From contig CAZJZV010000001.1 in NCBI GenBank assembly GCA_964550635.1, positions 5,754 through 69,753 on the forward strand: 64,000 bases of DNA, given 5' to 3'. The DNA is from an uncultured Bacteroidaceae bacterium. Its GTDB lineage: Bacteria; Bacillota; Clostridia; Christensenellales; CAG-917. Below are positions 1 to 64,000 of this stretch, in pieces. The translations under genes were made by a program, and so were the position numbers. Position 1 is the stretch's first letter. Each line of letters opens with the position of its first letter. The notes under the pieces were generated by a model. That model had not been told where the DNA came from, made no database searches, and saw nothing but the letters and a program-made list of their open reading frames with translations.

Positions 1-249
1 TTTTCGTTGTATTTCAATGCATTATTTTATGTGATTAGATTATTGCTTTGTGATTTAATCTGTGTGCAATTATATTTTATGTGATTGTATATTTGTCGGT
101 GATTATATTTGTTTTTGATATTGATAGTTGTTTGAGTTATGGGATTTATATTTCAACGCATTTAATCACAAGTTGATATTGGTTGAATTGATTAGTAGGG
201 CAGTGTGGCACGATGAGTTTTACCATTCAAATCGGATTAGTTTAGAAAC

Positions 250-290
250 TCAAAAAAATGCAAAAATAAAACCCGCCAGAGCGGGTTTTA
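250..290 (-). terminator. Rho-independent terminator downstream of the 320..1690 gene
   Basis: GC stem AAACCCGC/GCGGGTTT (about 268-288), followed on the minus strand by a T-rich run (plus-strand A-run 251-270). Confidence 0.7.
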
Positions 291-319
291 CGGGGTTTTA
301 GGGTTGAGATTGATTTTCT

Positions 320-1690
320 TTACCAGAGATCGTCGTTGCGGACGACTGCACAGCCTTTGGACGCTCTTGCGACTGCCGCGATGCCGTTTTTCGCTCCGCT
401 GATGTCAACGTAACCGTCGTTTGTGGTCGCAACGATATTGCCGTTGGATGCGATGAGACGCAGACGATATTCGCCTTTCTTGTCTTGGAAAATGATCCAC
501 TTGGGGCATTTTTGTTCTTCGTAGTTTTTGAGAGTTTGATTTTCGATAGGGGCTTTTTCCGCGTTGTTTATGACGCTTTGGACTCCGCCTTTGCAACTCT
601 TGAGGTCCTTGTACGCTTGTGCGCCGATTGCCACGACTCTGTGGTTGGAAGAGAAGAGTTTGAACACGAAATTGCCGTTGTCTGTCTTTTTGATGACGTA
701 CTTGCCGTGCATTTTGCCTTCGCCTTCGACGATGACGGTTTCTTTGATTTCGTCTTTTGCCGCCGCTTTCTTTGCGGGTGCCTTTTCAACGGGTGCTTTT
801 TCTGCAGGTGCAGCAGTTTCCTTCGTCGCTTTGGTTGCTTTCGCCTTTTCTTCTTTTGCAGGGGCTTTCTTGGTTGCTTCTTTGTCTACCGCTTTTGCCA
901 CGATATTTTCCTCCTCAACGTTTGCATTTTCTTTATTTGTTTTCTTTGTGGTTTTCTTTGCAGGTGCTTTTTCGGAAGTAGTGTTGTCCGCCGCCGCTTT
1001 CTTTGCCTTGGGTGCTTTTGCGGGAGCGACTTCTTTTTCGGTTTCTGCCGTTTCGGTTTCCGCTTTCTTATCCTTTTTCACGGTGATGACTGCATTGCCC
1101 CAAGGATCTTGTTCGGTCGCTTTGGTTTTTGCGGTCTTCTTTGCGGGTGCTTTCTTTTTGGGTTCGGGCATATCGAACTTGCTATCCGACACTTCTGCTT
1201 GTGCGGAGGTAGAGAAGGTGTCAAAGACGTTTGATTGTTGTTCTTCCTTGACTTCTACGCTTTCGACTGCTTGTTCGGGTGCGGTTTCTTCGGTGACAGT
1301 TGCGACTTCTTCCGCATTGTCCGTGATTTCTTCATTTTCAACCGCGACTTCTTCTGTGGGAGTTTCGACGATTTCTTCAACCGTGGTTTCGATTTCTTCA
1401 GTCGTTTCAACGGTTTCTACGTTTTCGCTCTCGACTGCGACGTCTTCTGCAGGGGAGATTTCCGCACTCTCAACGGGTGCGATTTCTTCCGCGACTATTT
1501 CCGCTTCTTCTACGGTTTCGGTGACAACGGGTTCTTCAACCGTTTCGTCCGCAGTGACTTCGTTTTCGGGCGCGGAATTTGCGTTTTGGACTCTGACGAC
1601 CAATTCGCCTACGGGAGCATCGTCATCGTCGTCAAGAATTTCTGCTTCAAGAAAGTCGATTTCTTCGGATAAATCCATATATTTGGGCAT
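320..1690 (-). CDS. Low-complexity protein with two C-terminal YegP/DUF1508-like repeats
   Basis: 456-aa ORF. The N-terminal ~170 aa are acidic E/V/T/A-rich and the middle is K/A/E/T-rich. The C-terminus has two YegP-like modules (GKYVIKKTDNGNFVFKLFSSNHRVVAIGAQAY... and KWIIFQDKKGEYRLRLIASNGNIVATTNDGY...). An SD-like GGAGG lies upstream of the ATG. Several same-region ORFs are low-complexity shadows. Confidence 0.8.
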   Translation of the reverse strand: MPKYMDLSEEIDFLEAEILDDDDDAPVGELVVRVQNANSAPENEVTADETVEEPVVTETVEEAEIVAEEIAPVESAEISPAEDVAVESENVETVETTEEIETTVEEIVETPTEEVAVENEEITDNAEEVATVTEETAPEQAVESVEVKEEQQSNVFDTFSTSAQAEVSDSKFDMPEPKKKAPAKKTAKTKATEQDPWGNAVITVKKDKKAETETAETEKEVAPAKAPKAKKAAADNTTSEKAPAKKTTKKTNKENANVEEENIVAKAVDKEATKKAPAKEEKAKATKATKETAAPAEKAPVEKAPAKKAAAKDEIKETVIVEGEGKMHGKYVIKKTDNGNFVFKLFSSNHRVVAIGAQAYKDLKSCKGGVQSVINNAEKAPIENQTLKNYEEQKCPKWIIFQDKKGEYRLRLIASNGNIVATTNDGYVDISGAKNGIAAVARASKGCAVVRNDDLW

Positions 1691-1777
1691 AATAAAACCT
1701 CCTCCGAATACTAAATGCTATTCTAACACACTTTTTTTTATTTATCAAGGAAGAATATAGTTTTTTTCGCAAAAAAA

Positions 1778-1806
1778 TTGAGTTTTCCTACCATATATGG
1801 TAGAAT
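1778..1806 (+). promoter_or_regulatory. Sigma-A-type promoter upstream of pcrA
   Basis: TTGAGT-17 nt-TAGAAT with a TG extended -10 (aTGgTAGAAT), 10 nt upstream of the pcrA ATG region. Confidence 0.5.
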
Positions 1807-1815
1807 GGTTACGAT

Positions 1816-4029
1816 ATGATAAACGATTTCAAACTTAACGACGTTCAAAAAAGGGCGGTCGAGGACACCGAAGGCGCGGTTCTCGTCATCGCCGGAGCAG
1901 GTAGCGGAAAGACCAGAGTGCTTACCGCAAGGATTTGTCATCTCGTGGAAATGGGTGTGAGTCCCTACAACATTCTCGCAATCACTTTCACGAACAAAGC
2001 CGCCAACGAGATGAAAGAGCGTATCGCAAACGCACTCGGCGACTATGCGGCGGTGTGGACTAGCACGTTCCACTCTATGTGCGCGCGCATTTTGCGCTAC
2101 GAGGCGGACAAACTCGGCTACGATTCCAATTTCACAATCTACACCGACCTTGAAAGCGAAAGGGTTGTGAAGCGTATCGCAACGGATTTGGACGGCGCGG
2201 ACCCCAAGGCAAAATCCGACTATCTGTGGCATATATCCGCGGCAAAGACCGCGGGGCTTTCCCCTAGAGAATACTTTGAAGAAATCCGCGGTACAGTCAA
2301 CAATGCGGGGATTATCTACAAGATTTTCGTGGCGTATGAAAAGGAACTCAAAAAGTCCAACGCTCTCGACTTCGACGACCTTCTTTTGAAGACGGTCGAA
2401 CTTTTCGACGGTTTCCCCGAAGTGCTCGCGAAATATCAAGACCGTTTCCGCTATATCTGCGTGGATGAATTCCAAGACACCAACACCATGCAGTATAAGA
2501 TTGTCAAACAGTTGTCGGGGAAGTACGGCAATCTGTTTGTCGTCGGCGACGAAGACCAAAGCATATACAGTTGGCGCGGTGCGGAAATCAAGAATATTCT
2601 CGGATTTCCCAAGGATTTTCCCGGCGCGAAGGTGTATAAACTCGAACAAAATTACCGTAGCACGACGGATATTCTCGAAGCCGCAAACAACGTCATCAAG
2701 CATAATTCCGCAAGAAATAAAAAGACCTTGTGGAGCGATAAACAAGCAAACGACAGTATCGAATATTTCGAGGCGTACAACGACCGCGACGAAGCGGATT
2801 ACGTCACGAGAAAGGTCAATCTTCTTCACTCTCAAGGCGCAAGTTATCGTGAGATGGCGGTGCTTGTGCGTGCAAACAGTCTGACTCGTCTGTTCGAAGA
2901 AGATTTCCACTTGCACGGAATACCGTATAAGGTTTTCGGCGGTTTCAAATTCTTTGAAAGAAAGGAAATCAAAGATACGCTAGCATACGTTCGTCTTGCG
3001 CTCAATCCGAGCGACAACGACAGTCTTCTTCGTATCATCAATTATCCGACTCGCGGGATAGGCAAAAAGTCCGTTGAAGAACTCGTCGCGACTGCGGAGC
3101 GTAACAATATGACCTTGTTTTCAGTGCTTATCAACCCGGGATTTTTGCCCGAAAGCACCGCTAAAAAACTCTCGCCTTTTACGGACGTTGCGCTCGATAT
3201 TATTGAAAAATGCCCCGTGTTACCCCCCGTTGAGTTTATGAAATTCGTCATTTCAAGGAGCGGTATCGCGGATGCTCTCATGATTGCGAAAGAGAAAGAA
3301 GAACAAAACGCTCTTGAAAACGTAGAAGAACTCGTCGGTGCGGTCGAAGGTTTCGTGAACGATAACAAAGACGCTACAATCGCCGACTTTATGCAATCCG
3401 TCGCACTCGTGTCCGACACCGATGAAATGGATAGCGACGACTACGTGACTATCGCAACCGTGCACGCAGTCAAAGGACTTGAATTTGACAACGTTTTCGT
3501 CATCGGACTCGAAGAAGGCATTTTTCCTACAAACCGCTCTATCACCGAAGGTGATATCGAAGAAGAAAGACGACTTATGTATGTCGCTATCACGCGTGCG
3601 CGCAGACGTCTATACATACTTAACGCGCGACAACGTTTCCGTTTCGGACAAATGGCGTATAATCCGAGAAGTAGATTTATCGCGGAAATGCAGGGCGGTA
3701 GCGTATCCGTGCGCGCAACGCAGTCAATGTATCAACCCGCAAACTATATGCAAAAAAAGGCGATCGATAATTCATTTGACGTCGAAAAAGTCAAGCGTGC
3801 CATCGAAAGCGGATCTAGACCGACAAAAGCGTCTATCGCGAAAGGTGTTGACTACGACGCATACGTCAAGGACGTCATCGTCGAGCACGCAAAATTCGGG
3901 CGCGGTATCATCATCTCGACGGTAGGCGAAGGGGAAGACAAAACCGCCGCCATCGCATTCAAGGGACTGGGCGTCAAACGTTTTGCAATCGCAATTGCAG
4001 GGCCCAATCTCAAAATCGTCAAGGAGTAA
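1816..4029 (+). CDS. pcrA: ATP-dependent DNA helicase PcrA (UvrD family)
   Basis: 737 aa. Walker A AGAGSGKT, then TFTNKAANEM, VDEFQDTN and a YRS motif. Conserved pcrA-ligA adjacency. Confidence 0.93.
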   Translation: MINDFKLNDVQKRAVEDTEGAVLVIAGAGSGKTRVLTARICHLVEMGVSPYNILAITFTNKAANEMKERIANALGDYAAVWTSTFHSMCARILRYEADKLGYDSNFTIYTDLESERVVKRIATDLDGADPKAKSDYLWHISAAKTAGLSPREYFEEIRGTVNNAGIIYKIFVAYEKELKKSNALDFDDLLLKTVELFDGFPEVLAKYQDRFRYICVDEFQDTNTMQYKIVKQLSGKYGNLFVVGDEDQSIYSWRGAEIKNILGFPKDFPGAKVYKLEQNYRSTTDILEAANNVIKHNSARNKKTLWSDKQANDSIEYFEAYNDRDEADYVTRKVNLLHSQGASYREMAVLVRANSLTRLFEEDFHLHGIPYKVFGGFKFFERKEIKDTLAYVRLALNPSDNDSLLRIINYPTRGIGKKSVEELVATAERNNMTLFSVLINPGFLPESTAKKLSPFTDVALDIIEKCPVLPPVEFMKFVISRSGIADALMIAKEKEEQNALENVEELVGAVEGFVNDNKDATIADFMQSVALVSDTDEMDSDDYVTIATVHAVKGLEFDNVFVIGLEEGIFPTNRSITEGDIEEERRLMYVAITRARRRLYILNARQRFRFGQMAYNPRSRFIAEMQGGSVSVRATQSMYQPANYMQKKAIDNSFDVEKVKRAIESGSRPTKASIAKGVDYDAYVKDVIVEHAKFGRGIIISTVGEGEDKTAAIAFKGLGVKRFAIAIAGPNLKIVKE

Positions 4030-4034
4030 AGGGT

Positions 4035-5981
4035 ATGGATAAATTCGGCAGAATGTCTGAACTGGTTGAAATTCTCAACCGCTATGCAAAACTGTATTAC
4101 GAAGAAGATGCTCCGGTCGTTTCGGACGCGGAGTACGACGCTCTTTACGACGAATTGAGAAAAATCGAGAGCGAACTCGGTTTCTCAATGCCCAATTCAC
4201 CTACTCATAGAGTAGGTGGCGCACCTCAAAAAAAGTTTGAACAGAAAAAACACCTGTTGCGCCTTTATTCCCTTGACAAGTGTCAAAGCATAGGCGAATT
4301 CGACGATTGGTGCGCTCGCACCGCAAAAACTCTAGGCTATCTTCCCGCACTTACCGCCGAATACAAATTCGACGGACTCACTCTCAATCTCCTTTACGAC
4401 GGCGGAAAACTCGTCCAAGCGACGACGAGAGGTGACGGAGTTACCGGGGAAGTGGTGACCGCACAAGTCAACACAATCAAGAAACTACCGAAAGAAATAG
4501 AATATAAAGGCAAAATCGAAATTCAAGGAGAAGGTATTCTTCGCTTGTCGAATTTCAACAAGTATAACGAAACCGCATCAGAGCCGCTGAAAAACGCACG
4601 TAACGGTGTGGCGGGTGCAATAAGAAATCTAAATCCCGCAGTGACGGCGGAGAGAAATATATCATTCTTTGCCTACAATATCGGCTACACCGAAGAAAAA
4701 TTTTCGTCACAGTCTGATATGCGTGATTTTCTCATCGAACAAGGCTTTGAAACAGAAGGTGATTTCGAAGTCATATCCACCAAAGAAGAAGTGGAAAAAT
4801 ATATCGAAAAAGTCACTGAAATCAGGGAAAATCTCGACTATCTCATTGACGGACTAGTGTTCAAAGTCAACAATTTGAAGCTGCGTGAAGAATTAGGCTA
4901 CACCGAAAAATTCCCTAAATGGGCGGTTGCGTACAAGTTCAAAGCGGACGAAATGACAACGGTGCTCACCGACGTCGTGTGGCAAGTTTCAAGAAGTGCA
5001 AAACTCAATCCGCTTGCCGTTTTGGAGCCTGTCGACATTGGCGGTGTAACAGTCAAACGCGCGACTTTGAACAACTATGGCGACATTCTCAAAAAGAAAG
5101 TCAAAATCGGCGATAGAGTGTTTATCAGGCGTTCTAACGATGTTATTCCCGAAATTATGGGGGTGGCGGAAGAGAATGAAAATGCGGTAAAAATCGAAAA
5201 ACCTACCGTCTGTCCCGCCTGCGGAGCGCCTGTCAAAGAAGTTGGCGCATTCCTATATTGCACAGGTGAGCATTGCGCACCGCAAGCAATTTCTCTTATC
5301 GACCATTTTGCATCGAAAGACGCTATGGATATTGAAGGTTTTTCAGAGAAAACCGCCGAACAATTCTACAATGAAATAGGCATGCGTACCCCCGTCGATT
5401 TGATGAATTTGACCGCCGATCAAATGTTCGGTTTGGACGGCTTCGGTGATAAGAAAATCGGCAATCTACTCGGCTCGATTGCAAAATCGAAGACCGTGAC
5501 TGCGGATAGATTTTTGTACGCTCTCGGCATTGACGGAATAGGCAAGAAAACCGCAAAGGATTTGATCAAAAAATTCCGCACTTTCGACGCACTCAAATCC
5601 GCCACTCTCGACGACCTTTCGGACGTGGACGGAATCGGCGGAATTCTAGCATCTAACCTAGTCAATTACTTCTCGGACGAGAAAAATTTGGTGTATCTTA
5701 ACGACCTTTTCGCAAGTGGAATTACCCTTGTCGAAGAGGAAGAAAAATCCGGTGTTTTTTCTGGATTGAAAGTGGTGTTGACAGGCTCTCTTCCTACCTA
5801 TAAACGCGGGGAGGTTACGAAACTCATCGAAGACAACGGCGGAGAAGTCGCATCGAGCGTTTCAAAAACCGTTGATTTGGTGCTTGCAGGGGAAGACGCG
5901 GGAAGCAAACTCGAAAAGGCACAAAAACTCGGAATTAAAATCATCGACGAAAACGAATTCAAAAATTTGCTCGGGCTTTGA
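4035..5981 (+). CDS. ligA: NAD-dependent DNA ligase LigA
   Basis: 648 aa. Adenylation lysine motif KFDGL, a Zn-finger CPACG...C, HhH repeats and a C-terminal BRCT (GLKVVLTGSL). Confidence 0.95.
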   Translation: MDKFGRMSELVEILNRYAKLYYEEDAPVVSDAEYDALYDELRKIESELGFSMPNSPTHRVGGAPQKKFEQKKHLLRLYSLDKCQSIGEFDDWCARTAKTLGYLPALTAEYKFDGLTLNLLYDGGKLVQATTRGDGVTGEVVTAQVNTIKKLPKEIEYKGKIEIQGEGILRLSNFNKYNETASEPLKNARNGVAGAIRNLNPAVTAERNISFFAYNIGYTEEKFSSQSDMRDFLIEQGFETEGDFEVISTKEEVEKYIEKVTEIRENLDYLIDGLVFKVNNLKLREELGYTEKFPKWAVAYKFKADEMTTVLTDVVWQVSRSAKLNPLAVLEPVDIGGVTVKRATLNNYGDILKKKVKIGDRVFIRRSNDVIPEIMGVAEENENAVKIEKPTVCPACGAPVKEVGAFLYCTGEHCAPQAISLIDHFASKDAMDIEGFSEKTAEQFYNEIGMRTPVDLMNLTADQMFGLDGFGDKKIGNLLGSIAKSKTVTADRFLYALGIDGIGKKTAKDLIKKFRTFDALKSATLDDLSDVDGIGGILASNLVNYFSDEKNLVYLNDLFASGITLVEEEEKSGVFSGLKVVLTGSLPTYKRGEVTKLIEDNGGEVASSVSKTVDLVLAGEDAGSKLEKAQKLGIKIIDENEFKNLLGL

Positions 5982-6010
5982 TTTTTCAAATTTTTACGCA
6001 AAAACTTTGA

Positions 6011-6037
6011 AAACGCGACTTTTTGGTCGCGTTTTTC
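6011..6037 (+). terminator. Rho-independent terminator after ligA
   Basis: Stem AAACGCGAC/GTCGCGTTT followed by a T-run. Confidence 0.7.
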
Positions 6038-6065
6038 GCTATTTTCAACTTTTTGTGTTAAAGCG

Positions 6066-6094
6066 TTGTCAAAGTCGTTTATTTTTGATATAAT
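6066..6094 (+). promoter_or_regulatory. Sigma-A-type promoter for the yicC-gmk-rpoZ-coaBC-priA operon
   Basis: TTGTCA-17 nt-TATAAT with a TG extended -10. Confidence 0.55.
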
Positions 6095-6129
6095 GCTTAA
6101 AACTATAACTTATAGGCGGACGCGCGCAT

Positions 6130-7002
6130 ATGTACAGTATGACCGGCTACGGCAAAGGCATCTACGAAAAAAACGGTAAAAAAGTTACCATTGAAATCAA
6201 AACCGTCAATCATCGTTTTCTCGATTGGGGCTTGAAGTTTCCGAAAACCTTCCTGTTTCTCGAAGACGAATTCAAATCGGCGGTGAAGTCGAAAATCCAA
6301 CGCGGACACGTTGATTTGTATCTCTCCTACAACCAAACGGAGTGCGCAAAGGGCGGTTTCAAGGCGGATATCGAACTTGCGAAAAACTATCTCAAAGTCG
6401 CAAACGAACTCGCAGAAGCGACCGGAGTCCAAAACGATTTGACTCTATCCTCCCTTCTCAAAACGCCCGACGTCATCACGAGAGCGGAAGACGAAGAAGA
6501 CGAAGAATTGCTCAAAGAAATCACTATGACAGCACTTTCTCAAGCGCTTGACAATCTCCTAATCGCAAGGGGCAAGGAAGGGGATGCGATCAAAAACGAT
6601 TTCAAACTCAAACTCGACAATATGCAAGCATCCCTTGACGAAATCAAGAAGTATGCGCCCGTCGTTACGGCGGAATACAGAGAAAAACTCAACGCTCGCA
6701 TTGACGAAGCGGTGGCGGGTGTCGTCGATCAAGTCAGACTCGCAACCGAAGTCGCTCTCTTTGCGGACAAATGCTGTATTGACGAAGAAATCACCAGACT
6801 CGGCGCGCATATCGAACTTGCAAGAAAACTCATAGAAGAAGACCGTCCGATAGGACGTGATCTCGATTTCCGTATTCAAGAAATGAATCGCGAAACCAAC
6901 ACAATATCGAGCAAAGCGAATTATCTCGGAATCACTGCGGAAGTTTTGAAACTTAAAAACGAAATCGAAAAACTGCGTGAACAAACGCAAAACGTGGAGT
7001 AA
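6130..7002 (+). CDS. YicC/YloC family stress-induced protein (endoribonuclease-like)
   Basis: 290 aa. Typical MTGYG N-terminus, C-terminal DUF1732-like EMNRETNTISSKA motif, and synteny upstream of gmk-rpoZ. Confidence 0.88.
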   Translation: MYSMTGYGKGIYEKNGKKVTIEIKTVNHRFLDWGLKFPKTFLFLEDEFKSAVKSKIQRGHVDLYLSYNQTECAKGGFKADIELAKNYLKVANELAEATGVQNDLTLSSLLKTPDVITRAEDEEDEELLKEITMTALSQALDNLLIARGKEGDAIKNDFKLKLDNMQASLDEIKKYAPVVTAEYREKLNARIDEAVAGVVDQVRLATEVALFADKCCIDEEITRLGAHIELARKLIEEDRPIGRDLDFRIQEMNRETNTISSKANYLGITAEVLKLKNEIEKLREQTQNVE

Positions 7003-7005
7003 CAG

Positions 7006-7611
7006 ATGAAAAAAGGACTTGTCGTAGTTGTTTCCGGATATAGCGGAGTGGGCAAAGGCACGGTTATCGAAATGGTTCTCGATGCAATGCCCGCAATGAG
7101 ATTTTCAATATCCTGCACCACTCGCGCCCCCAGAAAAGGGGAAGAAGACGGAGTGAACTACTATTTTCTCACCGAAGAAGAATTTGACAAAAAAGTGGAA
7201 GAGGACGCTTTCATCGAATATACCAGAACGTTCACTTATCACTACGGAACTTTGAAGAGCGAAGTTGAGAAGTATTTGAACGCGGGAGTGGACGTGCTTC
7301 TCGAACTGAACGTAGTCGGCGCGGCAAACGTCAAGAAACTCTATCCGAAAGACTGCGTGACCATATTCGTGACGCCGCCGTCCCTCGAAGCGTTGAAAGC
7401 AAGGCTCATCGGTCGCGGTAGCGAAACCGAAGAAACTCTTGCGCGTAGACTCAAAGAGATTGAAAACGAAAGCAAAGAAATCGACAAATACGATTATCGT
7501 CTTGTCAACGACGTAGCAAAACGTTGCGCGGACGAAATCATCGACATTCTCAATGCCGAACACCTGAAACGTAAAAAAACGAAAAATATATTTTCCAATC
7601 CGGAGGACTAA
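7006..7611 (+). CDS. gmk: Guanylate kinase
   Basis: 201 aa. P-loop SGYSGVGKGT, then TTRAPRKGEEDGVNYYF. Confidence 0.93.
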   Translation: MKKGLVVVVSGYSGVGKGTVIEMVLDAMPAMRFSISCTTRAPRKGEEDGVNYYFLTEEEFDKKVEEDAFIEYTRTFTYHYGTLKSEVEKYLNAGVDVLLELNVVGAANVKKLYPKDCVTIFVTPPSLEALKARLIGRGSETEETLARRLKEIENESKEIDKYDYRLVNDVAKRCADEIIDILNAEHLKRKKTKNIFSNPED

Positions 7612-7616
7612 ATATT

Positions 7617-7814
7617 ATGATGATCGATCCCCCCATCGACAAACTTATCAAACACGCAGAATGCCGTTACGCACTCACTTGCGCAGTTGCAAAACGTACC
7701 CGCGAACTTCTCACCAGCGATAGCGCATACCTTGAAAAGTCCGGTGAAAAACCCGTAACTCTCGCGTGCAAAGAAATCTACGAGAACAAGAGAGTTATCA
7801 AACACGAAGACTAA
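7617..7814 (+). CDS. rpoZ: DNA-directed RNA polymerase subunit omega
   Basis: 65 aa. Contains ...RYALTCAVAKRTREL..., with gmk-rpoZ-coaBC synteny. Confidence 0.85.
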   Translation: MMIDPPIDKLIKHAECRYALTCAVAKRTRELLTSDSAYLEKSGEKPVTLACKEIYENKRVIKHED

Positions 7815-7815
7815 T

Positions 7816-9000
7816 ATGCTTTACGGCAAATCCGTGGTTCTGGGAGTCACGGGCGGAATAGCGGCTTATAAGTCGTGCGAAATCGTGTCCCGCCTTGTCA
7901 AACTCGGCGTGAACGTTGACGTCATTATGACCGAAAACGCACAGAAATTCGTCACTCCGCTCACCTTTGAGACTCTCTCCAAAAACGCAGTCGTGACCGA
8001 TACGTTTATGCGTACCGAGTCCTACGACGTGCATCATATTTCGCTTGCGAAGAAAGCGGACGTTTTGGTCGTTGCCCCCGCAACCGCCGACGTCATAGGC
8101 AAATTCGCACAGGGTATTGCGGACGATATGTTGTCCACCACCTTTATGGCGTCTACGGCAACCAAAATCGTGTGTCCCGCAATGAATACGAATATGTATG
8201 AGAGCGAAGCGTGCAGAATGAACCTTGAGATTTTGCGAAATCGCGGTGTTATCATCGTGGATTCGACGGTAGGTAGGCTTGCTTGCGGCGACGTGGGCAA
8301 AGGCAAAATGGCGGAGCCTGTCGTTATCGTCGAGAAGATCGAAGAAATCTTGCAACCCGTCCAAGACTACAAGGGCAAAACAGTACTTGTGACCGCAGGC
8401 GGCACCGAAGAAAATATCGACGGAGTCAGAGTGATTGCCAATCATTCGAGCGGGAAAATGGGCGTAGCGATTGCAAGAGCCGCCGCAAACCGTGGAGCAA
8501 AAGTCGTGCTAGTGCACGGCAAAATGTCCGTAGCGGTGCCAAAGGAAGTCGCAATTGACGTACCCGTCACGTCAACGGACGATATGCTTTCCGCAGTCAA
8601 GGCAAACTTCGACGGAGTGGATGCATTCATCATGTCCGCGGCACCCGCAGACTACAAAGTCAAAAATCAATTTTCATCCAAAGTGAAGTCCGAAACGCTC
8701 ACCCTTGAACTCGTCAAAAACCCCGATATAGCGAAGTGGGTAGGTGAGAATAAGGGAGACGCTAAACTCGTGGTATTTTCCGCGGAAACGGACGATTTGA
8801 TTGAGAATGCAAAGGGCAAACTTGAGAAAAAACACGCCGATCTCGTCGTCGCAAACGACGTCACGAAAGCGGGCGCCGGTTTCAACGTTGACACAAATAT
8901 CGCAACGCTCATCGACCGCAACGGTAAATCTTTCGATAGCGGTCTTGTGATGAAAACCGAACTTGCCGAGATAATTCTCGACACTCTTTCCGCGCTCTGA
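7816..9000 (+). CDS. coaBC: Bifunctional phosphopantothenoylcysteine decarboxylase / phosphopantothenate-cysteine ligase
   Basis: 394 aa. N-terminal flavoprotein domain (GVTGGIAAYK, PAMNTNMY) and a C-terminal CoaB domain (ITNHSSGKMG-like IANHSSGKMG). Confidence 0.93.
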   Translation: MLYGKSVVLGVTGGIAAYKSCEIVSRLVKLGVNVDVIMTENAQKFVTPLTFETLSKNAVVTDTFMRTESYDVHHISLAKKADVLVVAPATADVIGKFAQGIADDMLSTTFMASTATKIVCPAMNTNMYESEACRMNLEILRNRGVIIVDSTVGRLACGDVGKGKMAEPVVIVEKIEEILQPVQDYKGKTVLVTAGGTEENIDGVRVIANHSSGKMGVAIARAAANRGAKVVLVHGKMSVAVPKEVAIDVPVTSTDDMLSAVKANFDGVDAFIMSAAPADYKVKNQFSSKVKSETLTLELVKNPDIAKWVGENKGDAKLVVFSAETDDLIENAKGKLEKKHADLVVANDVTKAGAGFNVDTNIATLIDRNGKSFDSGLVMKTELAEIILDTLSAL

Positions 9001-11174
9001 TGGTACTCAAAGTCGTTGTTGACATATCGACGGGGGCTCTCGACAAAACCTTTGACTACGAAGGCGACGATATGCCTATCGGCAGTAGGGTTTCGATAGA
9101 GTTCGGCAGAAAGCGCATCATCGGTTTCGTCATCGGAAAGAAGGATAAATCCGATTATCCGAATCTCAAAAAAGCAACTCTAATCGACAGTCCCGTCAAC
9201 GAAGAGTTGATAAAACTCCTTGAGTTTATGCGGGACAAATATAATCTTCGTTATATCGACGTGCTACGTCTTTTCATTCCCGCGAAACTGCGAGAGGAAA
9301 AAGACCCCGAATATACGAGGATTTTTCTTTTGCCGAACGAAAAACTCACCGACGAAGAGTGCAGAGAGAAAATCGGCACGAGAGCGAAAAAACAAATTGA
9401 ATTGTACGAATATCTGCTGAATAAAAAAGGCGGTTATCTCGCACAATTGAACAACCTTTTCGGGGTGTCCGCAGTGAACGGACTTCGTGAAAAAGGAGTT
9501 GTCGAAGAGAAAAATATTCACGAGAGAAAGACTCCGCTTGTCGGACTTTCCCGCGCGGATAAGGAAGTCAAACTCACTCCTGCGCAACAATCCGCCGTCG
9601 ACGAAATCTCGTCGGGACAGGGGACTTATCTTCTGCACGGTGTGACGGGTAGCGGTAAGACGGAAGTCTATATGCACGTCATCGACAAAATGCTCGAAAA
9701 GGGCAAAACCGCAATCATGCTCGTGCCTGAAATCTCACTCACACCGCAAATGCTCGGCATCTTCCGCGCACGGTTTGGGGACAACGTTGCATTACTGCAC
9801 TCGGGACTCAACGCAACCGAGCGTTACGACGAGTGGAAACGACTTAAAACAGGTGAAGCGAAAATCGCAATCGGCGCGCGCAGTGCAATATTTGCACCGC
9901 TCTCAAACGTCGGCGCAATCTTCATCGACGAAGAACACGACACGAGTTATTTGAGCGATTCAAATCCCCGCTACGACACGAGAGAAGTGGCGGAATTTAG
10001 AGCAAATATGAGCGGGGCGGTGCTAGTGCTTGGCTCCGCCACTCCCGATATTTGCACCTATCGCAAGACGACGAGCGGTGAGTTCAAATTGATAACTCTT
10101 CCCGACCGCATATCATCCCACAAACTTCCAGATATGGAAATCGTGGATATGACCTGCGAATTCAGAAGCGGTAACCGCTCTCCGTTTTCGCACACGCTCA
10201 TCGACGGCATACGCGACGCACTTAATCGAAAAGAGCAAATCATACTCTTCCTAAATCGCAGGGGATTTTCGTCGTTTATGCGTTGTCGCGACTGCGGTTA
10301 CGTGCCTAAATGCGACCTGTGCGACGTGTCGATGACCTATCACAAACAGGAAAACAACCTTAAATGCCACTACTGCGGAGCGACGAAAGCGCCTATCACG
10401 GTTTGTCCGATATGCGGTTCGCACAACATAAAGCAAGGCAGAGTCGGCACGGAAAAAATAGTCGAAGAATTGAACGCAATTTTCCCGAGCGCACGCTGTC
10501 TACGTATGGACAACGATACGACGAAAGGAAAGGATGCCTATTTCAAAATTCTCGACAAATTCGGCAAGGGAGAAGCGGATATTCTCGTCGGCACTCAAAT
10601 GATTGCGAAAGGACACGATTTCCCGAACGTCACTCTTGTCGGAATAATGGAAGCGGATGCGGCTCTATTTATGAGCGATTTCCGTGCGTCGGAGCGCACC
10701 TATCAACTTGTTACGCAGGTTGCGGGCAGAGCGGGTAGAGCAGAGAAGAAAGGCAGAGTAATTTTGCAAGCGTACTGGCCGACGCACTACGTTTTCAAGT
10801 TCGCGAAAACCTACGATTATCAAGGCTTTTTCGGCATTGAAAATAATCGCAGAATGGTCACGGGATTTCCGCCGTACTGCACACTTTTGAGAGTTATGAT
10901 TGCATCGAGCGACCGCGACTCCGCTCGAAATAGCGCAAAACAAATGTACGTGGCAATCCGCAATTTGCAAGAGAAATACGGCAGATTTTTGTTCATAAAT
11001 ATGACCGAATCTCCGATTAGGATGTTGAGTGGACTATATCGCTATCAAGCAGTGCTACGGCTCAATCCCAAAAATTCAGACTTGGTTATCAAAGATATAT
11101 ACAAGATTGTCGATGAATACAAACCGTCAAACGGCGGCGCTTTCGTCGAATTGAACCCCCAAAACTTATACTGA
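9000..11174 (+). CDS. priA: Primosomal protein N' (replication restart helicase PriA)
   Basis: 724 aa. Walker A GVTGSGKT, DEEH box, and a Cys-rich Zn region (CRDCGY..C..C...H....L.CHYCG). Its start overlaps the coaBC stop (TGATG). Confidence 0.93.
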   Translation: MVLKVVVDISTGALDKTFDYEGDDMPIGSRVSIEFGRKRIIGFVIGKKDKSDYPNLKKATLIDSPVNEELIKLLEFMRDKYNLRYIDVLRLFIPAKLREEKDPEYTRIFLLPNEKLTDEECREKIGTRAKKQIELYEYLLNKKGGYLAQLNNLFGVSAVNGLREKGVVEEKNIHERKTPLVGLSRADKEVKLTPAQQSAVDEISSGQGTYLLHGVTGSGKTEVYMHVIDKMLEKGKTAIMLVPEISLTPQMLGIFRARFGDNVALLHSGLNATERYDEWKRLKTGEAKIAIGARSAIFAPLSNVGAIFIDEEHDTSYLSDSNPRYDTREVAEFRANMSGAVLVLGSATPDICTYRKTTSGEFKLITLPDRISSHKLPDMEIVDMTCEFRSGNRSPFSHTLIDGIRDALNRKEQIILFLNRRGFSSFMRCRDCGYVPKCDLCDVSMTYHKQENNLKCHYCGATKAPITVCPICGSHNIKQGRVGTEKIVEELNAIFPSARCLRMDNDTTKGKDAYFKILDKFGKGEADILVGTQMIAKGHDFPNVTLVGIMEADAALFMSDFRASERTYQLVTQVAGRAGRAEKKGRVILQAYWPTHYVFKFAKTYDYQGFFGIENNRRMVTGFPPYCTLLRVMIASSDRDSARNSAKQMYVAIRNLQEKYGRFLFINMTESPIRMLSGLYRYQAVLRLNPKNSDLVIKDIYKIVDEYKPSNGGAFVELNPQNLY

Positions 11175-11182
11175 GGTATACT

Positions 11183-11638
11183 ATGGCAAAAAGACAAATC
11201 ATACAAGTTCCCGATCCGATTTTGTACAAGAAGTGTAGAGTGGTCGAAAATTTCGATCAGAAACTCCACGACCTTCTCGATGATATGAAAGAAACTCTCG
11301 AATATGCTAACGGCGCAGGTCTCGCCGCTCCCCAAGTCGCAATTCTCAAAAGAGTCGCGATAGTCATGACCGACGACGGATATTTTGAACTCATCAATCC
11401 TGTGATTAAATCCGCAAAAGGCTCCCAAACGGATATGGAAGGTTGCCTGTCCGTCAAGGGTAAATACGGCAAAGTCACTCGTGCAAAAGAAGTGGTAGTC
11501 GTCGCACAAGACCGCTACGGCAAAGAACAAAAATATAAAGTTAAAGGCTATACCGCTCGCGCGTTTCAACACGAAATCGACCACTTGGACGGCATAATCT
11601 ACACTTCTAAATGCGACAATCTCGAGGACGAAGAATGA
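11183..11638 (+). CDS. def: Peptide deformylase
   Basis: 151 aa. Motifs GAGLAAPQV, EGCLS and QHEIDHL. Confidence 0.95.
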   Translation: MAKRQIIQVPDPILYKKCRVVENFDQKLHDLLDDMKETLEYANGAGLAAPQVAILKRVAIVMTDDGYFELINPVIKSAKGSQTDMEGCLSVKGKYGKVTRAKEVVVVAQDRYGKEQKYKVKGYTARAFQHEIDHLDGIIYTSKCDNLEDEE

Positions 11639-12555
11639 AAATAATATTTATGGGTACACCCGACTTTTCGTCGGTCGTGTTTGAAAAACTCAATTCAGTA
11701 TACCCGGTCAGTGCCGTTGTTACGGGACTGGATAAACCCGTGGGCAGAAAAATGATTCCCACTCCCTGTCCTTTGAAAATCTCTGCAATGAATGCGGGAG
11801 TCCCCGTTTTGCAATACGCAAAAGTTTCAAAAGAAGGACTGGACGAAATCAAGGCACTAAATCCCGACCTTGTCGTCACGGCGGCATTCGGGCAAATACT
11901 CTCCGACGCATTTTTGGAAATTCCGAAATACGGCGTAATCAACGTGCATGCGTCCTTGCTCCCAAAGTGGAGAGGAGCGTCACCCATACAATCCGCAATT
12001 CTCAACGGCGATAAGGAAACCGGCGTCACGATTATGCGCACCGTGAAAGCAGTCGATGCAGGCGCAATACTCCTGCAAAAGAAATGCGCTATCGAAGATA
12101 GCGACTATGCGGATACCCTCTTTGATAAACTTGCAATCATCGGCGGTAAAGCACTCGTCGAAGCCGTTCAACTGATAGACGAAGGCAAGGCGGTATACGT
12201 CGAGCAAAACCACGACGAAGCGACTCATTGCGCCAAATTCGACAAGGAATCGGGGGCGATTGATTGGAGCAAATCATACGATGAAATTCGCGCTCTCGTA
12301 CACTCTATGACACCGTGGCCGTCCGCCTACACACACCTAAACGGAAAGACGATAAAAGTCATCGAAGTTGTCAAAGGCGAACTTAACGGTGTAGCAGGTG
12401 AAATCCTATCCGCAGACAAGAAAAACGGTCTTACTGTCGGTTGCGGCGGCGGTAGCGTTAGAATCACTCGCTTGCAACCCGAAAGCAAAGGCAAAATGGA
12501 CGACTTGTCCTTCCTCAACGGAAACAAGTTGACCGTGGGGGATAAATTGAATTGA
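11635..12555 (+). CDS. fmt: Methionyl-tRNA formyltransferase
   Basis: The MKIIFMGTPDFS N-terminus starts at an ATG overlapping the def stop (ATGA). Contains HASLLPKWRGASPIQ. The ORF-track start at 11611 is an upstream in-frame extension inside def. Confidence 0.92.
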   Translation: MKIIFMGTPDFSSVVFEKLNSVYPVSAVVTGLDKPVGRKMIPTPCPLKISAMNAGVPVLQYAKVSKEGLDEIKALNPDLVVTAAFGQILSDAFLEIPKYGVINVHASLLPKWRGASPIQSAILNGDKETGVTIMRTVKAVDAGAILLQKKCAIEDSDYADTLFDKLAIIGGKALVEAVQLIDEGKAVYVEQNHDEATHCAKFDKESGAIDWSKSYDEIRALVHSMTPWPSAYTHLNGKTIKVIEVVKGELNGVAGEILSADKKNGLTVGCGGGSVRITRLQPESKGKMDDLSFLNGNKLTVGDKLN

Positions 12556-13811
12556 GAAAGTATATATTGAGCGCATTCAAAATTCTCTCGAAAGTATTCG
12601 TGGACGGAAGTTATTCCAACCGCGCGCTTTCGGATATGAAAACGGACGATATGACGACCAAACTCGTCTATGGCGTTTTGGAGAGAAACGTGGAATGCGA
12701 ATATATCCTTTCGACTTTCATCAAGAAAAAGCCGTCGGACAACGCCTATATACTTTTGAAAATCGGCACCTATGCGCTCCGAAATCTCACTAACGTACCG
12801 CAGTTTGCAATCGTAAGTGAAACGGTCGAAGTCGCAAAATCAATCGGCAAAGACGTGCAAGCAGGGTTTATAAACGCGGTTTTGAAACGCGTCGCAAGGG
12901 GAGAATACTCTCTGCCTAAACCCACCGATAAAAACTATCTTTCCGTCACCTATTCAATCCCCGAATGGTTTGCAAGGCGACTTGTCAAAGAATACGGCAG
13001 AGAAGAAACGAAAAAAATGCTGTCCGCCGAAATCTCCACCTATGAAAGCGTGAGAATAAACGGCAACGTATCAAGAATGGAAGTCCTTGCAAAACTCGAC
13101 GAAAAGGGCATACCTCGTCGCGACGGAGCGGCGGATACGATATTGGTGCCCGCGGACAACAAGACTGTCAAAGACCTATTCAACGACGGACGGATAACGT
13201 TCCAATCGTCATCGTCCATTTTGGCGGTGCGTGCGCTCGGACTCTCGGACGGCGGTGAAATTCTCGACCTTTGTTCCGCGCCCGGCGGGAAAGCCGTTCT
13301 CTCAAGCGAAATCGCGCCGAATAGCAAAATCACCGCTTGCGACCTTTACGAGCATAGACTCGAACTCATCAAAAAATATTCCGCGCGTATGCGCGCGAAC
13401 AATATAACTACCGTAGTGAACGACGGCACCGCGTTCAATCCCGATTTCAAAGGCAAATTCGACTTCGTACTTTGCGACGCACCGTGTTCATGTTTCGGGA
13501 CGTTCAGAAAGCACCCCGACGTGTTTTTGCAAAGGGGAGAAAAGGATATTCCGAAAATCGCGGAAATCCAAAAATCCATTCTCAAAAACGCAGTCGAGTA
13601 CGCAAAACCGAACGGCATAATCGTATATTCGACTTGTACGCTCTTCCACGAAGAAAACGACGACGTAGTGAACGAAATCCTGAAAGACGGCAAATGCACC
13701 GCGGATACGCTCCCCGAAAGCGTTGGCGGTACTGCGGGTGCGTACTCTATGAAATTGCTCCCCACCGACGGCGGTGACGGATTCTATATCGCAAGACTGA
13801 AAAAACTATGA
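12552..13811 (+). CDS. rsmB: 16S rRNA (cytosine967-C5)-methyltransferase RsmB/Sun
   Basis: 419 aa. NusB-like N-terminal domain, SAM-MTase motifs DLCSAPGGK and DAPCS, and catalytic TCT. Shows def-fmt-rsmB synteny. The start is TTG, overlapping the fmt stop. Confidence 0.9.
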   Translation: MRKYILSAFKILSKVFVDGSYSNRALSDMKTDDMTTKLVYGVLERNVECEYILSTFIKKKPSDNAYILLKIGTYALRNLTNVPQFAIVSETVEVAKSIGKDVQAGFINAVLKRVARGEYSLPKPTDKNYLSVTYSIPEWFARRLVKEYGREETKKMLSAEISTYESVRINGNVSRMEVLAKLDEKGIPRRDGAADTILVPADNKTVKDLFNDGRITFQSSSSILAVRALGLSDGGEILDLCSAPGGKAVLSSEIAPNSKITACDLYEHRLELIKKYSARMRANNITTVVNDGTAFNPDFKGKFDFVLCDAPCSCFGTFRKHPDVFLQRGEKDIPKIAEIQKSILKNAVEYAKPNGIIVYSTCTLFHEENDDVVNEILKDGKCTADTLPESVGGTAGAYSMKLLPTDGGDGFYIARLKKL

Positions 13812-14848
13812 CGGATTTACTATCTTTGAGCGCAGAAGAATTAAAAGCATTGTTCCCCGAGCCAAAATATCTCGGCGGACAACTTTTCACGTTTCTACAT
13901 AAGGGTTGCACCTTTAATGAAATGACTTCCGTCAAAAAGGATATAAGGGCGTATCTCAACGAAAACTACGTCGCAAATCCAGTTTCAATCCTTGAAAAAT
14001 TCGTAGGGAAGTCGGGGACGATAAAATACCTATTCCGCCTGACCGACGGCAATCTTATCGAAGGCGTATATATGCCGCACGACTACGGCAACACCATTTG
14101 CGTTAGCACTCAAATAGGGTGTAGAATGGGTTGTACGTTTTGCGCAAGTTCCCTTGACGGACTTCTGCGAAACCTGACTCCCGGTGAAATTCTCGGACAA
14201 GTGATTGCGGTCAATCGCGACAACGGCGGCACCCTTGAAAACAGGGCGGTCACGAATATCGTCCTTATGGGTAGCGGCGAGCCTTTCGACAACTATGACA
14301 ACGTGTTGAAATTTCTCGATCTCGTGTCGGCGGATAATGGCATCAATATCAGTGAAAGAAACATATCTCTGTCCACGTCGGGACTTGCGGACAAGGTGAT
14401 AAAGTTTGCGGATAGCGGACACAAAGTGACCTTGTCAATCAGTCTGCACGCACCGTTCGATGAACTTCGTTCATCGCTAATGCCCGTGAACAGAAAATAT
14501 AACGTGGCAAAAATCGTCTCGGCGGCAAAGTATTACTTTGAAAAAACGGGCAGAAGAGTGATATTCGAATACACTCTCATCAAAGGTGAAAACGATAGCG
14601 ACAAATGCGCTAAAGAACTTGCAAAACTCACCCGCGGTTTCCCGTCCCACGTCAATCTCATAAGGCTCAACGAAGTCAAAGAGAGAGACCACTCGGCACC
14701 CACCGAAGACGCAACCAAAGAATTTCTCAAAAAACTCGAAACACTCGGCGTATCCGCTACCATTCGTCGCTCACTCGGCAACGATATCGAAGGCGCATGC
14801 GGACAATTAAGACGGAGATACCTATCCGAAAACAATGATGAAACTTGA
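13808..14848 (+). CDS. rlmN: 23S rRNA/tRNA (adenine-C2)-methyltransferase RlmN (radical SAM)
   Basis: 346 aa. Radical-SAM CxxxCxxC (GCRMGCTFC) and a C-terminal GACGQL motif. Confidence 0.93.
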   Translation: MTDLLSLSAEELKALFPEPKYLGGQLFTFLHKGCTFNEMTSVKKDIRAYLNENYVANPVSILEKFVGKSGTIKYLFRLTDGNLIEGVYMPHDYGNTICVSTQIGCRMGCTFCASSLDGLLRNLTPGEILGQVIAVNRDNGGTLENRAVTNIVLMGSGEPFDNYDNVLKFLDLVSADNGINISERNISLSTSGLADKVIKFADSGHKVTLSISLHAPFDELRSSLMPVNRKYNVAKIVSAAKYYFEKTGRRVIFEYTLIKGENDSDKCAKELAKLTRGFPSHVNLIRLNEVKERDHSAPTEDATKEFLKKLETLGVSATIRRSLGNDIEGACGQLRRRYLSENNDET

Positions 14849-15692
14849 AAAAGGCAGAGTAATCAAGGCGGTATCGTCAAAATTTTTCGTTGACACCGAA
14901 AAGGGAGTCAAGGTCTGTTTCGCGCGCAAAAAACTCAAAGCGGACGGAAATATCTTCGTGGGCGACTACGTGGAAATTTTCAAGGAGCGTGATAGTTTCG
15001 TCATCGAAGAAGTTTTGCCCCGCAAAAACAGTCTAATCCGCCCGTACGTTAGCAATATCGACGTGTGTTTCATCGTGATTGCGCCGGAGCCTACGCCCGA
15101 TTTCGTGCTTGTAGATAAGATTGTCGTCAACTGCCTTGAACAAAACGTCGAGCCTATTCTCGTGCAAAACAAATCGGATATTGATTTAATCGACTTGAGA
15201 GAGTATAATGACGTATTGAAGATAGTTCGTTGCTCGGCGGATAGCGGAGCGGGAATCGATGAAATCGTCGGAATAGCGAAAGGCAAAACAGCTTGTTTTT
15301 CAGGACAGTCCGCAGTCGGCAAATCGTCAATCATCAACGCAATTCTCGACGGCGACCTTTGCGAAGTCGGCGAACTTGCAAAGAAAATAAAACGCGGTAA
15401 AAATACCACTCGCAAGGTTGAGATTTTCAATCTTGGCGGAACCTATTTCGTGGACACTTGCGGTTTCAGTATGCTCGAAACCGTGGACGTAGAGCCCGAA
15501 GACTTGCGACTGTATTTCGACGACCTCGAAGCCTATCGCAAGGAATGTCGTTTCAACACTTGCACTCATATCGACGAGCCCGATTGCGCCGTAAAACCGC
15601 ACGTAGGCAAGGAGATAGGCGAGGGCAGATACCAAAGATATAAAGCGATTTTCAACGAATTGCAAGAAAGGAGGAAAAATAAGTATGAGTAA
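14835..15692 (+). CDS. rsgA: Ribosome small-subunit-dependent GTPase A
   Basis: 285 aa. OB N-terminus, circularly permuted GTPase motifs (NKSD ... GQSAVGKSS), and a C-terminal Zn knuckle (C.F..C.H..EP.C). Confidence 0.92.
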   Translation: MMKLEKGRVIKAVSSKFFVDTEKGVKVCFARKKLKADGNIFVGDYVEIFKERDSFVIEEVLPRKNSLIRPYVSNIDVCFIVIAPEPTPDFVLVDKIVVNCLEQNVEPILVQNKSDIDLIDLREYNDVLKIVRCSADSGAGIDEIVGIAKGKTACFSGQSAVGKSSIINAILDGDLCEVGELAKKIKRGKNTTRKVEIFNLGGTYFVDTCGFSMLETVDVEPEDLRLYFDDLEAYRKECRFNTCTHIDEPDCAVKPHVGKEIGEGRYQRYKAIFNELQERRKNKYE

Positions 15693-16347
15693 GGTCAAAG
15701 TTGCGCCGAGCATTCTGTCGGCAGACTTCGGAAAGATGGCGGATGCCGTCGTCAACGTGAAAAATTGGGGGGCGGATTGGGTGCATTGCGACGTCATGGA
15801 CGGCGTGTACGTGCCGAATATCACCTTTGGTATGCCTATGATTAAGGCGCTTCGCAAATATACCGATCAATTTCTTGATGTGCACCTTATGATAACCGAG
15901 CCCGAAAAGTACGTAGGGCAGTTTTGCGATGCTGGCGCGGATCTCGTGACCTTCCACCCGGAAGCGAGCAAGGACGCGGCGGGCGCACTCGAAACCATTA
16001 AATCAAAAGGCAAACTTTGCGGAGTCGTGCTTAACGCAGACCAACCGTTTGAAGTCATCGAACCCTATCTTGCGGACGTAGATCTCGTTCTCATCATGAC
16101 CGTTCAAGCGGGATTCGGCGGACAATCTTTCAAAGCGGACAGACTCGAAATGGCAAAGAAAGTCTACGATCTCAAAGTCAAAAATGGCTATCGCTACGAC
16201 ATCGAACTTGACGGCGGAGTTTGCCCCGCGAATATCGAAGAATGCGTGAATGCAGGCGCAAACGTCGTAGTCGCAGGCAGTGCGGTGTTCAAAGCGGAAT
16301 GCCCCGCATGCGCAGTCAAGTCAATGCAAATCGAAGCAAAATTCTGA
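15685..16347 (+). CDS. rpe: Ribulose-phosphate 3-epimerase
   Basis: 220 aa. Contains APSILSADF, HCDVMDG, DVHLM and GFGGQ. Confidence 0.94.
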   Translation: MSKVKVAPSILSADFGKMADAVVNVKNWGADWVHCDVMDGVYVPNITFGMPMIKALRKYTDQFLDVHLMITEPEKYVGQFCDAGADLVTFHPEASKDAAGALETIKSKGKLCGVVLNADQPFEVIEPYLADVDLVLIMTVQAGFGGQSFKADRLEMAKKVYDLKVKNGYRYDIELDGGVCPANIEECVNAGANVVVAGSAVFKAECPACAVKSMQIEAKF

Positions 16348-16640
16348 TGGCATCGTCGAAAGAGTTTCTTGTTTTTCTTATCGAGCAACTGCGTTGTTAC
16401 CGCGGAGATATAACTTTCCGTCAAATGATGGGCGAATACCTGATTTATGCGGACGGAGTTTATTTCGGCGGAGTATTCGACGATAGGTTTCTCGTCAAGA
16501 AAACGAAAACAAACGAAAAGTACGCTCTTGACGAAGAATTGCCGTATGACGGTGCAAAACCTATGTATAAGGTCGAAGATCTTGACGACATGGAATACTT
16601 GTCAAAACTCGTCGAAGACACTATAATAGGTTTGAAGTAA
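16347..16640 (+). CDS. TfoX N-terminal-domain family protein (small)
   Basis: 97 aa from an ATG overlapping the rpe stop (TGATG): MASSKEFLVFLIEQL...FRQMMGEYLIYADGVYFGGVFDDRFLVK. The ORF-track start at 16221 is an in-frame extension inside rpe. Confidence 0.65.
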   Translation: MASSKEFLVFLIEQLRCYRGDITFRQMMGEYLIYADGVYFGGVFDDRFLVKKTKTNEKYALDEELPYDGAKPMYKVEDLDDMEYLSKLVEDTIIGLK

Positions 16641-16657
16641 ATAATAAAGCAACGTAA

Positions 16658-16687
16658 AACAAGTCCGAATAGTCGGACTTGTTTTTC
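16658..16687 (+). terminator. Rho-independent terminator ending the yicC...rpe-tfoX transcription unit
   Basis: 11-bp stem AACAAGTCCGA/TCGGACTTGTT, 4-nt loop and a T-run. Confidence 0.8.
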
Positions 16688-16854
16688 TATATCGATTGAT
16701 TATTGCTAATTAGTTTCAGCAGGCAACTTCTGCCATATTGCGCTTTTATCTCAATAATTACAAATGCTTTCAAAATGATAAGTATTTGTCAAAACAAATT
16801 TAATTACCTGTGACAAAACGCAATCCGCTTTCATATACTAGCGCGGAGGCGAAA

Positions 16855-16938
16855 ATGAAAATAATTTGCGTGAGCATACCAAAGTGGTTGAAACCGATCG
16901 TCAGATTCTTCAAGAAAAAAGAAAACAAAGTCGGGTAG
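16855..16938 (+). CDS. spoVM: Stage V sporulation protein M-like 27-aa peptide
   Basis: Too short for the ORF track. GGAGG lies 5 nt upstream of the ATG. The peptide MKIICVSIPKWLKPIVRFFKKKENKVG resembles B. subtilis SpoVM (MKFYTIKLPKFLGGIVRAMLGSFRKD). Its position next to rpmB matches Bacillus synteny. A CATATACT element just upstream resembles a sigma-E/K-type -10. Confidence 0.6.
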   Translation: MKIICVSIPKWLKPIVRFFKKKENKVG

Positions 16939-16941
16939 AGG

Positions 16942-16972
16942 ACAAAAGAAAAGCCCGTCATGTGACGGGCTG
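16942..16972 (-). terminator. Terminator downstream of rpmB (possibly shared with convergent spoVM)
   Basis: Stem GCCCGT/ACGGGC (16953-16970), with a T-run on the minus strand (plus AAAAGAAAA 16944-16952). Confidence 0.65.
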
Positions 16973-16990
16973 ACTTGTCAATAGACTGAA

Positions 16991-17182
16991 TTACGCGCGA
17001 TCGATTTTGCCGGCGCGAAGACAATGTGCGCAAACGTAGACGTATTCCGTGCCACCGTTCGCGGTTTTTGCTTTGACTTTTTGGACGTTCGGCGCCCAAC
17101 TGCGTCTGGTTTTTCTGTTGGAGTGGCTAACCATGTTGCCGCTCATTCTACCTTTACCGCATACACTGCATACTCTGGACAT
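16991..17182 (-). CDS. rpmB: 50S ribosomal protein L28
   Basis: [34 protein letters not shown]... is preceded by GGAGG. The ORF-track start at 17200 adds 6 unlikely residues. Confidence 0.93.
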
Positions 17183-17265
17183 ATCTAGTACCTCCTTCAA
17201 ATCGTTGATATTCTAACAAATTCACAGAGATTTGGCAACTGATTGACGCAAAATTCTTTATTTAG

Positions 17266-17294
17266 TTGCAAAATATTTTTACATATAGTAAAAT
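17266..17294 (+). promoter_or_regulatory. Sigma-A-type promoter for asp23-yloV-recG
   Basis: TTGCAA-17 nt-TAAAAT. Confidence 0.5.
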
Positions 17295-17313
17295 CTTCAC
17301 ATAGGTAAACGCG

Positions 17314-17664
17314 ATGTCACTCACAACTTCTAACAAATACGGCAAAATTTCCATCTCCGACGAGGCGGTCGCGATAATCGCGTCGGCTGCCGCTGCGGAC
17401 TGTTACGGCGTGCTCGAAATGGTGTCCCGCCGTTTCAGCGACAATGTCGGTCATCTTTGTGGAAAGAATACCCTCGGCAAAGGCGTCAAAGTCGCAACCG
17501 TCGACAATTTGATGTTCGTCGAGGTTTTTGTCGTGCTCAAAGTCGGAGTCAACATCGAAACAGTAAAGAAATCTATAGCCGATACGGTCAAGTTTGCTCT
17601 CGAACACTTCACGGGTATGAGAGTCAAACGCGTTCAAGTCAACGTAGTCGGTATAAGAGTCTGA
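17314..17664 (+). CDS. Asp23/Gls24 family envelope stress protein (YloU-like)
   Basis: 116 aa. Contains ISDEAVAIIASAAAADCYGV... and a C-terminal VNVVGIRV. Shows yloU-yloV synteny next to rpmB. Confidence 0.88.
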   Translation: MSLTTSNKYGKISISDEAVAIIASAAAADCYGVLEMVSRRFSDNVGHLCGKNTLGKGVKVATVDNLMFVEVFVVLKVGVNIETVKKSIADTVKFALEHFTGMRVKRVQVNVVGIRV

Positions 17665-17675
17665 TAGAGGATACA

Positions 17676-19340
17676 ATGTTAAGCATCAATAGCACACAAT
17701 TCAAGGAAATGTTGAAGGGCGGAGCGCAGGCACTCGAACTCAATCGCGCTCTTGTCGACGAACTGAACGTTTTCCCCGTCCCCGACGGTGATACGGGCAC
17801 GAATATGTCACTCACTATGGCATCCGCGGTTCGTGAACTCAACGTTTCGGGCTCCGAAGACCTTGGCGCACTCGCCTTGGCGTTTTCAAAAGGAGCGTTA
17901 AAAGGCGCAAGAGGAAATAGCGGCGTCATTCTTTCGCAAATTCTGAAAGGATTCGCAATCGCTCTCGACAACAAAACCGAACTCAATGCAAAAGATTTTT
18001 CATCCGCACTCAAAAAAGGTACGGAAATAGCATATAGCGCAGTCACAAAACCCAAAGAAGGCACCATTCTCACAGTCGTCAGAGTCATGGCAGAAAACTC
18101 CGTCAAGTTCGCGAAAAAGAAAGTGGAATTTGAAGACTTCTTGAAGATGGTCATCGACGCAGGCGAACAAATCCTGCAAAAAACTCCCGAAATGCTCCCC
18201 GTCCTTGCAAAAGCAGGCGTTGTGGATGCAGGCGGAAGAGGACTAGTCACCATTCTCGAAGGATTCCTTGCGGTGCTCACCGGTGAAGAATTCAAGATGA
18301 TAAGAGAAGATGCAGTCCGTCCCGTTTTGTCCGCGGAAGCGAAAGCACTCGCAACAGAAGACGAGATTTTGAAAAACGACTACGACAATATCACCTTCCA
18401 ATATTGCACGGAATTTTTCATTTCGCACTTGAAAACCGCGACCACGCTCAGTGACATCGACAAGTTCCGCGACTATCTCACCACGATAGGCGACTGCGTG
18501 CTTGTCATCGGCGATCTCGACCTTGTCAAAACCCACGTTCACACGAACGAACCCGACAAAGCGTTGAAAGCGGCGTTGAAACTCGGCGAACTCGTCGATA
18601 TAAAAATCGAAAATATGGTCGAACAAAACCGCAAAATCAAGGGCGAACAGACCACAAGCGGTGAAAAAGCGAAGAAAATTCCTTCAAAAGAATTTGCTAT
18701 GGTATCCGTATGCGCGGGTGACGGAATGGCGGCTATCTTCAAAGATTTGCTCGTCGACGTCGTCGTAGAAGGCGGACAAACGATGAATCCCAGTGTCTAC
18801 GACATTTTGGGCGCAGTAAACTCTGCGGACGCAAGAAACGTTTTTGTTCTTCCCAACAATCCGAATATCATTCTTGCGGCAGAGCAAGCAAAAGAACTTG
18901 CGGACGTCAACGTCTACGTCGTGCCGACCACTTGTATGCCCGAGGGCGTATCGGCGGCGCTCGTTTTCTCGACCGAAGTCAGTGCGGAAGAGAATTTCGA
19001 AAATATGAAGAGTTCCTACGCAAACGTCAAATCCGCAGAAATCACCCACGCTGTGCGCAATACGCGTATGAACGGTTTCTCCGTCAAAGAGGGTGATATA
19101 ATCGGTATTTGCAACAAGAAAATCGTTGCAAAGAGCGGTTCTATTGCAGAAGCGACCGTCGTCACCGCAAACAAAATCGCAAAAGATGCGGATATGCTCA
19201 CCCTCTATTACGGTCAAGACGTGACCGAACAAGAAGCAAATCGCGTCGTTGAAATTCTCTCTGAAGCGCAACCCGACCTTGAAATCGCCGTCTACTACGG
19301 CGGACAACCGCATTATTATTACGTCCTAGCGGCGGAGTAA
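17676..19340 (+). CDS. yloV: DAK2 domain-containing protein YloV
   Basis: 554 aa from MLSINSTQFKEML. Dak2 motif DGDTGTNM and a C-terminal DegV-associated/YloV domain. The ORF-track start at 17457 is an out-of-context extension overlapping asp23. Confidence 0.9.
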   Translation: MLSINSTQFKEMLKGGAQALELNRALVDELNVFPVPDGDTGTNMSLTMASAVRELNVSGSEDLGALALAFSKGALKGARGNSGVILSQILKGFAIALDNKTELNAKDFSSALKKGTEIAYSAVTKPKEGTILTVVRVMAENSVKFAKKKVEFEDFLKMVIDAGEQILQKTPEMLPVLAKAGVVDAGGRGLVTILEGFLAVLTGEEFKMIREDAVRPVLSAEAKALATEDEILKNDYDNITFQYCTEFFISHLKTATTLSDIDKFRDYLTTIGDCVLVIGDLDLVKTHVHTNEPDKALKAALKLGELVDIKIENMVEQNRKIKGEQTTSGEKAKKIPSKEFAMVSVCAGDGMAAIFKDLLVDVVVEGGQTMNPSVYDILGAVNSADARNVFVLPNNPNIILAAEQAKELADVNVYVVPTTCMPEGVSAALVFSTEVSAEENFENMKSSYANVKSAEITHAVRNTRMNGFSVKEGDIIGICNKKIVAKSGSIAEATVVTANKIAKDADMLTLYYGQDVTEQEANRVVEILSEAQPDLEIAVYYGGQPHYYYVLAAE

Positions 19341-19341
19341 T

Positions 19342-21399
19342 ATGGAACTTGAGAAAATCAAAGGCGTCGGAGAAGCCACGATAGCGAAACTTGCCGACCT
19401 CGGAATAACCACCGTAGGCGGATTGTTGTCCTTTCTTCCGAGCAAATACGTGAACTTGAAATTGCCCGAACCTGCATTATATGCAGAAGAAGGGCAATTT
19501 TGTTTATTTTCGGGGGAAGTGGTCAAAGCAACGGTGCCGTCGCAAAGAGGGACGAAATCTTTCACAGTCACTTTCCTTGACAAAATTTCTGACAAGAAAG
19601 TTTACTTCAAGGCGGTTTTTTATAACAGACCTTATCTTCAACCCGAATTTGAAATCGGCAGAAGTTTTCGACTGCTATCCAAAATCAGTTTTGCAAGCGG
19701 AGAAATTCTGCTTGTCAATCCAACGGTAGAGCCCGAAGGCAAAATAAGACGACTCGGTCAAGGCGTATTCACCGTCTATCCGCTCAAAGGAATTATAGGG
19801 CAGGGCACTTTCAAAAATCTCGTTGAAAGCGCACTCGAATATCTTCGCAAGAGCGCAAATATCAATAGTGTATTCGCCGTGACGGAAGAGTATTCTTCCC
19901 CCGAATCAACTCTCAAAACAACCTATCTCACACTCTCGTCCGCGCATATGCCGAACAGTGCGGAGGAGTGTAAAGACGCACTGAATACGCTTGCGTCACT
20001 TGACTTTGCTTGCGGACTGTATAACTACAAAAACTCACGCAAAAACGCCTCAAAAGAGCGAAAAGTATTCTACAATTTCAAGAATTTTGGAATACTTTGG
20101 TTTGAGAACCTGCTCGATTGGGATTTGACGAGCACTCAAAAAGACACGATGAACGAGATCTCAAACGATCTAAACTCATCGAAATCAATGTCGAGAATTG
20201 TATATGGCGACGTTGGTTCAGGCAAGTCCGTCGTTGCATATTTTGCACTTGCAAAAGCGTTTGACGGCGGTATGCAATCGGCATACATGTGTCCGACAGA
20301 AATTCTTGCGGGGCAACAATATCAAAAATTCTTGCCACTCGCAAACGCACTCGGAATGAAGGTCGCTCTTCTCACGTCAAGCACGAAACGCGCGGACAGG
20401 GCGGAGATACTAGACGGACTGTCATCTGGTGAGATAAATGCGGTTTTCGGTACGCAGTCTCTTATCGGTGCGGAAGTTGAATACAAGTGCTTATCCCTTG
20501 CAGTCATCGACGAGCAACACAAATTCGGAGTGTCGTCAAGGACGGGAATAGAAGAAAAGGGAGCATCTGATATTCTCACGCTCACCGCAACGCCTATCCC
20601 GCGTACTCTTGCGCTCACCGTCTACGACGATATTGACGTGTCTAAAATCGAAAAGAGAGAAAGCGCAAAGACTCATATATCAACAAAACTCATATCCGAC
20701 ACCAAACTCGGAGACTTGATTGCCTATATCGCAAGAGAGTGTAGGGCGGGAAAACAAGCGTTTATCATTTGTCCTACAATCAAGGACTGCGAAGGCAACG
20801 ACCTATACTCAATCGAGCAATTTGCAAAGGATTATATCGGATATTTCGATAATCTAACCGTGTCGATTTTGCACGGCAAGATGTCGGACAATGAGAAAAA
20901 CGAAGTTATGCAGGGCTTTTCAAACGGTGAAATTTCAGTGCTTGTCGCAACTTCTCTCGTCGAAGTCGGAATTGACACGAAAGCAAATATCATAGCAGTG
21001 TTGAATGCGGATAGATTCGGACTTGCTTCCTTGCATCAACTACGCGGTAGAGTGGGTAGAGACGGCAGTGAAGCGTTTTGTTTCTTGCACACAAAAGCAA
21101 CTTCGACTAGAGCGCTTGATAGACTCGTATCGATGAAAAACTTCGACGACGGCAGTCTTCTTGCAGAAAAGGACCTTGAAATGCGCGGTAGCGGTGATAT
21201 ACTCGGTGCTCGTCAAAGCGGTAGCACGGCTACGCCGTATTTCAAACTACCGCTCACGATAAACGTACTTCGCGATGCAAAACGAATACTTCGTAACGAA
21301 AGCAACGGAAAAGCGGTGTCGACTTGTTTCAAAGAATTGTTCAACGCGGACTACGAAGAGTTTGTGCACGCACTTGAAACAGTCACTCTAAACAGTTGA
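19342..21399 (+). CDS. recG: ATP-dependent DNA helicase RecG
   Basis: 685 aa. N-terminal wedge/OB, Walker A GDVGSGKS, DEQH box, and C-terminal QLRGRVGR. Confidence 0.93.
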   Translation: MELEKIKGVGEATIAKLADLGITTVGGLLSFLPSKYVNLKLPEPALYAEEGQFCLFSGEVVKATVPSQRGTKSFTVTFLDKISDKKVYFKAVFYNRPYLQPEFEIGRSFRLLSKISFASGEILLVNPTVEPEGKIRRLGQGVFTVYPLKGIIGQGTFKNLVESALEYLRKSANINSVFAVTEEYSSPESTLKTTYLTLSSAHMPNSAEECKDALNTLASLDFACGLYNYKNSRKNASKERKVFYNFKNFGILWFENLLDWDLTSTQKDTMNEISNDLNSSKSMSRIVYGDVGSGKSVVAYFALAKAFDGGMQSAYMCPTEILAGQQYQKFLPLANALGMKVALLTSSTKRADRAEILDGLSSGEINAVFGTQSLIGAEVEYKCLSLAVIDEQHKFGVSSRTGIEEKGASDILTLTATPIPRTLALTVYDDIDVSKIEKRESAKTHISTKLISDTKLGDLIAYIARECRAGKQAFIICPTIKDCEGNDLYSIEQFAKDYIGYFDNLTVSILHGKMSDNEKNEVMQGFSNGEISVLVATSLVEVGIDTKANIIAVLNADRFGLASLHQLRGRVGRDGSEAFCFLHTKATSTRALDRLVSMKNFDDGSLLAEKDLEMRGSGDILGARQSGSTATPYFKLPLTINVLRDAKRILRNESNGKAVSTCFKELFNADYEEFVHALETVTLNS

Positions 21400-21600
21400 T
21401 TTCCGCATTCTAACTCCATAAAATCGGTTGTTTGAGTGTGATGCAACTCGGTTGCAATAGATGATAAAAGATTACAACCGACATACGCAATAACGAATTA
21501 AAGTTCAATTCAATAGATGAAACAATCACGCTTTTTTACGTATCATCTAACGTTGAAAGTCATCATATAGTCTTCACTGAATATCATTATATCGGTGACT

Positions 21601-22302
21601 ATGGCGACTAAAAAGAAAAACAAGTCGGATAAAATCAGCGTGTGGGCAATCAAAATCACTTTGGTTTCCTTCGCACTCTCTGCAATAATCAGTTTCTTGA
21701 GCGAGATGACCGCCGATGCAAATAGTCTCACGGTGACTGGACTCCTCCTTGCGTTTCTGATTCTTGCAAGCATAACGTTCGACGGAATAGGAGTAGCGGC
21801 AACTTCGTGTAGCGTGGACGATTTTGCGGAAGATATGAAGACGGGTCGCTATGGAGCAAAAACCGCTATCAGACTCATCGCAAACAATGAAAAAGTCTCA
21901 AACGTTTGCAACGACGTCATCGGGGATACGTTCGGAATAATATCGGGAGCATGCTCAGTCGCTATCGTGCTAAAACTCACTTCGATATTGCCGTTTGGTC
22001 ATCAAAAACTGCTCTCAATCGTCATATCCGCGGTCATATCCGCACTGACGATAGGCGGGAAAGCAATGCTCAAAGAATCCGCCATAAAGAACTCAAAGGA
22101 GTTCGTCTGGCTCGTCGCAAGGCTACTTGCAACTCTTGACCGCGATGAGAGAAAAATCAAACGGACAGTTGCAATTCAGAACAAATCGCAAAGGAAAAAA
22201 TCATATGCGCTTGGACAAATTCTTAACAGAAACACAAAACCTTCCGTCAAGGACTTATGCGGAAAATCTCATCTTGAAAGGCAAGGTGAAAGTTGGCGGT
22301 AG
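21601..22302 (+). CDS. Polytopic membrane protein of unknown function (weak CNNM/DUF21-like look)
   Basis: About 233 aa (GTG at 21595 is an alternative start). It has 4 or more hydrophobic helices. The basic C-terminal tail overlaps the tlyA start by 98 nt in another frame. Confidence 0.6.
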   Translation: MATKKKNKSDKISVWAIKITLVSFALSAIISFLSEMTADANSLTVTGLLLAFLILASITFDGIGVAATSCSVDDFAEDMKTGRYGAKTAIRLIANNEKVSNVCNDVIGDTFGIISGACSVAIVLKLTSILPFGHQKLLSIVISAVISALTIGGKAMLKESAIKNSKEFVWLVARLLATLDRDERKIKRTVAIQNKSQRKKSYALGQILNRNTKPSVKDLCGKSHLERQGESWR

Positions 22303-22912
22303 AGTGATTTTGAAACCGTCTTACGACGTGGACGACGGAGCGGAAATCGAGATAATCTCGGACGAAGGCTACGCGTCTCAAGGCGCATACAAACTCATCG
22401 AAGGTTTGAAGGTTTTCGGCGTAAACGTGAAAGGGAAGGACGCTATTGATATTGGTTGCAGCAACGGCGGTTTCACCGACGTACTTCTACGTAGCGACGT
22501 GAAAAGCGTGCTTGCAGTTGACGTTGCCGATTGCGCACTTCCGCCTGAAATTTTGTCCGACGACAGAGTGACTTTTCTCAAGGCAAACGCAAGAGATTTG
22601 ACCGTTTCGCCCGTTGATTTTGCCTGCACGGACGTCAGTTTCATATCCTTGAAACTCATTCTTCCCACAATATTCAACGCATTGAAACAGGGCGGGGAGT
22701 GTATTGCACTCATCAAACCGCAGTTTGAACTTGGCAAATCCGCACTCAACAAAAAAGGGATAGTACTGTCCAAAAAAGATAGGCAAAAGTCAATCGAAAT
22801 GGTGAAAGGCTACGCACTTGAATGCGGTTTTGAGATATTAGGAGTTACACCGTCCCCGGTCTTTTACGACAACAAAAACAAGGAATACTTGCTCTACGTG
22901 AAAAAACCTTAA
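22205..22912 (+). CDS. tlyA: TlyA family rRNA 2'-O-methyltransferase (hemolysin A-like)
   Basis: Canonical S4-domain start MRLDKFL..., then YASQGAYKL and the FtsJ-like DIGCSNGGFTD. The ORF-track start at 22127 adds 26 atypical residues. Confidence 0.9.
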   Translation: MRLDKFLTETQNLPSRTYAENLILKGKVKVGGRVILKPSYDVDDGAEIEIISDEGYASQGAYKLIEGLKVFGVNVKGKDAIDIGCSNGGFTDVLLRSDVKSVLAVDVADCALPPEILSDDRVTFLKANARDLTVSPVDFACTDVSFISLKLILPTIFNALKQGGECIALIKPQFELGKSALNKKGIVLSKKDRQKSIEMVKGYALECGFEILGVTPSPVFYDNKNKEYLLYVKKP

Positions 22913-23042
22913 TAAATCGCCTTACGAAATAATCACCGATGAAGGTTCAAAAGCGGGCATTTTCATATAAGCAAAATGGCAGTCAATCGTGATTTCGCTT
23001 GTATATTGAAAACTCTATGAACAATCTTGAATAGAGAATAAT

Positions 23043-23075
23043 AAAAAAAACGGCGTGTAGCCGTTTGTTTTTTAT
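23043..23075. terminator. Bidirectional intrinsic terminator between tlyA (+) and the 38-aa mini-gene (-)
   Basis: A8-CGGCGTGTAGCCG-TTTGTTTTTT: a GC stem flanked by an A-run and a T-run. Confidence 0.75.
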
Positions 23076-23079
23076 ATCG

Positions 23080-23196
23080 TCAATGCTTCTTTTGTCGCAC
23101 GAAAACCAAAGTCAAAATCACTACCGCGACAAGCAATCCGGCAATTCCCGACACGACCTTGATGGCAAATTCAGATGCACAAATCAAATTTATCAT
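23080..23196 (-). CDS. 38-aa hydrophobic peptide, candidate leaderless small membrane protein or type I toxin-like
   Basis: MINLICASEFAIKVVSGIAGLLVAVVILTLVFVRQKKH has one TM helix and a basic tail. The ATG lies 7 nt downstream of a consensus -10 with no SD. A strong terminator follows directly. Not in the ORF track because it is under 60 aa. Confidence 0.45.
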   Translation of the reverse strand: MINLICASEFAIKVVSGIAGLLVAVVILTLVFVRQKKH

Positions 23197-23202
23197 ATTT
23201 CG

Positions 23203-23231
23203 ATTATATTTTTCTCACCGAAAAAAGTCAA
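23203..23231 (-). promoter_or_regulatory. Consensus sigma-A promoter driving the 38-aa mini-gene
   Basis: Minus strand TTGACT-17 nt-TATAAT (plus AGTCAA 23226-23231, ATTATA 23203-23208). Confidence 0.6.
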
Positions 23232-23359
23232 GGATAATCGCACCATATCGCCAATCCCGAAACATTTTCGCAGTGAATAGGGTAGATTTATATAGTTTTC
23301 CAAAGCAATTTAGAAACCACCGACTATTGTTTGTTTCTCTCAGTAGTCGGCGGGCGCTA

Positions 23360-24886
23360 TTACTTTGACAGGACGTACGTCCTAATGCTTTTTGCAGGTG
23401 CTTCAAGTTTGTTCGAAAACTCTTGCTCACTTTCTACAAATTTTCCCTGAGCAGACGTCGTCACCGTCTTTGCGTGAGAGTAGCCTTTCAGATGAGAAAA
23501 TTCTACAACCTTATCGTTATTTGAGTCGTTTAGAATCGCGATAACAAGTCTGCCATCGGGTTTCTTGAATGCCACGGTGTCAATTTTGCACCAACCGAAA
23601 GCATCGTTCAATTCCGCCTTGACTCTGACGTCGCCCGCGTCGATATACTGCATAATGGTTTTGTAGGCATAGTAGCGGTAAGTCATTGAAATTTCGTGCG
23701 TATCCTTGTCGAGATACACCAAACCATCCTCATATCCGCCAAAAGCAAGTCCGAGCCACCAAGACCATTCAGTTACGTTGCTATACGCTAAATCTTTCAA
23801 CAAAACTTTGCTTGAATACAGTCCCATATCAATGGACTCATCGACACCCCATTGCATAACGCAATATTCGGACATGGTGAGTTTTTTATTGTAACCTTGT
23901 TTTTTCAGATATTTTTGGAACTCTTTACGTATTTCGTTCGAGTCTTCGGCGCCGTATGAGTGCATGGACAATTCTTCAAGTTCGTCAAAATAATCGTATT
24001 TTGCAAACTCTTCAAGATACTCTTTCACGTAAGCATTCGTTTGGTTGAGATTAATATTGCCGCTTTCAAATATATCCATATGGAAATTCGTACCGTTTTC
24101 GGCGTTGAATGCGGTCATTTTTTTGTAGAAAACGTCGTAAAACTTCGCAAGGTCTTTATAATCAAAGTGGCAACCTTGTTGTATCGAACCGTCGCCGCCC
24201 CAATCCCATTGCGGTTCGTTGACGGGACTGAGATAGATTTCGACGTCCGTATATCCGTTGGAGTCGAGAAGACGTTTGATATAATGCGAGCAAATCAAAT
24301 AGTAGTCGGAATACGCACCGTATTCGTTTTCCATAAGGTTGTTTTCACCGGCACTTCTTCCGTGAGTCATATGACTTTTTGTGAGCAGATAGTGCGGTGA
24401 ACCACTGAATATGATGAGTTTGGTTATATCGCCGATTTCAAATGCCTTCATCATCATAGCGATATATGCGGAGTCGCGGGAAAAGTCATAGTTGTTTACG
24501 TCCGCAAAAGAGGAGTCGTCAACATATTTCGACGAATCGAAAAAACTCTCCGTCTTTCTGTCATCGTCATAGGTGCAGTCGTCAAGTTCGATTGAGCCGT
24601 CGCCGAGATTATAGCGGAAAATTTCAAGATCCAGTCCGTCGTCGCCATATAATAGTGAAATCACGTCGTCCTGCACGTCTTCGGGAAAATTTTCTCCGAG
24701 CGGACGGAAATTCCAGGACGATGAAGTGCCGAATCCGTTGAAAGTTTGATAGGTTACTTTCTCGTCAAAACTGACGGTAGGGTATAGAGAAATAGCGGAA
24801 TACGCAATGGCAAAAGAGTATCCAACCAAAACCGCTAACGATAGAAAAACGCCGACAACTGTCAATACGACTTTCTTTTTTTTCAT
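23360..24886 (-). CDS. Glycoside hydrolase, GH30-like, with N-terminal signal/anchor
   Basis: 508 aa. N-terminus MKKKKVVLTVVGVFLSLAVLVG. Contains FNGFGTSSSW, a NEPQWDWG-type catalytic-region motif, and a C-terminal beta-sandwich-like tail. It is on the opposite strand to all neighbours. Confidence 0.7.
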   Translation of the reverse strand: MKKKKVVLTVVGVFLSLAVLVGYSFAIAYSAISLYPTVSFDEKVTYQTFNGFGTSSSWNFRPLGENFPEDVQDDVISLLYGDDGLDLEIFRYNLGDGSIELDDCTYDDDRKTESFFDSSKYVDDSSFADVNNYDFSRDSAYIAMMMKAFEIGDITKLIIFSGSPHYLLTKSHMTHGRSAGENNLMENEYGAYSDYYLICSHYIKRLLDSNGYTDVEIYLSPVNEPQWDWGGDGSIQQGCHFDYKDLAKFYDVFYKKMTAFNAENGTNFHMDIFESGNINLNQTNAYVKEYLEEFAKYDYFDELEELSMHSYGAEDSNEIRKEFQKYLKKQGYNKKLTMSEYCVMQWGVDESIDMGLYSSKVLLKDLAYSNVTEWSWWLGLAFGGYEDGLVYLDKDTHEISMTYRYYAYKTIMQYIDAGDVRVKAELNDAFGWCKIDTVAFKKPDGRLVIAILNDSNNDKVVEFSHLKGYSHAKTVTTSAQGKFVESEQEFSNKLEAPAKSIRTYVLSK

Positions 24887-24916
24887 AAGTTCATCCCCGA
24901 CTTTTGATTTTTATAC

Positions 24917-24945
24917 ATTATAACAAATGGTGTTTGAAGTTTCAA
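24917..24945 (-). promoter_or_regulatory. Sigma-A-type promoter of the GH30-like gene
   Basis: Minus strand TTGAAA-17 nt-TATAAT with a TG extension. Confidence 0.55.
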
Positions 24946-25000
24946 TATCTGATACAAAATTTATAAAATAAATTTATTTCAAAATAATATGCAAAACGAC

Positions 25001-25029
25001 TTGTATAAACTTATAAAATATTGTATAAT
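25001..25029 (+). promoter_or_regulatory. Sigma-A-type promoter for nadK-argR-recN
   Basis: TTGTAT-17 nt-TATAAT with a TG extension. Confidence 0.5.
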
Positions 25030-25058
25030 TCTGTTTACTTGCAAACAATAGGCGGCAC

Positions 25059-25835
25059 ATGAAGATAGCAACTTACGTCAAACCGACGCTCAAAGATAAT
25101 CCGTCGCGTATCGCGATTTTGGAAGGGCTTAAATCTCTTCCGGGCTTTGACGTGGTCGAAACCGAAACTATCGACAATGCGGTAGATGCGAATGCGTATC
25201 TCGTTTTCGGCGGGGACGGCACGATGCTTTATGCAGGAGTTAATTCACCTTGCAAAATTCTCGGCGTAAACCTTGGAAACGTTGGTTTTCTCGCAGAGTA
25301 CGAGGCAAATACGGACGTTGAAGTCATCGCAAACGCGCTCAAATCCGCGCCCACAAAGGAAAGGGGATTGTTGAAAGCAAAAATCGGCGGGGCGGACGTG
25401 TATGCGCTCAACGATTTTACCGTGCGTAGCACGAGTTATCGTCCGATAAATATCACTCTCAAAACGGACGAAAAGTACGTTGACAAATACCACGCGGACG
25501 GACTTATCGTGTCATCACCCACAGGCTCGACCGCATATTCGCTATCCGCAGGAGGACCGGTGCTTGCGCCCGACGTCGAAGGGATAGTTGTCAATCCCGT
25601 TTGTCCGCACTCTTTGCACTCACGCGCAATCGTTTTATCCCCGAAATCAACCGTGGAAATCATCCCTGATTGCGACGATGCGATAGTTGTCGCGGACGGC
25701 AACGAAGTCGGCGGTTGCGGCGGTGGTATACAAATCACTTTCGGCGAAAAAAAGGCGGTATTCATCGAAAATTCCGCTCACGACTTCTATAAAAAACTAC
25801 TCGAAAAAATGAACAGATGGGGAGTTACTGACTGA
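25059..25835 (+). CDS. nadK: NAD kinase
   Basis: 258 aa. Contains GGDGTML, NLGNVGFL and SSPTGSTAYSLSAGGP. Confidence 0.93.
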   Translation: MKIATYVKPTLKDNPSRIAILEGLKSLPGFDVVETETIDNAVDANAYLVFGGDGTMLYAGVNSPCKILGVNLGNVGFLAEYEANTDVEVIANALKSAPTKERGLLKAKIGGADVYALNDFTVRSTSYRPINITLKTDEKYVDKYHADGLIVSSPTGSTAYSLSAGGPVLAPDVEGIVVNPVCPHSLHSRAIVLSPKSTVEIIPDCDDAIVVADGNEVGGCGGGIQITFGEKKAVFIENSAHDFYKKLLEKMNRWGVTD

Positions 25836-25851
25836 CCATCGGGAGGAAAAT

Positions 25852-26307
25852 ATGGCAAGAGCAACAAGACAACTTAAAATCCTTGAAATCATCGCGAAAA
25901 ACGATATAGATACGCAAGAAGAACTCGTCAAACGTCTCAAAGACGACGGCTTTGACGTCACTCAAGCGACTGTCAGCAGGGATATTAAAAATATGGGTAT
26001 CATCAAGGTTTTGACGACGGACGGCAGACATTATAAGTACGTCGCGCAACAACCCACCGAACCCAGTTCGTCTGATAAGTACATAAAGATTTTCAAGAAT
26101 ACCGTATTGTCCATTCGCACTGCGGACAACCTTATCGTCGTCAAGACCGAAGACGGCAGTGCAAACGCCGCCGCGGCACTTATCGACCGCTTGGACTACG
26201 ACGAAGTCGTAGGAGTTATCGCAGGTGACAACACGATTTTCATCGCAGTTGACGACGCCAACCACGCAATCAAGGTTGCGGATATGCTCGAAGACCTTCT
26301 TCAATAA
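25852..26307 (+). CDS. argR: Arginine repressor
   Basis: 151 aa. Winged-helix N-terminus (RQLKILEII...TQEELV..L...G..VTQATVSRDI) and C-terminal GVIAGDNTIFI. Confidence 0.93.
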   Translation: MARATRQLKILEIIAKNDIDTQEELVKRLKDDGFDVTQATVSRDIKNMGIIKVLTTDGRHYKYVAQQPTEPSSSDKYIKIFKNTVLSIRTADNLIVVKTEDGSANAAAALIDRLDYDEVVGVIAGDNTIFIAVDDANHAIKVADMLEDLLQ

Positions 26308-26309
26308 CA

Positions 26310-28004
26310 ATGATAAAAAGTCTTGCTATCACCAATATCGCGCTCATTGACAAACTCGAAGTGGAGTTTGGCGATAAACTCAACGTTTTGAGCGGCGAAA
26401 CGGGCGCGGGTAAATCTATCATTATAGATTCCGTCGGCTTCGTGCTTGGTGATAGGGCGGACAAATCTTTGATACGTTACGGCACGGATTTCGCAGTCGT
26501 TGAAGCGGTTTTTGAAAACTACGAAACGGATAGCGTCAACGACTGCCTTGACGAAAACGGTATCGACAAAGAAGAAATCCTAATACTTCGTAGAAAAATG
26601 ACCGTGGACGGCAAAAACGAATGCCGTATCAACGGAAGAATTACCACTCTTGCGACTTTGCGCGGACTCACTGCACTTCTTGTGGATATTCACGGACAAC
26701 ACGAGCATCAATCTTTGCTCGACTCGTCCACTCATCTCGGACTTCTCGACAGTTTGGGTGGGGGCAAGATTGACGACGTGAAAGCGGAAGTCAGACGTAT
26801 TCACTCATCCTACGTCGAACTCAAACGTGAACTCGGCGCAATCGGAAATCAGGCGGACAGAGAAAGAAAACTCGACGTTTTGTCCTATCAGATTGCCGAA
26901 ATCGAAAAAGCGGACGTCAAAGAAGGGGAAGAAGAAGAACTCCTTGAGAAAAGAAAACGTATCCGCAATCTCGAAAAAATACTCGACGCTCTTCAAAGTG
27001 CGAAAGAACTGCTCGACGGCTATGAATCGACCGCGGTTTCAAGTGCACTGAAAACCACTATTGCCACTCTCAATCTCATTTCTCAATACGATAATCGCAT
27101 CGAAGGACTCAACGAGCGTTTGTACGACGCAAGAGAAGAAGTTATCGACGTTGCGGAAACCGTCAAAGACTTCTTGAACGAACTCGACTACGACAAATTC
27201 AGTGCGGACGAAATTGAATCTCGACTTGAAATCGTGCGCGGAATGCAAAGAAAATACGGCGGAAGTTATCAAAGTCTGACCGAATTTTACGAGAAGGCAA
27301 AGGAAGAATATTCTATCCTTGAAAATTCCGCAGAGAGAGTGGAATATCTTGAAAAAGAGATTTCAAAAACCGCAAAATCTCTCGTATCGTCTGCTCAAAA
27401 ACTCACGGATATTCGTGAAAAAATCGCTAAATCCTTTGAAAAGAGCATACTATCCGAACTCAAAGATCTCGGAATGGGCGGTAGCACGTTCAAAGTCGGT
27501 ATCACGTCGACGGACGATCCCGATGATATATCCGAAACCGGCGCGGACGTCGTTGAATTTTTGATTTCACCGAACCCCGGCGAGCCGTTGAAACCCCTTG
27601 CAAAAATCATTTCAGGCGGTGAAATGTCGAGATTTATGCTTGCTCTCAAGAACATTCTTGCGGACGTTGACGGCATAGGAACTATGATTTTCGACGAGAT
27701 AGACACTGGAATTTCAGGCAATATATCAGCAGTCGTCGCAGAGAAAATGTGCAACGTATCAAGAAAACGTCAAGTCATCGCAGTTACGCATATGCCTGCA
27801 CTCGCATCCATGGCGGATACACACTATTTGATTGCCAAATCCACCGAAAACGGCAAAACGCACACTCATCTCGACCTTCTTGAAAACAACGTTGAAGAGA
27901 TTGCAAGACTGCTTGGCGGAAAAGATTACTCAACACACGCAATACCGCACGCGGTTGAAATGCAAAATTGGGCAAACGAATACAAAACGTCCATTGAAAA
28001 GTAA
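26310..28004 (+). CDS. recN: DNA repair protein RecN
   Basis: 564 aa. Walker A GETGAGKS, long coiled coil, and C-terminal signature SGGEMSRFMLAL ... IFDEIDTGISG. Confidence 0.94.
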   Translation: MIKSLAITNIALIDKLEVEFGDKLNVLSGETGAGKSIIIDSVGFVLGDRADKSLIRYGTDFAVVEAVFENYETDSVNDCLDENGIDKEEILILRRKMTVDGKNECRINGRITTLATLRGLTALLVDIHGQHEHQSLLDSSTHLGLLDSLGGGKIDDVKAEVRRIHSSYVELKRELGAIGNQADRERKLDVLSYQIAEIEKADVKEGEEEELLEKRKRIRNLEKILDALQSAKELLDGYESTAVSSALKTTIATLNLISQYDNRIEGLNERLYDAREEVIDVAETVKDFLNELDYDKFSADEIESRLEIVRGMQRKYGGSYQSLTEFYEKAKEEYSILENSAERVEYLEKEISKTAKSLVSSAQKLTDIREKIAKSFEKSILSELKDLGMGGSTFKVGITSTDDPDDISETGADVVEFLISPNPGEPLKPLAKIISGGEMSRFMLALKNILADVDGIGTMIFDEIDTGISGNISAVVAEKMCNVSRKRQVIAVTHMPALASMADTHYLIAKSTENGKTHTHLDLLENNVEEIARLLGGKDYSTHAIPHAVEMQNWANEYKTSIEK

Positions 28005-28076
28005 TCGGAGTTAATCAAGAATTTTGTTTATCAAACTCAATAATCAGATAGAATTTGCTTAAATCAAATATATTAT

Positions 28077-28104
28077 GCGGAGCAAAACGCTCCGCTATTT
28101 TTTA
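28077..28104 (+). terminator. Rho-independent terminator after recN
   Basis: Stem GCGGAGC/GCTCCGC followed by TATTTTTTA. Confidence 0.75.
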
Positions 28105-28165
28105 TCCGCGAATTAAAATTGCTTTTATTACATTAAAATCTATAATTATCAATCAAGTTTTTGTC

Positions 28166-28256
28166 GATAGATATGAATTGTAAATCAAAATTCGACTAAT
28201 AGATTATCGAATTGTTAATCAAAATCAGGTTGATAGATTACCGAATTGTCAAAATT
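28166..28256 (+). repeat. Three degenerate ~33-nt tandem repeats upstream of the rnpB promoter
   Basis: Units start at about 28166, 28198 and 28232. Core: GATAGAT(T)A(T/C)CGAATTGT(T/A)AATCAAAAT. Confidence 0.6.
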
Positions 28257-28281
28257 GTGCGACGTTTATATCCGTTTTCGC

Positions 28282-28310
28282 TTGCGCATTTTCCCCGTCC
28301 GTGCTAATAT
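28282..28310 (+). promoter_or_regulatory. Promoter of RNase P RNA
   Basis: TTGCGC-17 nt-TAATAT. The predicted start, about 7 nt downstream, coincides with the 5' end of the P1 stem. Confidence 0.55.
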
Positions 28311-28316
28311 GTCAAA

Positions 28317-28640
28317 GCAAGTTAGTCGGGCGGTCGCGGGGTAGAAATACCGTGAGGAAAGTCCGAGCATCATAGGGCAAGAGTGCAGGTGAAATACCTG
28401 TGAAGGCGACTTTAAGGATAGTGCAACAGAAAAATACCGCCCGCAAAGGGTAAGGATGGAAAGGCGAGGTAAGAGCTCACCCGCAAATCGGTGACGAGGC
28501 GCGATGTAAACCCCACTCGATGCAAGACCGGAGCATATAGGATTGCCCGTCCGCTCCACACGTCGCTTGATCGATACGGCAACGTATCGGCTAGATAGAT
28601 GGCCGTCCAAGACAGAACTCGGCTTACAGACTAATCTTGC
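28317..28640 (+). ncRNA. rnpB: RNase P RNA, bacterial type A
   Basis: Universal GAGGAAAGTCCG. Also AGGGCA, GTGCAACAGAAA, GGTAAGAGCTCACC and the 3' ACAGAACTCGGCTTACAG. The P1 stem pairs GCAAGTTAGTC (28317) with GACTAATCTTGC (to 28640). Confidence 0.93.
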
Positions 28641-28667
28641 AAACGCTCGAAAGGGCGTTTTTATTTT
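28641..28667 (+). terminator. Terminator after rnpB
   Basis: Stem AAACGC/GCGTTT with an 8-nt loop, followed by TTTATTTT. Confidence 0.65.
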
Positions 28668-28676
28668 GCTCGATTT

Positions 28677-30104
28677 ATGCTTAAAAACTCACTGCTTGGC
28701 AAGAATAACGGTATGGAATATCTGATTGCAAGCGTTCTCACGCTAATATTTTTAGCGGTTTATATAATCACGAAACGCAAACCGCGGGAGCATTTTACTC
28801 ATACGCTAAACGATGAAAAATACACCGAAACGTGCGGTCTAACCGCACGAAAATTCGGGCAAGCAAGTGAAAGCGGCAAGTGTCAATACGACGGCAAACC
28901 GTTTTACAAGACGATAAAAAAGGCAATGAAAGTCTGCAAGAAGTCGAAATGTGAAGATTTTCGTGAGTTTTTGCCGTATTTTGAATTTGCAAAAAACGTG
29001 GCAAAAAAGAATAAAACCTTTGAAACTCTTTGCGATCTACCTTGCGTAGACGATGAAACAAGGGTAGTTACAATGGCGAGATTATGCCTTGAGAGTTGCG
29101 ATTTTATGTTGATTGAAGACAAAGTCGCAACTGTATTTAACGATTTCAATAAAATTAGCACCGTGAGTTTTCCCGAAGTTGACTTGATGAAAGACGGATT
29201 TTTGTACGTATATCTTGAAAAAGCCGCGTTTCTTGGCAAAAGACTTATCACGCTTGACAAAATTCACAAAATCGCAAAGAAAATCTCGACAAATCCAAAA
29301 CGTTTTGAAAAATCTAAACAATATCTGCGCCTGAAAGATAACAACGTGTTTTTGCATTTCTCGTCAAACGAGAGAGAGGAGAGCGTGCAAATTGCGGACG
29401 CAGTCTATCTCGACGTGCTAAATTCTACGAAAAGAGTGCTATCTAATATCGCGGACGGAATAAACTCGCTCGACCTGTTTTCATTCTATCGGTTTTATCG
29501 TCCGCTTGAAATTCTCGAGGGCTACGACGTATTCAAAAACGCGAACAACGTGGCAAAGAAAGAATTTTTGAAAAACTTGAGTTGTCAATCGACAAAACTA
29601 AATCTTGACGAATATTGCTACACGCTCGTGATTGACGGATATATGAAAAGGGTAGCACCGCCCGCGATAACCGCGAAAAAAGTGGGTTTAGGTGTCGGCA
29701 CGATTTTCACGCTATACAAGAAAAACGATATGCTTACTCTTGCAAGCGCATTATCGTCAAACGAAATGATGTCAATTTTGTACTTGAACCCGCAGAAAAA
29801 CGAGAAAAGTATTCTACAAAATGTCAAAATCAAGAATACTTTTGCGCCTTACACACAACAAAAGACGGTGAAATTCGGCATTTCTATCGGAAACGACAAC
29901 TTGACTTTGTCACCGTCAATTCCGTCTGATTTTGCCAAAATCGAATTTGATTTGCTCTCAAAAGGCATCTCTCATCATATCACCATATTGCCATCCGACA
30001 ATAAAATTTTGTCCGTAAACGGCACGGTTATGACGGGTGTGCCTTGCGTGAAACTCGGAAAAATTCCTTTGAAAATCGTCTTAAAAACACCGTTTTCAGA
30101 GTAA
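28677..30104 (+). CDS. Hypothetical membrane-anchored protein (orphan)
   Basis: 475 aa with one N-terminal TM helix (YLIASVLTLIFLAVYII). No SD at 28677; an alternative ATG is at 28713. I recognised no catalytic motif. There is a weak by-eye resemblance to the N-terminal region of clostridial GH94/cyclic-glucan-synthase-like proteins. Confidence 0.6.
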   Translation: MLKNSLLGKNNGMEYLIASVLTLIFLAVYIITKRKPREHFTHTLNDEKYTETCGLTARKFGQASESGKCQYDGKPFYKTIKKAMKVCKKSKCEDFREFLPYFEFAKNVAKKNKTFETLCDLPCVDDETRVVTMARLCLESCDFMLIEDKVATVFNDFNKISTVSFPEVDLMKDGFLYVYLEKAAFLGKRLITLDKIHKIAKKISTNPKRFEKSKQYLRLKDNNVFLHFSSNEREESVQIADAVYLDVLNSTKRVLSNIADGINSLDLFSFYRFYRPLEILEGYDVFKNANNVAKKEFLKNLSCQSTKLNLDEYCYTLVIDGYMKRVAPPAITAKKVGLGVGTIFTLYKKNDMLTLASALSSNEMMSILYLNPQKNEKSILQNVKIKNTFAPYTQQKTVKFGISIGNDNLTLSPSIPSDFAKIEFDLLSKGISHHITILPSDNKILSVNGTVMTGVPCVKLGKIPLKIVLKTPFSE

Positions 30105-30301
30105 TCGCAACGATTGTAACGAAGTCAACTTGTTGGTTTTTCGTAAAAACATATGACGTTTTTTCATTTTGTTACAGTCGAAATCGTGAGAAGTCAAAAA
30201 AGCGATTGCAAACGGCATAAATTTTCCGACACTTTCAAGCAATATTCCGCTTTTTAAAAATCTTTTCTTTACTTTTTCATAAAAAGATTTATAATCTATT
30301 T

Positions 30302-31606
30302 ATGGACTTATTCGATTTGCAAAACAACGTTGAAAGAATGGCACCCCTTGCCGAAAGAATGCGCCCTCAAACTCTCGATGAGTTTATCGGGCAGTCTAAA
30401 ATCGTCGGTCAAGGCTCGTTGCTTCGTAGAGCAATCTCCGCAGATAGACTCGGAAGTTGCATTTTTTACGGTCCTCCCGGCACGGGAAAGACCACTCTTG
30501 CGCATATAATTGCTCAAAATACCAACGCAAACTTCGTCAAACTCAATGCGGTTACCGCAGGCGTTGCGGACGCTAAAAAGGTCATAGAAGATGCGAAAGA
30601 GTTGCTCCGAGTGTACGGAAAGCGCACTTATCTTCTCCTTGACGAATGCCATAGGTGGAATAAAGCGCAGTCTGATAGCGTCCTTCAGGCAATCGAGCAA
30701 GGGTATATAATCTTCATCGGCTCCACGACTGAAAATCCGTATGCGAATATGACGAGAGCAATCGTGTCAAGGTGCCGTGTTTTCGAGTTTTCAAGGCTCA
30801 CGGATAAGGATATTCTCGGCGGACTTCAACACGCACTCAAAAACAAAGAGCGCGGTCTTGGCGATATGAACGTGCAAGTCGACGACGATGCGCTCAATCA
30901 TCTTGCTTGGGCATCGGGCGGGGATATGAGAACGGCATTGAATGCGCTCGAACTTGCTGTCATAACCACTCCCGCATCCGCAGACGGCATAATACACGTC
31001 AATAAGACGGTGGCGGAGCAGTCCATACAGAGAAAGGCTCTCGGATTTGACGAGAGTATGTATTACGATATAATCTCCGCTTTCATCAAGAGTATGCGCG
31101 GTAGCGACTCTGATGCGGCGGTTTATTGGGCGGAACGACTCATCGAAGCAGGTTGCGATCCTATGCTCATTGCAAGACGAATCGTCATTCACGCGGCGGA
31201 AGACGTCGGAATGGCGGATCCAAACGCACTCGTCGTTGCGGTTTCCGCAATGAACGCATACGAAAAAATCGGCTTACCCGAAGGCAGAATACCGCTCACG
31301 GAAGGGATAATTTACGTGGCGGAAGCACCGAAATCAAATCGCGTCGAAGTCGCTCTCGTGAAAGCGGAAGAAGCGGTGAAAACCGTCAAACGCGAATCCG
31401 TCCCCATTTATCTGCGCGACCACAACTACAAAGGAGAAGTCATAAGCGGATACAAATACCCACACGATTTCGGCGGTTGGGTAGACCAACAATATCTTCC
31501 CGACGAATTGAAGTCCGCAGTGTTCTACGAGCCCACCGAAAACGGCTTTGAAAAGGTCGTCAAAGAGAGAAAAGCACAACGCAAATCGAAATTCAAACCA
31601 CAATAA
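30302..31606 (+). CDS. rarA: Replication-associated recombination protein A (AAA+ ATPase)
   Basis: 434 aa. Contains RPQTLDEFIGQ, Walker A GPPGTGKTT, Walker B LLLDECHR, and a MgsA C-terminal domain (YYDIISAFIKSMRGSD.DAA.YW). Confidence 0.93.
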   Translation: MDLFDLQNNVERMAPLAERMRPQTLDEFIGQSKIVGQGSLLRRAISADRLGSCIFYGPPGTGKTTLAHIIAQNTNANFVKLNAVTAGVADAKKVIEDAKELLRVYGKRTYLLLDECHRWNKAQSDSVLQAIEQGYIIFIGSTTENPYANMTRAIVSRCRVFEFSRLTDKDILGGLQHALKNKERGLGDMNVQVDDDALNHLAWASGGDMRTALNALELAVITTPASADGIIHVNKTVAEQSIQRKALGFDESMYYDIISAFIKSMRGSDSDAAVYWAERLIEAGCDPMLIARRIVIHAAEDVGMADPNALVVAVSAMNAYEKIGLPEGRIPLTEGIIYVAEAPKSNRVEVALVKAEEAVKTVKRESVPIYLRDHNYKGEVISGYKYPHDFGGWVDQQYLPDELKSAVFYEPTENGFEKVVKERKAQRKSKFKPQ

Positions 31607-32346
31607 TGCTAAAAATCAACAATCTAACAAAATCCTATTCGGGCAGTTCAATTCCTGCCGTAAACAATCTCACGCTCACCGTAAACCCCGGTGAAATCTT
31701 TGGTTTTATCGGACCGAACGGCGCGGGAAAATCGACTACGATTAAGTGTATCACCGGGATTTTGTCCTTCGACGACGGGAATATCCAAGTGAACGGAGTT
31801 GATTTGAAATCGTCCCCAATCGAAGCAAAAAAACAAATCGGTTACGTATCCGACGACCACGTTATCTACGAAAGATTGACGGGAGCGGAATATCTCAATT
31901 TTATGACGAACGTCTTTGACGTTCCCGAATATGAAAGAAAAGAGCGTATCGACCGCTATTTGAAACTTTTCGACCTTGAAAAGGCGATAAACGACCAAAT
32001 CAAGAGTTATTCCCACGGTATGAAACAAAAACTCAACGTTATCGGCGCACTCGTGCACGAGCCGAAACTTTGGATTTTGGACGAACCGCTCACGGGACTA
32101 GACCCTAAATCCGCCTACACGCTCAAAAAACTTATGCGCGAATACGCGGAAAAAGGCAATAGCGTATTTTTCAGTTCACACGTACTCGACGTCGTGGAAA
32201 AGGTCTGCGACAGAGTAGGAATAATCGACGGCGGAAATTTGATCACCGTTTGCACCGTTTCCGAACTTCACGAAAGCGGACTTTCAAAATCTCTCGAAGA
32301 ATTGTTCTTGCAAATTACGTCAGACGACGAAAACGCCGATGAGTAA
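31606..32346 (+). CDS. ABC transporter ATP-binding protein
   Basis: 246 aa. Walker A GPNGAGKST, signature-like YSHGMKQKL, and Walker B LWILDEP. Confidence 0.9.
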   Translation: MLKINNLTKSYSGSSIPAVNNLTLTVNPGEIFGFIGPNGAGKSTTIKCITGILSFDDGNIQVNGVDLKSSPIEAKKQIGYVSDDHVIYERLTGAEYLNFMTNVFDVPEYERKERIDRYLKLFDLEKAINDQIKSYSHGMKQKLNVIGALVHEPKLWILDEPLTGLDPKSAYTLKKLMREYAEKGNSVFFSSHVLDVVEKVCDRVGIIDGGNLITVCTVSELHESGLSKSLEELFLQITSDDENADE

Positions 32347-34057
32347 GTATCTGCTAGTATTCAAACTACTGCTGAAAAACCAGTACAGTGTGCGTAAAGA
32401 AGGCAAGAAAATCGTCGCTCCTGTCGTCGGCACTCTTTCAACGTTACCACTCATGGCGGTGATTTGCGTTATGTTGTACACACTCACTCAAACGGCAGTG
32501 GAAAAGGGGATATTTCCGCATGCGGTAACTTTGATTGTTGCATCTGCGCAAGTGATAACGTTTTTCTTTGCGGTGCACGGCGTGCTATCTACACTCTACC
32601 TATCCGACGATGCGGGATTTTTATCGTCGTTGCCGGTGTCGCCGACCGTCGTTTACTTCGCTAAAATCTCCGTCGTCTACGTCAACGAACTCATCATCTC
32701 GACATACGTGTTGTTGCCGTCTTTGCTCACCGTAGCACTGACCGCGTCATCATGCGGATATTACGTGTTTCCCGCATTCTATCCGCTTATTTTGCCCATT
32801 ATACTTCTGACACCGATACTTCCTTTGGCAATCGCGTCTATCGTTTCTATGCCGCTTATGTACCTGTCGAAATTCTTCAAAAAGAGAAGTGTTGTAGGGA
32901 CGGTTGTATTGCTTATTTTGTTCTGCGCTTTATTCTCGATATACTTCGTCGCAGTCCCCGAAATCGCAAACGCGGAAAACTTGTCGAATTTGTCAAGCGG
33001 CACTATTTCCGCAATCGTTAGAATTGCTAATATCGCATATCCCGATAAGGTGGTAGTCTACTTTTCTCTCGGCATAAATCCGTGGGTAAATTTGGGAATA
33101 ACGATAGGAATATACGGCGGATTGATTTTGCTCATCTCGCTCATCTCGAAAGCGTTTTATGCAAGAGCGGTATCCGCTCAAATCGAAACAAGCAAAAAGT
33201 CGTCCGCAAAATCAAAAGAACTCAAAACAAGGTCGCATTTATCCGCACTTTTGGAGAGAGATTTCAAGTCGCTAGTGCGTTATCCGGGGCTAGCGTTGTC
33301 GTCGTTTATGAACGTGATACTCTCGCCTATTATGCTAATCGTGACTTATCTTGCGACGGACAACGAGAGTTACACAATGCTTCTATCCGCAGAAGAGAGC
33401 GGAAACGTGCTTATACCTATGGTGCAAACGGGAGTTGCATTCCTGTATTCCATACTCTTAAATTCGGGCATAAATGCAAGCGCAACCCTTGCTTTCAGTC
33501 GGGACGGCAAAACCTATTATCTAATGAAACACCTGCCTATAAAACCTAACGAAATCATCTTTGAAAAGGTTGTATTTGCAAATATCGTGTCGGCGGTAGG
33601 AGTGGTGCTGCTCACGATTATTGCGGGGGCAGTGATGAAAGTAGGCGCGGTAAACGCCTTGCTTTTCGGTTTGGTTATGTTTATAATATCCACGGGGACT
33701 AACGCGTTTTCAATCTATATAGATATGCGAAAACCCAATCTCGACTGGAAAGACACGTCCGAATTGCAACGCGGAAATATGCTTATTATGGTGCCGTATC
33801 TCGTCTGCACTGCGCTTGCGATATTCATCATCGTGATAGCGAGCGTATTTTCGGCAATGGAGCCGATTTTTGGCAAAATCGGGACGTACGCACTGTTCTG
33901 GGGACTGACCGCACTCGTAGCGGTAATTATGGCGGTAGCGTTCAATCTACTACTCTTCAAGAAAGGGGAGAGTTTGTACGAAAAAATGAGCGAGAACAAG
34001 ACTACGCCAAAAAAGAAAAATCGAGAAATTCCGCTTTCCAACGGATTTTTGAAATAA
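32339..34057 (+). CDS. Multi-pass membrane protein, putative ABC exporter permease partner
   Basis: 572 aa with about 12 or more hydrophobic segments. It overlaps the ATPase stop by 8 nt, suggesting translational coupling. Confidence 0.75.
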   Translation: MSKYLLVFKLLLKNQYSVRKEGKKIVAPVVGTLSTLPLMAVICVMLYTLTQTAVEKGIFPHAVTLIVASAQVITFFFAVHGVLSTLYLSDDAGFLSSLPVSPTVVYFAKISVVYVNELIISTYVLLPSLLTVALTASSCGYYVFPAFYPLILPIILLTPILPLAIASIVSMPLMYLSKFFKKRSVVGTVVLLILFCALFSIYFVAVPEIANAENLSNLSSGTISAIVRIANIAYPDKVVVYFSLGINPWVNLGITIGIYGGLILLISLISKAFYARAVSAQIETSKKSSAKSKELKTRSHLSALLERDFKSLVRYPGLALSSFMNVILSPIMLIVTYLATDNESYTMLLSAEESGNVLIPMVQTGVAFLYSILLNSGINASATLAFSRDGKTYYLMKHLPIKPNEIIFEKVVFANIVSAVGVVLLTIIAGAVMKVGAVNALLFGLVMFIISTGTNAFSIYIDMRKPNLDWKDTSELQRGNMLIMVPYLVCTALAIFIIVIASVFSAMEPIFGKIGTYALFWGLTALVAVIMAVAFNLLLFKKGESLYEKMSENKTTPKKKNREIPLSNGFLK

Positions 34058-34067
34058 CGGAGAAACT

Positions 34068-34496
34068 ATGAAAAGAAAAATCGCACTTGACGTCGGAGAC
34101 GTCAGAATAGGGGTAGCGGTCAGCGATATGTTGGGAATCACCGCAAATCCGAGAGAAACATACGTCAGAAAGGGCAAGACTTTCGAGCAGGATATTGCCT
34201 ATTTCGTTGAGTACGCAAAACGCGAAGACGCGGATGCATTCGTCCTTGGCCTTCCTCTCAATATGGACGGCACCGAAGGTCCGAGAGTGGAAGTCACGAG
34301 AGAGTTTGGGGACGCACTGAAAGAAGCGAGCGGACTTGACGTCGTTTACGTTGACGAAAGACTGACGACGGTATCCGCGGAAAGAATGCTAATCGAAGCG
34401 GACGTAAGGCGAGAAAAGAGAAAAACCGTCATCGACAAAGTGGCGGCAACGATAATTTTGCAATCCTATCTTGAAAAGCAAAAACCGCTATTCTAA
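34068..34496 (+). CDS. ruvX: Holliday-junction-resolvase-like / pre-16S rRNA nuclease YqgF (RuvX)
   Basis: 142 aa. Contains IALDVGDVRIGVAVSD and a DERLTT motif. Confidence 0.92.
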   Translation: MKRKIALDVGDVRIGVAVSDMLGITANPRETYVRKGKTFEQDIAYFVEYAKREDADAFVLGLPLNMDGTEGPRVEVTREFGDALKEASGLDVVYVDERLTTVSAERMLIEADVRREKRKTVIDKVAATIILQSYLEKQKPLF

Positions 34497-34572
34497 TCGG
34501 GTAAATTTAGCAAATTGGTAGGGTAGCGCAACGGCGGAAAACCGCTCGAAACACGGCGATAAATTATTGCTA

Positions 34573-34601
34573 TTGCATTTTGGCGCGTTTTATGCTAAAA
34601 T
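34573..34601 (+). promoter_or_regulatory. Sigma-A-type promoter for the DUF1292 gene
   Basis: TTGCAT-17 nt-TAAAAT with a TG extension. Confidence 0.5.
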
Positions 34602-34626
34602 CAATGAAAACAAAGGAGGTCTACTT

Positions 34627-34941
34627 ATGGCAGACTTTTTCAAAGACCAAAACGAAGCAACCGAAGACGACGATATTATCGTCCTTTATAACGAAGCAAC
34701 CGACAAAGACGAAGAGTTTTATGAACTTGCAACCCTTGACGTTGACGGCAAGTGGTATATCGTCATGAAACCCGTCGAGCCCCTTCCCGATATCGAAGAA
34801 GACGAAGTTCTCATCTATGAAATCGTCGAAGACAAAGAAGGCAACACCAATTTCGCAGCAATCGAAGACGACGAAGTGCTTGAAAAAGTCTTCAACGAAT
34901 TCTTGAAAATGCTCGAAGAATGGGACGGCGAAGAAGAGTAA
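34627..34941 (+). CDS. DUF1292 family protein (YrzB-like)
   Basis: 104 aa from MADFFKDQNE, preceded by AAAGGAGG. Acidic, with a typical ...EFYELATLDVDGKWYIVMKPV... core. The ORF-track start at 34567 lies upstream of the SD and promoter. Confidence 0.85.
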   Translation: MADFFKDQNEATEDDDIIVLYNEATDKDEEFYELATLDVDGKWYIVMKPVEPLPDIEEDEVLIYEIVEDKEGNTNFAAIEDDEVLEKVFNEFLKMLEEWDGEEE

Positions 34942-34996
34942 AATCGCTCTTCTCGCAAAATCCTTCATTTTTGCTTGAAAAAGTTGTTTATTTTTC

Positions 34997-35025
34997 TTGC
35001 AAAAAAATTATTTATATAATATAAT
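34997..35025 (+). promoter_or_regulatory. Sigma-A-type promoter for rpsB-tsf, followed by a ~95-nt GC-richer leader
   Basis: TTGCAA-17 nt-TATAAT. The leader (35030-35110) contains several short complementary segments (CCGC/GCGG, CGAC/GTCG). Confidence 0.5.
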
Positions 35026-35127
35026 CATCATCGCACCGCACACCTCGGCGGAGTTTAGGTTGTTCCGACAGGTAGCCTGAACGTCGAAGTCGGGGGAGGT
35101 AAAAAACAAATCAAGGAGGACCATAAA

Positions 35128-35934
35128 ATGGCCGTAACAACCATGAAAGCCCTGCTCGAAGCAGGCGTCCATTTCGGACATCAAACCAGAAGATGGAACC
35201 CTAAAATGTCTAGGTACATCTACGCAACCCGCAACGATATTCACATCATCGACCTCGCAATTTCCGTCGATCACGTCGAAGCGGCTTACCAATTCGTGAA
35301 GAGCATCGCTGCAGAAGGCAAATCAGTCCTTTTCGTCGGCACCAAAAAACAAGCTCAAGACGCCATCCAACAAGAAGCAGAACGTTGCGATATGTTCTAT
35401 ATCAACCAAAGATGGCTCGGTGGCACTCTCACCAACTTCAAAACCATTCGCACTCGTATTGACAGACTCAACAAAATCAATCAAAAAGAAATCATCGGCG
35501 AATTTGAAATGCTCCCCAAGAAAGAAGTCGCGGCACTCAAGAAAGAACGTGACGATCTCGAAAAGAACCTTGGCGGCATCAAAAATATGCGCGGTTTGCC
35601 CGGTTGCTTGTTCGTAGTCGACCTCAAGAAAGAAGAGATCGCAATCAAAGAAGCACGCAAACTCAATATCCCTATCGTCGCAGTCGTCGATACAAACTGT
35701 GACCCCGATCTCGTCGATTACGTCATCCCCGGAAACGACGATGCAATTCGTGCAATCCAACTCTTCGCATCCTTGATGGCGGACGCAGTCATCGAAGGCA
35801 AACAAGGCGAATCCTTCACCGCAGCAAAAGTTGAAGAACCCGCAGTCGAAGAAGCACCCGTCGCAAAAGAAGAAGTTGCTCTCTCTCCCGAAGAAGCCCT
35901 CGAAAAGGCAATCGCAGAGAAAGAAGCCGAATAA
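35128..35934 (+). CDS. rpsB: 30S ribosomal protein S2
   Basis: 268 aa. Contains [22 protein letters not shown], with an acidic C-terminal extension. Confidence 0.96.
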
Positions 35935-35960
35935 TTCAGAAAAATTTTAGGAGAATATAT

Positions 35961-36830
35961 ATGGCATTCACTAGCAAAGACGTTATGGAACTCCGCGGTA
36001 GAACCGGTGTCGGTATGATGGACTGCAAAAAAGCACTCGTCGCAACCGACGGCGATATGGAAGCCGCAATCGACTACCTCAGAGAAAAAGGCATCGCAAC
36101 CGCAGCGAAGAAAGAATCTCGTATCGCGGCAGAAGGCATCGTTTTCGCAGCAAGCAAGGGCGACAAGAGCGTTCTTCTCGAAGTAAACTGTGAATCCGAC
36201 TTCGTCGCAAACGGACCTATCTTCCACGAATACGTTGGCAAAGTCGCAGATTACGTGCTCGACAACGAAAACGCATCCGTCGCAGACGTCACCGCAGCAA
36301 TGACCGACGTCACCAACGAATACGTCATGAAGATGGGAGAAAAAATCTCCATCAGACGTTTCACCGTCTACACCGCAAACGATTCCGTCATCGACACCTA
36401 TATCCATATGGGCGGCAAAATCGGCGTTATGGTCGAAGCATCCGCAAACGCACCCAAGGAAGTCGTTCACGACGTAGCACTCCAAATCGCAGCGGCAAAC
36501 GCACAATACGTCAATAAGGACGAAGTCCCCGCAGACGTCGTCGCACACGAAAAAGAGATCCTCAAAGCACAATCTTTGAACGAACCCAATCCCAAACCTC
36601 TCGCAATCATCGAAAAGATGATCGAAGGCAGAATCAATAAGTTCTTCAAAGAAATCTGCCTCCTTGACCAAGTCTTCGTCAAGAATAGCGATATTACCAT
36701 CGCACAATACCTTGCACAAAACGGCGGAGCAAGCGTCATTCGTTTCACCCGTTACGCAATGGGCGAAGGTCTCCAAAAGAGAGAAGACAACTTCGCAGAA
36801 GAAGTTATGCAACAAGCAGGACTCAAATAA
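35961..36830 (+). CDS. tsf: Elongation factor Ts
   Basis: 289 aa. UBA-like N-terminus: VMELRGRTGVGMMDCKKAL. Confidence 0.95.
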   Translation: MAFTSKDVMELRGRTGVGMMDCKKALVATDGDMEAAIDYLREKGIATAAKKESRIAAEGIVFAASKGDKSVLLEVNCESDFVANGPIFHEYVGKVADYVLDNENASVADVTAAMTDVTNEYVMKMGEKISIRRFTVYTANDSVIDTYIHMGGKIGVMVEASANAPKEVVHDVALQIAAANAQYVNKDEVPADVVAHEKEILKAQSLNEPNPKPLAIIEKMIEGRINKFFKEICLLDQVFVKNSDITIAQYLAQNGGASVIRFTRYAMGEGLQKREDNFAEEVMQQAGLK

Positions 36831-36842
36831 GAAACACGCAAA

Positions 36843-36872
36843 GGGGAGCGCGTAAGCGTTCCCCATTTTTTT
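36843..36872 (+). terminator. Intrinsic terminator/attenuator between tsf and pyrH
   Basis: 9-bp stem GGGGAGCGC/GCGTTCCCC closed by a GTAA tetraloop, then a T7 run. Confidence 0.7.
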
Positions 36873-36884
36873 AACGAGGCATAT

Positions 36885-37598
36885 ATGGCAAATCTTAAAT
36901 TCAAAAGAGTTATTATAAAACTTTCGGGCGAAGCACTTGCAACCGAAAACGGTATGGGTATCGATATGAACAAACTCGGCGCGGTCGTCGACGAAATCAT
37001 CGAAGTCAAAAAACTCGGTGCGGAAATCGGTATCGTCATCGGCGGAGGCAACTTCTGGAGAGGTAGACAAGCGGACGCGGAAATGAACAAAACCACCGCA
37101 GACCATATGGGAATGCTTGCAACCGTCATCAACGCTCTCGCAATTCAAGACCAAATCGAAAGAAGAGGAGTGCCCGTCAGAGTTCAAACCGCACTCACCA
37201 TCACCAAAGTCGCAGAACCCTATATTTTGAGAAAGGCAATGCGCCATCTTGAAAAAGGCAGAATCGTCATATTCGCTTGCGGCACAGGCAATCCGTATTT
37301 CTCGACGGACACCGGTGCGGCACTTCGCGCGGCAGAAATCGGCGCAAACGCACTTCTTCTTGCAAAGAACGTGGACGGCGTTTACGACAGCGATCCCAAA
37401 GTCAATCCCGATGCAGTCAAATTCGATAAACTCAGTTATATGGACGTCATTTCCATGGGACTCAAAGCAATGGACACCACCGCAATCACCATGTGCATGG
37501 ACAACGAAATTCCTATCATCGCGTTCAGTCTTATGGAAAAGGACAGTATCAAGCGCGCGCTCGAAGGAGAAAAAATCGGAACTTATATCGGCAAATAA
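36885..37598 (+). CDS. pyrH: UMP kinase
   Basis: 237 aa. Contains KRVIIKLSGEAL, GGGNFWRG and GTGNPYFSTDT. Confidence 0.95.
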   Translation: MANLKFKRVIIKLSGEALATENGMGIDMNKLGAVVDEIIEVKKLGAEIGIVIGGGNFWRGRQADAEMNKTTADHMGMLATVINALAIQDQIERRGVPVRVQTALTITKVAEPYILRKAMRHLEKGRIVIFACGTGNPYFSTDTGAALRAAEIGANALLLAKNVDGVYDSDPKVNPDAVKFDKLSYMDVISMGLKAMDTTAITMCMDNEIPIIAFSLMEKDSIKRALEGEKIGTYIGK

Positions 37599-37675
37599 TT
37601 CGGTTGAAATCACAAAACGCTATTCTAACGGCACGTTTTGACAAAAACCATTATTCTATCGGTATTTATTGAAAC

Positions 37676-37708
37676 TAAAAAATGGACAGAAATCTGTCCG
37701 TTTTTTAT
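37676..37708 (+). terminator. Rho-independent terminator after pyrH
   Basis: An A-run, the stem GGACAG/CTGTCC, and a T6 run. Confidence 0.75.
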
Positions 37709-37709
37709 A

Positions 37710-37738
37710 TTGCATTGCGCGCGTTAATTTGTTATAAT
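37710..37738 (+). promoter_or_regulatory. Sigma-A-type promoter for frr-uppS-cdsA-dxr-rseP
   Basis: TTGCAT-17 nt-TATAAT. Confidence 0.55.
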
Positions 37739-37767
37739 AATATAAGTATCATAATTAGGAGGCTACT

Positions 37768-38343
37768 ATGGCTTACGGCATCGAACTCGTCGATATGATC
37801 TTCGACGATATGCAGGAAAAATTTGAAAAAACCACTCGCAACTATGAAAACGAACTCAAAATGGTCAGAGCAGGTCGTGCTAACCCCCACCTTCTCGACA
37901 GAGTTTTCGTCGACTACTACGGAGTGGAAACCCAACTCAACAAAATGGCGAATATCACCGTCCCCGAAGCAAGACTTATCGTCATTTCCGTTTGGGATAA
38001 ATCTCAACTCAAAAACGTAGAAAAAGCAATTCTCGCGGCAAATCTCGGCGTTACCCCCAACAACGACGGTATCGTCATCCGCCTTGTCTTCCCCGAACTC
38101 ACCGAAGAGAGAAGAAAAGCACTCGTCAAAGACGTCAAGTCCAATGCGGAAAGCACCAAAGTCGTTTTGAGAAACGCTCGTCGCGACGCCATCGACGAAC
38201 TCAAAAAACTTGAAAAGAGTTCCGACATCACCGAAGACGACCTCAAAGATTTCACCGAAGACGTTGACAAAGCGGTCGCAAAAGCAATCGAAGAAATTGA
38301 CAAAATGTGCAAAGACAAAGAAAAGGACATTCTCGAAGTCTAA
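37768..38343 (+). CDS. frr: Ribosome recycling factor
   Basis: 191 aa. Contains ...ELKMVRAGRANPHLLD.V.VDYYG..T.L and ...LTEERRK.LVK. Confidence 0.94.
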   Translation: MAYGIELVDMIFDDMQEKFEKTTRNYENELKMVRAGRANPHLLDRVFVDYYGVETQLNKMANITVPEARLIVISVWDKSQLKNVEKAILAANLGVTPNNDGIVIRLVFPELTEERRKALVKDVKSNAESTKVVLRNARRDAIDELKKLEKSSDITEDDLKDFTEDVDKAVAKAIEEIDKMCKDKEKDILEV

Positions 38344-38999
38344 TGGCTATTCCTCGTCATATCGGTTTTATCATGGACGGCAACGGGCGTTGGGCAACTG
38401 CGCACGGGCTTGAGAGATACGACGGCTACGCCGCCGGATTGCTTGCGCTCCGCAAAGTCGTCAAAAGAGCAAACGAACTCGGCATAGAAGCGATAACCGT
38501 TTATGCGTTTTCCACTGAAAATTGGGCGCGTCCCGACAGTGAAAGAGATGCGATTTTCAACATAGTTGAAAAATTCAACCGTACTTACGACGGCGATTTG
38601 CGCATCACCTATTCGGGAGATATAGCGATGCTTCCCGACGGTATCGAAGACAGTATCTTTGAAATCGAAGAGAAAACGCAAAACAACAAGGGTACTATCC
38701 TTAATATTGCGTTCAACTACGGCGGACAAGCGGATATTCTTCACGCCGCCGAGATTTGTTTCTCTCACGGCACGTTCTCGAAGGAAAACTTCGAGCGCGC
38801 TCTTGCAAGTTCTCACTTGCCTCCGCTCGACTGTATTGTCCGCACCGGCGGTGAAATGCGACTCAGCAACTTTATGCTTTACGAAGCCGCTTATGCAGAA
38901 CTTATCTTTCTCGTCAAACTCTGGCCGGATATGGAAGAGGAGGACGTGGATAAAATCGTCGCTCTCTTTGAGGAGCGCAAAAGAAAATTCGGAGCGTAG
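38343..38999 (+). CDS. uppS: Undecaprenyl diphosphate synthase
   Basis: MAIPRHIGFIMDGNGRWA starts at an ATG overlapping the frr stop (TAATG). Contains FSTENW and RTGGE.RLSNF. Confidence 0.93.
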   Translation: MAIPRHIGFIMDGNGRWATAHGLERYDGYAAGLLALRKVVKRANELGIEAITVYAFSTENWARPDSERDAIFNIVEKFNRTYDGDLRITYSGDIAMLPDGIEDSIFEIEEKTQNNKGTILNIAFNYGGQADILHAAEICFSHGTFSKENFERALASSHLPPLDCIVRTGGEMRLSNFMLYEAAYAELIFLVKLWPDMEEEDVDKIVALFEERKRKFGA

Positions 39000-39051
39000 A
39001 ACGGTTTAATTCGTTTTTAACGATACTGTTCTATTCTCAAAGGACAAAAAT

Positions 39052-40002
39052 ATGCTGAAACGCACTCTGACGGGTTTATGTCTTATTGCTCTCATCGTCG
39101 GCTTTATGGCAGGAGGGTACTTCGTAAGCCCGATTTTTGTAGATATGCTCATCTACGTCTTCCTTCTCGGAGCGGTCGTAGAGATGTTCAACTGCCTGAA
39201 AAACGCAGGATACAAAATGTTCGTCGTCCCCGTAGCGTTCGTGATGGTTGCAGGCTATCCAGTATACTACTGCCTATCGCACTTCGTCGGTTGGGGAACG
39301 GGACTTCAAGGATTGCTTGCCGTACTCCTTCTAGGTATGACCGCCGTCCTGACCATTTTCACGTTCAAACCCGCAAAGGGGAGCGAAGACGTGAACGAAA
39401 ACAAAACTTGCGACTTGAAAGATTTGTTCGCAAACGCATTCATTCTCGTCTATCCCGTGGCATTCATGGCTATGGCGTGGAATTTGAGTTTCAAGTATAG
39501 CGGATTTTTCGCAATACTGTTCGCCGCGCTCGTCCCCGTCATGGGAAGCGATATGTTCGCATATTTCTTCGGTGCGTCGTACAGTGCGATTTGCCGCAAA
39601 CGCGGAGTAGAGCCCAAACGCCTTTGCCCGAAAATCAGCCCTAAAAAGACCGTTGTAGGCGGTTTCGGCGGATTGTTCGGCGGAATGCTCATCGCAATTT
39701 TGTTCTGGTTGCTATTCGAGTTTTTCGCAGTATTTCCGTCAAGCGGATACGCACCTTTCATCGCTCATACCGTTGAAGGTTGGGAATGGAAAACCGCTCT
39801 CATCTATCTCGCACTCGGTGCGGTTTGCGGAGTGATTTCAGAACTCGGCGACCTTGCGGCATCTCGTATCAAGCGCGCTATGGGCATCAAAGACTACGGC
39901 AAAATCTTCCCCGGTCACGGCGGATTTATGGATAGAATCGACAGTGTTATGTACTGTCTTGTCATACTAACAATCGCCTTCACGGCAATATACGGATTCT
40001 GA
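39052..40002 (+). CDS. cdsA: Phosphatidate cytidylyltransferase
   Basis: 316 aa, polytopic. C-terminal signature: S..KR..G.KD.G...PGHGG.MDR.DS. Confidence 0.92.
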   Translation: MLKRTLTGLCLIALIVGFMAGGYFVSPIFVDMLIYVFLLGAVVEMFNCLKNAGYKMFVVPVAFVMVAGYPVYYCLSHFVGWGTGLQGLLAVLLLGMTAVLTIFTFKPAKGSEDVNENKTCDLKDLFANAFILVYPVAFMAMAWNLSFKYSGFFAILFAALVPVMGSDMFAYFFGASYSAICRKRGVEPKRLCPKISPKKTVVGGFGGLFGGMLIAILFWLLFEFFAVFPSSGYAPFIAHTVEGWEWKTALIYLALGAVCGVISELGDLAASRIKRAMGIKDYGKIFPGHGGFMDRIDSVMYCLVILTIAFTAIYGF

Positions 40003-41147
40003 TGAAAACTATTACCATTCTCGGAAGTACAGGCTCGGTCGGGACGCAGGTGCTCGACGTCGTGCGCAAGCACCGCGACAAATTCAAAGTCGTGGGGCTT
40101 TCCGCATATTCAAACGAGAACCTACTTCGCGAACAACTCTCTGAATTTAACCCTACGCACTACTATTTTCCGGGCGGAGCGGTGGAAGTGCAAAGCAGTC
40201 TTTTCGACATTCTCGAAGACGAAAAGTCCACTAAATGCTTGTCGTCCCTTGAAGAACTCGCAAGCATAAAGGCGGATATAGTCGTTTCCGCGGTCGGCGG
40301 TATTGCAGGACTTTGGGCGGCAGTCGCAGTCCTTGAAAACGGCGGTACCCTTGCCATTGCGAACAAGGAAAGCATTGTCGCAGGGGGCAGACATCTTAAA
40401 GCACTCGAAAGAAAGTACGGGGGAAAAATCATTCCGCTGGATACCGAACATTCTGCGATAGCATCCTGTCTCGAAGGGGAAAATCCGCAATATATCAAGA
40501 AAATTATCTTGACTGCAAGCGGTGGTGCGCTCCGTGATATGAGCAGTGCGCAAATTGCAAAAGTCACGCCCGAACAGGCACTTCAACACCCGGTATGGAA
40601 AATGGGCAAAAAGGTTACTATTGATAGTGCCACGCTCTTCAACAAGGGACTTGAAATCATCGAAGCAATGCGCCTGTTCGAAGTTTCTCTCGACCAAGTC
40701 GAAGTGGTCGTGCATAGAGAAAGCATAGTGCATTCACTTGTCGAATTTAGCGACAATAGCGTGAAAGCGTTGTTGAGTGCGCCAAATATGGCTTTATCCA
40801 TTGAAAGAGCGTTGTTTTATCCCGATAAGAGTGAAAACTCCGTGCCTGAAATCTCGCTTTCAAAACTCGGCTCGCTCACTTTCACCGAACCCGATTACGA
40901 AAAATTCCCTTGCCTATCAATCGCCAAACAAGCGGGCAAAAAGGGAGAAGGCGCATGTATTGCAATCTCTGCGGCGGATGAAATTCTCGTGGATGAATTT
41001 TTGCGACATAAGATAAAACTCGGCGACGTTCCGCAAAAACTCGAAAAAGTGCTTGCGAAATTCTCGTCGGTCGGGGACGTCGCTCTCGACGACGTTACAC
41101 GCATAGATACCGAAGCGCGCAAATATACTTATTCTGTACTCAAATAG
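40002..41147 (+). CDS. dxr: 1-deoxy-D-xylulose 5-phosphate reductoisomerase
   Basis: 381 aa. Contains ILGSTGSVGTQ, LANKES, DTEHSA and HP.W.MG.K.T.DSAT. Confidence 0.95.
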   Translation: MKTITILGSTGSVGTQVLDVVRKHRDKFKVVGLSAYSNENLLREQLSEFNPTHYYFPGGAVEVQSSLFDILEDEKSTKCLSSLEELASIKADIVVSAVGGIAGLWAAVAVLENGGTLAIANKESIVAGGRHLKALERKYGGKIIPLDTEHSAIASCLEGENPQYIKKIILTASGGALRDMSSAQIAKVTPEQALQHPVWKMGKKVTIDSATLFNKGLEIIEAMRLFEVSLDQVEVVVHRESIVHSLVEFSDNSVKALLSAPNMALSIERALFYPDKSENSVPEISLSKLGSLTFTEPDYEKFPCLSIAKQAGKKGEGACIAISAADEILVDEFLRHKIKLGDVPQKLEKVLAKFSSVGDVALDDVTRIDTEARKYTYSVLK

Positions 41148-41159
41148 GAGCGTAACGAT

Positions 41160-42437
41160 TTGTTTAACTTGATTTTGGCGGCTGCGTCTGCAAAAGAAGT
41201 GTTCACGTATATAGGCTACGTCATCGTAGCCATACTTGCGCTTATGCTGATGATTATCATCCACGAAAGCGGACACTATCTTGCGGGCAAAATTCTCGGC
41301 TTCAAAATCGACGAATTTTCAATCGGGTTCGGTCCCGCGATTTTCCAACGCAAAAACAAAAAGACAGGGGAGATTTTCTCAATCCGCCCCATTCCAATCG
41401 GCGGTTTTTGCGCTTTCCACGGTGAAGACGAAGAAGAGAGCGGAAAACAAAATCCCTACGTCAATCAAGAAATCGCAAACAACGGCAGACGGGGCATTCT
41501 TGCCTATCTAAACGACGATAATGCGGTAGACGTTGACAAAATCGAACCTTTTGACGAAGTCAAAGAAGAGAAAAAGAACGGCGTACTTTCCTATCTCAAC
41601 GAAAACAACGGAGTTCGTTTCAACGATCAACCCGCTTGGAAACGTCTTATCGTTCTGTTTTCGGGAGCGTTTTTCAACTTTTTGAGCGCGATTTTCATCA
41701 TAACGATATACTTCACCGCCTACGGGCAAATCCTTCCCGTCGTCGCAAACACCTACGACGTCGAAAGCGGTGTGCACGTATTTCAGGAAGGGGACTTCGT
41801 CCTTGCAGTGAATGGCAAGCAAGTCAATATTATGGTGCAAGAGGACTTGTACAACACGTTCTCAAATCTCGGCGAAACCGCGACTTTCAAAGTGCTACGC
41901 GACGGAGAAGCGATCGAACTCACCGTCCACAAACAAAACTACACCTACACCGAAACCAAAACAGACGATGCGGGCAACGAATATGAAACCACCGAAACGA
42001 AGTACGGTTTTGGCATTGCATACGGTTTTGCGCGCGTGAAACTCTCGTTTTTCAGAGCGTTTGGACGCGCATTCGGATTCTGTTTCTTCATCGTGTTCAA
42101 GATTTTGGCATCACTCGGGGCACTTATCACAGGCAAAGTCGGAATCGAAACCGCAGGCGGCACGATAACCGTCGTCAAGACGATTGCGGAAGTCAGCAGT
42201 GCGGGTTTCGATGCGTTTTTGTACGTCGTAGCGGTCATATCCGCAAACTTGGCGGTCATGAATTTGTTGCCAATTCCCGCGCTTGACGGTTCGAGAATGT
42301 TGTTCACGTTCATCGAAATGATATTCAGAAAACCCGTACCGCGCAAAATAGAAGGAATTATCCATACCGTCGGACTCGGAGTACTACTGATACTCGTCGT
42401 ATTCCTTGACGTATTCCACTTGGTGAGCGGTGTTTAG
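41160..42437 (+). CDS. rseP: RIP metalloprotease RseP/YluC (site-2 protease, M50)
   Basis: 425 aa with a TTG start. Contains HESGHYL, a central PDZ-like segment, and C-terminal NLLPIPALDG. Confidence 0.9.
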   Translation: MFNLILAAASAKEVFTYIGYVIVAILALMLMIIIHESGHYLAGKILGFKIDEFSIGFGPAIFQRKNKKTGEIFSIRPIPIGGFCAFHGEDEEESGKQNPYVNQEIANNGRRGILAYLNDDNAVDVDKIEPFDEVKEEKKNGVLSYLNENNGVRFNDQPAWKRLIVLFSGAFFNFLSAIFIITIYFTAYGQILPVVANTYDVESGVHVFQEGDFVLAVNGKQVNIMVQEDLYNTFSNLGETATFKVLRDGEAIELTVHKQNYTYTETKTDDAGNEYETTETKYGFGIAYGFARVKLSFFRAFGRAFGFCFFIVFKILASLGALITGKVGIETAGGTITVVKTIAEVSSAGFDAFLYVVAVISANLAVMNLLPIPALDGSRMLFTFIEMIFRKPVPRKIEGIIHTVGLGVLLILVVFLDVFHLVSGV

Positions 42438-42492
42438 AAACTCAAAGCTCTGCGCACTATCGTAAAGAAAATAAACAGGGCACAACTATCTG

Positions 42493-42560
42493 AAAAATTG
42501 AACTTATGACTATAAGCAAAATCGAACTTGTGAATATAAGCAAAATCGAACACTTGTAGG
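42493..42560 (+). repeat. Three 24-nt tandem repeats upstream of ispG
   Basis: AAAAT(T/C)GAAC(A)(C)TT(A/G)TGA units phased at 42494, 42518 and 42542. Two copies share ATAAGCAAAATCGAAC exactly. Confidence 0.6.
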
Positions 42561-42638
42561 CAAAAAAGCAATAAGAGCTAAACTCGAAAGACAACGAAAA
42601 ATAGAAAATCAATCAATATAGTAAGCGATTAAAAAACA

Positions 42639-43688
42639 ATGAGCAAAAGAAGATATTCAAAAAAGATATATATCGGAAACGTAGCGGTCGGCGGGGATGC
42701 GCCTATCTCGGTGCAATCCATGCTAAACGCCAAAACGACTGACATTGAAGGGTGTTTGAGAGAGATAGATAGCCTAAAACGACTCGGTTGCGACCTTATC
42801 CGCCTTGCAGTCCCCGATGAAAATTCGGCGGAAAGTTTCAAGGTGATTTCAGAAAAATGCGGACTTCCGCTCATTGCGGACGTGCATTATAGTTATCGTC
42901 TTGCGGAACTTGCAGTGAAAGCAGGTGCAAAGAAATTGCGCATTAACCCCGGCAATATGACTGCGGACGGAAGAACGATTGATGAACTTGTCACACTTCT
43001 CAAAGATTACGGAGTGCCTGTTCGCATAGGTGTAAACGGCGGTAGTCTTGACAAGCGTTTCAAGGGTATGAGTGAAGACGACGCACTTGTTTCAAGCGCA
43101 CTTGCGACTGCGGATATGCTTGAAAGTCACGGTTTTGACGACATAATCATCGCAATCAAATCGTCCGACGTCGAAACGATGATTTCCGCAAACGAAAAAC
43201 TTGCGCTTGCGTGCGATTATCCTTTGCATTTGGGCGTAACCGAAGCAGGACCGTTGAAAAGAGGACTGGTCAAATCTTCTATCGGCATAGGAACTCTGTT
43301 GCGAGAAGGGATAGGCGACACGATCAGAGTATCTCTCACCGCACCGATTGAAGAAGAAGTCAAGGCGGGGATAAATATCCTCAGAGCGATAGGACTTCGC
43401 AGTAGCGGTGTCGAAATCGTATCATGTCCGACTTGCGCAAGGACTGAAATCAACGTTGAAGAACTTGCGGAAACAGTAGAGCAGTTGACCGAGCATATTC
43501 AAAAACCGTTGAAAATCGCAGTTATGGGTTGCCCATTGAACGGAATAGACGAGGGCAAAAACAGCGACGTTGGTATTGCCGGCGGAAAGGAAAAATCCGT
43601 CATTATGTTGAAGGGCGAAATCTACAAGACGATTGATAGCAAATATATCAAAGAAGAATTGCTAAAAGCAATCGAACAACTATATTAA
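42639..43688 (+). CDS. ispG: 4-hydroxy-3-methylbut-2-en-1-yl diphosphate synthase
   Basis: 349 aa. Contains GGDAPISVQSM, RINPGN, and a C-terminal CPTCAR...GC..NG cluster. Confidence 0.95.
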   Translation: MSKRRYSKKIYIGNVAVGGDAPISVQSMLNAKTTDIEGCLREIDSLKRLGCDLIRLAVPDENSAESFKVISEKCGLPLIADVHYSYRLAELAVKAGAKKLRINPGNMTADGRTIDELVTLLKDYGVPVRIGVNGGSLDKRFKGMSEDDALVSSALATADMLESHGFDDIIIAIKSSDVETMISANEKLALACDYPLHLGVTEAGPLKRGLVKSSIGIGTLLREGIGDTIRVSLTAPIEEEVKAGINILRAIGLRSSGVEIVSCPTCARTEINVEELAETVEQLTEHIQKPLKIAVMGCPLNGIDEGKNSDVGIAGGKEKSVIMLKGEIYKTIDSKYIKEELLKAIEQLY

Positions 43689-43746
43689 GAATTCCAAAAA
43701 ATGCGGTTTTTGAGAATGCTTTTCACAAAATCGCAGTAAAAATACG

Positions 43747-45339
43747 TTGATAGGTAGCAAAATGACAAAGTTTTTTGAAGAGTTTGAAACTTCGACAAAC
43801 GGCAAATTCAAGGAGTTGAAATTCAATTCCGCGTTTTACGATACGAAGGCAAAAGTACTTACGGTGCGTTTTATCATAAATACTTTCGTGTCGAGAGCGT
43901 CCTTTGGCGACGACAAAAAGGCGGCAGTCCTGTCCGCAGTGCAAAAGATTTTCCCGGGCGTGCAGGTCAAAGTCGAATACATAAACACTTTTGCGGACGA
44001 CAGAGTGGTCAAGACGAAAGTGCTTGCCTATTTCAATGAAAATCTCAATATGGTTTTCAAGCGTCTCAACGACGACAATATTTCGGTCAAGGTCAAAGAC
44101 GGTGAAATTCGCGTTGAAATGAATTTTGAAACACCCACCTATCATCTTCTCAAGACGTCCGACGTTGAAAACGGATTATTCGAGTATCTAAACCGCTCTT
44201 TCAACGAAGAAATCTCAATCAAACTCACCGAAATCGAAGTCGCTCCCGAGAACTTTACGGTCGAAAAAGTCGTCGAAGAATGGGTGCAACAAAACACGAG
44301 AGAACTTCGCGTCGTGCAAACAACTATCGGCGAGAGAATTTATTCGAGAAATAAAATCGTCGGACTCAATCAATCTCCTATCTACATAAAGGACGTCAAA
44401 GAAGGGGATAACGTTATTCTTTGCGGTAAAATTTTCGGTTTTCAAGCAAAAGAATACGTGAACAAAAAGTACGATCCTGCAAATCCCACCAAAAATCCCG
44501 AAAAATTGCCCTTGTTTAGTTTCACTCTCGACGATACGACGGGCAAAATCGAAACGACGTGTTTCCCGAAAATCTCTGACGTCGAGCAAATCAAAGCACT
44601 CGGAAACAAGGATCAAATCGCATGTATCGGGAAGGTTGCAATTTCAAAGTATAGCGGTGCTTTGAGCTATACCGTCGACGCTATTTTCAGATGTGAAATC
44701 AACTTCGATTCCATAAATCTAAGCGGCTCAAAATCCGTTCCCGACTACTATACATACGTCAAACCCGAACCCTATCAAGAGATGGCGCAATCGAGTATTA
44801 CGGGGGAAGAAAACGAAGTACCCGATTTTCTCAAGGATAAAACCATCGTCGTCTACGATTTTGAAGCGACAGGCAAAGTTCCGACCGAAGCGGAGCCTAT
44901 CGAAATCGCGGCGGCAAGAGTCGTCAACGGCAAAATCGTGGACACTTTCCAAAGTTTCTGCAAACCGTCCGAGCCAATATCCGATTTCATCACCGAATTG
45001 ACGTCGATAACAAATGAAATGGTGCAATTTTCACCGTCGTTTAGTAAACTAGTACCCGACTTCTACAAGTACACCCGCGGAGCCATTCTTTGCGGACACA
45101 ACATTTCGGGTTACGACTACATTATGCTTGCAAAATACGCGGATGAAGAAGGGTATAATTTCAACAACGAACTTCTCGATACGCTCCTGCTTGCAAGGGA
45201 TAAACTCAAAGAGTTTAAGCGTTTCGACCTGCCGTCCCTCACGAAAAATCTCAACATATCCCACGAGAATGCGCATAGAGCGATAGCGGACGTCTATGCA
45301 ACGGTTGAGTTATTGAGAGTTATCGCAAAGAGAATGTAG
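43747..45339 (+). CDS. PolC-like N-terminal domain + OB fold + DEDDh 3'-5' exonuclease, lacking the PHP and polymerase core
   Basis: 530 aa (TTG at 43747; a more likely ATG at 43762). It sits at the syntenic polC position and is collinear by eye with the PolC NTD and OB fold (NVILCGKIFGFQAKE...FTLDDTTGKIETTCFPK). Exonuclease motifs: ExoI VYDFEATG, ExoII GHNISGYDYIML, ExoIII HRAIADVYAT. The stop is followed by a strong terminator. Confidence 0.8.
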   Translation: MIGSKMTKFFEEFETSTNGKFKELKFNSAFYDTKAKVLTVRFIINTFVSRASFGDDKKAAVLSAVQKIFPGVQVKVEYINTFADDRVVKTKVLAYFNENLNMVFKRLNDDNISVKVKDGEIRVEMNFETPTYHLLKTSDVENGLFEYLNRSFNEEISIKLTEIEVAPENFTVEKVVEEWVQQNTRELRVVQTTIGERIYSRNKIVGLNQSPIYIKDVKEGDNVILCGKIFGFQAKEYVNKKYDPANPTKNPEKLPLFSFTLDDTTGKIETTCFPKISDVEQIKALGNKDQIACIGKVAISKYSGALSYTVDAIFRCEINFDSINLSGSKSVPDYYTYVKPEPYQEMAQSSITGEENEVPDFLKDKTIVVYDFEATGKVPTEAEPIEIAAARVVNGKIVDTFQSFCKPSEPISDFITELTSITNEMVQFSPSFSKLVPDFYKYTRGAILCGHNISGYDYIMLAKYADEEGYNFNNELLDTLLLARDKLKEFKRFDLPSLTKNLNISHENAHRAIADVYATVELLRVIAKRM

Positions 45340-45365
45340 GGGATAAAAACAACAAAACACGACTT

Positions 45366-45393
45366 AACGCACGCAATTTTTGCGTGCGTTTTC
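45366..45393 (+). terminator. Rho-independent terminator after the PolC-like gene
   Basis: 10-bp stem AACGCACGCA/TGCGTGCGTT followed by TTTTC. Confidence 0.8.
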
Positions 45394-45535
45394 ATTGCGG
45401 TTTGGAACGTGTATTTGAGTCGATTTATAAATTGATTATATAATACCTATAATTTTATTATAATATATGCTAAATTTGCTTGCCAAAAATTCGTCGATAT
45501 GATATTATTTTCACGCTTAATAGTGTGATACTACG

Positions 45536-45561
45536 GAGTGAGCCAAGGCTCACTCTTTTTA
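45536..45561 (+). terminator. Leader terminator/attenuator upstream of rimP-nusA-infB
   Basis: Stem GAGTGAGC/GCTCACTC plus a T5 run, 18 nt before the rimP GTG and just 5' of its AAGGAG. Several TATAAT-containing promoter-like elements lie at 45413-45505. Confidence 0.55.
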
Positions 45562-45578
45562 TAAGTAAGGAGCGACAA

Positions 45579-46043
45579 GTGAAATTTCTATCTGATGATG
45601 CGAAAAATGTAGTCGAAAACGCAATAAACACTGCGGTTTCCGCCCTTGGCGAAATCGAAATCGTGGAAATCCGCTATTCGACGGAGTACGGCAAAGACAA
45701 TTTGACGGTGTTCATTTGGTCGCCCGACGGCGTCGACCTCGACAAATGCGAAACCGTCCACAACGCAGTTTCCGACGTACTCGACGGATACGAGGACCTT
45801 TTCCCAGAAGACTACGTGCTCAACGTATCTTCATCGGGACTGGATAGACCGATAGTCACGGACGACGACTTCCGTCGCGCACTCGGCACTGAAATCGAAA
45901 TCACCGCCGACAAAAAGAAATCTCACGGCACTTTGACGTCCTACGATAGCGACAACGCAACCATTCTCACGGACGGCAAATCACCGAAAGAAATAACCTT
46001 TTCAAGAAATAACATAAAAGCGAAGCCTTATATTAGGTTTTAG
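45579..46043 (+). CDS. rimP: Ribosome maturation factor RimP
   Basis: 154 aa from a GTG preceded by AAGGAG. Contains ...LTVFIWSPDGVDLDKCETVHNAVSDVLD.. and LNVSSSGLDRP. The ORF-track start at 45480 lies upstream of the leader hairpin. Confidence 0.88.
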   Translation: MKFLSDDAKNVVENAINTAVSALGEIEIVEIRYSTEYGKDNLTVFIWSPDGVDLDKCETVHNAVSDVLDGYEDLFPEDYVLNVSSSGLDRPIVTDDDFRRALGTEIEITADKKKSHGTLTSYDSDNATILTDGKSPKEITFSRNNIKAKPYIRF

Positions 46044-46053
46044 GAGGAACAAT

Positions 46054-47139
46054 ATGGCAAAAAAAGTTAAAGACGATTTCGGCGCAGACTTCTTTCCCGC
46101 GCTCGACGAACTCGTCAGAGAGAAGAAAATTGACAAGGCACTCTTGATTGAAGCACTCGAATCCGGGCTTGCTTCCGCATACAAGAAAGAGTATGGCGAA
46201 TCAATCAAAATCGCAGTCCGCCTGAATGAAGAAAAGGGCACGATCAAGGTTTATTCCTACCGCACCGTAGTCGAAGAAGTCACCGACGAAGATAGCGAAA
46301 TCTGCCTTGAAGACGCACTTCTCGAAAAGCCCACTGCAAAAATCGGTGAAGTTATCATCTCGGACATCACTCCCGAACACTTCAGTCGAATCGCAGCGCA
46401 AACCGCAAAACAAGTGGTTATGCAACGTCTTAACGACATCAAGAAAGAGTACGTCCTCAACGAAATGAGCGAAAAACAAGGCGAAATCGTCGGCGCAATC
46501 GTCAGAAGAAAAGAAGCCAACACCATTTACGTTGAAATCAGCGGTTCTCAAATGGAAGGCGTGATGATGCAATCCGACCAAGTTCCCACCGAAACCTACA
46601 ATCTCAACGATATGATCAAGGTCTACGTCAAGAAAATCCGCGACACCTTGAAAGGCGCACAAGTCGTCGTATCTCGTTCGTCCGCAGGATTTGTCAGACG
46701 CTTGTTTGAACTCGAAGTCCCCGAAATCAAAGCAGGACTCGTCAAAATCGCAAACGTCGTCCGCGAAGCAGGTTTCCGCACCAAAATCGCAGTGTACTCC
46801 GAAGATCCCAACGTTGACGCAGTCGGTTCTTGTATCGGCAATAAGGGCGTCCGCGTGAACGCAATCGTCGCAGAACTCGGCGGAGAAAAAATCGACGTCG
46901 TCGAATATTGCGCAGATCCTATCGAATATATCGCACGCGCATTGAGCCCCGCCCAAGTGCATATGGTTTCCATAAATGAAGAAGAGAAGACTGCACGTGT
47001 CATCGTATCCGACGACAAACTCAGTCTTGCAATCGGCAGAAACGGTCAAAACGCACGTCTTGCGGCGAAACTCACCAACTGGAAGATAGACGTCAAACCT
47101 CTCTCCAGCATCCAAACCGAAGCAGAAGATGCCGAATAA
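46054..47139 (+). CDS. nusA: Transcription termination/antitermination factor NusA
   Basis: 361 aa with NTD, S1, KH1 and KH2 (GIGNKGVRVNAIV-like CIGNKGVRVNAIV, AIGRNGQNARLA). Confidence 0.95.
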   Translation: MAKKVKDDFGADFFPALDELVREKKIDKALLIEALESGLASAYKKEYGESIKIAVRLNEEKGTIKVYSYRTVVEEVTDEDSEICLEDALLEKPTAKIGEVIISDITPEHFSRIAAQTAKQVVMQRLNDIKKEYVLNEMSEKQGEIVGAIVRRKEANTIYVEISGSQMEGVMMQSDQVPTETYNLNDMIKVYVKKIRDTLKGAQVVVSRSSAGFVRRLFELEVPEIKAGLVKIANVVREAGFRTKIAVYSEDPNVDAVGSCIGNKGVRVNAIVAELGGEKIDVVEYCADPIEYIARALSPAQVHMVSINEEEKTARVIVSDDKLSLAIGRNGQNARLAAKLTNWKIDVKPLSSIQTEAEDAE

Positions 47140-47386
47140 TCCGAAAAATACTCGCAAATGCGCGGTGTGTAGATTGCACGCCGACAAGTCCGAACTTATC
47201 CGCGTCGTGAAGACCGCAGACGGTATCAAAATCGACGTTACGGGCAAGGCGGACGGCAGAGGAGCGTATATCCATAAAGACTCGAAATGCATAGATCTTG
47301 CAAAAAAACGTAGAGTTTTGAACTATGCATTCAAAACCGCGGTTCCCGACGAGGTGTATGATGAACTCGATCAATTCAAAGATTAA
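47129..47386 (+). CDS. ylxR: YlxR/RnpM family (DUF448) RNA-binding protein
   Basis: 85 aa. Contains RKCAVCR....K.ELIRVV and GRGAYIH. Confidence 0.9.
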   Translation: MPNNPKNTRKCAVCRLHADKSELIRVVKTADGIKIDVTGKADGRGAYIHKDSKCIDLAKKRRVLNYAFKTAVPDEVYDELDQFKD

Positions 47387-47648
47387 ATCCTACGTCGGTC
47401 TCGCGATAAGAAGCGGTAGCGTTTTGTTCGGTGAAGACAAAATCACCGAGAAAATCTCCGCTTGTGCGGTGGTGCTTATAGATTCTTCCGCCACCGAAAA
47501 GTATATAACCAGAATGACGACTCGTTGTTCGTCCGTCCCGACTTTCGTGTTGGACGGCGTATCGGACGCGACTTGTCGTACCGAAGTCCTTTCAGTCGCC
47601 ATAACGAACGACGGTCTTGCAAAGGCGATAATTGAAAATCTCAGGTAA
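47358..47648 (+). CDS. ylxQ: L7Ae-family RNA-binding protein YlxQ
   Basis: About 96 aa. Contains ...SYVGLAIRSGSVLFGEDKI.... The start is uncertain (ATG at 47358 or 47361). It lies between ylxR and infB. Confidence 0.8.
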   Translation: MMNSINSKIKSYVGLAIRSGSVLFGEDKITEKISACAVVLIDSSATEKYITRMTTRCSSVPTFVLDGVSDATCRTEVLSVAITNDGLAKAIIENLR

Positions 47649-47666
47649 TGAACGGAGGCAATATTC

Positions 47667-50354
47667 ATGGCCGAAAACAGAAGCAACCCTCAAGAAGTCA
47701 TCAAGTTGTTGCAATCTTACAAAAGCGATAAACTTGCAGGTTTGACGAGCGATTTGTCTCGCGAAAAGAGTCGCGCGACTGTTTTGCGTAACTCTATCAA
47801 CGCAAAAATAGCCGAACTCAAAGAAATTGAAGAGAAAAAATCTCAAGCGGTTCAAGAAGTCGAAACCGTCGTCGCTCCCGTCCAAAAGGTCGAAACTCCC
47901 GTTGTCGAGGAGAAGAAACCCGAAGTCGTAGCAGTTCCAGTCAAACCGGTATCCGAGGAACCGAAAGCGGAAGTCAAAACCGCTCCCGTCAAGGAAGATA
48001 AACCTCAAGATAAAAAGGTTAAACCTGAGAAGGATAAACAAAAACAACCCGAGAAAAAAGCGGATAAGCCTGCAAAACCCGCAGCGCCCGACGCTCCCGT
48101 TGAAGTCAGTAGGACTCAAACGGGCAAGCCGAACGTTTGGCTCATCAAATTCTCCGACGGAACGCAAAGGGAAACTTACATTCCTCCCGAAAAGCCTAAA
48201 AAGACTGAAACCACCCGTGTGTTCCCCGGTGGATATAATTCAAAAGGTCAACGTCCCGACCAACGTCCGCAAAACGCAGGCGGACAACGTCCTGCGCCCA
48301 CTCAACAACGTCAATTCGGCGCGAACAACACTAGCATCGCAAACGCGGCGCAACAATTCCCGCCGACAAAACAGGGCAATCAACGCGGTAAAGGCAACGG
48401 CAAACCCGCAAACGACGGTTCGAAGAAACTCCAAGAAAACGGCGCGAATAAGTATCAACTTATGAAACGCGGTTATATCGTTGACGAAACCAGAGCAATG
48501 ACGGACGACGAAGCGGATTTCCGCGTTCGTTCCGCCAAGAACAAGCAAAAAGGGCAGGTGTCCAAAAACACCGTCGTCATCGACCACGCAGTCATTACGA
48601 CCGACCCTGTGCCTATCAAGGTATTGAGCGAAAAAATCGGCAAACCTGGTGCGGAAATCATTCGCACGCTCTTCCTTCTCGGCATCATCAAGAATATCAA
48701 CGAGAGCATCGACTTTGAAACCGCCGAACTCGTTACGTCCGAAATCAGCAAGGATAATCCTATCACCCTTGAACTGCGCCCCGAATCCACTTTCGAGGAC
48801 GAACTCGCAAAACGCAACGAAGAACTCGACCTTCAAGGCATTGATAAACTCGTCACCCGTCCCCCTGTCGTCACGATTATGGGACACGTCGACCACGGCA
48901 AAACTTCCTTGCTCGACTATATCCGCAAAGCAAACGTTACGAGCGGTGAAGCGGGCGGTATAACCCAACATATCGGCGCATACACGATTTCCTTGAACGG
49001 AAGTCCTATCACTTTCCTTGATACACCGGGACACGAAGCGTTCACGTCCATGCGTGCAAGAGGCGCACAAGTCACCGATATAGCGATACTCGTCGTCGCG
49101 GCAGACGACGGCATCATGCCCCAAACCATCGAGGCAATCAACCACGCAAAAATTGCAAACGTTCCCATCATCGTCGCTTGCAACAAGATAGACAAAGTCG
49201 CCGCAAATCCCGACAGAGTTTTGCAACAACTCACCGAACACGGTCTTCTCCCCGAAGAATGGGGCGGAGAAACTCCCGTTGTCAGAGTGTCCGCAAAGAC
49301 GGGCGAAGGCGTCGAAAATCTCCTTGAACAAATCCTTGTTCAAGCGGAAGTCAGTGAACTCAAAGCAAATCCCGACCGTCCTGCAAAAGGCACCGTCATC
49401 GAAGCGAAAATGGACAAAGGTCTTGGCAAAATCGCAACCGTCCTCGTCCAAAGCGGTACTCTCAAATGCGGCGACGAAATCATCGCAGGCACTTGCACCG
49501 GTAGAGTCAAGGTTATGGTCGACGATAAGGGCAAACACGTCAAGAAAGCAGGTCCCGCAACTCCCGTATCCGTCACCGGTTGGGACGACCTTCCCGAAGC
49601 AGGGGACATTATGGATGCAGTCGAAAGCGACAAATTCGCGCGTTCGCTCTCCGAAGAAAGACGCCTTAAAGCAAGCCTAAATAGCGATGCGGGCAAATCT
49701 TTCTCCCTTGACGACTTGTTTGAACAAGCGTCCGCGGGTGAACTTAAATCTGTCAGTCTTATTCTCAAAGCGGACGTACAAGGTTCTCTCGAAGCGGTCA
49801 AACAATCCCTTCTCAAACTCGGCAACGAAGAAGTCAAAATCAATATCATTCACGGGGCAGTCGGCGCAATCAACGAAAGCGACGTCACCCTTGCGGATAC
49901 CGCCCATGCAATCATCATCGGTTTCAACGTTCGTCCCGATGCGAACGCGAAGTCGCTCGCCGCACAAAAGAAGATCGAAATCAGATTCTACAACATTATC
50001 TATAAGTTGATAGAAGACATCGAAGCGGCAATCAAAGGCTTGCTCGCACCCAAGTTCAATCAAGTCGAACTCGGTTCTGCGGAAGTCAGAGAAATCTTCA
50101 AGATTTCGGGTGTCGGCACTATCGCAGGTTGCCACGTCATCTCGGGCAAAATCCTCAGAAAAGCCAAAGCAAGACTCGTCCGCAACGGCAAGGTCGAAGT
50201 GGATACCGAAATCGAATCTCTCCGCCACGGCAAAGACGACGTCAAGGAAATCGCAAAAGATTACGATTGCGGCATAATGCTCAAGAACTATCCCGACGTC
50301 AAGGTCGGCGACGTCATCGAAGCATACACTATGGAGCAAGTAAATGAAGGTTAA
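47667..50354 (+). CDS. infB: Translation initiation factor IF-2
   Basis: 895 aa. K/P/E-rich N-terminal region. G-domain motifs [20 protein letters not shown] and NKID. Confidence 0.96.
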
Positions 50355-50712
50355 ACTTGAAAGAGTAAACTCCGAATTGCAACGCCAGATTTCAAAAATA
50401 ATCGTGGCGGATATCAAAGACCCGCGCGTGCAAAACGGAATCATCAGCGTTACCAAAGTCAAAACTACGCCCGATCTAAAATACGCGAAGGTGTATATTT
50501 CCGTGTACGCAGATATGGACGAGAAGAAGAAAGAAGCGTTCGACACCGTCGTCAGAAGCAGAGTTTTCATTCGCAATATGCTCAAAGACGCGGTGCAAAT
50601 GCGCCTTATCCCCGAACTCAACTTCGTCATCGACGACAGTTTGGACTACGGTATGAAGATTGACAAAATCTTATCCGAAATGGTGATCCCGCCCGAAGAA
50701 ACGGAAGAATAA
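50344..50712 (+). CDS. rbfA: Ribosome-binding factor A
   Basis: 122 aa. Contains R..R...E.Q+.IS.I....IKDPRV... and PEL.F..D. Confidence 0.92.
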   Translation: MKVKLERVNSELQRQISKIIVADIKDPRVQNGIISVTKVKTTPDLKYAKVYISVYADMDEKKKEAFDTVVRSRVFIRNMLKDAVQMRLIPELNFVIDDSLDYGMKIDKILSEMVIPPEETEE

Positions 50713-50714
50713 TT

Positions 50715-51680
50715 ATGGACAAGCTTGCAAAGGAAAGATTCGACGCAATAAACACCGAAATCAAAAAAGCGAATAGCATCGCGATATATTGCCATCGCAA
50801 TCCCGACGGCGACACGCTCGGTTGTGCGCTTGCGCTTTACTTTGCACTCACCGCCATGAACAAAGAAATCGAAGTATTTTGCGACGGAGAAATTCCCGAA
50901 AAATACCGCGAAATAAAAGGGGTAGACGTCATCACGCTCCCGAACAAACACGTGCACGATTTGTCCTTTGCCGTCGACGTATCGACGATGGGACAACTTG
51001 GCGGATCTCTCAAATCTTATCTCTCGTCAAAGAGATTGGTGGCGTTAGATCACCACAAATCCCACGAAAAGTTCTCGGATATCACCTACGTTGACGCGTC
51101 TGCCGCCGCTTGTGCGGAAGTCGTTTTCGAGTTTTTGAAATACTCGAAACGCATGTCCGACCTTATCGCAGAATCCCTTTTCACAGGTATCGTCACGGAT
51201 AGCGGTTGTTTCCAATTTTCTTCGACGACGAAACGCACACACGAAATCGCGTGCGAATTGCTTGAATACGATTTCGACTCGTCCGACGTTATATACAGGT
51301 GTTTCAAAAGGATTTCACCGAAAGTTTTTGCGCTCAAAAACAGGGTATACTCAAACGCCAAATTCTACGACGACGGAAAAATCGGCATAATTACTTTCCG
51401 CGAATCCGACTTCGAAGCAACCGGCACTTCGCAGTTTGATACCGAAGGTATCATCACAAGCATAATCGACGTCAGTACCGTGGAAGTCGCTTTCGCAATT
51501 TCCGAAGTGGGCGACAAATCCTACAAGGTCAGTGTGCGCACGAAAGTCAAAGTCGATGCAAGCGACCTTGCGTCAAGTTTTGGCGGGGGCGGACACCTTC
51601 GCGCGGCGGGACTTCGACTCAACGGATTTTACGAAGACGTAGTTGACAAACTCTTGAAAGCGGCACGCGATAGACTATGA
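50715..51680 (+). CDS. nrnA: DHH/DHHA1 phosphoesterase (NrnA-like oligoribonuclease / pAp phosphatase)
   Basis: 321 aa. Contains HRNPDGDTLG, DHH (LDHHKSH) and a C-terminal GGGGH. Confidence 0.88.
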   Translation: MDKLAKERFDAINTEIKKANSIAIYCHRNPDGDTLGCALALYFALTAMNKEIEVFCDGEIPEKYREIKGVDVITLPNKHVHDLSFAVDVSTMGQLGGSLKSYLSSKRLVALDHHKSHEKFSDITYVDASAAACAEVVFEFLKYSKRMSDLIAESLFTGIVTDSGCFQFSSTTKRTHEIACELLEYDFDSSDVIYRCFKRISPKVFALKNRVYSNAKFYDDGKIGIITFRESDFEATGTSQFDTEGIITSIIDVSTVEVAFAISEVGDKSYKVSVRTKVKVDASDLASSFGGGGHLRAAGLRLNGFYEDVVDKLLKAARDRL

Positions 51681-52543
51681 CTGTCAACGGTTTCGTAAAT
51701 ATCAACAAACCGCAAAATATGACGTCGAGCGACGTCGTCGTGAAAGTACGCGGAATATTGAGAAGGGTACTCGGCGAAAGACCGAAAGTAGGTCATCTCG
51801 GCACGTTGGACCCTATGGCTACAGGCGTTTTGCCGATTGCGGTCGGAAAGACTACGCGACTTTTCGACTTGATGCAGGAAAAACGCAAGACCTATATCGC
51901 AAAATTCAAATTCGGAATCGAAACGGACACTCTCGACGTTTGGGGAAAACAAACCGCGACTGCGGATTTCATCCCGACCGAAGACGATTTGAAAGCGGTC
52001 ATACCGTCGTTGACAGGCAAAATCGAGCAGTATCCACCGCTATATTCCGCAAAATCAATCAACGGCAAACGCGCTTACGACCTTGCAAGAGAAGGCAAGC
52101 AGTTTGAAATCCAACCAAAAACCGTAGAAATTTTAGAGATAGAATTTCTCGGCGGACAAGACGGCGAATATTCTTTCAAAATCGTTTGCGGAAGCGGTAC
52201 GTACATCCGTGCTATCGCGCGCGATATGGCTTCGCTCCTTAATACGAAAGCAATAATGACGGAATTGAACCGCATAGAATCAGGAAATTTCACCATTCAG
52301 GACTCGATAACGATAGAGGAGTTCGAGAAAAATCCTCTTGACTATATCCTGCCTATAGACAAAGGTCTGTGCTTTGAAAAGTTCGAGTTGCCGAGCGAAG
52401 ACCTAAAAAAAATACTTAACGGAGTGGCAACTCAATGCGATTTCGCGCCCGGAGAACCGTTCTTTGCAACGATAGGCGGTGAAATCATCGGTATAGCAAA
52501 TAAAATTAACGGATATATAAATATTCAAGTGAGGCTCAAATGA
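51677..52543 (+). CDS. truB: tRNA pseudouridine(55) synthase
   Basis: 288 aa. Contains GHLGTLDPMATGVLP and YSA.K..G.RAY.LAR.G. Confidence 0.94.
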   Translation: MTVNGFVNINKPQNMTSSDVVVKVRGILRRVLGERPKVGHLGTLDPMATGVLPIAVGKTTRLFDLMQEKRKTYIAKFKFGIETDTLDVWGKQTATADFIPTEDDLKAVIPSLTGKIEQYPPLYSAKSINGKRAYDLAREGKQFEIQPKTVEILEIEFLGGQDGEYSFKIVCGSGTYIRAIARDMASLLNTKAIMTELNRIESGNFTIQDSITIEEFEKNPLDYILPIDKGLCFEKFELPSEDLKKILNGVATQCDFAPGEPFFATIGGEIIGIANKINGYINIQVRLK

Positions 52544-53445
52544 ACAAACTGTATTTGGGAGAAAAGTTTGACGAGCCGATCGTTCTCGCGCTCGGCTTTT
52601 TCGACTGCATTCACCGCGGTCACGACGCTCTCATTAACGAAACCAAACGACTTGCCGACAAACTGCATGCGGAAAGCGCTATCACAACGTTTTCAAACGA
52701 CCCGAATAAACTCCTCGGCAAAAAACCGCAGATCTATACCATAACTGAACGGTTATATTTGTTTGAGCAGGCAGGCATTGAAAACGTACTCATATTCGAT
52801 TTCGACGAGAAATTCGCAAACTGCGAGCCCGAAGACGCAATCGAATATATTCTCGAACACTTTAACGTGGTCGGTATTGTCTTGGGCAAGGACTTTACCT
52901 TCGGTAAAGACGCTAGGGGCGATGCGAAAATGCTTAAAGACGTCGCGACGGAGAAGGGCATAAAAATCAAAATTATGCCGTTTGAAAAGTTCACCAACGA
53001 GAAAATTTCAAGCACAACCGTCAAAAAACACGTGGCAGAAGGCAATATCCAACTGGTGAATAGCTATCTTTCTCGTCCGTACTTCACAATAGGCGAAGTC
53101 ATCCACGCAAAAGAGCGCGGAAGAATCCTTGGCTATCCGACTGCCAACCTGTCCGTGCACGAAGATACTACGCTTTTAGGCACGGGTATCTACGTCACGA
53201 AGATTTACGTCGACGGAAAGTCCTATATCGGAGTAACCAACGTCGGTCCGAAACTCACTTTCAGTGACAACGATTACACCGTAGAAACGCACATCCACAA
53301 CTTCTCGAAGGACATCTACGGAAAAACCGTCAGATTAGAATACTACAAAAAGATACGCGAGGTCTACAAATTCAACTCGATACCGCATTTGGTCGCTCAA
53401 ATCCAATCGGACGAGAAGTCGTCTCTCGATTTCTTCAAAGGTTAA
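52540..53445 (+). CDS. ribF: Bifunctional riboflavin kinase / FMN adenylyltransferase
   Basis: 301 aa. Contains GFFDCIHRGH and a C-terminal kinase domain (GYPTANL, ...VETHI..F..D.YG). Confidence 0.93.
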   Translation: MNKLYLGEKFDEPIVLALGFFDCIHRGHDALINETKRLADKLHAESAITTFSNDPNKLLGKKPQIYTITERLYLFEQAGIENVLIFDFDEKFANCEPEDAIEYILEHFNVVGIVLGKDFTFGKDARGDAKMLKDVATEKGIKIKIMPFEKFTNEKISSTTVKKHVAEGNIQLVNSYLSRPYFTIGEVIHAKERGRILGYPTANLSVHEDTTLLGTGIYVTKIYVDGKSYIGVTNVGPKLTFSDNDYTVETHIHNFSKDIYGKTVRLEYYKKIREVYKFNSIPHLVAQIQSDEKSSLDFFKG

Positions 53446-53446
53446 A

Positions 53447-54313
53447 ATGAACATAGCAAAATTCGGTCCGTCAGGACATTCAGAAAGTTTTTCGCTCGAA
53501 CACTCGGCAACCATAGAAATGCCGAAGTGGATTTCTGCGCGCGGACTTGAACTTTTTGAATATTCCTTTGGAAAAGGGGTGCGAATTTCAAGCGAAACCG
53601 CGACGGCAATAGGGCAGGAAGCGGAAAAATACGGCATCGAAATGAGTGTTCACGCACCGTATTTTATCAGTTTCGCATCGTTAGAACCGCAAAAAGTCGA
53701 AAATTCCATTACATACTTGACCTCATCTCTCAAAGTCTTGCGCCACTTCGGCGGACAGAGATGCGTATTCCACACGGGATCGGAAAACGGTCAACCGAGA
53801 AAGGAAGCGTTTGCGCGTGCCAAAGACGCTTTTTCCCGCGCACTTGATGAAATCAGGGCGGAAGGACTTGACGATATGTACGTTTGCCCCGAAACCATGG
53901 GAAAATCCGCTCAAATCGGCACCGTTGAAGAGATTATCGAACTTTGCAATCTCGCGCCAAACGTCTATCCATGCATCGACTTCGGACATATCAATGCGCT
54001 TTACGGCGGATCTTTGAAGTGCGCAGACGATTTTCAGGCAATCGTAGACAAACTTTTCGACGGAATAGGGGAAGAGAAAACCAAAAATATGCACGTACAT
54101 TTCAGCAAAATCATGTACGGACCAAAGGGCGAAATCAAACATTTGACGTTTGAAGACACCGTCTACGGTCCCGAATTTGATGGTTTTGCCGAAGTCATCG
54201 TCAAAAACGGTCTCACCCCGCACGTTCTGTCAGAATCCGCAGGCACGCAAGCAGAAGACGCTCAAACAATAAAATCTCTCTATCAAAACGCCTTCAACAG
54301 CCTGCCAAAATAG
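53447..54313 (+). CDS. Endonuclease IV-like TIM-barrel protein (AP endonuclease family 2 fold)
   Basis: 288 aa. Motif series parallels Nfo: VHAPYFISF, CVFHTGS, CPETMGK, CIDFGHINA, HVHFSK. Confidence 0.65.
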   Translation: MNIAKFGPSGHSESFSLEHSATIEMPKWISARGLELFEYSFGKGVRISSETATAIGQEAEKYGIEMSVHAPYFISFASLEPQKVENSITYLTSSLKVLRHFGGQRCVFHTGSENGQPRKEAFARAKDAFSRALDEIRAEGLDDMYVCPETMGKSAQIGTVEEIIELCNLAPNVYPCIDFGHINALYGGSLKCADDFQAIVDKLFDGIGEEKTKNMHVHFSKIMYGPKGEIKHLTFEDTVYGPEFDGFAEVIVKNGLTPHVLSESAGTQAEDAQTIKSLYQNAFNSLPK

Positions 54314-54581
54314 CAAACGTACACCGCATATTTCATTATATATTGCTTTATTTGCGGTATTTAGCAAACGCATTCAACGATACACACGTAAATAATATTT
54401 CGTTAGCGACGTTCTCCTTGTGTTTTTCACATTGCTAATATAGAAGTCTTAACTCCTTCACGTGACTCTACTCATTCAGTATGCGCACTTAGTTTGTGGC
54501 ATTTATCCCAACAAAATATCCGAAAACGGCAATTTAATCTTGACGATAACCATAAACCGTGATAGGATAAAAAAGTAGAGA

Positions 54582-54616
54582 GTGTCTGCGGAACTCCGAC
54601 ACCCTATTTTTGTTTT
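54582..54616 (+). terminator. Intrinsic terminator (first of a tandem pair) at the end of the long + strand block
   Basis: Interrupted stem GTGT..CGGA/TCCG.ACAC followed by TTTTTGTTTT. It is preceded by a promoter-like TTGACG-17-TAGGAT (54540-54568). Confidence 0.55.
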
Positions 54617-54617
54617 A

Positions 54618-54668
54618 GTCGTCTATCAAGCCCTGTAGCAACAAGCGTTGGTAGACGGCTTTTCATTT
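54618..54668 (+). terminator. Second hairpin/terminator
   Basis: 12-bp stem GTCGTCTATCAA/TTGGTAGACGGC (two G-U pairs), 18-nt loop, then TTTTCATTT. Confidence 0.45.
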
Positions 54669-54887
54669 GCTTCCAAAACAATTCCAAAAATCACGCATTT
54701 TTTCATATTCAGTAACCGCAACCATCAAAAATATACCAAAGCAAACTTGAAAATTGAGCATAAACGCAGGGCAGTGATCGCTAAAAAACGACTTTTTACT
54801 AAATCCATCCAAATTCAACCGACAGCAATAGAAAAATTTAACGGTAATTTTACCGTGCTTTATAGGTTAGGGTATAAGGTGTTTTTA

Positions 54888-54916
54888 TTGACTTCATTAA
54901 GTATACGTGATAAAAT
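54888..54916 (+). promoter_or_regulatory. Near-consensus promoter reading antisense across the 24-aa ORF (candidate antitoxin RNA promoter)
   Basis: TTGACT-17 nt-TAAAAT. The predicted start near 54921-54923 coincides with an ATG that opens a 28-codon ORF (54923..55009) with no SD. Confidence 0.55.
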
Positions 54917-54930
54917 ACGCAAATGGGAGG

Positions 54931-55005
54931 TTATTCGCTCTCGGATAGTTCTTTAATTATCTGTATTGTTACTAACACAATTTGCAAGATTAGCAGTAAC
55001 TTCAT
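54931..55005 (-). CDS. 24-aa hydrophobic peptide, candidate type I toxin (Fst/Ldr-like architecture)
   Basis: AAAGGAGG lies 8 nt upstream of the ATG. MKLLLILQIVLVTIQIIKELSESE has a hydrophobic helix and an acidic tail. It is fully overlapped by the transcript predicted from the convergent + promoter. Its own upstream TTGACT (55051-55056) lacks a good -10. Confidence 0.45.
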   Translation of the reverse strand: MKLLLILQIVLVTIQIIKELSESE

Positions 55006-55150
55006 TTGAATAACCTCCTTTTCATTTTTGCGTATTACGTATACGTTTTAAGTCAATAAAAAGTAGGGTGTTATACGGTAAAATTGTTCGAAAAAAGCGG
55101 TAATTTTTACCGCTTTTAATCTACTTACGTAATCTTCAATTTTTGACCTC

Positions 55151-55300
55151 TAGCTGAGTATCATAAAAAGGGTGGTATTCATTTTCATATGCTTGTTGGT
55201 GGAGTTTCCGGAATTGAATTAGGATTTGTATATGCTAAATCTGTATATAGCAAATTTGCCGGTGGTGAGTTGCCTATATATAACGTTACTGCTTGGAAAT
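55151..55300 (+). repeat. Direct repeat copy 1 (150 nt)
   Basis: 149/150 identical to 55532-55681, with one T/G difference at 55155/55536 (synonymous GCT/GCG). The offset is 381 nt, which is in frame. Confidence 0.95.
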
Positions 55301-56055
55301 TCTATATTACTAACACGGCACATTATCTCTGCAACGCAGAGAGAAGCGCAAGAAGAGTTTATAACGTTATATGCGATTTGTTTGATTGTAATCAATTTAA
55401 TTATTTTATAACGCTAACTTTTTCTTCGGAAAAATCGGGGGATAGGTTGGACGATGATAATACTCGTGCGCTATTTGCAAAATGGCGCAAGTATATTCGA
55501 AGTAAATTTCCTAATATGAAATACATTAGTATAGCGGAGTATCATAAAAAGGGTGGTATTCATTTTCATATGCTTGTTGGTGGAGTTTCCGGAATTGAAT
55601 TAGGATTTGTATATGCTAAATCTGTATATAGCAAATTTGCCGGTGGTGAGTTGCCTATATATAACGTTACTGCTTGGAAATACGGTTTTTCTACTGCTTC
55701 TAAAATAGTGTCTAAAGAAGCTTGTCAATCTTATGTATTAAAATATGTTGTTAAAGGTGGGGTAGATCCTAGATTTTTCCGTAAACAGCGTTATACGTGT
55801 TCAACTAATCTTGTACGTCCGGAAACGATAAATTATAAAGAGGTGTGTAACTCATTTGACGTATATGATTTTGAAGAGAAGAATGATTACGAATTGTTGT
55901 TTGCAGATTTCAATCATGCTTTTTATAAGTTCAATGTACCTAATTTCAGGATAGGGAACACCAATCAAACTATGCGCAAAACACTTCTTTTACGAATAGA
56001 AAGGATTAAAAATGCCTGTCGGGGGCGGATAGTTCAATTTTTGACGATTTTCTAA
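55189..56055 (+). CDS. rep: HUH-superfamily rolling-circle replication initiator (two-tyrosine, phiX174 gpA/Microviridae-like motif III), 5' end rearranged
   Basis: Motif I is FITLTF (55405-55422). Motif II is HFHMLV (55561-55578), with a second partial copy in repeat 1. Motif III is YVLKYVVK (55732-55755). The frame is open from 55147. The first ATG lies inside repeat copy 1 and has no SD, so the gene may be a pseudogene. Confidence 0.7.
   Translation: MLVGGVSGIELGFVYAKSVYSKFAGGELPIYNVTAWKFYITNTAHYLCNAERSARRVYNVICDLFDCNQFNYFITLTFSSEKSGDRLDDDNTRALFAKWRKYIRSKFPNMKYISIAEYHKKGGIHFHMLVGGVSGIELGFVYAKSVYSKFAGGELPIYNVTAWKYGFSTASKIVSKEACQSYVLKYVVKGGVDPRFFRKQRYTCSTNLVRPETINYKEVCNSFDVYDFEEKNDYELLFADFNHAFYKFNVPNFRIGNTNQTMRKTLLLRIERIKNACRGRIVQFLTIF
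55532..55681 (+). repeat. Direct repeat copy 2 (150 nt), the native HUH-motif region of rep
   Basis: See copy 1. It encodes AEYHKKGGIHFHMLVGGVSGIELGFVYAKSVYSKFAGGELPIYNVTAWK. Confidence 0.95.
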
Positions 56056-56115
56056 AAATCTGTTTTGTTGTAAATTTGTTTTCAAAGTTATTTTCAAAAT
56101 TTGATTTTCAAGTTG

Positions 56116-56169
56116 GATTTTAGATTTGATTTTAATCTTGATAAATTTATTTAATCTGATTTTAGATTT
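56116..56169 (+). repeat. Two GATTTTAGATTT copies flanking a CTTGATA motif (candidate double-strand origin)
   Basis: GATTTTAGATTT occurs at 56116-56127 and 56158-56169, with a third ATTTTAGATTT at 56281-56291. CTTGATA at 56137-56143 equals the nick-site core shared by phiX174 and pC194-family origins. Confidence 0.35.
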
Positions 56170-56336
56170 CAAATTCATTTTGATTCAACTTGTCTGATTG
56201 ATTATTTTTGCCTTTCAATCAAACGATTATCTTGTCACTTTTCTCGCTAAACTTCATCTCTCGCTCGCTCTTTTGACTAAATTTTAGATTTCTGCCGATA
56301 TTACAATTCGTTTAACCATGCATTCGACCGCATAAA

Positions 56337-56450
56337 TCACTGCAACTTTTACCGCTTAAATTACTGCACGTTATACCGACAAATTTTCCGTCAATATTGA
56401 CAAAATATCACCGCCTAAATTTCTATCTAAATTTCTGCGGATTTTGCCTA
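56337..56450 (+). repeat. Iteron-like repeats ACCGC(N)TAAAT(N)ACTGCA
   Basis: ACCGCATAAATCACTGCA (56337) and ACCGCTTAAATTACTGCA (56361) are 24 nt apart. Degenerate copies lie at 56385 and 56420. Confidence 0.5.
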
Positions 56451-56555
56451 TATAATAACCGTCAATGATCCAATTAAATCACCAATTTTGATGGTATTTC
56501 ATTGTTGATTTCCGTCAAAAGCAAGTGATTTTAATTGCAATTTTTTGATTGAAAA

Positions 56556-56592
56556 AGCCGTATTTTGAGCAGTTTTTGGTCAAAATACGGCT
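56556..56592 (-). terminator. Rho-independent terminator downstream of the ynbB-like gene
   Basis: 11-bp stem AGCCGTATTTT/AAAATACGGCT, followed on the minus strand by TTTTTCAATC. Confidence 0.7.
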
Positions 56593-56631
56593 AAATTGCG
56601 ATGAAAATCAATATTTTCTTGAGATTTTAGG

Positions 56632-57879
56632 CTATTTTATGGTTTTTATCAACGTATGTTCAAGTGCGATAACTGCGTGTTCATAGGTCAATGCGCCTTG
56701 AATATATGCAATATACGGTGCTTTTATCGGCGAATCGGCAGATAATTCGATTGATGCGCCTTGCACAAATGCGCCTGCCGCCATAATAACTTGGTCTTGA
56801 TAACCGGGCATATCCCACGGTTCAGGCACAACGTTGCTATCAATCGGCGAAACTTCTTGAATTGCACGGCAAAAATCAATCAATTTTTCGGGAGAATTGA
56901 GTTTCAGACTGCAAATTATGTCGTATGGCGGAGTTTTGTCGTCGGGAAGAGTTTCAAAACCGAGTTTTGAGTATGCTTTTGAGAACAAAACGGCACTTTT
57001 CAGTGCGGATTTTACTACGGACGGAGCGATGAAAAGCCCTTCAAAAAACGGCAAATACCCGGACAATGACGAACCTTCTTCCATGCCAAGCGACGGTGCG
57101 GTCAGTCTATATGCGCATTGATCGACTAGATCTGCTTTTCCTGCGACGTAACCGCCCGTAGGCGCAAGTCCACCGCCTAAATTTTTGATGAGAGAACCTG
57201 CAACGAGATCCGCACCGACTTGCAAAGGTTCGATTTTTTCAACAAATTCACCGTAGCAATTATCGACCAAAATCAAGGTTTCGGGACTGATTTTCTTGAC
57301 GAAAGCGGTGAGTTCCGCGATTTGTTCAACGCTTATTGCACTGCGCCAAGCATAACCGCGACTTCTTGCGACGAAAACCGCTTTAATCCTTGTGTTTAGT
57401 AGGAATTTTTCAATTTTCTCATAGTCGAATACGGGATTGTTATCGACGGTTTTCAGGTCGATATGGTCGAATTTCACACCGAAATCCGCAAGCGAGCCTT
57501 TATTTTTTCCACTGATGACGTCCGTCAAAGTATCATATGGCATTCCCGACACCGAAAGCAACGTATCGTTTGGGCGAAGTACACCGAAAAGCATCAAGGT
57601 CAGTGCGTGTGTACCTGATACGATATGCGGTGAAAACAGTGCTTTTTCTCCGCCGAGAATTTCCGCAAAGAGTGCGCAAAGCGCGTCGCGACCTATATCG
57701 TCGTAGCCGTAACCCGTAGTGCCTGCAAGGTGACGAGCCTGTATGCCGTATTTTGCAAAAGCATCTAGCACCTTTTTTTGATTGAAAAGAGCAATATCGT
57801 CCAGTCTATCAAATTCCGCACAAAGTTCTTTTTCGCATTCTTTGACAAATTGTCTTGCGGTTTCTTCATTGAAATTCAT
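56632..57879 (-). CDS. PLP-dependent Cys/Met-metabolism family protein (YnbB / aluminium-resistance-protein family)
   Basis: 415 aa. Contains ...TTGYGYDDIGRD.L..L.A...G.E.ALF.P.IVSGTHAL.... Its position downstream of mutS-mutL-miaA matches many Firmicutes. Confidence 0.82.
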   Translation of the reverse strand: MNFNEETARQFVKECEKELCAEFDRLDDIALFNQKKVLDAFAKYGIQARHLAGTTGYGYDDIGRDALCALFAEILGGEKALFSPHIVSGTHALTLMLFGVLRPNDTLLSVSGMPYDTLTDVISGKNKGSLADFGVKFDHIDLKTVDNNPVFDYEKIEKFLLNTRIKAVFVARSRGYAWRSAISVEQIAELTAFVKKISPETLILVDNCYGEFVEKIEPLQVGADLVAGSLIKNLGGGLAPTGGYVAGKADLVDQCAYRLTAPSLGMEEGSSLSGYLPFFEGLFIAPSVVKSALKSAVLFSKAYSKLGFETLPDDKTPPYDIICSLKLNSPEKLIDFCRAIQEVSPIDSNVVPEPWDMPGYQDQVIMAAGAFVQGASIELSADSPIKAPYIAYIQGALTYEHAVIALEHTLIKTIK

Positions 57880-58050
57880 TTTTGTATCTCCGTTTGTATG
57901 TTTTATTCTAAAAAACCGACTTTTTTAGAATAGTTTTGCATTATAATTAGTGATTTTTTATCATATTAGTTCGTTTTTAAGTTGTAATTAGGTTTTGACG
58001 CATTCCGACGTGGCTAACTCTAATTCCAACACGGCGCACTAGCAAGTGGC

Positions 58051-58974
58051 TCATTCGGACAGTTTCGACTTCACAAAATCCAATGCGCCGTCAAAATCTC
58101 CGCATTCAAACCACCGCACAAAGTCGTATCTTCTGAACCATGTTAGTTGTCTTTTTGCGTAATTTCGTGTGTTTTTCTTGATTTTTTCCTTGATTTCGTC
58201 GATTTCTGATTGAGTCAGAACGAATTTTCCGTCGATTTTCTGCGGTGCGTAGTCCTTAAACTCCTTATATCCAATTGCTTTCATGCTTTGACAATCGAAT
58301 TTTCCGACCGAATATACTTCGTCAACAAGTCCCATATCGAACATTTCGTCCACTCGGCGATTGATTTTTTCATACAAGACCGCTCTATCCGTGTTAAATC
58401 CGATTGCAATCACGTTCGGTTTTTCGACCACGTCAACGATCTCGGATTTAGTTTTTTCGCCCGACAATGCTATTTCAAGCGCGCGAATAACTCGTTTCGT
58501 ATCGTTCACGTGAAGTTTTTTGGCGGTTTCAAAATCAATCTCTTCAAGTTTTTTGTGAATATACTCTGCGCCGTTTTCGTCAAGTTCCTTTTCAAGTTTC
58601 TTTCTTAGTTCGTCGTTTTTGCCGATTTTACCAAAACTCAACGGATAAAACAAAGATTCAAAATATAATCCCGTACCGCCGACGACTATCGGAAGTTTGC
58701 CGTTTTCTAGTGCGATTGCAATCTCTTTTTTCGCACTCTCGGCAAATTCCGCAACCGAGTATTCCGCATCACTCGGCAAAAAATCGATGAGTTTGTAGTC
58801 GATTTCCTGTCTGCGCTCAACGCTTTCTTTTGCCGTACCAACGTCAAGTCCGCGATAAATTTGCATACTGTCTGCAGAAATTACGACGCTATCCACGCTT
58901 TTTGCAAGCCTGTATGCAAATTCAGATTTTCCCGATGCGGTCGGTCCTAATATGTATATTGGTTGAAGATTCAT
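58051..58974 (-). CDS. miaA: tRNA dimethylallyltransferase
   Basis: MNLQPIYILGPTASGKS (P-loop near the N-terminus), YRGLDVGTAK and QLTWFRR. The ORF-track GTG at 59031 adds 19 atypical residues. Confidence 0.92.
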   Translation of the reverse strand: MNLQPIYILGPTASGKSEFAYRLAKSVDSVVISADSMQIYRGLDVGTAKESVERRQEIDYKLIDFLPSDAEYSVAEFAESAKKEIAIALENGKLPIVVGGTGLYFESLFYPLSFGKIGKNDELRKKLEKELDENGAEYIHKKLEEIDFETAKKLHVNDTKRVIRALEIALSGEKTKSEIVDVVEKPNVIAIGFNTDRAVLYEKINRRVDEMFDMGLVDEVYSVGKFDCQSMKAIGYKEFKDYAPQKIDGKFVLTQSEIDEIKEKIKKNTRNYAKRQLTWFRRYDFVRWFECGDFDGALDFVKSKLSE

Positions 58975-59305
58975 TTTGAGTGCGATTCCTTGATTTGTTT
59001 TCGTTGCGAAAAACTTTCGTTTCCGCCACACGAGATTTTTGGTGCTACGCTTTTTACTTGCGCGCGGTTATATTATTGTTCGCAATATGGTTATAAAATG
59101 CCTTATTATATATTATCTTATTATATATTGCATATATTTACCTTATATAATAGGTTGCATTTTTAACGCATCGTCATATTGCCAATCGTCTTTACGTTAT
59201 TTTCCATGCAAGTTATTTTTGCTTTCAAGTTGTGTCATTCGCAAATTGTAGCAAAATTTGCACTATATTTCACGACGTGCCGACAATATTTACCAACCGA
59301 GTAGA

Positions 59306-61246
59306 TCAAACAATTCGCTTGAACATTTTCTCGACGTCTTTTTTCGTGAATGCGACGATCGCAGGTCTTCCGTGCGGACATTTGTCGGGAAGTTTGCCGT
59401 TTTCGTCCATAAGTCCAACGATAAGTTCGCCTATTTGTTCGCGACTGAGCGCATCTCCGCCCTTGATTGCCGCCTTGCACGCTTGTTGACAAACGTTGTT
59501 TTTGACAATATCGAGCAAAGTTAACTCTTGTTCGGACAACATATTTTTGAAAAGTCCGTTCAAGAAGGCGTTCAAATCCATTTTTGCAACAGGCTCAGGC
59601 ACCGCATAGATGAAATAACTGCCGTATTTTTCTTCAACTTGGAATCCCATTTCGTTGAGATTCGGGATGATTTTATCCAAATATTCGCTTTCTTCTTCGG
59701 TCAGTCTGAATCTGAACGGAATAAGCAGTTGTTGGACAAATTCAGGTTTCAATCTATTTGCGATTTTCTCATACAAAACGCGTTCATGCGCAGCGTGTTG
59801 GTCGATGATATAGACAAAACCGTCACGTTCGACGACGATATACGTATCGAAAATTTGTCCGACGATTTTTCCGTCGAACTTGCCTTGAGTGAGCAAACTA
59901 TTCGCAAAATCTCCATTATCGAACATTGATTGTTCAGTATATTCTGCGGTTTTTTCGGTTGAATTTTCCGCATTTTCGACTGAATTATCCGCCGAAACAC
60001 CGTAAAAATCACTTGAACTATCTTGAGATGAATACAATTCGTCGCTAGGCTCGGTTTTTATGGTTTTGTACGCGCCGATTTGACTTTCTGATACGATGCG
60101 AGAGCCTGCGTTTTTGATTGACGACAAATTCAGTCCGCCGTAATCAACTCTCGGCCTATATCCAAAGTCGGTTGCAGGATGATTTTCGGCATAAAGCGCG
60201 GTGAAATCATCGGGAATATCCACTTTTTTGTCCGCTTTTTCGGCAAAAGATACGTCAATACCTAGTTTGTCGAGAGTTTCTCCGATTGCATGGTAAATCG
60301 CGCTAAACGCAAAGTTTTTGTTGCGGAATCTGACTTCCGATTTGCGCGGATGAACGTTTATATCCACTTCGTCAAACGGCATGAGAATTTCCAAAATCGC
60401 CACCGGATAATTGTGCTTGACGAGTCTTCCTTCATAGGCTTTGTCGATTGCGAGAGAAATATCTTTGTTCTCTACCGCGCGCCCGTTTACGATATAAGTT
60501 TGCCACGTGCGAGTGGGTTTTGTGAAATCTGTTGGAGAAATATACCCTTTGACTTGCACGCCCGTTTGAGCATAGTCGACTTTGACGAGTTTATCTGCGG
60601 TTTCGATTCCGTAGACGGAAATAATCGCATCGAGAAGACTTCCGCCTTCGTGGGAAACGAGAGTTTCGTCCCCGCTAAAAAGTGAAATGGACACTTCGGG
60701 ATTTGTAAGTATGAGTTTTTGCACGGTCGAAACGACCGCTTTTTGCTCTGCCGCCGCGGTTTTCATAAATTTCAAACGCGCGGGCGTATTGAAAAATAGA
60801 TTATCGACTGAAATAAGAGTGCCTACCGACCTGCTATCTTCCCTTTCTTCCACGACTTTTCCGCCCGAAAGCGATATTCTATTGGCACTTTCCGAGTTTT
60901 TCGCGCGGGAAATTAGGGTGACTTCGGACACAGACGCGATGCTTGCAAGCGCTTCTCCCCTGAACCCTAACGACGACAAAGTGTCAAGATCGGCTATTCT
61001 TGAAAGTTTGCTCGTTGCGTGGGGCAAAAATGCGGTACGCATATCCGCCTTTTCGATGCCTATGCCGTCGTCGCTGATTTGAATGCGTTTGAGTCCGCCT
61101 TCTTCGACGTCGATATCAATAGAGGTTGCCCCTGCGTCGATAGAGTTTTCGACGAGTTCTTTCACGACGGATGCCGGTCTTTCGACGACTTCCCCTGCAG
61201 AAATCATATTGAATACGCTTGGATCGAGAACGTTAATTTTAGGCAT
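59306..61246 (-). CDS. mutL: DNA mismatch repair protein MutL
   Basis: 646 aa. GHKL ATPase N-terminus (ISAGEVVERPASVVKELVENSIDAG, DDGIGI) and C-terminal QHAAHERV, CPHGRP. Confidence 0.95.
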   Translation of the reverse strand: MPKINVLDPSVFNMISAGEVVERPASVVKELVENSIDAGATSIDIDVEEGGLKRIQISDDGIGIEKADMRTAFLPHATSKLSRIADLDTLSSLGFRGEALASIASVSEVTLISRAKNSESANRISLSGGKVVEEREDSRSVGTLISVDNLFFNTPARLKFMKTAAAEQKAVVSTVQKLILTNPEVSISLFSGDETLVSHEGGSLLDAIISVYGIETADKLVKVDYAQTGVQVKGYISPTDFTKPTRTWQTYIVNGRAVENKDISLAIDKAYEGRLVKHNYPVAILEILMPFDEVDINVHPRKSEVRFRNKNFAFSAIYHAIGETLDKLGIDVSFAEKADKKVDIPDDFTALYAENHPATDFGYRPRVDYGGLNLSSIKNAGSRIVSESQIGAYKTIKTEPSDELYSSQDSSSDFYGVSADNSVENAENSTEKTAEYTEQSMFDNGDFANSLLTQGKFDGKIVGQIFDTYIVVERDGFVYIIDQHAAHERVLYEKIANRLKPEFVQQLLIPFRFRLTEEESEYLDKIIPNLNEMGFQVEEKYGSYFIYAVPEPVAKMDLNAFLNGLFKNMLSEQELTLLDIVKNNVCQQACKAAIKGGDALSREQIGELIVGLMDENGKLPDKCPHGRPAIVAFTKKDVEKMFKRIV

Positions 61247-61247
61247 A

Positions 61248-63881
61248 CTACTCCTCCAACTTTTTCTTCATATCGGACAATATGGTAAGCGCTTGCAACG
61301 GAGTCAGTTGATCGACGTTGAGAGCACGGATTTCTTCTTCGATCTCGCTCTTTTGGACGTCGAACAAACTCACCTGTGCGGTTTTCGTAGATTTTGCGGA
61401 CGAGAGCAAAACTTCGTTTGTATCTCTGTTTTTGGACTCTTCTTCAAGGCTTGCCATAATACGTTTTGCGTGTTCTACGACGGGTTTTATGACACCCGCA
61501 AGTGATGCAACTTCGATACCGAAACTTCTCGACGCACCGCCTCTTGCGATTTTGTGCAAGAAAATTATCGTATCGTCTTTCTCACTGACTAGTACGCGAT
61601 AATTCTTCACGCCGTCAAGGTCTTCAAGTTCGGTAAGTTCGTGGAAATGCGTCGCAAACAAGGTCTTCGCTTTGACGTTTTTGGTGATGTATTCAAGCAC
61701 CGCCCACGCAATACTGAGTCCGTCGAAAGTGGACGTACCCCTACCGATTTCATCGAGCACGAGAAGGCTTGAAGATGTTGCATAGTTCAAAATCGTGGCA
61801 ACTTCTATCATCTCTACCATGAACGTACTCTGCCCGCCCGACAAGTCGTCGCTTGCACCGATACGAGTGAAAATTCTATCCGTCAAAGAGATTTCCGCTT
61901 CGCTTGCAGGCACGAAACAACCGATATGCGCCATAAGCGTAATAAGTGCTACCTGTCGCATATACGTGCTTTTTCCCGCCATATTCGGTCCGGTGATGAC
62001 CATAGTACGATTTTCGTCGCAGTCAAGAAGAGTATCGTTCGGCACGTACGCACCCCTATCAATCAAATTCTCGACAACCGGATGTCTACCTCCGACGATT
62101 TTGATGCGGTTGACTTTTTTGTTGATGGTCGGTTTTACGTACTTCCCTGCCGCAGAAACGACCGCGAATGACAAAAGCGCATCGAGAGATGCAAGCGCAC
62201 GTGCGGTAGATTGCAATTCGCCGAGAACGCTCAAAAGCATTTGTTTGAGTTCACTGAAAATTCTCTCTTCGAGTTGCGTTGCACCGCTTTCGGCGGAAAG
62301 CACCTTATCTTCGATTTGTTTAAGCTCTGCGGTGATATATCTTTCGCCACCGACGAGAGTTTGTTTTCTTTCGTAGCGATAAGGCACCTTGTCAACGAAG
62401 GATTTCGACACTTCGATATAGTAGCCGAACACCTTATTAAACCCGATTTTCAAGGTTTTTATGCCTGTTTCTTCCTTTTCTCTCGCTTCGAGATTGGAAA
62501 TCCACTCTTTTGCGGTTGCGTTGATATTTCTCAAACCGTCTAGAGTTTGGTCGTAGCCTTTCTTTATGTAACCGCCGTTTCTGTACGACACGACTTTTTC
62601 GCGGTCGAGAGCGGAATTTAGCACTGCGCAAACTTCTTTGAGCGGATATAACGATTTATTGATATTCTTGATGAGAGTCGAGTCGAGATTCTTCAACTCC
62701 TCCTTTATCCCCGGCAAAACGGTGAGCGTATCCGCAACGGAGAGTAGGTCTTTAGGAGTTGCGTTGCCGTAGGCAAGACGAGCGGAAAGTCTTTCAAGGT
62801 CTTTCGCATCCGCAAGAAGTGCGGATAAACGCTCTCTCGATTGACGAGAATTGACCATACTTTCCACCGCATCGAGACGAAGATTGATTTTGTCAAGATC
62901 CTGCAAAGGTTGCTCGATGAAACGACGTATCATTCTTGCGCCCATAGCGGTTTTCGTGCGGTCAAGTACGTAAAGCAAAGAGCCTTGACGTTTTCCGTCG
63001 CGAGCGCGTGAAGTGAGTTCGAGATTTCTTCTCGTCGCGCCGTCAAGCACCATGAAAGATTTATCGCGGATAAAGGTCAAAGTGTCCATTTGTGCAAGTG
63101 CGCGTTTCTGGGTTTGTTCGAGATATTCGTAAAGTCCACCGCCCGCGGCAACCGCTCTTTCTTTGCCGTCGCACTCAAACGATGCAAGGGTATTCACACC
63201 AAGAGCGTTGCAAAGTTTCTTGTACGCGCTATTGTACGCATACGCGAACTCGTGATAGCATTTAGGGCGTTTTTCGGTGGACAAAAAATAGTTTATGCGG
63301 TTATATCTCGTCGTGAAATCTTCGTTAGACACGATTTCTGACGGTTGTATAGTGGAGAGCAAATCGCCGATTTTGCTTTCAAAATTCTCCCCTTCGCCTT
63401 CAAATAGGTTAAATTCTCCCGTGCTTATATCCGCCCAAGCAAGTCCAAAACCGTTTTTATCCGTGTAGACGGACGCAAGATAGTTCGATGACTTTTCGTC
63501 AAGGATTTCTTCTTCCATGACGGTGCCGGGAGTCACTACTCTGACGACGTCGCGATCGAGCATACCTTTGGTCGTAGACGGATCGTTGAGTTGCTCGCAT
63601 ATAGCGACTCTATACCCTGCTTCGATAAGTTTGCGGATATAGGTATCGACTGCGTGATAAGGCACACCACACATAGGCGCGCGGTCTTCGAGTCCGCAAT
63701 TTCTACCCGTCAGAGTCAGGTCAAGGACTCTGGATGCAGTAACTGCGTCTTCAAAGAACATCTCGTAGAAGTCGCCGAGTCTGAAGAATAACAGACAGTC
63801 GGGGTATTCTTCTTTGATGACGAGATACCTTTGCATCATGGGAGAGAGTTTGTTTTTGTCTTTATCTGAAAGTGATTTCAT
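61248..63881 (-). CDS. mutS: DNA mismatch repair protein MutS
   Basis: 877 aa. N-terminal TPMMQRY-like SPMMQRY...GDFYEMF, Walker A GPNMAGKST, DEIGRGTST and FATHFHEL. Confidence 0.96.
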   Translation of the reverse strand: MKSLSDKDKNKLSPMMQRYLVIKEEYPDCLLFFRLGDFYEMFFEDAVTASRVLDLTLTGRNCGLEDRAPMCGVPYHAVDTYIRKLIEAGYRVAICEQLNDPSTTKGMLDRDVVRVVTPGTVMEEEILDEKSSNYLASVYTDKNGFGLAWADISTGEFNLFEGEGENFESKIGDLLSTIQPSEIVSNEDFTTRYNRINYFLSTEKRPKCYHEFAYAYNSAYKKLCNALGVNTLASFECDGKERAVAAGGGLYEYLEQTQKRALAQMDTLTFIRDKSFMVLDGATRRNLELTSRARDGKRQGSLLYVLDRTKTAMGARMIRRFIEQPLQDLDKINLRLDAVESMVNSRQSRERLSALLADAKDLERLSARLAYGNATPKDLLSVADTLTVLPGIKEELKNLDSTLIKNINKSLYPLKEVCAVLNSALDREKVVSYRNGGYIKKGYDQTLDGLRNINATAKEWISNLEAREKEETGIKTLKIGFNKVFGYYIEVSKSFVDKVPYRYERKQTLVGGERYITAELKQIEDKVLSAESGATQLEERIFSELKQMLLSVLGELQSTARALASLDALLSFAVVSAAGKYVKPTINKKVNRIKIVGGRHPVVENLIDRGAYVPNDTLLDCDENRTMVITGPNMAGKSTYMRQVALITLMAHIGCFVPASEAEISLTDRIFTRIGASDDLSGGQSTFMVEMIEVATILNYATSSSLLVLDEIGRGTSTFDGLSIAWAVLEYITKNVKAKTLFATHFHELTELEDLDGVKNYRVLVSEKDDTIIFLHKIARGGASRSFGIEVASLAGVIKPVVEHAKRIMASLEEESKNRDTNEVLLSSAKSTKTAQVSLFDVQKSEIEEEIRALNVDQLTPLQALTILSDMKKKLEE

Positions 63882-64000
63882 TTTTCACCTGCGACGACGC
63901 CGAAAAGGGACGCCGATTTGGATTCTTTTATGAGTACGTTTTCAAACTTGCCTATATCGTCTTTCGTGCCGTTGAAAGTGACGAGTCTACCGCTTTCGGT
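63878..64000 (-). CDS. miaB: MiaB-like tRNA methylthiotransferase, C-terminal TRAM fragment (gene continues beyond the window)
   Basis: Manual translation gives ...TESGRLVTFNGTKDDIGKFENVLIKESKSASLFGVVAGEK*. The stop overlaps the mutS ATG (ATGA). Shows miaB-mutS-mutL synteny. Confidence 0.7.
   Translation of the reverse strand, partial: TESGRLVTFNGTKDDIGKFENVLIKESKSASLFGVVAGEK

What the first reader, a model, noticed from the sequence alone, without database searches (positions are those of the whole stretch)
54841..55117. Face-to-face promoter inverted repeat enclosing a 24-aa hydrophobic ORF: candidate type I toxin-antitoxin
Seen:
- A ~277-bp module is bounded by two related hairpins (ACGGTAATTTTACCGT and A6-GCGGTAATTTTTACCGC-T4).
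- Its two ~95-nt arms are inverted copies of one another. Each carries TTGACT plus a GGAGG.
- The minus-strand arm has AAAGGAGG-8nt-ATG opening MKLLLILQIVLVTIQIIKELSESE (54931..55005).
- The plus-strand arm has a near-consensus promoter (TTGACT-17-TAAAAT) but no start codon after its GGGAGG. Its transcript would be perfectly antisense to the peptide ORF, its SD and its start codon.
- The toxin-side arm has lost the 5 nt (GATAA) that create the -10 in the other arm, so it looks like the weaker promoter.
- A 28-codon ORF (54923..55009, MGGYSLSDSSLIICIVTNTICKISSNFI) begins at the predicted +1 of the plus promoter.

Established: type I TA loci such as par/Fst, TxpA/RatA and BsrG/SR4 encode peptides under 60 aa with a TM helix and a charged tail. 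They are controlled by convergent or overlapping antisense RNAs from stronger promoters, and are often found on plasmids and prophage remnants.

Inference: this is an addiction module belonging to the adjacent Rep remnant. I do not recognise the peptide as a member of a named family.
Basis: partly seen in the sequence, partly recalled or inferred. Interest (0 to 1): 0.65.

Follow-up and report, generated by a model that had tools for sequence, protein, structure and literature searches.

The report
Candidate type I toxin–antitoxin module
A 240-bp mirror-image DNA module encodes a conserved 24-residue membrane-type peptide and, on the opposite strand, a small RNA from a strong promoter; gut Clostridia have kept it intact while the phage-like element that brought it decayed, which fits a small "addiction" (type I toxin–antitoxin) cassette, though neither toxicity nor transcription has been shown.

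Summary
Positions 54841-55117 hold a long imperfect inverted repeat (single-strand fold z about -8) with a near-consensus + promoter, a Shine-Dalgarno (SD)-led 24-codon hydrophobic ORF on the - strand, and hairpins at both ends.

- **Homologous modules:** they occur in strain variants, in a sister-species MAG (L005, 89% identity) and in a more distant relative (L006, ORF about 80%).
- **Peptide ORF:** it keeps 24 codons, its SD and its start in all six variants. pN/pS is 0.21-0.28, and residues 6-16 are invariant.
- **The 28-codon + ORF:** it loses its ATG and gains a stop, so it is not a gene.
- **Antisense unit:** the promoter scores 10-11 of 12 with an extended -10 everywhere, and the conserved block runs exactly from its -35 to its terminator.
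- **Origin:** the module is cargo at the left end of a small integrase-less element inserted at a dif-like site. Empty sites lack it. Three lineages deleted different internal genes but kept the module.

Still untested or weak:
- toxicity;
- transcription (no RNA runs were found);
- a recognisable promoter on the peptide side.

No known peptide or RNA family matches. Verdict: a new member of a known kind. Confidence about 0.55, interest moderate.

The parts
54841..54856 (-). Left hairpin ACGGTAATTTTACCGT followed on the - strand by TAAATTTTTC. Candidate terminator of the peptide mRNA.
   Evidence: Terminator-like hit on the - strand. An equivalent CGGTAAAATCTACCG plus T-run sits at L006 5586-5572. 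It is absent from L005 and weakened in strain lineage C (54842 C>G).
54888..54916 (+). Promoter of the antisense RNA: TTGACT-17 nt-TAAAAT with TG upstream (extended -10). Predicted start near 54923.
   Evidence: 10 of 12. The orthologous promoters are TTGACT-17-TAAAAT in L005 and TTGACA-17-TACAAT in L006 (11 of 12). Alignable conservation with L005 begins exactly at the -35.
54923..55121 (+). Predicted ~195-nt antisense RNA (candidate antitoxin). It is fully complementary to the peptide ORF, its SD and its start codon.
   Evidence: Bounded by the promoter and the hairpin plus T-run 55091-55121. The RNA fold is -51 kcal/mol, z = -4.6. The conserved block 54885-55120 (89% to L005) coincides with this unit. 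Transcription was not observed.
54931..55005 (-). 24-codon ORF MKLLLILQIVLVTIQIIKELSESE (candidate toxin): a hydrophobic helix with Q8 and Q15 and an acidic tail.
   Evidence: Intact with the same length in six variants. pN/pS is 0.21-0.28. Variable sites by codon position are 7, 2 and 12. Residues 6-16 are invariant despite synonymous changes.
55014..55018 (-). Shine-Dalgarno GGAGG of the peptide ORF, 8 nt before the ATG.
   Evidence: Read from the sequence. Conserved in L005 and L006.
54926..54936 (.). GGAGGTTATTC, the inner inverted-repeat arm. In the peptide mRNA its complement (GAAUAACCUCC, containing the stop codon) pairs with the SD. In the antisense RNA it is the 5' strand of the closing helix.
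   Evidence: Pair I12, 11 of 11 complementary. The predicted mRNA fold sequesters the SD. The helix is invariant in all five aligned versions.
55008..55018 (.). GAATAACCTCC, the partner arm of the SD/anti-SD helix. It includes the SD complement.
55019..55085 (-). Peptide-side arm: T-run, -35-like TTGACT (55056-55051), then a spacer 5 nt shorter than in the other arm, so no -10 sits at a workable distance. Candidate weak promoter and leader.
   Evidence: Arm alignment. The scan finds no promoter on this side in the window, L005 or L006. L006 shows the same asymmetry (a 6-nt shorter spacer) with different arm sequence.
55091..55117 (.). Right hairpin A6-GCGGTAATTTTTACCGC-T4. It would terminate the antisense RNA and insulate the - strand.
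   Evidence: Pair I13. Conserved in L005 (6326-6350) and expanded to nested hairpins in L006 5829-5871.
55151..55963 (+). Rearranged remnant of a rolling-circle Rep gene (PF23343, ORF2/G2P type) from the same element. It is context, not part of the module.
55968..56003 (.). dif-like imperfect palindrome AACTATGCGCAAAACAC-TTC-TTTTACGAATAGAAAG. It is the attachment site and right border of the element.

Best explanation
The module is a self-contained pair of convergent, overlapping genes carried by a small, integrase-less, probably filamentous-phage-like element inserted at a dif-like site.

The - strand encodes a 24-residue hydrophobic peptide. The + strand, from a near-consensus constitutive-type promoter, encodes a ~195-nt RNA that is perfectly antisense to the peptide's SD, start codon and whole ORF.

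The most likely mechanism is a type I toxin-antitoxin (addiction) system, with these steps:
1. The abundant antisense RNA pairs with the scarce peptide mRNA and blocks translation and/or triggers its decay.
2. The mRNA also hides its own SD in an 11-bp helix with the sequence just after the stop codon.
3. If the DNA is lost, the peptide is made and damages the membrane, so cells that lose the element are counter-selected.

Shown here:
- the anatomy;
- the coding constraint on the peptide;
- conservation of the antisense promoter and terminator;
- membership of the mobile element;
- persistence under purifying selection after the element decayed.

Inferred, not shown:
- that both RNAs are made;
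- that the peptide is toxic;
- that the RNA neutralises it.
For: 1. **Coding signature.** Six variants (window, strain lineages B, C and D, L005, L006) keep a 24-codon ORF with SD-8 nt-ATG.
 - pS is 0.37-0.57 against pN 0.08-0.15 (ratio 0.21-0.28).
 - Fisher p = 0.001 (window vs L006) and 0.008 (window vs L005).
 - The alternative + frame shares its wobble positions. It loses its ATG in L005, lineage D and L006, and has an in-frame stop in L006.
2. **Antisense promoter.** It scores 10-11 of 12 with an extended -10 in all three versions. Alignable conservation with L005 runs from its -35 to the end of its terminator. The rest of the island is unalignable.
3. **Purifying selection in the decayed state.** Lineage B has 2 substitutions in the 277-nt module against 11 in 184 nt of immediate non-coding flanks (p = 0.001). 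With more flank included the figure is 41 in 546 nt (p = 7e-6).
4. **Mobile-element cargo.**
 - In L006 the module lies just inside the left attachment half-site of an element with small membrane proteins and a P-loop protein.
 - Relatives with an empty site (L007, L008) have only the dif-like site and no module.
 - The window, L005 and L006 carry different internal deletions, yet all keep the module.
5. **SD sequestration.** An invariant 11-13-bp helix hides the SD. The promoter asymmetry, strong antisense against a crippled sense spacer, recurs in L006 although the arm sequence differs.
6. **Fit to published features.** Type I toxins are small (under 60 aa), hydrophobic with a charged C-terminus, located on prophages, paired with convergent antisense RNA, and have AGGAGG 7-8 nt before the ATG (PMC6563280, PMC7699646).
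Against: - **No expression data.** No RNA run holds the locus.
- **No convincing promoter for the peptide mRNA.** None is found in any version. The bidirectional hairpin upstream should block read-through, so how the peptide is expressed is unexplained.
- **Unusual peptide features.** The tail is acidic (ELSESE, or ELSKGE in relatives), not the lysine-rich tail typical of Gram-positive type I toxins. The hydrophobic stretch is only about 15 residues.
- **Inconsistent mRNA terminator.** The candidate terminator of the peptide mRNA is missing in L005 and weakened in lineage C.
- **No family match.** Pfam, NCBIfam, PHROGs and Rfam give nothing.
- **Shallow sampling.** The comparative sample is six variants from one narrow clade.
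- **No covariation support.** Covariation in the RNA helices is nil (term 0.12).
Confidence: 0.55

Rival explanations
1. The peptide is a non-toxic small membrane protein whose level is tuned by a cis-antisense RNA. It would be phage cargo useful to the host or the phage, for example superinfection exclusion or modulation of a membrane complex. There would be no post-segregational killing.
For: It draws on the same conservation evidence as the main explanation. Retention in decayed prophages also fits a host benefit. The acidic tail and very short helix are atypical for Gram-positive type I toxins (PMC6563280). Inoviruses carry many small uncharacterised membrane proteins and exclusion genes (PMC6813254).
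Against: Full-length antisense cover from a near-consensus promoter, a crippled sense promoter and a sequestered SD point to a product that must be kept almost silent. A useful structural membrane protein would not be expected to need this.
Confidence: 0.2
2. The functional product is the + strand small RNA, acting in trans on host or phage targets. On this view the peptide ORF on the other strand is a by-product.
For: The conserved block coincides exactly with the + transcription unit. The + RNA is predicted to be strongly structured (z = -4.6). The arms are more conserved than the ORF centre in lineage C (2 of 170 against 5 of 71, p = 0.025).
Against: Substitutions in the ORF concentrate at wobble positions, and pN/pS is 0.2-0.3. 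Of the two frames that share those wobble positions, only the - frame keeps a start, an SD and an open frame. A hairpin inside the ORF region is broken in L005 by changes that are synonymous for the peptide. No Rfam family matches.
Confidence: 0.1
3. The long hairpin is a DNA-level signal of the single-stranded phage-like element. It would be a minus-strand origin (a promoter mimic in folded ssDNA, as in Ff phages or plasmid ssoA) or a packaging signal. The ORF and promoters would then be incidental.
For: A 240-nt imperfect palindrome folds at z about -8 as ssDNA. It carries -35 and -10 boxes in the stem. It lies in the non-coding stretch next to the attachment site of an element with a rolling-circle Rep. 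The arms stay as similar to each other (74-82%) as to their orthologues across module types (64-73%).
Against: The module stays under purifying selection in genomes where Rep is truncated or deleted and the morphogenesis genes are gone, so an origin or packaging signal has nothing to act on. The loop carries a protein-coding substitution pattern. Other elements with related Rep genes (L002, L004, L011, L012) have no such module. A dual role in the intact phage is not excluded.
Confidence: 0.07
4. It is a decaying relic with no present function, for example an inverted duplication or MITE-like repeat that merely looks conserved.
For: Only a narrow clade carries it. No transcription data exist.
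Against: The module has about eight-fold fewer substitutions than its immediate flanks in lineage B (p = 0.001; 7e-6 with more flank), is 89% identical in a species where the rest of the island is unalignable, and shows pN/pS well below 1. It is single-copy in the window and absent from the phage, plasmid and viral collections.
Confidence: 0.03

Closest known systems
Ibs/Sib type I toxin-antitoxin loci of Enterobacteria (IbsA-E, 18-19 aa; Sib RNAs about 140 nt)
   Same: A very short hydrophobic peptide is encoded directly opposite a longer small RNA that covers the whole ORF, its ribosome-binding site and its start codon. The antisense promoter is the stronger one (from my own knowledge; overview in PMC2887945 and PMC8309996).
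   Different: There is no sequence similarity. The host is Gram-positive and the module sits on a mobile element rather than in chromosomal repeats. Here the two transcription units are mirror copies of one promoter-leader, and the peptide has an acidic tail.
Prophage-borne type I TA modules of Clostridioides difficile (CD0977.1-RCd11, CD0956.2-RCd10, CD0904.1 and others)
   Same: They are found in Clostridia and are carried by prophages. The toxin and antitoxin genes are convergent and overlapping. AGGAGG lies 7-8 nt before the ATG. They stabilise the mobile element and were missed by annotation (PMC7699646, PMC6563280).
   Different: Those toxins are 34-53 aa with lysine-rich tails, and the overlap is usually partial. 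The peptide here is 24 aa with an acidic tail and is fully overlapped. No homology was found. Those prophages are tailed phages, not a small Rep-encoding element.
hok/sok (plasmid R1) and related systems with fold-back inhibition
   Same: The full-length toxin mRNA is predicted to be translationally inert, because a downstream complementary element pairs with the translation-initiation region. The role is post-segregational killing of cells that lose the element (from my own knowledge).
   Different: hok uses a leader ORF (mok), 3' processing and a short 5' antisense RNA. None of these is evident here. There is no sequence relation.
par (Fst/RNAI-RNAII) of Enterococcus plasmid pAD1
   Same: It is Gram-positive. 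The two RNAs are transcribed convergently and share a bidirectional terminator region. The peptide is small, with a hydrophobic helix and an acidic or charged C-terminus (from my own knowledge).
   Different: In par the RNAs overlap only at the terminator and interact through direct repeats at the 5' ends. Fst is 33 aa. The overlap here covers the entire ORF.
Toxin-antitoxin cargo of inoviruses (for example PfiT/PfiA of Pf4)
   Same: A TA module is accessory cargo at the edge of an integrated filamentous prophage (PMC6813254, PMC12328805).
   Different: All inovirus TA pairs catalogued in PMC6813254 were type II, with one type IV, and almost all came from Proteobacteria. This one would be RNA-controlled (type I) and in a Clostridia-type host.
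Minus-strand origins of ssDNA replicons (Ff phage hairpins B/C; plasmid ssoA/ssoU)
   Same: A long imperfect hairpin beside a rolling-circle Rep gene presents promoter-like -35 and -10 boxes when folded (from my own knowledge).
   Different: Such origins are non-coding and useless without the replicon. This module encodes a constrained peptide and is conserved where the replicon is dead.

Membership tests
Type I toxin-antitoxin system | Small (<60 aa) hydrophobic protein with a predicted transmembrane helix, really protein-coding | tested here: met
   The 24-aa ORF has a 15-residue hydrophobic core. It is conserved with pN/pS 0.21-0.28 and has an SD and ATG in six variants.
Type I toxin-antitoxin system | An antisense RNA gene base-pairs with the toxin mRNA | tested here: inconclusive
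   A conserved near-consensus promoter and terminator define a ~195-nt unit fully complementary to the ORF, SD and start. No RNA data were available.
Type I toxin-antitoxin system | Over-expression of the protein is toxic (growth arrest or membrane damage) | not testable with these tools
   This needs an expression experiment.
Type I toxin-antitoxin system | The RNA neutralises the toxin; the antitoxin is unstable and the toxin mRNA stable | not testable with these tools
   This needs co-expression and rifampicin chase. Only SD sequestration in the mRNA is predicted.
Type I toxin-antitoxin system | The toxin gene is transcribed from its own (usually weaker) promoter | tested here: inconclusive
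   A conserved -35-like TTGAC(T/G) is present, but the spacer is 5-6 nt short and no acceptable -10 exists in any version.
Named type I toxin or antitoxin families (Fst/Ldr, TxpA/BsrG, Ibs, Hok, C. difficile toxins; Rfam antitoxin RNAs) | Sequence or profile similarity to the family | tested here: not met
   Pfam, NCBIfam and PHROGs give no match for the peptide. Rfam gives only sub-threshold, terminator-driven hits.
Single-strand origin or packaging hairpin of an ssDNA replicon | A non-coding structured element whose conservation depends on a functional Rep or morphogenesis system | tested here: not met
   The module is conserved under purifying selection where Rep is truncated (window) or deleted (L005, L006). 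Its loop shows coding constraint.
Dispersed intergenic repeat or MITE | Multiple copies per genome or in unrelated contexts | tested here: not met
   There is one copy in the 64-kb window. Every copy found lies at the same chromosomal site. Only the window, not the whole genome, could be searched.
Xer/dif-exploiting integrative element (IMEX), as context of the module | No integrase, and insertion at a dif-type site that is duplicated at the borders and present once in empty sites | tested here: inconclusive
   The site pattern is met. No integrase is seen in L006. Strand bias flips at the site. That the site is the chromosomal dif, and that Xer acts on it, was not shown. The site does not resemble the canonical Bacillus dif (from my own knowledge).

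The most novel reading that the evidence does not exclude
This would be a previously undescribed type I toxin-antitoxin family: a 24-aa toxin with an acidic tail, built as a mirror duplication of one promoter-leader in which the sense copy was disabled by a spacer deletion. It would act as the addiction module of an integrase-less, Xer/dif-type filamentous-like prophage in gut Clostridia. It would lock the element at the chromosome's dimer-resolution site and outlive the phage. It would be the first RNA-controlled TA reported for such elements. It might also double as the phage's ssDNA hairpin signal.
Probability: 0.4. Interest if true: 0.6.

Novelty: new member of a known kind. Interest (0 to 1): 0.45.

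Why it matters
Type I toxin-antitoxin loci are nearly invisible to annotation and are known from few lineages. In Clostridia they are known essentially from C. difficile prophages.

A validated case here would:
- add a new, very short toxin family from uncultured gut Clostridia;
- give the first RNA-controlled addiction module on a small Rep-encoding, dif-inserting element. The 2019 inovirus catalogue (PMC6813254) predicted only type II and one type IV pair;
- explain why fragments of such elements persist at the dimer-resolution site long after the phage is dead.

The mirror architecture also suggests how an antitoxin RNA gene can arise: by inverted duplication of the toxin's own promoter and leader.

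In practice, such tiny toxins are useful counter-selection markers and plasmid-stabilisation cassettes for genetically difficult anaerobes.

Tried and rejected
**Searches that found nothing**
- blastn of the whole island against phage and plasmid records: no match.
- Four scans of viral contigs with arm, peptide-coding and Rep patterns, plus one with the L006 P-loop protein: nothing.
- JGI metagenome scan with the peptide alignment: 127 pattern hits, none confirmed.
- A structure-type pattern (SD-ATG-54..84 nt-anti-SD): two hits, both inside ordinary coding regions and so chance matches.
- Homologue search with the 67-aa gene next to the L006 module: it found only itself.
- RNA-seq runs: none listed.
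- Rfam, Pfam, NCBIfam and PHROGs for the RNA or peptide: nothing significant.

**Ideas checked and dropped**
- Elements with related Rep genes (L002, L003, L004, L011, L012) were checked for a similar small ORF or inverted repeat. None has one. They carry a different GC-rich hairpin upstream of rep.
- The 102-aa ORF 54648-54956, called as a gene in the Logan contig, is spurious. It has no family, and its upstream two-thirds is unalignable in L005.
- The 28-codon + ORF is rejected: the start is lost and a stop gained in relatives.
- An operator role for the ACGTATACGT palindrome in the promoter spacers was considered. The palindrome is absent from L006.
- An upstream promoter that would put the whole - arm into the peptide mRNA was looked for by eye and not found.
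- Covariation analysis of the RNA helices was uninformative because the helices are invariant.
Full report
**1. The observation**

The region 54841-55117 is as described.
- The left hairpin ACGGTAATTTTACCGT lies at 54841-54856, and the right hairpin A6-GCGGTAATTTTTACCGC-T4 at 55091-55117.
- Between them, two arms (about 54846-54936 and 55008-55085) match as an inverted repeat in blocks: AATTTTACCGT, TTTTTATTGACTT, GTATACGT, AATACGCAAA and GGAGGTTATTC.
- The + arm carries TTGACT-17-TAAAAT, preceded by TG. This is one of the two best promoter-like sites in 2.4 kb, both scoring 10 of 12.
- The - arm lacks 5 nt (GATAA) and therefore has no -10.
- The - strand has GGAGG, 8 nt, then ATG, opening MKLLLILQIVLVTIQIIKELSESE at 54931-55005.
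- As single-stranded DNA the 291 nt fold to -52.2 and -47.6 kcal/mol. Shuffles give about -22 +/- 3.5 (z about -8, 0 of 200 as good).
- There is no second copy in the window.

**2. Setting**

The module lies in a 2.3-kb low-GC island: GC 0.30-0.35 against 0.45-0.50 in the flanks. The island sits between two convergent housekeeping genes.
- One is a xylose-isomerase-like TIM barrel (AP_endonuc_2, PF01261) gene at 53447-54313, + strand.
- The other is a methionine gamma-lyase gene at 56632-57879, - strand.

The neighbouring ORF 55189-56055 matches PF23343 (Rep ORF2/G2P) and PHROG rolling-circle initiators. It is a wreck in three ways.
- 55151-55312 is a 96% copy of 55532-55693.
- About 58 N-terminal residues present in the homologues P0002 and P0003 are missing.
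- Its 3' end reads into a dif-like palindrome (see section 5).

A Logan contig (L001) and strains X4 and X9 lack the 381 bp between the repeats. Homologues of the flanking AP_endonuc_2 protein are labelled Clostridia or [Eubacterium] siraeum. The carriers are gut metagenomes.

**3. Relatives of the module**

Three sources gave homologous modules, all at the same chromosomal site.
- **Strain variants read from Logan contigs.** Lineages B (X6, X9, X10) and C (X13) were laid on the window. Lineage D (X15-17) was laid on L005.
- **L005.** This is a GTDB representative MAG with the same gene order in reverse. Window 55120-54880 aligns to L005 6320-6560 at 89%. The rest of the island does not align, except a 75-nt piece at the dif-like site.
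- **L006.** This Logan contig has an AP_endonuc_2 protein 89% identical to the window's. Its ORF region is about 80% identical, and its arms are clearly different in sequence.

**4. What is conserved**

*The peptide.* The six versions are:

| Variant | Peptide |
|---|---|
| window | MKLLLILQIVLVTIQIIKELSESE |
| lineage B | MKLLLILQIVLVTIQIIKELSEGE |
| lineage C | MKLLIILQIVLVTIQIIKELSKGE |
| lineage D | MKLLVILQIVLVTIQIIKELSEGE |
| L005 | MTLLVILQIVLVTIQIIKELSKGE |
| L006 | MSLLLILQIVLVTIQIFKEISELE |

- All have 24 codons, a GGAGG-type SD at 8 nt, and a TAA stop embedded in GAATAACCTCC.
- Variable sites by codon position are 7, 2 and 12.
- pS is 0.37-0.57 against pN 0.08-0.15, a ratio of 0.21-0.28. 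Fisher p = 0.001 and 0.008.
It has ACG or AAG instead of ATG in L005, lineage D and L006, and an in-frame TGA in L006. The - frame is therefore the coding one.

*The antisense unit.*
- The promoter is TTGACT-17-TAAAAT in the window and L005, and TTGACA-17-TACAAT in L006. An extended -10 TG is always present.
- Alignable conservation with L005 starts at the -35 (about 54885) and stops just after the right hairpin's T-run (about 55120). That span is exactly one + strand transcription unit of about 195 nt.
- The predicted RNA is strongly structured (z = -4.6).
- Its closing helix, GGGAGGUUAUUC with GAAUAACCUCC, is invariant in all versions.

*The mRNA.* In the predicted peptide mRNA the same helix pairs the SD with the sequence around the stop codon.

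*The promoter asymmetry.* In L006 the peptide-side spacer is again shortened, by 6 nt, although the arm sequences differ (GTGTGCT against GTATACGT). No scan finds a promoter on that side in any version.

*Selection in the decayed state.*
- Lineage B has 2 substitutions in the 277-nt module against 11 in 184 nt of adjoining non-coding DNA (p = 0.001).
- With further flank included the figure is 41 in 546 nt (p = 7e-6).

**5. Whose module is it?**

In L006 the order of features is as follows:
1. AP_endonuc_2 gene.
2. A half copy of AACTATGCGCAAAACAC... at 5466-5497.
3. A hairpin.
4. The module, about 5560-5870.
5. Six same-strand genes of 67, 62, 82, 352 (Walker A), 123 and 296 aa, mostly membrane proteins.
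6. A full palindrome AACTATGCGCAAAACAC-GAG-TTTTACGAATAGAAAG at 9232-9270.

More distant relatives, L007 and L008, have only that palindrome in a 0.5-kb intergenic region. They have no module.

Elements with related Rep genes carry a similar palindrome immediately after rep (L002, L003, L004). Gene strand and AT skew flip at this position in the window.

I infer a small integrase-less element that inserts at a dif-like site. It is probably filamentous-phage-like, but the morphogenesis genes have no family matches, so this is not proven. The module would sit at its left end and rep at its right end.

On that reading:
- the window keeps both ends and has lost the middle;
- L006 has lost rep;
- L005 has lost almost everything but the module.

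That is three independent decay paths, all of which spared the module.

**6. Interpretation**

A DNA-level role (minus-strand origin or packaging hairpin) is attractive for an ssDNA element. It cannot explain the coding constraint in the loop, nor purifying selection where Rep and the assembly genes are gone. A trans-acting small RNA alone does not explain the wobble-biased substitutions and the preserved SD, ATG and frame.

The best fit is a type I toxin-antitoxin-like cassette. It would combine a tightly silenced hydrophobic peptide (weak promoter, sequestered SD, full antisense cover) with an abundant antisense RNA. Such a cassette could stabilise an element that Xer-type recombination could otherwise excise.

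The published hallmarks of type I systems in Clostridia are matched (PMC6563280, PMC7699646):
- a small hydrophobic protein with a charged C-terminus;
- AGGAGG 7-8 nt before the ATG;
- a convergent antisense RNA;
- a prophage location and prophage stabilisation.

In layout the closest system is Ibs/Sib, where a tiny peptide is entirely covered by the antisense RNA.

Weak points:
- there are no expression data;
- no peptide-side promoter is recognisable;
- the tail is acidic and the helix only about 15 residues long;
- the mRNA terminator is not consistently present;
- the phylogenetic sample is shallow.

I put the toxin-antitoxin reading at about 0.55. A non-toxic regulated membrane peptide gets 0.2. 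The remainder is split between the small-RNA-only, origin or packaging, and relic readings.

**7. Novelty**

No peptide or RNA family matches. The inovirus survey that catalogued TA cargo found only type II and one type IV pair, almost all in Proteobacteria (PMC6813254).

This is therefore a new member of a known kind, with two unusual traits: the mirror-duplicate architecture and the dif-site context. Interest is moderate. It would rise if toxicity and RNA control were demonstrated.

Noticed in passing
window 55968-56003; also L007 5637-5672, L008 5567-5602, L006 5466-5497 and 9232-9270, L005 5961-5982, L002 6810-6831, L004 1083-1104: There is a dif-like imperfect palindrome (12-nt arms, 6-nt spacer): AACTATGCGCAAAACAC-NNN-TTTTACGAATAGAAAG. 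It stands alone in the empty intergenic site of relatives. It flanks the element in L006. It follows rep directly in related elements. Gene strand and AT skew flip here. This suggests an integrase-less element that uses a Xer-type site at the replication terminus.
   Followed up: partly
window 55151-56055: The 'Rep' ORF is a chimera. 55151-55312 duplicates 55532-55693 at 96%. About 58 N-terminal residues are missing compared with the homologues. The last ~30 codons are read from the dif-like site region. Some strains (X4, X9, contig L001) have lost the 381 bp between the repeats, and with them Rep motifs 1 and 2.
   Followed up: yes
L006 5880-9233: A fuller version of the element sits at the same chromosomal site. 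It has six same-strand genes of 67, 62, 82, 352 (N-terminal TM helix plus Walker A GGVKTGKST), 123 and 296 aa. None matches Pfam or PHROGs convincingly, and there is no rep and no integrase. It is possibly an undescribed group of filamentous-like prophages of gut Clostridia.
   Followed up: partly
window 56056-56631; L006 9300-9800: The AT-rich non-coding stretch beyond the dif-like site holds short direct repeats (56116-56142 and 56158-56184). It also has scattered TTTTACCG- and TTTCCGTC-like words, the same word that forms the module's terminator hairpins. TTTTACCG occurs 9 times in the window against 4 expected, 4 of them in the island.
   Followed up: no
L005 (CAZLVK010000013.1): The MAG is titled 'uncultured Bacteroidaceae bacterium'. 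Its contig is nevertheless syntenic and about 88% identical in coding DNA to this locus, whose flanking AP_endonuc_2 protein has homologues labelled Clostridia or Eubacterium siraeum. The taxonomic label or the binning looks wrong.
   Followed up: no
L002 5950-5990; L004 205-240: Related Rep genes are preceded by a conserved GC-rich hairpin (GTGGCGGTGG...CCACCGCCAC) just upstream of the start codon. It may be the plus-strand origin or a regulatory hairpin. It is absent from the window because that part of the element was deleted.
   Followed up: no
window 28318-28643: A bacterial RNase P class A RNA is present (238 bits). It is the only Rfam family above threshold in the window. No tRNA genes were found in the 64 kb.
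   Followed up: no
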